This document shows positions 1 to 27,902 of a stretch of 27,902 bases of DNA, piece after piece. The notes beneath the pieces were generated by a model, which saw only the letters and a program-made list of their open reading frames with translations, ran no database searches and was not told where the DNA came from. The DNA lies in NCBI GenBank assembly GCA_036244935.1, contig BTTC01000001.1, forward strand, positions 1 to 27,902, given 5' to 3'. The stretch comes from a bacterium. Its GTDB lineage: Bacteria; Nitrospinota_A; UBA7883; JACRGQ01. The position numbers and the translations under genes are program-made. Every line of letters starts with the position of its first letter. Within the stretch, counting starts at the first letter, position 1.

Positions 1-143
1 CTGGAACATCTATCGTATCCGCTAAAACCTAAAACGCTATAAAGCATATTGCTTTACCATGAATACGATGCACACGCGTAATGTCTTGATATTAAGGCCT
101 GCTGGAACATCTATCGTATCCGCTAAAACCTAAAACGCTATAA
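1..143. repeat. Tandem copies (at least 1.4 units, 101-bp period) of a dispersed ~101-bp repeat; array may continue beyond the left edge
   Basis: 1-42 is identical to 102-143 (ctggaacatctatcgtatccgctaaaacctaaaacgctataa). The intervening 43-101 matches the left half of the copy at 5541-5643. Confidence 0.9.
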
Positions 144-202
144 GAGGCCAATCGGTAAATAAACAAAGCCTCGACAATAGTGGAAACTATCTACGTTAGC
201 GG

Positions 203-511
203 CTATCTTCGATTGAAAGGCCTTCTTCCACCACCACCGCCTCTTCCGCCGCCGCCTCTATTTTCTTTCGGGCGCGCCTTGTCCACCCTGATGGTTCGGC
301 CATCCAATTCGTGTCCGTTCATCTTTTGTATGGCGTCATCGGCTTCTTCGTCGGTAGCCATTTCTACGAAGCCAAATCCTTTGGACCGGCCGTCGTGAGG
401 GTCTGTCACAATCTTGACTGATTCCACGGTACCGGATTGGGCGAAGAGATCCCTCAATGAATCCTCCTGGGCAGAAAAAGGGATGTTGCCTACGTAAAGT
501 TTACAAGTCAT
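203..511 (-). CDS. RNA-binding protein, single RRM (RNP-1) domain with Gly/Arg-rich tail, 102 aa
   Basis: KLYVGNIPF (RNP2), RSKGFGFVEM (RNP1) and a C-terminal RGGGGRGGGGG. ATG at 511 is preceded by GGAGG; the ORF-track start at 598 (TTG) is an unlikely extension. Confidence 0.93.
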   Translation of the reverse strand: MTCKLYVGNIPFSAQEDSLRDLFAQSGTVESVKIVTDPHDGRSKGFGFVEMATDEEADDAIQKMNGHELDGRTIRVDKARPKENRGGGGRGGGGGRRPFNRR

Positions 512-805
512 CAAGAACCTCCAGTTGATTCCAGACCAATGAAGTTGAAATCCCAGAACACCACGCCCTGAGTTCCACCTTCCGAATCCGGAATCCAATA
601 TAAATTAAAACATCCGGTATAAATTAAACACCGTGAAAACACTTTTTTAAAAAACGGCTCGCCTCTCATCAGGTGGATAAACATCTTCATTAATTATTTG
701 GGTCTCTTCACCTTTTATACTTAAATAGTCCGATTTTAGCAATAAAAAAAGCGCTGTCAAAATCCGTTTTTTCGCGGTGAACGGTTGAGTGACGGCGAAA
801 ATTTT

Positions 806-2377
806 TCAACCTCGCGGTTTGGCGCGTAAATAACCGGCCAGAACAAAAAAGGCGCATAAGTACGTAAAAAAATCACCGAAACGCCCGTAAAAGGTGTTTT
901 GCGTTTGCGGCGGTGGTATCGTCAGAACATCCGATACGCGCGTCGTTTCAAAAAGCCGCGTGGTTTTTTTTATTTTTCCCGTGGCGGTTACGAAACCGGA
1001 TATTCCCGTGTTCGCCGCACGCACAATCGGAACCCGGTTTTCAACGGCTCGGAAAGGCAGCGACATCATGTGCTGAGCCGACGCGCCGCCCTTGCCGAAC
1101 CAGGCATCGTTCGTGATGTTGACTATCATTTCGGCGCCGTTGCGGACGAAGGAACGTACATACCCGGAAAAGATGATTTCGTAACAAATCTGGATTCCAA
1201 CGGAGACATCTTTAATTTTTACCGGTATTGCCCTATGGCCGGGTTTGATATCCTCCCTTACGGCGTCGGTCATCTTGTTAACGAAGAAAAGCAGCCGCCT
1301 TAAAGGTACGTATTCACCGAAAGGCACGAGGTGCATCTTGTTGTAATAAACGATCCTGTTTTTTTCAGGCGTTACCACGTATGCGCGGTTAAAATAGCTC
1401 CTCCGCATTTCCCTTTTTGCGCCGTCATCAATGGCCGAGCCGGTACGCTCCAGTCCCAACCCGCCGAATATCAGCGTTGTGGACGACTCCCGCACCAGCC
1501 GGTCGAGCCTTTTGGTGGCATCCGCATCAATGCCGTAGTAAAACGGCATCGCGGTCTCCGGCCATACCACAAGATCGGGGCTTTCTTTTGCAGCCTCACG
1601 CGTAAGCCTGAAGTACTTGTTTATTACCTGCTCCCGGTACCGCCGGTTCCATTTGATCCCCTGGTTTACGTTTCCCTGTATAACGGCGATTTTAATCTCC
1701 CGCCCGGCCAGCGCCTCAATTCTTTTTACCTCCATACCGCCCCATACGACGTTAACGACGGCAAGCCCTATGGCGGCGGCTGGAAGTCCGACGGCGCGGC
1801 CGCCGCTTGCGTACCCGCGTATTGCGTAAACAATCGAGGCGTTCACAAGCACAATAAGGAAGGTAACTCCCGCCGTTCCGGTTATGGACGCTATCTGTAT
1901 GACCGGCGGATTGGCGTACTGCGAATGCGCGAGCAGCGCCCAGGGCAGTCCGGTAAGGAGGCGCGCTCTTACGTATTCCAGAATTACAAACACGAAAGGT
2001 GATATGAATATCCCTTCCGGCGCGCGGCCAGCGCGCGCTGCGCCCCACGCGAAAATCGCCATATACAGCGCAAGGTAAAAAACAAGCAGCAGCGTAAGCA
2101 GGATGCATAGCAGCGCCGGTATGTGGCCGTAAACGGATAGTACGTTAAAAATCCACGGCATTACGCCGCCGAAGCAGATAACGCCCGTACAAAATCCCTG
2201 CTTTAACGCAACCAACCGGGTGTGGTTTTTCACGGCGGTTAAAAGCGGTACCAACGATACCCACGCCAGTATATGTATGTTGAAAGGCGGGAATATCAAT
2301 ACCAGCAGTACGCCGGAAAACGCCGGAAGAAAATACGGCCTTAAAAATGTTAAATTAAATAGCTTCATACGCTGCAC
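806..2377 (-). CDS. lnt: Apolipoprotein N-acyltransferase
   Basis: N-terminal TM helices plus nitrilase-fold catalytic motifs WPETA, YNKMHLVPFGEY, ICYE, NDAWFG and RAANTGIS. The start could be ATG 2368. Confidence 0.96.
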   Translation of the reverse strand: MQRMKLFNLTFLRPYFLPAFSGVLLVLIFPPFNIHILAWVSLVPLLTAVKNHTRLVALKQGFCTGVICFGGVMPWIFNVLSVYGHIPALLCILLTLLLVFYLALYMAIFAWGAARAGRAPEGIFISPFVFVILEYVRARLLTGLPWALLAHSQYANPPVIQIASITGTAGVTFLIVLVNASIVYAIRGYASGGRAVGLPAAAIGLAVVNVVWGGMEVKRIEALAGREIKIAVIQGNVNQGIKWNRRYREQVINKYFRLTREAAKESPDLVVWPETAMPFYYGIDADATKRLDRLVRESSTTLIFGGLGLERTGSAIDDGAKREMRRSYFNRAYVVTPEKNRIVYYNKMHLVPFGEYVPLRRLLFFVNKMTDAVREDIKPGHRAIPVKIKDVSVGIQICYEIIFSGYVRSFVRNGAEMIVNITNDAWFGKGGASAQHMMSLPFRAVENRVPIVRAANTGISGFVTATGKIKKTTRLFETTRVSDVLTIPPPQTQNTFYGRFGDFFTYLCAFFVLAGYLRAKPRG

Positions 2378-2400
2378 AATGTTAGATTATTAGCCTAAAA

Positions 2401-2469
2401 CTATCCAGACAGTTTTAGACTGTCCAGATAGCTTTAGACTACTTGGGTAGCTTTAGGCTATCCGGATAG
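2401..2469. repeat. Four tandem 19-bp units, each with a 12-bp imperfect palindrome, between divergent lnt and rodZ
   Basis: ctatccagacag (2401), ctgtccagatag (2420), ctacttgggtag (2439) and ctatccggatag (2458), separated by YTTTAGR heptamers. Confidence 0.8.
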
Positions 2470-2508
2470 AAACGGGGATTTTGCGAATCTGAGGAATACT
2501 TGAGGAAT

Positions 2509-3456
2509 ATGGAAACTATAACGACACTTGGCGATAAACTGAAAAGGGAACGCGAGGTGAGGGGCGTCACGCTGGATGAGATATCCCAGGCCACGAATAT
2601 TCGTACCAGTTTCCTGAGCGCGATGGAGGGAAACGATTTTCTAACTCTTCCCGGACCGGTATTCGTAACCGGCTTTCTGCGTTCGTACTCCGCCCACCTG
2701 GGACTGGATGCGGACAAGATAGTCGCCGAATACGAATCTCTGGGGATTGCAGACCCGGACGAGCTCTATCCATCGCCAACGGAAAACATAGAAAATGACA
2801 GGTTCTCCATCGCAGCTGTTATCGCCGTGCTTGTTTTGATGCTGGCGGGGTACCTCATATACACCAACTGGCCGAATCGTGAAGAACCGGAAAAACCGCA
2901 TTCCATAACGGAAAAAGCGAAAGAACCTATCATGATGGAATCTCAACCGCAGGAAAACCCGCACCAGGACGCCGTCGAAAATGAGGTTTCAGAGCCGGAA
3001 CAAACTATCCAAACGGTTCCGGCCAGTGAAATGATGCCGGAAGATACCGCGCCAAAACCGGCGCAGGCAGCCGAACCGGCAATTGCCTCGGCGAAAACTG
3101 CGGCAAAGCCGGAGAGCGCTTCTTTGGTCGAAGCGAAAATCTCACCGGCAAAACCGGGTACATCGTCTGTAACCCGCAAAAGTAAAAAGACAAGCCTTAA
3201 CAATGGATACAAATACCGGCTGGTGATAACCGCCGAAAGTGAAGACGTATGGGTTCTGGTAGACGTGGATAACGAGGTAACGCACGACCTTTTTGTCCGT
3301 ACGGACAGGCCGGTCGTCTTGCGCGCCAACAAGAGTTTTATATTAACTTCCGGCAACGCCAAAAGCATGAAGCTAAGACTTAACGGGAAACCGATGAATT
3401 TCAAGATGCCGCGCGGCAATGTAATCAGGAAATGGTCGATACCACTGCCCGGATGA
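2509..3456 (+). CDS. rodZ: RodZ-like cytoskeleton protein (N-terminal HTH, TM, Pro/Ala/Glu linker, DUF4115-like C-terminus)
   Basis: TLGDKLKREREVRGVTLDEIS...LPGPVFVTGFLRSYSAHLGLD, one TM helix, and C-terminal LTSGNA...LRLNGKP. ATG 2509 follows GAGGA (ORF track starts at TTG 2500). Confidence 0.85.
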   Translation: METITTLGDKLKREREVRGVTLDEISQATNIRTSFLSAMEGNDFLTLPGPVFVTGFLRSYSAHLGLDADKIVAEYESLGIADPDELYPSPTENIENDRFSIAAVIAVLVLMLAGYLIYTNWPNREEPEKPHSITEKAKEPIMMESQPQENPHQDAVENEVSEPEQTIQTVPASEMMPEDTAPKPAQAAEPAIASAKTAAKPESASLVEAKISPAKPGTSSVTRKSKKTSLNNGYKYRLVITAESEDVWVLVDVDNEVTHDLFVRTDRPVVLRANKSFILTSGNAKSMKLRLNGKPMNFKMPRGNVIRKWSIPLPG

Positions 3457-3537
3457 AGCGCAGGCGCCGTAAACGGATCGCAGGCGCGGCTTTTTTTAAT
3501 GCGTCCGCCGCTGCCGCGTAGCACATAGAAAGGTACG

Positions 3538-4395
3538 TTGCGCTCCGCGACTGCGAAACAGGTTCTCGGTATTATAGGCCATCCTGTCGGCCACACCCTT
3601 TCGCCTCTTATGCACAACTACGCCGCCGAGCTGCTGGGCCTGGATTACGTTTATGTTTCGTTCGACGTTCACCCCGATAACCTGCGGAAAATTTTTAACG
3701 GCGTCAGGGGGCTAGGCATAAAGGGACTTAACGTAACCGTTCCCCACAAGGAGAAGGTAATTCCTTTTCTGGACCGGGTCGAGGAGGATGCCTCCATCAT
3801 GGGCGCGGTGAATACCATAACTCTTGACAACGGCTGCCTGGTTGGCGCAAACACGGACGGTACCGGTTTTATTAAATCTATTGCCGCCGAAGGGCTTGAC
3901 CCCAACGGCAAAAAAGTTGCCATAGTAGGCGCCGGAGGTTCCGCCCGCGCCATAGGCGTAGCGCTTTGCCGCGCCGGAGCTTCCAGTATTACGGTTATTA
4001 ACCGCTCCGCTTCGCGCGGCAAGCGGCTTGCCAGACATCTTTCAAAGCTGGGGGATGTATCGTTCGTTGCGTCCGATTCGGAATCGGAAAGGGTCAAGGA
4101 GGCGACTTACGCAAGCGATCTTATAGTGCAAACTACCCCGTGTGGTATGAAACGTACGGACCCCCTTCCCGCCGAGCAGGTCGCTTTCCGTAAGGGCCAG
4201 CTTCTGTGTGATATAATTTACACGATTGAGACCCCATTCATGAAAAAAGCAAGATCCATGGGCGCTCGCGCCATAAACGGGTTGGGGATGCTTGTCTGCC
4301 AAGGCAGTGAATCCTTCAGGATATGGACCGGACATTCCTTTCCGGAAAAAGAAATCCTTGGGTTTTTGAAACGTATTTTGTCAAAAGGCGGGTAA
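3538..4395 (+). CDS. aroE: Shikimate dehydrogenase
   Basis: GHPVGHTLSPLMHN, GLNVTVPHKE, GAVNTI, NTDG, GAGGSARAI and GLGMLVCQG motifs. Confidence 0.96.
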   Translation: MRSATAKQVLGIIGHPVGHTLSPLMHNYAAELLGLDYVYVSFDVHPDNLRKIFNGVRGLGIKGLNVTVPHKEKVIPFLDRVEEDASIMGAVNTITLDNGCLVGANTDGTGFIKSIAAEGLDPNGKKVAIVGAGGSARAIGVALCRAGASSITVINRSASRGKRLARHLSKLGDVSFVASDSESERVKEATYASDLIVQTTPCGMKRTDPLPAEQVAFRKGQLLCDIIYTIETPFMKKARSMGARAINGLGMLVCQGSESFRIWTGHSFPEKEILGFLKRILSKGG

Positions 4396-4396
4396 C

Positions 4397-5473
4397 GTGG
4401 CGAAGATCGACGCATTTTTCAAACTGATGAACGAGCAGGGGGCATCAGACCTTCATCTTGTCGCGGGCAAACAGCCGGTACTTCGCATCCACGGCGACAT
4501 GGAAAGAATCAAGTACAAAACTCTTTCCAACGATGAACTCAAAGCGATGCTTTACGAAATCGCCCCGGAAGAAAAGGTAAAGGAGTTCGAAGAAAGCGGC
4601 GATATCGATTTCGGATACGAAATACCGGGCCTTGCCCGTTATCGTTCTAACTTCTTCATGCAAAAAGAGGGCGTGGGCGCCGTTTTCCGAGAGATACCCA
4701 GCAAGATACTGACAGCCGACGAGCTAGGTCTGCCGCCGATACTGAAGAAATTGGCGATGATTCAAAAAGGACTGGTCCTGGTTACCGGTCCCACGGGGTC
4801 GGGCAAATCCACGACGCTTGCGGCTATCATCGACCATGCGAACAAGGAACGGAAAGACCACATATTGACAATCGAGGACCCGATAGAGTTTGTTCACCAA
4901 AGCCAGGGCTGCGTTATAAATCACCGCGAGGTGGGTCTGCACACAAAATCCTTCGCGGCCGCGCTGCGCGGCGCACTGCGCGAAGACCCGGACATCATAC
5001 TGGTGGGTGAAATGCGCGATCTTGAAACCATCATGCTTGCGCTGGAGGCGGCGGCCACGGGCCATCTCGTTTTCGGAACTCTGCATACGCAATCGGCGGC
5101 GAAAACGGTCGACCGCGTTATAGACGTTTTTCCGGCTAACCAGCAGGCGCAAGTCCGCACCACGCTATCGGAAGCGTTGAAGGGCGTCGTGGCGCAAAAC
5201 CTTTTTAAGCGCGCAGATAAAAAAGGACGCTGCGCCGCGCTGGAGATACTGGTTGTCACCCCGGCGGTGGCGAACCTGATCCGCGAAGGAAAAACCTTCC
5301 AGATACCGTCCGCAATCCAGACCGGCAAAAAATACGGCATGGTGTCGCTGGATGACGCCATACTCGAGGTGCTGCAAAAGGGATGGATAACTTCCGAGGA
5401 AGCATACGACAAGGCGGTCGAAAAACAGCGCTTCCTGCAGTTCCTCAAAGAACCGCCGGACGAATGGAGATGA
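4397..5473 (+). CDS. pilT: Type IV pilus retraction ATPase PilT
   Basis: ASDLHL, Walker A GPTGSGKSTT, TIEDPIE, ALREDPDIILVGEMRD, GHLVFGTLHT and AVANLIREGK (AIRNLIRE-like). Confidence 0.95.
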   Translation: MAKIDAFFKLMNEQGASDLHLVAGKQPVLRIHGDMERIKYKTLSNDELKAMLYEIAPEEKVKEFEESGDIDFGYEIPGLARYRSNFFMQKEGVGAVFREIPSKILTADELGLPPILKKLAMIQKGLVLVTGPTGSGKSTTLAAIIDHANKERKDHILTIEDPIEFVHQSQGCVINHREVGLHTKSFAAALRGALREDPDIILVGEMRDLETIMLALEAAATGHLVFGTLHTQSAAKTVDRVIDVFPANQQAQVRTTLSEALKGVVAQNLFKRADKKGRCAALEILVVTPAVANLIREGKTFQIPSAIQTGKKYGMVSLDDAILEVLQKGWITSEEAYDKAVEKQRFLQFLKEPPDEWR

Positions 5474-5481
5474 TCGGGCCG

Positions 5482-5538
5482 AGCTTGTTGTGGTTCGATC
5501 CTTCGGCGGGCTCAGGATGACAGCTCACCATGACAAGC
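5482..5538 (-). repeat. Nested REP-like palindromic element (57 bp), inverted copy of 6334-6390
   Basis: Reverse complement is 56/57 identical to 6334-6390; it lies immediately after the pilT stop. Confidence 0.9.
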
Positions 5539-5540
5539 AT

Positions 5541-5643
5541 TAAAGCATATTGCTTTACCATGAATACGATGCACATGCGTAATGTCTTGATATTCAGACC
5601 TGTTAGAGTATCTATCGTATCTGCCAGAGCTTGAAACGCTATA
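5541..5643. repeat. Full copy of the ~101-bp dispersed repeat
   Basis: taaagcatattgctttaccatgaatacgatgcacatgcgtaatgtcttgatattcagacctgttagagtatctatcgtatctgccagagcttgaaacgctata aligns end to end with 40-142. Confidence 0.9.
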
Positions 5644-5661
5644 ATTTTGGCAGCAGTAATT

Positions 5662-6225
5662 CTATGAGTTTTTCCGCAGGTCTTTCCTGCCGATTGAATA
5701 CGCATTTGCCTGTCTTTTTGCCTTGACGGGTTTTTCTGCGCGGTAGATCACCGTCTCCTTGTAAAGCAGCGCGCCGTTTTGGTCGATCAAGGTAAAATCA
5801 CTCATCATGTAGTCCGTTTCGATAAACCACCTGCCGGTTATCGTCCGCTTGCCGCTCGACTTTGTAAATTTATACAGGTTGCTGTTAACCATCGTTCCCC
5901 GCGTGTATTCCGCCACCGTTTGCATTTTATCGTTCACAACTACGCTGGCCACGTCAACGCCGGTGCGGACGATTTTCACCGTTACATCCGGCGCTGCTTT
6001 TTTTCTTACAAAATTTTTTATTTCAATCACCACTACCTGATCCTGGCTAAAAACCGACACAAGACTCCTGAATCGGCGCAGTCTTACCGGAGGAGTTGCC
6101 TTGACGTTGTATTCATAGGCGGTCGCTTCAAAAACCCTGTTCTTTCGCGATGCGTCCGCGCCCGGCGACGTTACGCAGGAAAATAATGAAACGAAAACCA
6201 GTAACGACAAAATTCGATAGCGCAT
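5662..6225 (-). CDS. Hypothetical lipoprotein, 187 aa (beta-rich mature part)
   Basis: MRYRILSLLVFVSLFSC carries a lipobox (LFSC). The ATG at 6225 lies inside a MITE terminal repeat; the ORF-track extension to 6342 runs through MITE sequence. Confidence 0.72.
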   Translation of the reverse strand: MRYRILSLLVFVSLFSCVTSPGADASRKNRVFEATAYEYNVKATPPVRLRRFRSLVSVFSQDQVVVIEIKNFVRKKAAPDVTVKIVRTGVDVASVVVNDKMQTVAEYTRGTMVNSNLYKFTKSSGKRTITGRWFIETDYMMSDFTLIDQNGALLYKETVIYRAEKPVKAKRQANAYSIGRKDLRKNS

Positions 6226-6541
6226 CAGTTCGAATCGACACGCCCATGAATAAAGCGGTTTTCGTAATAATCCTCCCTTTGCGGCGAGCACAATGGGAGG
6301 TGGCTGCCGCAGGCAGTCGGGGTTTTCTATAACGCTTGTCATGGTGAGCTGTCATCCTGAGCCCGCCGAAGGATCGAACCACGACAAGCTGAGAGAACGC
6401 CCTTCGACAAGCTCAGGGTGACAACAGGGAACCCCACCCCTTTTGTTCCCCTCCCCGAGAACTTTCGGGGAGGGGATGTTTGCCCTGAGTCAAATTTCGT
6501 TGGCATTAGCAAATTTGGAATTTTCAAACTGATACACTACA
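6216..6541 (+). mobile_element. MITE-like non-autonomous element, copy A (326 bp)
   Basis: Terminal inverted repeats gatagcgcatcagttcgaa (6216-6234) and ttcaaactgatacactaca (6523-6541), 14/19 match. Degenerate 8-bp flanks caaaattc/tggaattc. Internal modules colinear with 17121-17480. Confidence 0.8.
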
Positions 6542-6675
6542 TGGAATTCGGGCAGTTGGTCTTTTTGTTTTCACTATGGATATAATATACTCTACTCCAG
6601 ATGCAGTTGCCGCATAAAGCCTTGCCGACCCTTAACCCGAACGTAAAACAAAACCTTAAATTGTGAGAGTGTTAA

Positions 6676-8172
6676 ATGGTACGTATACGTGTTCTGTCCG
6701 AACCCATTGAGAAAATAAAAACCGAGGCCCTGGCGCTGTTTCTTTTTGAAGACGGCAAACCCGCCGCCGCGCAAAAGGCAATTGATAAAAAGCTGGGCGG
6801 CCGTATTTCCACCCTGATAAGGAAAAAGAAATTCATCCCGAAAAAATCTTCCACGCGCGTAATTGAAACGCTGGGAAGGCTTGAAGCTGATACCGTTTTG
6901 CTGGTGGGTCTGGGCAAGAAAAAAGATTTTACCCTGGAAATCCTGCGCCGGGCATCCGCAAAGGCGGCAACAACGCTGCGCCGCCTGGGTGCGGGTAGTT
7001 TTTCGCTGTCGGTTGAGGAGTTTGCCGATAAAAAACAAAACGAAGAGGCGATGGCGCGGGCCGCGTCGGAAGGTATTATTCTTTCGCTTTACAGGTACAC
7101 CGAGTATCTGGGGAAAAAACCCGACAACGATGCCGGCGATATACGTTACGTGGCGTTTGCCCAAAAAAAATCAGCGGTTTCAAGCGTCAAATCCGCCGTG
7201 GCCGCCGCGCAAAAAATATGCCGTGCGGTATTTCTGGCGCGCGATCTGCAGAACCATCCGGCTAATAAAGCCACACCTTCTTTCATTGCGGAAAAGGCAA
7301 GGAGTATCTGCAGGGAAGTCGGTATGCGCTGCCGCGTCTTGAACAAAAACGAGATAGAACGATTGAAGATGGGCGCTTTCCTTTCCGTCGCGCAAGGCAG
7401 CGCGCAGCCTCCGAAGTTCATAGTCATGGAACACATGAAAGGCAAAAAAAACGAAAAACCGGTCGTGTTCGTGGGCAAGGGGCTGACGTTCGACAGCGGC
7501 GGCATATCCATAAAACCTTCGCAGAACATGGATGAGATGAAGTTCGATATGAGCGGCGCGGCGACGGTGATCGGCGCCATGTACGCCATAGGGCTTTTGA
7601 AGCTGAAAAAAAACGTGGTCGGTCTCGTTGCCGCCACGGAGAACATGCCCGGCGGAAAAGCTGTAAAACCGGGCGACATCGTGCGCGCCATGTCCGGCAA
7701 AACGATTGAAGTTCTGAATACGGACGCGGAGGGACGGCTTGTGCTTGCAGACGCGCTTCACTACGCAAAAAAATACAAGCCGTCGGTGGTAATCGATCTG
7801 GCGACCCTGACCGGGTCGTGCCTGGTTGCGCTGGGTACATTTGCCAGCGGGCTTTTAGGCAACGATCAAAAGCTGATGGACACTTTGCAAAAGGCGGGCG
7901 AGCGCACGGGCGAACGGTGCTGGCCGCTGCCGCTGTGGGATGAATACGGCGAATTGATTAAAAGCAAGGTGGCCGATCTTAAAAACATCGGCGGGCGCTA
8001 TGGAGGTACCATAACGGCGGCGGCGTTCCTCAAGGAATTCACGGACTACCCGTGGGCTCATCTCGACATCGCGGGGACGGCGTTTTCCCCAAAACCGCAG
8101 TCGTCTTACGTGCCTGCCGGGGGCGCGGGTTTCGGTGTACGGCAGCTTGTCGATTTTTTGATGCATCGATAA
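6676..8172 (+). CDS. pepA: Leucyl aminopeptidase (M17 family)
   Basis: GKGLTFDSGG, MKFDMSGAA, NTDAEGRL, DLATLTG and WAHLDIAGT motifs. Confidence 0.97.
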   Translation: MVRIRVLSEPIEKIKTEALALFLFEDGKPAAAQKAIDKKLGGRISTLIRKKKFIPKKSSTRVIETLGRLEADTVLLVGLGKKKDFTLEILRRASAKAATTLRRLGAGSFSLSVEEFADKKQNEEAMARAASEGIILSLYRYTEYLGKKPDNDAGDIRYVAFAQKKSAVSSVKSAVAAAQKICRAVFLARDLQNHPANKATPSFIAEKARSICREVGMRCRVLNKNEIERLKMGAFLSVAQGSAQPPKFIVMEHMKGKKNEKPVVFVGKGLTFDSGGISIKPSQNMDEMKFDMSGAATVIGAMYAIGLLKLKKNVVGLVAATENMPGGKAVKPGDIVRAMSGKTIEVLNTDAEGRLVLADALHYAKKYKPSVVIDLATLTGSCLVALGTFASGLLGNDQKLMDTLQKAGERTGERCWPLPLWDEYGELIKSKVADLKNIGGRYGGTITAAAFLKEFTDYPWAHLDIAGTAFSPKPQSSYVPAGGAGFGVRQLVDFLMHR

Positions 8173-8223
8173 AAAGTTTCACGCCTGCCGCAGCGCGCGA
8201 TTCCAATCGGGCTGCTGAATCTC

Positions 8224-8240
8224 TTGGCGTTATAATTGCG
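8224..8240 (+). promoter_or_regulatory. Candidate sigma-54 (-24/-12) promoter upstream of the pilus assembly operon
   Basis: tTGGCgttataaTTGCg: GG at 8226-27 and GC at 8238-39 with the exact 10-nt spacing, ~100 bp before the ATG at 8338. Also contains TATAAT (8231-36). Confidence 0.5.
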
Positions 8241-8337
8241 CTCCCCTCGTCGGCGGCATAGGCATCCGTATCCGCGATAGATCATGCAATAAGGTTAAAA
8301 ATATTGTAGATTCTATCGGGCGGATAATATTTGTAAA

Positions 8338-10104
8338 ATGCTATGGAAGTATCTTGAAAGTCCGGTGAGGCGGAGCTGCGTCGTTGCGGAGATTACAAAG
8401 CGTAACGTGCGCGTAATCGGCCTCACAAAAAACAATGGGGGCGTTATCGTCGACGGCTTCGGCGAAGCCGCTATTGCTGCTGCGGTTGTTGTACAAAATT
8501 CTCCTTCACTGGAAACAGCGGAAGCGATAAAAAAGATCTGCGGTCAAAACCGTTTGCGGAGCAAAACGTTAATCAGCCTTACGCCCGGCGATGAAGTATT
8601 TATTCGACGGGTGGAGATGCCGAAGATGGACAAGAAAGAACTTGTGAGTTCGCTGCGTTTCAGCGAACGCGACGCTCTACCCTACCCGGTGGAATCGGCC
8701 TACATCGACGCATGGCTGCTTGATGACGCCCCGGGCGACCGTGGCCGTCGTATAAAAGGGAGGCATCCACCCCCCGAACGTTTTGATTGTCCGGGCGACC
8801 GGGGCCGTCGTATAAAAGTGTTGATGGCCGCCATGGAATATTCAGATATAAAGAGGCTTAATGAAATATTCGACGCCGCACGCCTGCGCCATACGGCAAT
8901 ATCCGCCGTGCCCGCGGCTCTTGCGGCGGTTATCGCCGAATCGAAAACTATGGATAAATCGCTTCCCGTGCCGGTGGTTTACGTTGGCGGTTCCGTAACC
9001 GGCGTTTATGTTTTCCACGAAGATTCTATTGTGTTTTCGCGCGTAATCAACATTGGAAGCGATGGTTTTAACCATGAAGCGGCAACGGGATATTCCACGC
9101 CCGAAGAAACCTTCAACCCGAATATTCTGGCGGCTGAAATTCTGGACAAACCGTACGGCGCGCCGAAGAAAGCGGCCCCTCAACCGGCGTGGCCGGAACC
9201 GGCGCGGTCGCAGCTGGATAAAATTGCAGCGGAAGTTGGTCGATCCATAGAATATTTTATGGAAGAAAACCGCGTTGATGATCTTCCTCCCATCCGGCTG
9301 GTCGGCTCCGTCGCGTTTTTGCCGTACGTTGCGAAACGGCTTGAAAACACGTTGAAATACGAATTCAGAATTTACAATCCGTTCGATGATTTCGTTACGG
9401 CCCCAAAATACGATATAAAATCTTTAAGGGAAAAAGGGCCCGAACTCACAGTTTTGATCGGCGCGGCGCTTGACCGGGGCCGCAGGCTTAACCTGCTGCC
9501 CGTACAGTCGCGTCATTCTTTCAAAACGGTAATCAGACGAATAATACCTTTCGCGGCGGCGGCGGGATACCTGCTATTCCTGTTATTGCTGCATAATGCC
9601 GGATCGCGCTATCTAAAAAATCTTGAAAGCCGGATAGCCGATATGGAAAACGTTACCTCAAATATACAGACGGAAAAAACGGCGGGATTTTTAATCGAAA
9701 ACGAGACCGCAAAACTCGCAAGCCGGATCAGTACCGTAAAGGCGCGGATGAAGATATATCCCGAATTGAATGGGAACTCGATCGACTGGAAAGACCTCCA
9801 TAAAGAGATCGGCGATTTACTGCCCTCCGGTATCGCGCTTGAGGAGATCCAGATTTCCTTCAGGAATCCACAGGAACGCGAGGCGGATGGAAACGCATAT
9901 TCAGGGCAAATTGTTTTAAGGGGAAAAGTACGCGGCAGCCCCAACCGGCAGTTGCGCGGTTTGCGGTCATTCCTTGAAAAAATGCGGGCATCCCCGTGGT
10001 TCGAACGCGCTTCGCTTTTGTCGTCCATACGGAAGGATCGTCCGGGAAATAAAATGGGAACGCTGCTTTTTTTCACCATGACCGCGGATTTGAAAGGGAG
10101 ATGA
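8338..10104 (+). CDS. Fused PilM (actin-like) + PilN-like type IV pilus / T2SS alignment protein
   Basis: PilM-like motifs VFIRRVEMPKM, LPYPVESAYID, VFSRVINIGSD, EVGRSIEYF and IYNPF, then RLNLLP + TM + coiled coil + ferredoxin-like PilN-type C-terminus (IGDLLPSGIAL...IVLRG...FLEKMRASPWF). Confidence 0.8.
   Translation: MLWKYLESPVRRSCVVAEITKRNVRVIGLTKNNGGVIVDGFGEAAIAAAVVVQNSPSLETAEAIKKICGQNRLRSKTLISLTPGDEVFIRRVEMPKMDKKELVSSLRFSERDALPYPVESAYIDAWLLDDAPGDRGRRIKGRHPPPERFDCPGDRGRRIKVLMAAMEYSDIKRLNEIFDAARLRHTAISAVPAALAAVIAESKTMDKSLPVPVVYVGGSVTGVYVFHEDSIVFSRVINIGSDGFNHEAATGYSTPEETFNPNILAAEILDKPYGAPKKAAPQPAWPEPARSQLDKIAAEVGRSIEYFMEENRVDDLPPIRLVGSVAFLPYVAKRLENTLKYEFRIYNPFDDFVTAPKYDIKSLREKGPELTVLIGAALDRGRRLNLLPVQSRHSFKTVIRRIIPFAAAAGYLLFLLLLHNAGSRYLKNLESRIADMENVTSNIQTEKTAGFLIENETAKLASRISTVKARMKIYPELNGNSIDWKDLHKEIGDLLPSGIALEEIQISFRNPQEREADGNAYSGQIVLRGKVRGSPNRQLRGLRSFLEKMRASPWFERASLLSSIRKDRPGNKMGTLLFFTMTADLKGR
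8731..8818 (+). repeat. In-frame 28-bp direct repeat pair around a 32-bp unique insert inside the PilM-like CDS
   Basis: 8731-8758 vs 8791-8818 differ at 1 base; the protein reads PGDRGRRIK-GRHPPPERFDC-PGDRGRRIK. Confidence 0.9.
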
Positions 10105-10760
10105 TGACAAAAATAGTTAAAAACCGGCTGTACAACCTGTCATCGCGCGAAAAGAATCTGATGATTTTAACGGGAGCGGTTGCGTTTACGTATTTGGTTT
10201 ACGCCGCTTTTTTTCAGTCGCAGTTTGCGGAGACAAGACACGCGCAAAAAACGCTGTCCGCTCTCAATACAACCATCCAGATGGCGGAAGAAAAGCGCGG
10301 CGAACTTTTGGAAACAACGATAAAACTGCAGCAGGCGCAAAAAGAGCTTAAAGAATATGAGCGCAAGGAAAAAAAACTGAAAGAAAACCTCATGGCGCGC
10401 GATCATATCGGCAGCGTGCTGAAAAGCCTTGAGATGACCGCCCGGCAGATGCCCATACGGCTGCTTGAACTGAATTCCAATACCGTAATGGTGGAAAAAA
10501 AATCGGATGAGTACGGCGGCGATGCGGACAAGGTTAATATCCGTTACGTAAAAAACGAAATCAAACTGAAATACCGCTCGCAATACTCCTCCGGCGTCGA
10601 CTACCTCGCAAAACTGCTTGAACTGCCGTATGCCGTATCAATCCTGTCGGTGAAGATGTTTTCTTCAAACGGCTCCGAAAGGAAAGCCGGCAGGGAAGCA
10701 GGTTCAAAAACAGCGCGCGGCGTCATATCCGTCATAGAGATGGAGATATACTCACGGTGA
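10101..10760 (+). CDS. PilO/GspM-like inner-membrane assembly protein
   Basis: LSSREKNLM + TM + coiled coil + predicted alpha/beta C-terminal domain. It overlaps the upstream stop (ATGA) and sits in the PilO position. Confidence 0.6.
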   Translation: MMTKIVKNRLYNLSSREKNLMILTGAVAFTYLVYAAFFQSQFAETRHAQKTLSALNTTIQMAEEKRGELLETTIKLQQAQKELKEYERKEKKLKENLMARDHIGSVLKSLEMTARQMPIRLLELNSNTVMVEKKSDEYGGDADKVNIRYVKNEIKLKYRSQYSSGVDYLAKLLELPYAVSILSVKMFSSNGSERKAGREAGSKTARGVISVIEMEIYSR

Positions 10761-11077
10761 TTGCGCGCATCTTCTTGGTACTTTCCCTATCTGCGGGCGT
10801 AAGTAATTCCTCGTATGGCACGGAAATTGACCTTTCAAAACTGCGCAACCCTTTTGAGTTCGGCAAAGCAAGGCCGGCGGTAAAGAAAAGGAAAATGCAA
10901 AAAAAGAAAAAAATAGCGGGGATGATAATAATAAAGGGGGACCAGACAGTGGCGATGATAAACGGAAAAACTTACCGGGTTGGCGATACCTTCGACGGAT
11001 CACAAATAATATCAATAAGTTTAGAGTTTCTGGAACTTTCTTCAGAAATCTCCGAAAAGAGGATATACCTGAAATGA
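10757..11077 (+). CDS. Small PilP/GspC-like protein
   Basis: Signal peptide, LRNPFEF (RDPF-like), and GMIII...AMINGKTYRVGDTFDGSQIISIS beta-sandwich pattern; located between the PilO-like and secretin genes. Confidence 0.6.
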   Translation: MIARIFLVLSLSAGVSNSSYGTEIDLSKLRNPFEFGKARPAVKKRKMQKKKKIAGMIIIKGDQTVAMINGKTYRVGDTFDGSQIISISLEFLELSSEISEKRIYLK

Positions 11078-12624
11078 CCCTGCATTATATTTCCGTACGT
11101 TTTGTTGGCGGATTACTTTTGGCGCTTTTGGCCGGTTCGTGCGCCAGTGTAAATCAGGGTACAAAACCTGCTGCCGAACCTACAAAAAACAAGGGGAAAC
11201 TTTACGCATCTGCGGACAAAAGCCGTCCCGCACCCGAAGAACCGGCAGTCGGCCAAGTACAAAAATTTCAGTTAAAGAAACCCGCCAACCACCCGGCTGC
11301 GCAAGAACCGATACCAAAAGAAAATCTTTACTCGGTAAACTTCAGGGAAATCAAACTGGGTTCGGTAATAAGGATGCTGAGCGACGGCGGAAAAAATTTC
11401 CGTTACATACTGTACCCCGATGCGGCTGGGCGGAAGGTTTCCGATTTAAAACTTGAGGGCATAACATGGCGTGAAGCGCTTGATGTCGTCATCAGGCTTT
11501 ACAACCTCACGGAAGAAAAGAAAAACGGCCTTATTATCATCAACACGCGCGACGGCTTCGTGAAGGATAAGGAGTTTGAGGCGCAGCGCGCCAAGCTGCG
11601 GTTCGCCGGTATGAGGAGGTCGCGTTCCTTCCGGCTCAAATACACGCAGCCCGACGAAGTGAAGAAATATCTGGGGAAGATGTTCCGCGAAGAAAACCGT
11701 TATGGCGGCGGCAAATCAGGATCGGCATCCAACTCAAGGACGGATTTGGGCAATATCACGTTCAGCGTTTTCCCGAAGGCTTCCATGATTACCGCTTACG
11801 GCCCGCAATCCATGCTGGACGAGGTGGAAAAACGGATCGCGGAAATAGACGTGCCTCAAAAACAGATATTCATAGAATCGCGGATTGTGGATATTTCAAG
11901 AAACCACTCCCGCTCGCTGGGGATTCAATGGGGAGGATACCACAACGCCAGCAATCAATTCCCTTATTCAGGGTCCGTTAATCTTTCGGGCAGCGCGGAT
12001 ACCGCGTCGGACGCAACCTTCGGATACATTGTCAACCAACCCGCCACGGACCAAACTCAGTCCGGCGTTATTTCCACGGCCCTCAACATAGCGGTGCAGG
12101 ATATTACGGGAACAAAACTGCTCAACATGAGACTTTCCGCTCTTGAGCGGGCGGGTAAAAGCAAAACTCTTTCAAACCCCAAAGTGACGACGATCAACGG
12201 CGTAAAGGCGAAAATAGAAAGCGGCAGGGAAATACCCTACCAGACCACCTCCCAATACGGTACGCAGACCCAGTTCAAAAAGGCGGTAATATCGCTTGAG
12301 GTAACGCCGTTCATAACGCCCGACAACCGGATAAACCTGAAGATAATAGCAAAAAAGCAGGACGCCGATTTCATTAACCAGGTTCAGGACGTACCTTCGA
12401 TCCTGACCCGCACCATAGAAACAAACATTGTCGTGTCCGACGGCGGCACCGCAGTTTTGGGCGGCCTGTTTGAAAACGTTAAGACGAACAGCGATACGGG
12501 AACGCCCGGACTTTCCAGAATCCCCATCATCGGCTGGCTTTTCAAAAGCAACGATAAAACGGATAACGAAAAGGAGTTCCTGATATTCATAACGCCGAAA
12601 ATAATTGATGGAAACATATCGTAA
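11074..12624 (+). CDS. pilQ: PilQ-family outer-membrane secretin with lipoprotein signal
   Basis: N0- and N3-like domains, QIFIESRIVDISRNHSRSLGIQW, LSNPKVTTING, ISLEVTPFIT, PGLSRIPIIGWLFKS and EFLIFITPKII. Lipobox LAGSC at Cys23. Confidence 0.88.
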   Translation: MTLHYISVRFVGGLLLALLAGSCASVNQGTKPAAEPTKNKGKLYASADKSRPAPEEPAVGQVQKFQLKKPANHPAAQEPIPKENLYSVNFREIKLGSVIRMLSDGGKNFRYILYPDAAGRKVSDLKLEGITWREALDVVIRLYNLTEEKKNGLIIINTRDGFVKDKEFEAQRAKLRFAGMRRSRSFRLKYTQPDEVKKYLGKMFREENRYGGGKSGSASNSRTDLGNITFSVFPKASMITAYGPQSMLDEVEKRIAEIDVPQKQIFIESRIVDISRNHSRSLGIQWGGYHNASNQFPYSGSVNLSGSADTASDATFGYIVNQPATDQTQSGVISTALNIAVQDITGTKLLNMRLSALERAGKSKTLSNPKVTTINGVKAKIESGREIPYQTTSQYGTQTQFKKAVISLEVTPFITPDNRINLKIIAKKQDADFINQVQDVPSILTRTIETNIVVSDGGTAVLGGLFENVKTNSDTGTPGLSRIPIIGWLFKSNDKTDNEKEFLIFITPKIIDGNIS

Positions 12625-12775
12625 CGTAAACCACCACATAATTTCGTTACCCCTCACGGCCTGCATGATGATATTATCTAAAAGAACCGGCGGGTAAATG
12701 AAATAAAACACTGGTTTACCAGTTGGATATTTAACCGGTACGGCTCTTGTTACAGCCGGTTGCGCGCTATGAAAC

Positions 12776-13564
12776 GTGGAGGATTCTTTTAAAGTGGCGG
12801 AAAACGAACAAACCCAGACAAGTCAAAAAGCCGACAACGACGGCGTGAAAGTTACTCCCCTGTCACTGCCGCTGGATAAGGATACGACGACGCTGCCGAA
12901 CATATCGAGCATAAACGACGTGGACGACGCAACGCCGCAACAGGCGGAATCCAGGCCGAAGCGGGTATCTCAAAAGGAGTTCATCGAAAAGGTTTTAAAA
13001 CGCGTTGAAGAACGGATATCACAACGGCGCGGGCGGCGCAGTTGGCTCCCGGGTTTTTGGATAGTTTTTTTAACGCTTTTTCTGGCTCCGTTTTTCTTTC
13101 GGGCCGGAAACGACATCTACGATACGCTCAGATCAAAACTCTCTTTTTACATGGGAAGTTACGGGTTGTTTTACAAGCCTGATTCCGCAAAAAACTCGAC
13201 GGTAAATACCGTGACGGATGGAACAATCGCCGAGAACCTCAACGAGCTGATAAAACAACAGCAAAAAATCATGAAAAACTATCCCCGCAAGGTTATTGTC
13301 ATTCATCCAGAACGTATGGGCGTATTTTCCCTCAAAAGGGAAAAGAAAAGACTATACGAACTGAGTGGACTGGACATCGACGATCCCGTAAAAGGCTCGG
13401 ACATAATAGAAAAAATCAATTCGGTAGAAATTCTCGTGCTTATGATGGAATCGTTTGACCGCATCATAGATAATGCAAAAGGAGAATCGGTTTCAAAGTT
13501 CCATATTAAAAACGCTGTCGAGGGAAAACGAAAGGCGATAAAAAGGATACGGAAACTCAGATAA
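12776..13564 (+). CDS. Hypothetical single-TM membrane protein
   Basis: Long ORF with acidic/polar N-terminus, basic patch + TM (WLPGFWIVFLTLFLAPFFF), and a globular C-terminus. No family confidently recognised. Confidence 0.65.
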   Translation: MEDSFKVAENEQTQTSQKADNDGVKVTPLSLPLDKDTTTLPNISSINDVDDATPQQAESRPKRVSQKEFIEKVLKRVEERISQRRGRRSWLPGFWIVFLTLFLAPFFFRAGNDIYDTLRSKLSFYMGSYGLFYKPDSAKNSTVNTVTDGTIAENLNELIKQQQKIMKNYPRKVIVIHPERMGVFSLKREKKRLYELSGLDIDDPVKGSDIIEKINSVEILVLMMESFDRIIDNAKGESVSKFHIKNAVEGKRKAIKRIRKLR

Positions 13565-13641
13565 CTCCCGGCATAGCGGATTTCAACTCCGTTTATATAT
13601 AAGGTTCATGGCCCAAAAAACCGGTTTCATGCAAAAGGAAC

Positions 13642-14406
13642 ATGAAGAAAACCTTCACCGAAAATTTTTTTATTGTCTTCATGGCCTTTCTTATCCTTGC
13701 GGTTTTCTATAGTAAAGTGCGGCGGCAATCCGCGCAGGCCAACCTTAAAACGGGCATCGTACTTAACGAAAAAAATTCCCTTGCGGCAATAGAGGTGCTG
13801 CAAAACGGGATTAAAAAAAACCCTGACCACTATCTTCTGTATCTGAACCTTGCAAAAAGTCTGCAAAAAAAGGCTTTCGCCGAACTTGCGGAAGGCAAGG
13901 ACGCGAAAATGACGCTGCTCGAAGCGCGCCGGAATCTTAAACGCGCGCTGGCGCTGCGCTTCGACGGCGCCGCTCACCAACTTCTTGGATATAACTACGA
14001 GTTGGAAGGAAAGATCAATTCCGCCTTGGCGCATTACAACATAAGTTTTTTCTTTTCGCAAAATGAAAGCGGGCTTGAGCGGTGGGAAGGATTGCGCGAA
14101 CGCCAGTCGAAAGCGGCGGAAAAGTTCTTCCGGTTTAATTCCACCGGCATAGCATTGATAATGGTCTATAATGCCGTCTCTGGATATAAACGTGAACCGG
14201 CCAGAACCCCTGCGGAAGTCTTTATAAAAAAATTCTTTCTTTCCACGCCGCCGGACGAGTGGTTGTCGATCGAGCCGGAAAAAGGCAATCGGAATCTTAA
14301 AAAACTTTTCCTTACTCTGAAAGAGGGCGAAAGAAAAAATCTTAACCGCGCCTTTGAAAATGCCGGGTTCGGGTTCCTTGCGCGTTTTTTGGATTCCTCC
14401 GCATAA
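13642..14406 (+). CDS. Membrane-anchored TPR-like protein
   Basis: N-terminal TM followed by helical repeats with TPR-like patterns (AIEVLQNGIKKNPDHYLLYLNLAKSL; ARRNLKRALAL...AHQLLGYNYELEGKINSALAHY). Confidence 0.65.
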   Translation: MKKTFTENFFIVFMAFLILAVFYSKVRRQSAQANLKTGIVLNEKNSLAAIEVLQNGIKKNPDHYLLYLNLAKSLQKKAFAELAEGKDAKMTLLEARRNLKRALALRFDGAAHQLLGYNYELEGKINSALAHYNISFFFSQNESGLERWEGLRERQSKAAEKFFRFNSTGIALIMVYNAVSGYKREPARTPAEVFIKKFFLSTPPDEWLSIEPEKGNRNLKKLFLTLKEGERKNLNRAFENAGFGFLARFLDSSA

Positions 14407-15729
14407 ATGCTGAACTACCGGCGGATTCACGACTACCTTCTGATGTTCCTGCTTGCCGCGTCGCCGCTGCTTTATTTCCCGCACGGCGCGGAGCCGTTCA
14501 GACCTCTGCGCGAGGCGCTGTTTCAAATGGTGATGACTTTAATAATGGTTTTATTCGTGCTGCGGGGCTGGAGATGGAAAAACGAACATGAAAATAAAAA
14601 AATCGTACTCCCCAAAGCGGTCCACACGCTTATAAGCATTTATGGGGTTTCCGTTATCGCAGTTATGCTTTCCGGACTTGTAAACGAACCGAGGGGATTG
14701 AACTCTTTCTTCAACTATATGTGCGGCGGCATACTTTTTTTCGCATTCCTCGATTCGTTTTCAAGAGGCCGTGTAGATAGATGGATAGCCGTCCCGTCGG
14801 TTGCGGTTTTCATAAACGGAGCGTACGCCTTCATGCAGTTTTTCGGATTCGACCCGCTGTTTTTTCCGCTTGACGGCGAAAATGTTTACCGGCCTTATCT
14901 CGTGGCCGGTTTCATGGACAGCCCGAACATGCTTGCGCCGCTGCTGGCGTCGTTTGCGCCGTATTTTTTCTGCCGGTGGTTGGCGGCGGAATCCGCAAAG
15001 AACTTATTCCTCTTCACCGCCGGGCTGGTTATTCTGGTTGCGCCGATAGCTATGACGAAAAACGTCGCGGGTTGGCTTGGACTTTTAACGGTCATTTCAG
15101 TTTTGCTGATTTACTTTTCCGCGCACGAATACCGGCATAAGGCAGGACGGTTTTGGCGTCTTGCCGCCTGCTGGACGTGCGTTGCGGTTTTAACCATTGG
15201 AGGGATAACAACCTACCGGCTTGCCGGCAAAAACATAAAGGTTTTAAAAATTCGATCAGTCAATGAGCGGATAACGCAAAACCGCGCGGCGTGGATGATG
15301 TTTATGGAATCGCCGTTACTCGGCAATGGACAAGGCTTTTTTTACCGCCACTTCGTGGAGTACCGGCGGGCGGTCTGGTTCGTCAATCATCCTTCCCATA
15401 TACCCGAACGCGAAGCGCACGAGGTTCATAACGACTACGTTCAGCTTTTGGCCGAAGGCGGTCTTCTTACCGCCTTGCCGCTGGCGGCCATTTTGTTATG
15501 GTTTTGGGGATCGCAGTTTGTGTTTTTTAAAAAAAGTTTTCACCAGCTTAAGCATTCCGGGCTTGACCTGGCTGCAATCGGCGCGGCGGGAGGGTTTTGG
15601 ACAATTGCCGTAAACGCCCTGGGGAACTTTCCTTTTCATATCGTACCGCTTGCCGTAACGGCGATCTTCTGGGCGGCGGCGGCTTATCATGCAATACGTG
15701 AAATCTCTTACGGCGAATCGAATCATTGA
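14407..15729 (+). CDS. O-antigen ligase / O-oligosaccharyltransferase (Wzy_C) family protein
   Basis: Polytopic membrane protein with the Wzy_C signature R...W...F.ESPLLG.G.G.F and HNDYVQLLAEGG, plus GFMDSPNMLAP. Confidence 0.85.
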   Translation: MLNYRRIHDYLLMFLLAASPLLYFPHGAEPFRPLREALFQMVMTLIMVLFVLRGWRWKNEHENKKIVLPKAVHTLISIYGVSVIAVMLSGLVNEPRGLNSFFNYMCGGILFFAFLDSFSRGRVDRWIAVPSVAVFINGAYAFMQFFGFDPLFFPLDGENVYRPYLVAGFMDSPNMLAPLLASFAPYFFCRWLAAESAKNLFLFTAGLVILVAPIAMTKNVAGWLGLLTVISVLLIYFSAHEYRHKAGRFWRLAACWTCVAVLTIGGITTYRLAGKNIKVLKIRSVNERITQNRAAWMMFMESPLLGNGQGFFYRHFVEYRRAVWFVNHPSHIPEREAHEVHNDYVQLLAEGGLLTALPLAAILLWFWGSQFVFFKKSFHQLKHSGLDLAAIGAAGGFWTIAVNALGNFPFHIVPLAVTAIFWAAAAYHAIREISYGESNH

Positions 15730-15872
15730 CGCTTTACCATGTAAAAAAAACTTCCGAAAAGATTAGTATGTATGCTGTGTCTAATGTCGCGTACCCCGGC
15801 CACAAGGTGGCAGGAGATGTCACCGTACCTCCGGGCGTTAAGAAATAACCCGATGAACTTCGAGACGGCGCC

Positions 15873-16934
15873 GTGAACTGGATTATCTATACCGCGTCCT
15901 TCCTTGCCGCGTTGGCCATGTCGTGGTTTATTGTAGCGCGGCTGCCGCGTCTTATGGAGAAAAGAGGCATCTACGATAAAAAATCGCTGCCGCGCCGCGT
16001 ACCCACGGCGGGCGGGCTTGCGATAGCCGTCCCGTTTCTGGCCGTTGTAATTTTTTCGATAATCGCCGATCCCTTTCCTACTGGTCTGCCGCAAAAAGCC
16101 CTTGCGGGACTTTTCGTATCGGCCACGCTGATAGCGTTACTAGGCCTTTATGACGACGTACGCAACGCCTCTCCCATTATGAAGATTTCCGTTCAGGCCG
16201 CCGCCGGAATAATACTCGTCGCGGCAGGCGTAAAGATGGATTTAATCACCAACCCCCTCGCGTCGCCCATACAACCGGGGATATGGGGGAATCTTCTGCT
16301 TATCCTTTGGCTTATCGTTATTACTAACGCCATTAACCTGATAGACGGCATCGACGGCCTTGCGGCGGGTATCTGCCTTATTTCGTCCGTCACGATCTTT
16401 GCCGTGGCCGTCGTCTTCGGCGAGACTATTCTGGCCTTGCTCGCGGCGGCGCTGGCCGGAGCTCTATTCGGTTTCATACGGCTCAACCTGCCGCCCGCCA
16501 GAATTTTTCTGGGTGATACCGGATCGCTGTTTCTGGGGTTCGTACTGGCGGCGATTTCGGTTATCGAAAGACGCAAAGGAACGGTAACGGTAACGCTGCT
16601 GGTACCGCTGCTGGTAATGGCCGTGCCTTTGATGGATACGCTCCTTGTATTTTTCCGCCGCATCGTCAGCGGGCAAAACCCGATGATCGGCGACAAGCGG
16701 CATCTGCACCACAGACTAATTAAACTTGGCTTTACGCCCGTGCAGGTCAACTACATGCTTTATCTCTTTTCGATATACCTCGGCGTAACCGCCGTTGTCC
16801 TTTCGTTTTTTCCAAAGGAAACCGCAATGGTAGTTCTGGTGCTGCTTGCCGTGGGGATACTTCTGGGGCTTGAACTGCTGCGGCATATCGAGCTTGAAGA
16901 AAGCGCAGCCACCGCCGGGGACGCGGAAGAATAG
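15873..16934 (+). CDS. Undecaprenyl-phosphate GlcNAc-1-phosphate transferase (WecA/TagO, glycosyltransferase family 4)
   Basis: PTAGGLAI, LGLYDD, ITNAINLIDGIDGLA, IFLGDTGSLFLG and DKRHLHHRL (the HHH-like motif of WecA/TagO rather than MraY). Confidence 0.9.
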   Translation: MNWIIYTASFLAALAMSWFIVARLPRLMEKRGIYDKKSLPRRVPTAGGLAIAVPFLAVVIFSIIADPFPTGLPQKALAGLFVSATLIALLGLYDDVRNASPIMKISVQAAAGIILVAAGVKMDLITNPLASPIQPGIWGNLLLILWLIVITNAINLIDGIDGLAAGICLISSVTIFAVAVVFGETILALLAAALAGALFGFIRLNLPPARIFLGDTGSLFLGFVLAAISVIERRKGTVTVTLLVPLLVMAVPLMDTLLVFFRRIVSGQNPMIGDKRHLHHRLIKLGFTPVQVNYMLYLFSIYLGVTAVVLSFFPKETAMVVLVLLAVGILLGLELLRHIELEESAATAGDAEE

Positions 16935-17034
16935 GAATTTTTATTCATACCGCAGTAAATTTCATCCGGGATTTAATAATAGGGAAGTCCTGAAAAACCA
17001 TGTTCACAATGTTGTTTGCGACGATTACCATGTT

Positions 17035-17070
17035 CCCCTCCTTTTCACAAGGATGGGACGAAGGGGTGGT
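17035..17070. repeat. Short purine/pyrimidine-block hairpin repeat
   Basis: cccctcctt...aaggatggg stem (8/9) followed by aggggtggtt; same style as the CCCCTCC...GGAGGGG hairpins inside the MITEs. Confidence 0.45.
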
Positions 17071-17075
17071 TTACA

Positions 17076-17534
17076 ATTGCTTTGCCATAGATACGACGTA
17101 CACACGTAATGTCGATATTCGGTAGTGACGCAGTTTGAATATGCGCCCCCATGAAAACGGTTTTTGTAATAATCCTCCCCTTGCCGCAAGGCATGTAAGG
17201 GGAGGCGCAGGAGGGGTTTTACTGCTAATGCTTGTCATGGTGAGTCGTCATCCTGAGCTGTTTGCCGTGAGCTTGCCGAACGGTCGAAGGACGAACCACG
17301 ACAAGCTGAGTTATCAAAGCGCCCTTCGACAAGCTCAGGGTGACAATAGGGGACACCACCCCTGCGCCCCTCCTCGTGAGCCGAGGAGGGGAAATTGTCG
17401 TCAGCCGTTGCAAACGGTTTGTCGTGAATCAGATTTGGTTGGGGTCATAAAATTTGAAGTTTTCAAACTGACCCACTACCCGATATTCAGACCTGTTTAA
17501 ATCTATCGTATCTGCTAAAACTTGAAACGCTATA
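17076..17534. repeat. Copy of the ~101-bp repeat split by the MITE (halves 17076-17120 and 17481-17534)
   Basis: attgctttgccatagatacgacgtacacacgtaatgtcgatattc and agacctgtttaaatctatcgtatctgctaaaacttgaaacgctata rejoin into one colinear unit when 17121-17488 is removed. Confidence 0.85.
17121..17480 (+). mobile_element. MITE-like non-autonomous element, copy B (360 bp) with 8-bp target-site duplication
   Basis: TIRs ggtagtgacgcagtttgaa (17121-39) and ttcaaactgacccactacc (17462-80), 16/19 match. Perfect flanking direct repeat cgatattc (17113-20 and 17481-88). Confidence 0.9.
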
Positions 17535-17588
17535 GCATCGGTGATTCTATAAATTTCTCAATTTTTGTATGAATGCGCGCCGGTTTCG

Positions 17589-18785
17589 CTATGCAGGGCC
17601 GTCTGACAGCGCGGCGATTGCGGGCAGCGTATTGCCCTCCAGCAGCTGCAGGAACGCTCCGCCGCCGGTGGATATAAAAGAAATCTTGTCCGTCACGCCG
17701 CCCCGGTGGATCGCAACGTCGGTATCGCCGCCTCCTGTTATCGTAAGGGCGTAGGCGTTTGCGATGGTATTCACCATCGCCATCGTGCCGCGTGAAAATG
17801 GATCCATTTCAAAAACCCCCATGGGGCCGTTCCAGATGATCGTCTTTGCGTCGTAAAGGACTTCGTTGAAAAGCGTAACGCTTGCCGGCCCGATATCCGG
17901 CGCCGCCCAGTTTTCGGGTATCTCCTGCGCGGGAACAACCTTTGTCTGCGCCCTGGGATCGAGACGCTCCGCCACTACGAAATCCACCGGCAGGTAAAAT
18001 TTCACCCCTTTGCTTTTCGCCTTTTCCATAATCTCATTTACGGAACCGATAAGGTCCATCTCTACTATGTTTTTACCGGTCTCAAACCCGCGCGCCTTTA
18101 AAAACGTAAACGCCAGCCCGCCCCCCACGATCAGCTTGTCCACCTTGTCGATGAGGTTAAAAAGCACCTTTATCTTGGTGGATGCCTTTGCGCCGCCCAC
18201 AATGGCCACAACGGGATGGCTGGGGTTCGACACGGCGCGGTTGAAGTACTCTATCTCCTTTCTCATCAGGTAACCGCACACCGATTTATCGACGTAGCGC
18301 GTTACCCCCTCGGTGGATGCGTGGACGCGGTGGGCGGTTCCGAATGCGTCGTTGACAAACACATCCGCCAGTTTTGCGAGTTTTTGGGCAAACTCCGGTT
18401 TGTTTTTCGTCTCTTCCATATGGAAGCGCAGGTTTTCAAGAAGAAGCACGTCGCCGTTATCAAGCTCCGATACCGCCTTTTCCACCTCTGTACCTATGCA
18501 GTCATCCGCAAACTTCACTTCATGTTTAAGCAGTCTTGCAAGACGCGACTGCACTATGGTGAGGCTCAGTTTGGGGTCGCGCTCCCCCCGCGGTCTTCCA
18601 AGATGGGACATCAGGATTATCTTGGCGCCGCGATCTATGAGATCGTTGATTGTGGGCAGAGCGGCCCTGATCCTGTTATCGTCGGTTATCTTCTGAAAAT
18701 CGTCCAGCGGGACGTTGAAATCGACCCTTATCAGACAGCGTTTCCCGGTTAAGTCAATGTCGTTGATACAGAGTTTTTGCTTCAT
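17589..18785 (-). CDS. pgk: Phosphoglycerate kinase
   Basis: [39 protein letters not shown] and ISTGGGA motifs. Confidence 0.98.
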
Positions 18786-19789
18786 ACGCCTTTTTTGGCC
18801 AGGAATTTCATGAGATCAACAACGCGGTTTGAATAGCCCCATTCGTTGTCGTACCATGACAGCACCTTAACCATATTCTTGTTGATTACTTTTGTGGATA
18901 GCCCGTCAACTATGGACGACGCCTTGTTACCCGCAAAATCCCTGGATACCAGCGGCAGACCGCAGAATTCGAGTATCCCTTTCAAGCCGTTATCCGCCGC
19001 GCGTTTCAACGCCGAGTTCACCTCCCCGGCTGACGTTTCCTTTTCCACCGTGCAAACGAGATCGATTACCGAAACGTTCGGCGTCGGTACGCGAATCGCC
19101 ATGCCGTCCAGTTTTCCCTTTACATCGGGCAGCACCAACCCAACCGCCTTGGCCGCGCCGGTTGTCGTGGGTATCATGGAAATCGCCGCCGCGCGCGCGC
19201 GCCTCAGATCCTTGTGCGGGAGATCAAGTACCTTCTGGTCGTTCGTGTAGGAATGGATGGTGGTCATATGCCCCACCACAAAACCGAAGTTTTCCATAAT
19301 AACCTTCACTACCGGCGCGAGGCAGTTGGTGGTGCACGACGCGTTGGAGATGATGTTGTGTTTTGCCGCATCGTACTTGCCGTCGTTGACACCCAGCACA
19401 ATGGTGAGATCTTCATCTTTGGCGGGCGCCGATATGATGACCTTTTTGGCGCCGGCCTGCAGGTGCTTTTGAGCGCCTTCGCGCTTTGTGAATATACCGG
19501 TGGATTCGACTACTATCTCCGCCCCCGTATCCTTCCACGGCAGATTGGCGGGGTCGCGTTCGCTTAGAACTTCTATGCGGCGCCCGGCGACCTTTATGAC
19601 GCTGCCTTCCACGGTCACGTCTTCGGCGAGGTTCCCCAAAACGGAGTCGTACTTTAAAAGATGTCCCAGCGTGGCGGGGTCCGTTATATCGTTGACAGCC
19701 AGAAACTCGATTTCTTTATCGTGCAGCGCGGCGCGCAGAATATTCCGGCCTATGCGGCCAAACCCGTTGATGGCAACCTTGATAGTCAT
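18782..19789 (-). CDS. gap: Glyceraldehyde-3-phosphate dehydrogenase, type I
   Basis: INGFGRIGR, catalytic [12 protein letters not shown] and WYDNEWGYS; overlaps the pgk start. Confidence 0.98.
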
Positions 19790-19948
19790 TTAATCACCTC
19801 AAAATCTAAAGGAACAACAATTATGGTTTCAAAAAAAACAGTTAACAATCCCTCTAATAATCCCTCTTGAATTCACCCCGCAACCTTTTACCCAGCTAAC
19901 CGCGCAAGTTTGCAAGCAAACGGCCAACTTTTATTTTAAAGTAACCGG

Positions 19949-22393
19949 ATGCGAATGCGGCTTTATCATACGCCGTCCCTTGAGTTTCTGATAGCACTGA
20001 TTACAGGAATACTCGCGGGCCGTATTTACGGCGGCGGAACATCAGCTTACATTGTTTCAGCCGTGGTTTGCATGGTACTTATTATCTTTTCCACTATTAC
20101 TAAAAAGTTCAGATGGCTATTGATTCTTTTCATGGCGGCAGGGTTTTGGTCCATCAACCACGCGGAGGCGGTTTTCGATGCGCCCGACCATATTGGGAAT
20201 TTTGTTCCTTCAAGCCATGCGGAAGTGACGGGCAAAGTAAGCGCGCCGTTCAACTACTACGGCGGCGCCTACCGCTTCGTCCTTGACGCGAAAGAACTGA
20301 AATCGAAAGATGGCAAGTCGACGCCGGTATCCGGCAAAGTGATTGTAAAAATTTACGGCGGCAAAAATCCGCCGCTGCCGGGCAGCGATATCCTCCTTAA
20401 AGACGTGCGTATTAAACCCGTTTTGGGGCTGCGGAACTTCGACGCTTTCGATTACGAACTCTACATGCGCGACAGAGGCATCGTAGTGCGCGTTAACACG
20501 CCGGAGTCGAGGAAAGGTAAAAATAAGATCGAGCCGGTTTCATCCGGCAACCGCCTGTCGCCGCGCAAGCTGGGCGAGCGGGCGCGCAGATATGTAATGA
20601 GCTTTATCGATAAAACTTTTCCGCCCCAAACCGCGCCGGTCGCAAAGGCGATGACCGTTGCAGTAACGGGGGAGATCAGCCAGGACGTAAGGCGGCGGTT
20701 CGTTGTATCGGGGCTTGCGCACCTTCTGGCTATATCTGGACTCCACGTCGGTTTCATTAGCGGCCTTACTTATTTCGTTTTGGAAATATTCTTTTTTTAC
20801 GTTTTTCTTTTTCTTAAACCACGGCTGCTTGAAAGCGGCATACATCAAAGACCGGCGGCAATCGCCGCGTTATTGGCGGTTGCGCTTTACGTGCTTATCG
20901 CGGGCGGGCGCGTATCGGCGCTCAGGGCCGGGATAATGGTGGGAGTTTATTTCCTGTCCGCCGCGCTCGGCAGGGAGCGGGAAATTTTAAACGCGCTGGC
21001 ATTATCCGCAATCATCATATTGCTGTTCGATCCCGCCGCGCTTTTCAGCGTCTCTTTCATCCTGTCTTATACGGCGGTCATGGCGATAATCTTCATGTTG
21101 TCCTATGAATCCGAAAAAACGGTCGATCCGCTTGACGCGCTTTTACCTGAAACGCGGTTTTCAAAAATAGCCGGTTTTTTCATGACAACGATAAAGATAA
21201 CCCTTGCCGTAACCGTTTCAGTCGCTCCCATCGTTATGTGGTTTTTCGGGGAGGCGCATTTCGGCGGACTGGGGGCAAACGTACTTGCCCTGCCGATGGC
21301 GGCGGTTGCAATACCATCCACGCTTATAGGAGCATTCCTGGATTTTGCAATACATCCGGCGGTCGGCTTGGCTGCGTCGCTTCCCGCCGTTTTCGCTATG
21401 GGCGGTATCGATACCGTAACAAAGTTTTTTTCGCAGCTCGACCTCTTTTCCTTCGAGGGGGCCAGGCCGCCGCTTGCTTTGGTGGTTTTGTGGTACGCAA
21501 CGCTTCTTGCGTGGTCTTTCTTCAAGCTGCGCGTTATCAAGCATTTCGCGCTGGCGGTAACGCTTTCGCTAGTACTGATCTTTTACATGCCCCATGCGCG
21601 CCACGATACGCAGCTGCATATCTTCGATGCCGGACAGGGGGAAGCCATGCTCGTGATGCTGGAGAGCGGCGAAAATATCCTCATAGACGGCGGCGCTAAA
21701 TATTCACGTTTCGACACGGGAGAAATTTTATACGGCAGGTTCAAGGAACTTGGAATAAAAAAACTCGACGCGGTGATAGCCACCCACGGCGACAACGATC
21801 ACTCCGGCGGGCTTGCGACCGTCATGAAGAGGATTGATGTAAAACGTTATTACGATAACGGCCTGGACGATGACAAGGGAATGATTAAGAAACTACGCCG
21901 TATAGCCGAAAAGCGCGGCATACCGTACAAAAAACTTCGCGCGGGTATGGAACTGCCGATGCCGGACGGCAGCCGGTTGACCGTTTTACATCCTGCGGAC
22001 GAATTCATGCAAAACAATCCCGCTATGGAAGATAACGAAACATCGCTGGCGCTTATGCTGAAAACGGAGTCCGTATCGATACTTCTGACAGGTGATATGG
22101 AAAAAAAGGCGGAAAAATATCTGCTGGAAAGCGGAGCCGACCTCAAGGCGGATGTTTTGAAGGTGGCGCATCACGGCAGCAACACGTCAAGCTCGGCAAA
22201 ATTTCTGGATGCGGTTTCGCCGCATACGGCGGTAATAAGCGTGGGGAGGCTTAACAGGTTCAGGTTCCCGTCAAAAAAGGTTACGAAGCGTCTGGAAAAA
22301 AGAGGCGTCAGGATTTATTCAACAAAGGATAACGGAGAGATAACGCTTACGCTAAGCGACGGCAAAATAAAAACCCGCACCTTTGCAAACTGA
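19949..22393 (+). CDS. comEC: DNA internalization competence protein ComEC/Rec2 (DUF4131 + Competence + MBL domains)
   Basis: GLAHLLAISGLHVG, SALRAGIM, FDAGQGEA, LIDGG, THGDNDHSGG, LLTGD and LKVAHHGS motifs. Confidence 0.95.
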   Translation: MRMRLYHTPSLEFLIALITGILAGRIYGGGTSAYIVSAVVCMVLIIFSTITKKFRWLLILFMAAGFWSINHAEAVFDAPDHIGNFVPSSHAEVTGKVSAPFNYYGGAYRFVLDAKELKSKDGKSTPVSGKVIVKIYGGKNPPLPGSDILLKDVRIKPVLGLRNFDAFDYELYMRDRGIVVRVNTPESRKGKNKIEPVSSGNRLSPRKLGERARRYVMSFIDKTFPPQTAPVAKAMTVAVTGEISQDVRRRFVVSGLAHLLAISGLHVGFISGLTYFVLEIFFFYVFLFLKPRLLESGIHQRPAAIAALLAVALYVLIAGGRVSALRAGIMVGVYFLSAALGREREILNALALSAIIILLFDPAALFSVSFILSYTAVMAIIFMLSYESEKTVDPLDALLPETRFSKIAGFFMTTIKITLAVTVSVAPIVMWFFGEAHFGGLGANVLALPMAAVAIPSTLIGAFLDFAIHPAVGLAASLPAVFAMGGIDTVTKFFSQLDLFSFEGARPPLALVVLWYATLLAWSFFKLRVIKHFALAVTLSLVLIFYMPHARHDTQLHIFDAGQGEAMLVMLESGENILIDGGAKYSRFDTGEILYGRFKELGIKKLDAVIATHGDNDHSGGLATVMKRIDVKRYYDNGLDDDKGMIKKLRRIAEKRGIPYKKLRAGMELPMPDGSRLTVLHPADEFMQNNPAMEDNETSLALMLKTESVSILLTGDMEKKAEKYLLESGADLKADVLKVAHHGSNTSSSAKFLDAVSPHTAVISVGRLNRFRFPSKKVTKRLEKRGVRIYSTKDNGEITLTLSDGKIKTRTFAN

Positions 22394-22421
22394 ATTTTAT
22401 ATACCTTATACTTTGACGGCA

Positions 22422-23687
22422 ATGAAAATTCTTATCGTGGGAGGCGGCGGGCGCGAGCACGCCATAGCGTGGAAACTTGCCCAAAGCAGCCGGGTGGAAA
22501 AAATCTTCTGCGCGCCGGGTAACGCCGGAACGGCGCAGACGTGCACTAACGTACCAATCAGTGCGGATGACTTAAACGCGCTAATCGATTTTGCGGTGAA
22601 GGAAGGCGTGGGACTTACCGTCGTCGGACCGGAGGCGCCGCTCGTTGGCGGGATAGTCGATCTCTTTAATAAAAACAACCTGAAAATATTCGGCCCGTCG
22701 AAGGACGCCGCCATGCTTGAAGGAAGCAAAATTTTCATGAAAGAAATTTTGGAAAATGCCGGCATTCCCACCGCAATGTACAAAACGTTCACGAGTATAA
22801 AATCCGCGCTCGTCTATGCGAAAGGGGTAGAAAGATGGCCGCAGGTTATAAAAGCGGACGGACTGGCGGCGGGCAAGGGAGTTCTGGTGGCTTCGGACTA
22901 CGAAGAGGCCGCAACGTGGGCTGAAAAAATGTCCCAAGAACTGTTCGGCGATTCGGGCGGCAAGTGGATTATCGAAGATTTTATACACGGCGAGGAGGCT
23001 TCGTACATCGTAGTATCCGATGGCGAAAATTACGCGCCGCTTGCAACATCGCAGGATCACAAGCGCGCCCTCGACGGCGACAAAGGCCCGAACACCGGCG
23101 GCATGGGGGCGTACTCCCCGGCACCGGTTATTACGCCGGAGGTTGAAAAAAAAATAAAGAAAAAAATCATAGAACCACTCCTTAACGAGATGCGGTTACG
23201 CGGCATGCCGTTTAAAGGCTTCTTATACGCCGGACTTATGATTTCCGATGGCGAGCCTTCAGTTTTGGAATTCAACGTCCGCCTGGGCGATCCCGAAGCG
23301 CAGCCGATATTGTGCCGATACGGCGGTGACCTTCTTGACCTGCTTGAAGCGTCGGCGGACGGCGACGTTTCCGGCATTAATCCGCGGTGGGAGGATAACG
23401 CAGCCGTCTGCATCGTGATGGCCTCGGGCGGATACCCGGGCGATTACGAAAAAGGCCATATCATTGAGGGACTCAATAAAAAAGCGGAAGACGTTGTTGT
23501 TTTCCACGCCGGGACCCGGCTTGAAGAAGGTCGGGTTGTTACCTCAGGCGGCAGGGTTTTGGGCGTAACCGCCACGGCGCCGACCATAAGGGAAGCCGCC
23601 GAGGCCGCCTACTCGCGCGCCGCCCTTATCAAGTGGAAAGACGCTTTTTACCGAAAGGATATCGCCGCCCGCGCAATAAGACGCTAG
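22422..23687 (+). CDS. purD: Phosphoribosylamine--glycine ligase
   Basis: MKILIVGGGGREHAIAW, IKADGLAAGKGV, QDHKR...GPNTGGMGAYSP, EFNVRLGDPE and TSGGRVL. ATG at 22422 (ORF track extends to TTG 22383). Confidence 0.98.
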   Translation: MKILIVGGGGREHAIAWKLAQSSRVEKIFCAPGNAGTAQTCTNVPISADDLNALIDFAVKEGVGLTVVGPEAPLVGGIVDLFNKNNLKIFGPSKDAAMLEGSKIFMKEILENAGIPTAMYKTFTSIKSALVYAKGVERWPQVIKADGLAAGKGVLVASDYEEAATWAEKMSQELFGDSGGKWIIEDFIHGEEASYIVVSDGENYAPLATSQDHKRALDGDKGPNTGGMGAYSPAPVITPEVEKKIKKKIIEPLLNEMRLRGMPFKGFLYAGLMISDGEPSVLEFNVRLGDPEAQPILCRYGGDLLDLLEASADGDVSGINPRWEDNAAVCIVMASGGYPGDYEKGHIIEGLNKKAEDVVVFHAGTRLEEGRVVTSGGRVLGVTATAPTIREAAEAAYSRAALIKWKDAFYRKDIAARAIRR

Positions 23688-23699
23688 TGTAAAAAGGAT

Positions 23700-23811
23700 A
23701 AAAAAAACCTCCGCCTGCCTACGGCAGCCACCCCCTCTTTATGCTCGCGCAAGGGGAGGATTATTGAAAAACCGTGTTCGTGGGCATATCGGTTCAAACT
23801 GAGACACCGCC
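23700..23811 (-). mobile_element. Partial MITE copy C (left arm only, reverse orientation)
   Basis: Reverse complement ggcggtgtctcagtttgaa...gcccacgaacacggtttttcaataatcctccccttgcgcgagca...ggtggctgccgtaggcaggcggaggtttt matches the left ~110 bp of 6216-6541 and 17121-17480. Confidence 0.8.
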
Positions 23812-24006
23812 AAAATGTTACTGACGATTGAAACACCAAAAATCGCTATTACGCAATAACCGAACAGTAGTGTTGATGAAGCAAGATGCTGTGGGTACCG
23901 AAAGTCGCATTTTAGTATTTATAATGAATAACGATATGATATGGTAATAGAGTAGCTGGTTTGTTTATTTTTTCCGTTAATAGCTACTACTGAATTTATA
24001 AAGGCT

Positions 24007-24669
24007 CTATGTAACTTTATCTGTAAAACACTGGCCATTATTACAAACTACGTGACATACAAAGGGTTGTTTTATCACTACGCCGAATCTATTTTGTGCT
24101 TTAACTGCGTATGAGACTAAATAAGGGGTTTGTTCTGTTCCTTGGCCGTTAATCATAATAAAGTCGAAGGAGGCTGAATCTGGAGATACCAAGGATATTC
24201 TTATTGTCCTTTCACAAGCACCAATTGCGTTTGCCTCTGGGTCGTTACCTAAATTATTGCCTGTTATAATTCCGTATAGAGGACCAATAATTATAATAAA
24301 GGCTGCTAGGCCTATTATTCCTAGCGTCCATGTGGCAATGGTTGTAGTTTCTTTTGTTTTTTCAGGATTGAACCCCTTTTTAAAATTTATTTTTAATTGT
24401 TCTATTGCTTTTTTTATTTTTTCAGGATTGAACTCTTTTTTAAAATCTTTTTTCGTAGCCTTTCTTGATTCAACAGCTTCTGGAGAGTTCCATGCTTTCT
24501 TTAGCTCTTTTTTGAATTCAACAGCTTTTGGAGAGTCCCAAGTTTTCGCAATGATCTCATTTGAAATATTTTCCCAATAACTAATCTTAAGAGGTTGGCC
24601 GCAATTTGGGCATGATCTAGCGTTATCAGATATTTTATTTTTACATTCGGGACAATCGATTAAAGCCAC
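24007..24669 (-). CDS. Hypothetical zinc-ribbon membrane protein
   Basis: MALIDCPECKNKISDNARSCPNCGQP (two CxxC), Lys-rich repeats, one TM, and a C-terminal domain C...SPDSASF...AQNRFG...FVC; AT-rich. Confidence 0.8.
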   Translation of the reverse strand: MALIDCPECKNKISDNARSCPNCGQPLKISYWENISNEIIAKTWDSPKAVEFKKELKKAWNSPEAVESRKATKKDFKKEFNPEKIKKAIEQLKINFKKGFNPEKTKETTTIATWTLGIIGLAAFIIIIGPLYGIITGNNLGNDPEANAIGACERTIRISLVSPDSASFDFIMINGQGTEQTPYLVSYAVKAQNRFGVVIKQPFVCHVVCNNGQCFTDKVT

Positions 24670-24727
24670 TGTATATTCTTTTTTGTGGAGATTGAAAATA
24701 TCTTATTCACTGAAAATACGTACGTCC

Positions 24728-25753
24728 TTACTCATTATCACTTGAACCAATAAGAATTTCTTTTAATGGTTGCGGCATAGATGAAATATATGCCCCGCTC
24801 GTCAAATAAGACAAGAGAGATGGTCTACTTTCTATAATTTGGATTTTTTGGTTTTTGTCGATATCCTTCGGTTCCTCCTGAATTATTTTCTGCAATGCAA
24901 CAAGGCCGGGATGAATTATTAACTTGGTTTTACTTATGGCTTGCCGTACAAGAATTTCCTTTGCTTTTAATTCCTCCTCATCTTTTTCAAAAGCTTTGTC
25001 AGACTTGGAGAGCTTAGATGAGAAACGGTTTGCGATGTCTCCTCTAATTTTATGAACTAATTCACTTATTGCTTCATATCCTCCTGTTAAAGCAACGAGG
25101 AGGAATAACAAATCAATAATCGGATTTGTGGCTATTGCAATCACACCGACTGCCCCAATAGTCGGCAACCACTTTGCTACTAAACTATTTTTCTGCTTCG
25201 GATCGGCGATTTCTTTTTCAACCTTTTTAGCCTCAATGTAATCTTCGTTTAATTTTTTCATAGACCTGTGGAAATAATCTGTAAATGCTTTAATTATTGT
25301 TTCCTGAAATATCTTTTTTTCGTAGCTTTCTATTGAGTGTGCGCCATAAATCACTATATGAGGAATTGGAATCTTATATGAATTCCTTGATGCTGATTCA
25401 TACTCGGAAAAATTAGCAAATACTTTATAACTGTTGGTGGACTTCCCTGCTGGAAAAATAAAGAAAGGAATGTCGCATCGGGTAGTGAATAAATCGGGAG
25501 CATCTTTAATTTCACTGATTAGCTCAGAATATTTATTTTTAGAGGATGACATTAAATTCATTATGTTGGGGAGTTCGATACCTTTGATTTTACCTACAAC
25601 CGAAGATGAATACTCTTTGGTTTTCGAATAGCCGGAAGAAGAATAGTTTTTTAATAACCCCCAGCCAGAGGAGAAACTTGAGGATAATTTATTTTTTAGT
25701 GATGAACTTTGTGGTTCAAAATTATTTTGTTTTTCTTCATTGTCACTGTCCAT
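24728..25753 (-). CDS. Hypothetical protein with hydrophobic hairpin flanked by coiled coils
   Basis: 341-aa AT-rich ORF with Ser-rich N-terminus and hydrophobic stretch WLPTIGAVGVIAIATNPIIDLLFLLVALTGG. No family recognised. Confidence 0.7.
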   Translation of the reverse strand: MDSDNEEKQNNFEPQSSSLKNKLSSSFSSGWGLLKNYSSSGYSKTKEYSSSVVGKIKGIELPNIMNLMSSSKNKYSELISEIKDAPDLFTTRCDIPFFIFPAGKSTNSYKVFANFSEYESASRNSYKIPIPHIVIYGAHSIESYEKKIFQETIIKAFTDYFHRSMKKLNEDYIEAKKVEKEIADPKQKNSLVAKWLPTIGAVGVIAIATNPIIDLLFLLVALTGGYEAISELVHKIRGDIANRFSSKLSKSDKAFEKDEEELKAKEILVRQAISKTKLIIHPGLVALQKIIQEEPKDIDKNQKIQIIESRPSLLSYLTSGAYISSMPQPLKEILIGSSDNE

Positions 25754-26078
25754 TTGAAAACCTCACTACAAACCAAATTAGTATTGCAATACCGGCTAAT
25801 AACCCTATGAGGAAGACCATAATCACCTTATAAGTGTTTGCCCATGTAGCTTTTCGCTTTAGCTCATTTACTTCTTTCTCTCTGACCGTTTCTTTGAAAT
25901 TCCTAACTTCCTCTAAAGCAACCTTTGAAACATGAGATTCCTGGGCTGATAAGATGAAGGTCTCTTTGGTCGGACTTACGTCTAGCGAGTTGGGCCCTAC
26001 AACTTCAGGAACAAGGGGGTTTTGATTATTTCCTTTTTTCAATGATCTTTTATTTTCCCCATTTTCAAATTTCGGCAT
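25743..26078 (-). CDS. Hypothetical small protein with C-terminal TM helix
   Basis: 111-aa ORF ending in VIMVFLIGLLAGIAILIWFVV; overlaps the next ORF by 11 bp. Confidence 0.6.
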   Translation of the reverse strand: MPKFENGENKRSLKKGNNQNPLVPEVVGPNSLDVSPTKETFILSAQESHVSKVALEEVRNFKETVREKEVNELKRKATWANTYKVIMVFLIGLLAGIAILIWFVVRFSNGQ

Positions 26079-26113
26079 AATTGATCTTCCTAACGATAAA
26101 GTTTAAGAATATT

Positions 26114-26260
26114 TCATGATATTTTTCCGCAGTTTTTTGTGGCTCTATAACCATTCGCCTCGGCTTCTTCGATAGTAGAAAAAATGAGGCGATTATTTTC
26201 TGATATTCTTTTGTAACTAGGACATCCTCCCCAATGGAAAATCCGGCTCCGCTTATTCAC
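26114..26260 (-). CDS. 48-aa Ada-like metal-binding mini-protein, or C-terminal remnant of an IS-truncated gene (absent from ORF track)
   Basis: Manual translation: MNKRSRIFHWGGCPSYKRISENNRLIFSTIEEAEANGYRATKNCGKIS. GTG start with AGGAG 8 nt upstream; resembles the Ada_Zn_binding pattern (..IY[CH]xxxC...F.T.EEA...GYR..K.C). Confidence 0.6.
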   Translation of the reverse strand: MNKRSRIFHWGGCPSYKRISENNRLIFSTIEEAEANGYRATKNCGKIS

Positions 26261-26273
26261 GACTATGGCTCCT

Positions 26274-26555
26274 AGAAGTGGACCCCATTCATTGGACAGT
26301 TCGGCGGTTTTTTTAAGGTGGAATCCATGTTCATAACTGCGCCGCCAGTTTCTTTCCTTTCAAGCCATAGTAAACTTCATTCGGGGTGTTTCCGTCAAGC
26401 GAAGAATGAGGCCGCTCCGAGTTGTAGTAGCTGATCCATCCACCGATGCCATCCCTGCATTCCGTCCCGTTCTCAAAAGCTTGCAGATAAACGCACTCGT
26501 ATTTCAAAGATTGCCAAAACCGCTCGATGAAAACATTGTCAGTACGCAACTGACT
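26274..26555 (-). mobile_element. IS3-family remnant (3' end of transposase plus right terminal repeat)
   Basis: DNVFIERFWQSLKYECVY...YYNSERPHSSLDGNTPNEVY is the C-terminal part of an IS3 integrase core (stop at 26331). End-like sequence agaagtggaccccattcattggacag (TG mutated to AG) at 26274-99. The upstream part of the transposase is missing. Confidence 0.85.
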
Positions 26556-26774
26556 GTATTTAAATATCATTAGTATTGCTACTGCCCATATAAAAATTTT
26601 TATTGCTTGAAAACCCAATTATGAATGGCTTTTTTTTTTGAAAGGTCGTATGTTGTGGTATCCGGCCGGGTGAGGAGCCTGCCGCGTAGGGGAAAAAGAA
26701 GAAATTTTTTCTTCACTTCCAGTTGGGAAATACTGTTTTTTAAGTAACAATCCTTATTAAGGGAGGAACATTTC

Positions 26775-27221
26775 ATGCCTAGTTTCGTTATCGCAGACAA
26801 ATGTGACGGATGTAAAGGGCAGGACAAGACCGCCTGCATGTACATCTGCCCGCACGACCTCATGCTGCTCGACAAAGAGCGTATGAAGGCCTTCAACCAA
26901 GAACCTGAACAATGCTGGGAGTGCTATAACTGCGTTAAGATATGCCCTCAGCAGGCTATCGAAGTAAGGGGCTACGCCGACTTCGTGCCTCTTGGCGCGT
27001 CGGTTATTCCGCTTCGCGGCAGCGACTCCATAATGTGGACGGTCAAGTTCAGGAACGGGAAAATAAAAAGGTTCAAGTTCCCGATCAGAACCACCGTGGA
27101 GGGTTCGGTTGATCCTTATAAGGATCTTCCCGAAGCGGATATCGCGAACATCAAAACAAACGAGTTATTCACCGAGGCTGGCAAGGGACTGCCCACGCCC
27201 AATGAAATGCAGCCGGCTTAA
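26775..27221 (+). CDS. aprB: Adenylylsulfate (APS) reductase beta subunit
   Basis: CDGCKGQDKTACMYICP and CWECYNCVKICP 4Fe-4S motifs, RGYADFVP, and IKRFKFPIRT; strong SD GGGAGG. Confidence 0.97.
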   Translation: MPSFVIADKCDGCKGQDKTACMYICPHDLMLLDKERMKAFNQEPEQCWECYNCVKICPQQAIEVRGYADFVPLGASVIPLRGSDSIMWTVKFRNGKIKRFKFPIRTTVEGSVDPYKDLPEADIANIKTNELFTEAGKGLPTPNEMQPA

Positions 27222-27236
27222 GGGGGAGATAAAATA

Positions 27237-27902
27237 ATGGCAGAATTCAAAACTATTAAAAAACCTGAAATTGTAGAAGTCGATACCGATATTCTTCTTA
27301 TCGGCGGCGGTATGTCCGCCTGCGGCGCGGCATACGAAGCATGTCACTGGGCCAAAGGACAGGATATCAAGATTACCATGATAGACAAGGCCGCAGCCGA
27401 ACGAAGCGGCGCCGTGGCCATGGGCCTTTCCGCGATTAACACCTACCTTGGTGAAAACTCCGCTGACGATTACGTACGCTATGTTCGTACCGACCTGATG
27501 GGGATAATCCGGGAAGACCTCGTTTACGACCTGGGAAGGCACGTGGATGACAGCGTTCACCTGTTCGAGGACTGGGGACTGCCGGTATGGAAGACCGACG
27601 ACGAAGGAAAGGGACACGACGGCTCGTACAAGGGTACGTCTCTAAGAGACGGCGGCAAGCCGGTTCGCTCCGGCCGCTGGCAAATCATGATTAACGGAGA
27701 ATCGTACAAGGTTCTGGTTGCGGAGGCCGCCAAGAAAGCTCTCGAGCTGAACAGGGTAGAGACCAAAGTAGATCAAAACCTCTTCGAGCGCGTATTCATC
27801 GTTGAACTTCTGCTGGACGCCAACGATAAAAACAGGATCGCCGGCGCGGTGGGCTTCAGCGTGCGTGAGAACAAAGTGTATATCTTCCGCGCGAACGCGG
27901 TA
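27237..27902 (+). CDS. aprA: Adenylylsulfate (APS) reductase alpha subunit, 5' part (runs off the window; not in ORF track)
   Basis: Manual translation MAEFKTIKKPEIVEVDTDILLIGGGMSACGAAYEA...ERSGAVAMGLSAINTY...DLMGIIREDLVYDLGRHVDDSVHLFEDWGLP...GRWQIMINGESYK; open to the window end. Confidence 0.96.
   Translation, partial: MAEFKTIKKPEIVEVDTDILLIGGGMSACGAAYEACHWAKGQDIKITMIDKAAAERSGAVAMGLSAINTYLGENSADDYVRYVRTDLMGIIREDLVYDLGRHVDDSVHLFEDWGLPVWKTDDEGKGHDGSYKGTSLRDGGKPVRSGRWQIMINGESYKVLVAEAAKKALELNRVETKVDQNLFERVFIVELLLDANDKNRIAGAVGFSVRENKVYIFRANAV

Follow-up and report, generated by a model that had tools for sequence, protein, structure and literature searches.

The Correia elements (CREE) of Neisseria are MITEs bounded by TIRs and are co-transcribed with neighbouring genes. 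Their paired TIRs form a long, processable RNA stem and their ends affect expression; TA duplication, documented outward promoters and cleavage by RNase III are further properties of these elements. The MITE family described here differs from them in its target duplications, which are 8 bp long rather than TA. Other bacterial repeats, including RUP, BOX, BRE and the MITEs of Anabaena, often form in-frame fusions with ORFs, at the 5' or the 3' end, and for the 5' fusions (RUP, BOX and BRE) a function is usually unproven (PMC3184786). [quoted passage not shown]

The locus analyzed here belongs to this known kind of case, in which a repeat is fused to the 5' end of a gene. As with RUP and BOX of Streptococcus pneumoniae and BRE of Bordetella, a repeat that is non-autonomous extends over the beginning of a chromosomal ORF and gives its first codons. 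Unlike in those cases, the split sequence encodes a signal peptide, and the merits of the case are that 12 syntenic orthologues allow the start preceding the insertion to be reconstructed and that the present start codon lies within the TIR itself. REP2 is likewise a dispersed repeat that furnishes an initiation ATG and a 5' UTR; however, REP2 is without TIRs, brings along a promoter and a ribosome binding site and serves 14 co-regulated genes, whereas neither of these signals was detected for the MITE described here, and of its 31 ends with an ATG only the present one heads a gene. The palindromic elements of Rickettsia and the cyanobacterial MITEs (Nezha and the Anabaena MITE-ORF fusions) are similarly tolerated in, or fused to, coding sequences. 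In most of those cases the repeat lies in frame inside the coding sequence or extends its 3' end, and the host start codon is kept; at the present locus, the host start has been severed and another has taken its place.

The window is the whole stretch of 27,902 nt that was analyzed, which is contig C1 of a 2.0-Mb MAG comprising 355 contigs and 91% complete. The locus was present in only one run, a DNA run labelled as a hydrothermal vent metagenome, at a depth of about 5x; a look for RNA runs gave none. Its features are collected in Table 1.

Table 1. Coordinates of the features at the locus, in positions of the window
Feature	Position	Strand or sequence	Description
Barrel-protein gene, present form	5662..6225	-	ORF of 187 codons with translation MRYRILSLLVFVSLFSC..., ending at 5662; ATG within the MITE end (CAT 6223-6225 on the plus strand)
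Target duplication, gene-side copy	6208..6215	+ strand CAAAATTC	Now encodes part of R-I-L
MITE, 326 bp, without transposase	6216..6541		Modular: left arm, GC-rich hairpin cassettes, right arm
Proximal (left-arm) 19-bp TIR	6216..6234	+	GA-TAGCGCATCAGTTCGAA; holds the outward ATG 6225-6223 (minus strand)
Distal (right-arm) TIR	6523..6541	-	ATA at the variable codon; holds the TGA that ends the stub
Target duplication, distal copy	6542..6549	+ strand TGGAATTC	5/8 identical to the gene-side copy
Severed ancestral 5' end	6524..6574	-	GTG 6574, 16 codons (VKTKRPTARIPCSVSV); stop TGA 6526-6524 within the distal TIR
Conserved gene-specific box AGTATATTATA	6581..6591	-	6 nt upstream of GTG 6574
MITE-derived in-frame extension	6226..6342	-	Open to ATG 6342; 226-aa form
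pepA, M17 leucyl aminopeptidase	6676..8172	+	Divergent syntenic anchor; Pfam PF00883, PF02789

The gene that carries the MITE end encodes a member of a family of about 170-190 aa, which always adjoins pepA in this bacterial family and for which no Pfam match was found. An AF2 (AlphaFold) model built with 18 sequences (pLDDT 85) consists of a signal helix, a 10-stranded antiparallel barrel and a C-terminal basic helix. In Foldseek searches, the closest solved folds were nitrobindin (E = 7.5e-5) and other FABP/lipocalin-like barrels, with TM scores of 0.48-0.57, and the closest AFDB cluster was an uncharacterised one named 'Lipoprotein', with TM scores of 0.71-0.75. The protein is predicted to be an exported, nitrobindin/lipocalin-like barrel of 10 strands. 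An earlier note on this DNA had described the reconstructed N-terminus as a textbook lipoprotein signal peptide. The sequence L-F-S-C17 is indeed present in the window protein and fits the loose PROSITE-type lipobox rule, but the description was overstated: 11 of the 12 orthologues have no Cys in the signal region and carry AxA-type sites (AYA, AHA, ALA, SHA and ASA), a possible lipobox (G-L-A-C) occurs in orthologue L036 only, and the signal peptidase I site A-D-A/S of the window protein aligns with the cleavage position of the orthologues. Because most orthologues have AxA sites for signal peptidase I, lipidation of the barrel protein is doubtful.

The element at 6216-6541 is a MITE of a family that is expanded in this MAG. 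We obtained 77 BLAST matches in the MAG with the 361-bp stretch, and the exact TIR pattern occurred 48 times, compared with zero for the reversed-pattern control. In 13 genomes of the same bacterial family, the exact pattern was found 0-2 times each (reversed-pattern controls, 0), which indicates that the MITE family has expanded in this lineage. A census with the 17-nt TIR core, allowing at most 3 mismatches, gave 84 ends in the MAG, and 22 copies with ends in inverted pairs, 65-478 bp apart, were used to derive the family rule: a TIR of 19 bp (GGTAGTGYATCAGTTTGAA) and a target duplication of 8 bp, perfect in at least 10 of the 22 pairs (for example GAATATCA, TGATGTTC, AAAATTTC and CATTTTTC). 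In the present copy, the distal TIR core (6539-6523, TAGTGTATCAGTTTGAA) matches the family consensus at 17/17 positions, and the proximal core (6218-6234, read outside-in; Table 1) is complementary to it at 14/17. On the minus strand, the 8-bp flanks read GAATTCCA upstream and GAATTTTG downstream of the element, and the outer dinucleotides of its TIRs are TG and GA, compared with GG in the family; the cluster of differences adjoins a distal TIR that is otherwise perfect. The longest ORFs inside the MITE are at most 62 aa and consist of repeat sequence. Its right arm is 95% identical to copy C133, so that the insertion may be recent, and this identity weakens the idea of a great age drawn from the decayed flanks.

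We found no autonomous partner with matching TIRs in the MAG in searches for ISL3, IS1595 and IS256 elements. No IS1595 transposase was found in the MAG, and the IS256-type fragments in it had no matching TIR nearby. The sole ISL3 copy (C291:42-1422), which seems intact, with a 368-aa open frame and 32-nt inverted ends (GGCTCATCGTGG...), was rejected as the partner, its ends being unrelated to the TIR of the MITE. Because the MAG is 91% complete, the partner may simply be unassembled.

Several further observations were made on the family. Perfect or near-perfect solo ends of the form GGTAGTGTATCAGTT(T/C)GAA are present in three other genera of the bacterial family (G007:C71:33706, G007:C132:1282, G001:C25:14317, G001:C38:3150 and G005:C24:2448); in these three related genomes, the interiors are unrelated and no transposase was found nearby. 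The TIR thus predates the burst in this MAG. At least eight MITE copies (C43:7432, C49:8228, C296:703, C92:6404, C184:1855, C50:4501, C34:5473 and C45:1513) share one target sequence that is itself repeated, aggtct-GAAYATCA-agacat (or acgtat). In this target the 8-bp duplication is flanked by short inverted bases (GTCT/AGAC), so that the loop of another dispersed repeat is a recurrent target of the MITE. In two further places (C85:132-1385 and C168:1472-2748), an end of the right-arm type is faced, at a distance of about 1.25 kb, by one of the left-arm type, and the ORFs between them, each of about 250 aa, differ, one being Cys-rich (CPRCG...); the interiors are mutually unrelated, and these pairs may be cargo-carrying or composite forms.

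We then considered the state of the gene before the insertion. When the element and one 8-bp flank were removed, the stub beginning at GTG 6574 and the barrel-protein gene joined in frame (MKTKRPTARILSLL... / MKTKRPTARILSLLVFVSLFSC...), and the frame was kept whichever of the two flanks was taken out. For comparison, we used 12 syntenic orthologues (loci L032-L043) from other genera of the same bacterial family, with identities of 36-48%. In all 12 relatives pepA is divergent from the orthologous gene. The start-to-start gap between the two genes was 34-101 nt according to scripted upstream-ORF calls and lay at 73-101 nt in 9 of the 12, the short gaps of 34, 40 and 44 nt stemming from over-extended calls of the upstream ORF. 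In the window, the start of pepA at 6676 is 101 nt from GTG 6574 and 450 nt from ATG 6225.

A box of the form AGTATAnTATA is found 10-21 nt ahead of the chosen start in 10 of the 12 orthologues, and two orthologues have an in-frame ATG only 5-6 nt after the box. The box, which reads AGTATA(G/T)TATA, recurs in different genera in the interval that separates pepA from the barrel-protein gene. Because AGTATAnTATA occurs just twice in the whole MAG, we regarded the box as gene-specific and rejected it as a general promoter motif. The conserved box is probably the -10 region of the ancestral promoter or an operator; a start 5-6 nt past the box would suit the -10 region of an mRNA whose leader is absent or very short, or again an operator.

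Taken with the synteny of pepA, the upstream box and the in-frame restoration, the insertion of the MITE at about codons 9-11 of the region coding for the putative signal peptide is well supported, and a simple insertion appears to be the only reasonable reading of these three lines of evidence. In this respect the earlier note was borne out. Its boundaries for the MITE (6216-6541, with an 8-bp flank) agree with the family rule, and we reproduced its observations that GTG 6574 joins the gene in frame when the element is removed together with one flank, that the stub meets a stop inside the MITE, and that the two TIRs differ in sequence, with an ATG in the proximal one; the comparison of orthologues likewise supports its claim that the MITE disrupted the 5' coding end of the gene. 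No genome of the same genus was found among the GTDB relatives, in which the best orthologue is 48% identical, and a search of 5.8 billion proteins gave no sequence above 55% identity except for the window's own protein. With pepA, a scan of genome contigs gave matches of at most 50% identity, led by one from Latescibacterota, and was uninformative as to taxonomy. Exact-pattern scans of metagenome contigs gave zero matches both for the predicted empty site and for the 5' end of the gene, and no element-skipping joint occurred in the Logan contigs, which stop short of the gene-side junction. We infer the empty state solely from the synteny of the orthologues.

We next analyzed the origin of ATG 6225. 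The earlier note had proposed that a TIR of the ATA-CAC form was mutated after the insertion (ATA>ATG and CAC>CGC), so that its ATG-CGC form supplied a start and a basic n-region, and had named ATGCGC as a common TIR variant elsewhere among the findings that would refute it. In favour of such a repair under selection, T predominates at position 6 in the left-arm TIRs of the family (left arms tatacgcacatg... or tcgacacgc...), with about 15 copies exactly at consensus by hand tally, and C at this position is a minority state of about 6/40 left arms (also by hand tally). Right arms (aattccaaa...) mostly have C, giving ATG (about 20 copies, hand tally), and the present copy thus has the minority state on both arms; the combination of C in the left arm with T in the right was found in this copy alone. 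In addition, the three differences between its TIRs are all transitions. However, across the 84 ends the outward codon at the variable TIR position was ATG in 31, ATA in 25 and another codon in 28, and ATG is accordingly the commonest codon of the family. The ATG-CGC form is not unique either: TAGCGCATCAG recurs at C5:19246 and C81:2749, the form occurs as CAGCGCATCAG at C169:2203, and none of these three ends heads a gene. By the test that the earlier note had set for itself, the idea of a mutated TIR fails.

The relatives of the proximal arm also argue against a repair mutation. As query for them we took the part of the left arm beyond the TIR (63 nt), which kept the TIR state out of the search, and the two best matches were C263 (TIR TAGCGCAC, GTG-CGC outward), followed by C168 (TAGTGCAT). 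The former shares TAGCGCA and has C at positions 4 and 6, and the latter has C at position 6; a pairwise alignment showed that C263 and the present copy have both a tcgacacgc left arm and a CCCCTCCCCGAGAA hairpin module in common. Both C states appear to have been inherited from a source copy, which is the simplest explanation of the states of C263 and C168. A TTC for TTT further in is private to the copy in the window and leaves the start codon unaffected. As far as can be read from sequence, these comparisons show ATG 6225 to be a standing variant of the TIR that was carried in by the element and not a repair mutation, and we regard the model of mutation after insertion as unlikely.

We next asked whether the gene is still made. 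We consider it fairly probable that the locus reflects a MITE insertion that brought in an inherited in-frame ATG, with the gene perhaps still being made. On this account, the MITE landed in about codons 9-11 and cut the gene off from GTG 6574 and the upstream box, and the element-borne ATG variant happened to fall in frame at 6225. Transcripts from the native promoter would run through the element, which is terminator-free in this orientation, and translation from the ATG of the TIR would yield MRY+RILSLL..., a signal peptide resembling those of the orthologues. The predicted N-terminus combines R2 and R4 with a hydrophobic core of 14 residues and the site ADA/S, and its MRYR beginning is similar to the signal peptides of orthologues, MDRRIPPLLF and MIVRITALV being examples. 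Rescue of the gene through ATG 6225 itself is plausible, with the chances about evenly balanced.

A different reading is that the gene was recently knocked out, its ORF remaining open for lack of time and the in-frame ATG being a coincidence. The 95% identity of the right arm to C133 is in line with such a recent event. In neutral simulation at 2-5% divergence, moreover, ORFs as long as this one were still open in 34-63% of cases, and the intactness of the barrel-protein ORF consequently proves little. An in-frame ATG-bearing end is expected by chance with a frequency of about 0.37 x 1/3 = 0.12, or about 0.1. Neither a promoter nor an SD motif was found at ATG 6225, a scan in and near the element having given no sigma-70-like promoter; the missing SD motif is not disqualifying, because SD motifs are weak genome-wide (about 20% of putative starts compared with 8% for the background). 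In the predicted fold of the read-through RNA (-155 kcal/mol, z = -6.9), the TIRs pair with each other and ATG 6225 is buried inside the stem. On the other hand, the conserved residues of the intact ORF are fully kept, with 26 of 30 near-invariant columns retained compared with 24-27 in the orthologues (leave-one-out), and the differences at 3/8 positions of the flanks, together with the non-consensus outer bases of the TIRs, hint at some age. We found no terminator-like site on the minus (sense) strand inside the element; the single one detected is a plus-strand site and thus antisense to the barrel-protein gene. The end at 6225 is the only one of the 31 ATG-bearing ends that leads into a real gene. 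We judge a recent knock-out to be rather less than probable. Much less probable is a start at ATG 6342 within the MITE, which would give a 226-aa protein with a 39-residue element-derived leader before the hydrophobic segment. The frame is open from this codon, AGGA is located 12-13 nt upstream of it, and the database protein P0002 has 226 aa, as called by gene finders; however, the signal peptide would become internal, the N-termini of the orthologues align with the MRY start and not with the extension, and the extension is pure repeat sequence, all of which make this start very unlikely. An assembly artefact, in which the contig joins two different MITE copies at an unreal junction, would be in keeping with the depth of about 5x and with the high copy number of the interior. 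The Logan contigs, which are independent and derive from the sole run containing the locus, leave 6188-6263 uncovered, that is, the gene-side junction including the ATG (a 574-nt unitig ends at 6187), so that the base calls in this interval rest on the MAG assembly alone. Nevertheless, the unique flanks of the element are syntenic neighbours in 12 of the 12 orthologues and rejoin in frame, and the distal junction is matched without mismatch by a 3-kb Logan contig; we consider an artefact highly improbable.

We also considered a broader reading of the favoured account of insertion with an inherited ATG, namely that the TIR serves as a portable start codon. More than one-third of the ends carry an outward ATG with an open MHY or MRY frame, so that insertions into the first codons of genes might be tolerable. 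The same reading includes cleavage of the stem by an RNase III-like activity, which would leave a short-leader or leaderless mRNA starting near the ATG. Both the portable start and the cleavage are speculative, and we would give either of them little weight. The three TIR differences, being T/C transitions, form G.U wobbles in the minus-strand sense RNA and C.A mismatches in the plus-strand RNA, and such sense-only wobbles fit a stem selected on the sense strand. Typical members of the family show the reverse, the strand that allows wobble pairs being the other one with respect to the arms.

These results carry a warning for annotation: the recorded 226-aa protein starts in repeat DNA, and the true ancestral start lies 350 nt upstream of ATG 6225. 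As it stands, the case illustrates a known phenomenon rather than a new mechanism. If the gene is still expressed, the end of a mobile element has replaced both the start codon and the n-region of a signal peptide in a way that can be cleanly reconstructed, and standing variation among TIRs, rather than later repair, can pre-adapt an element for insertions that are tolerated at the 5' coding end of a gene.
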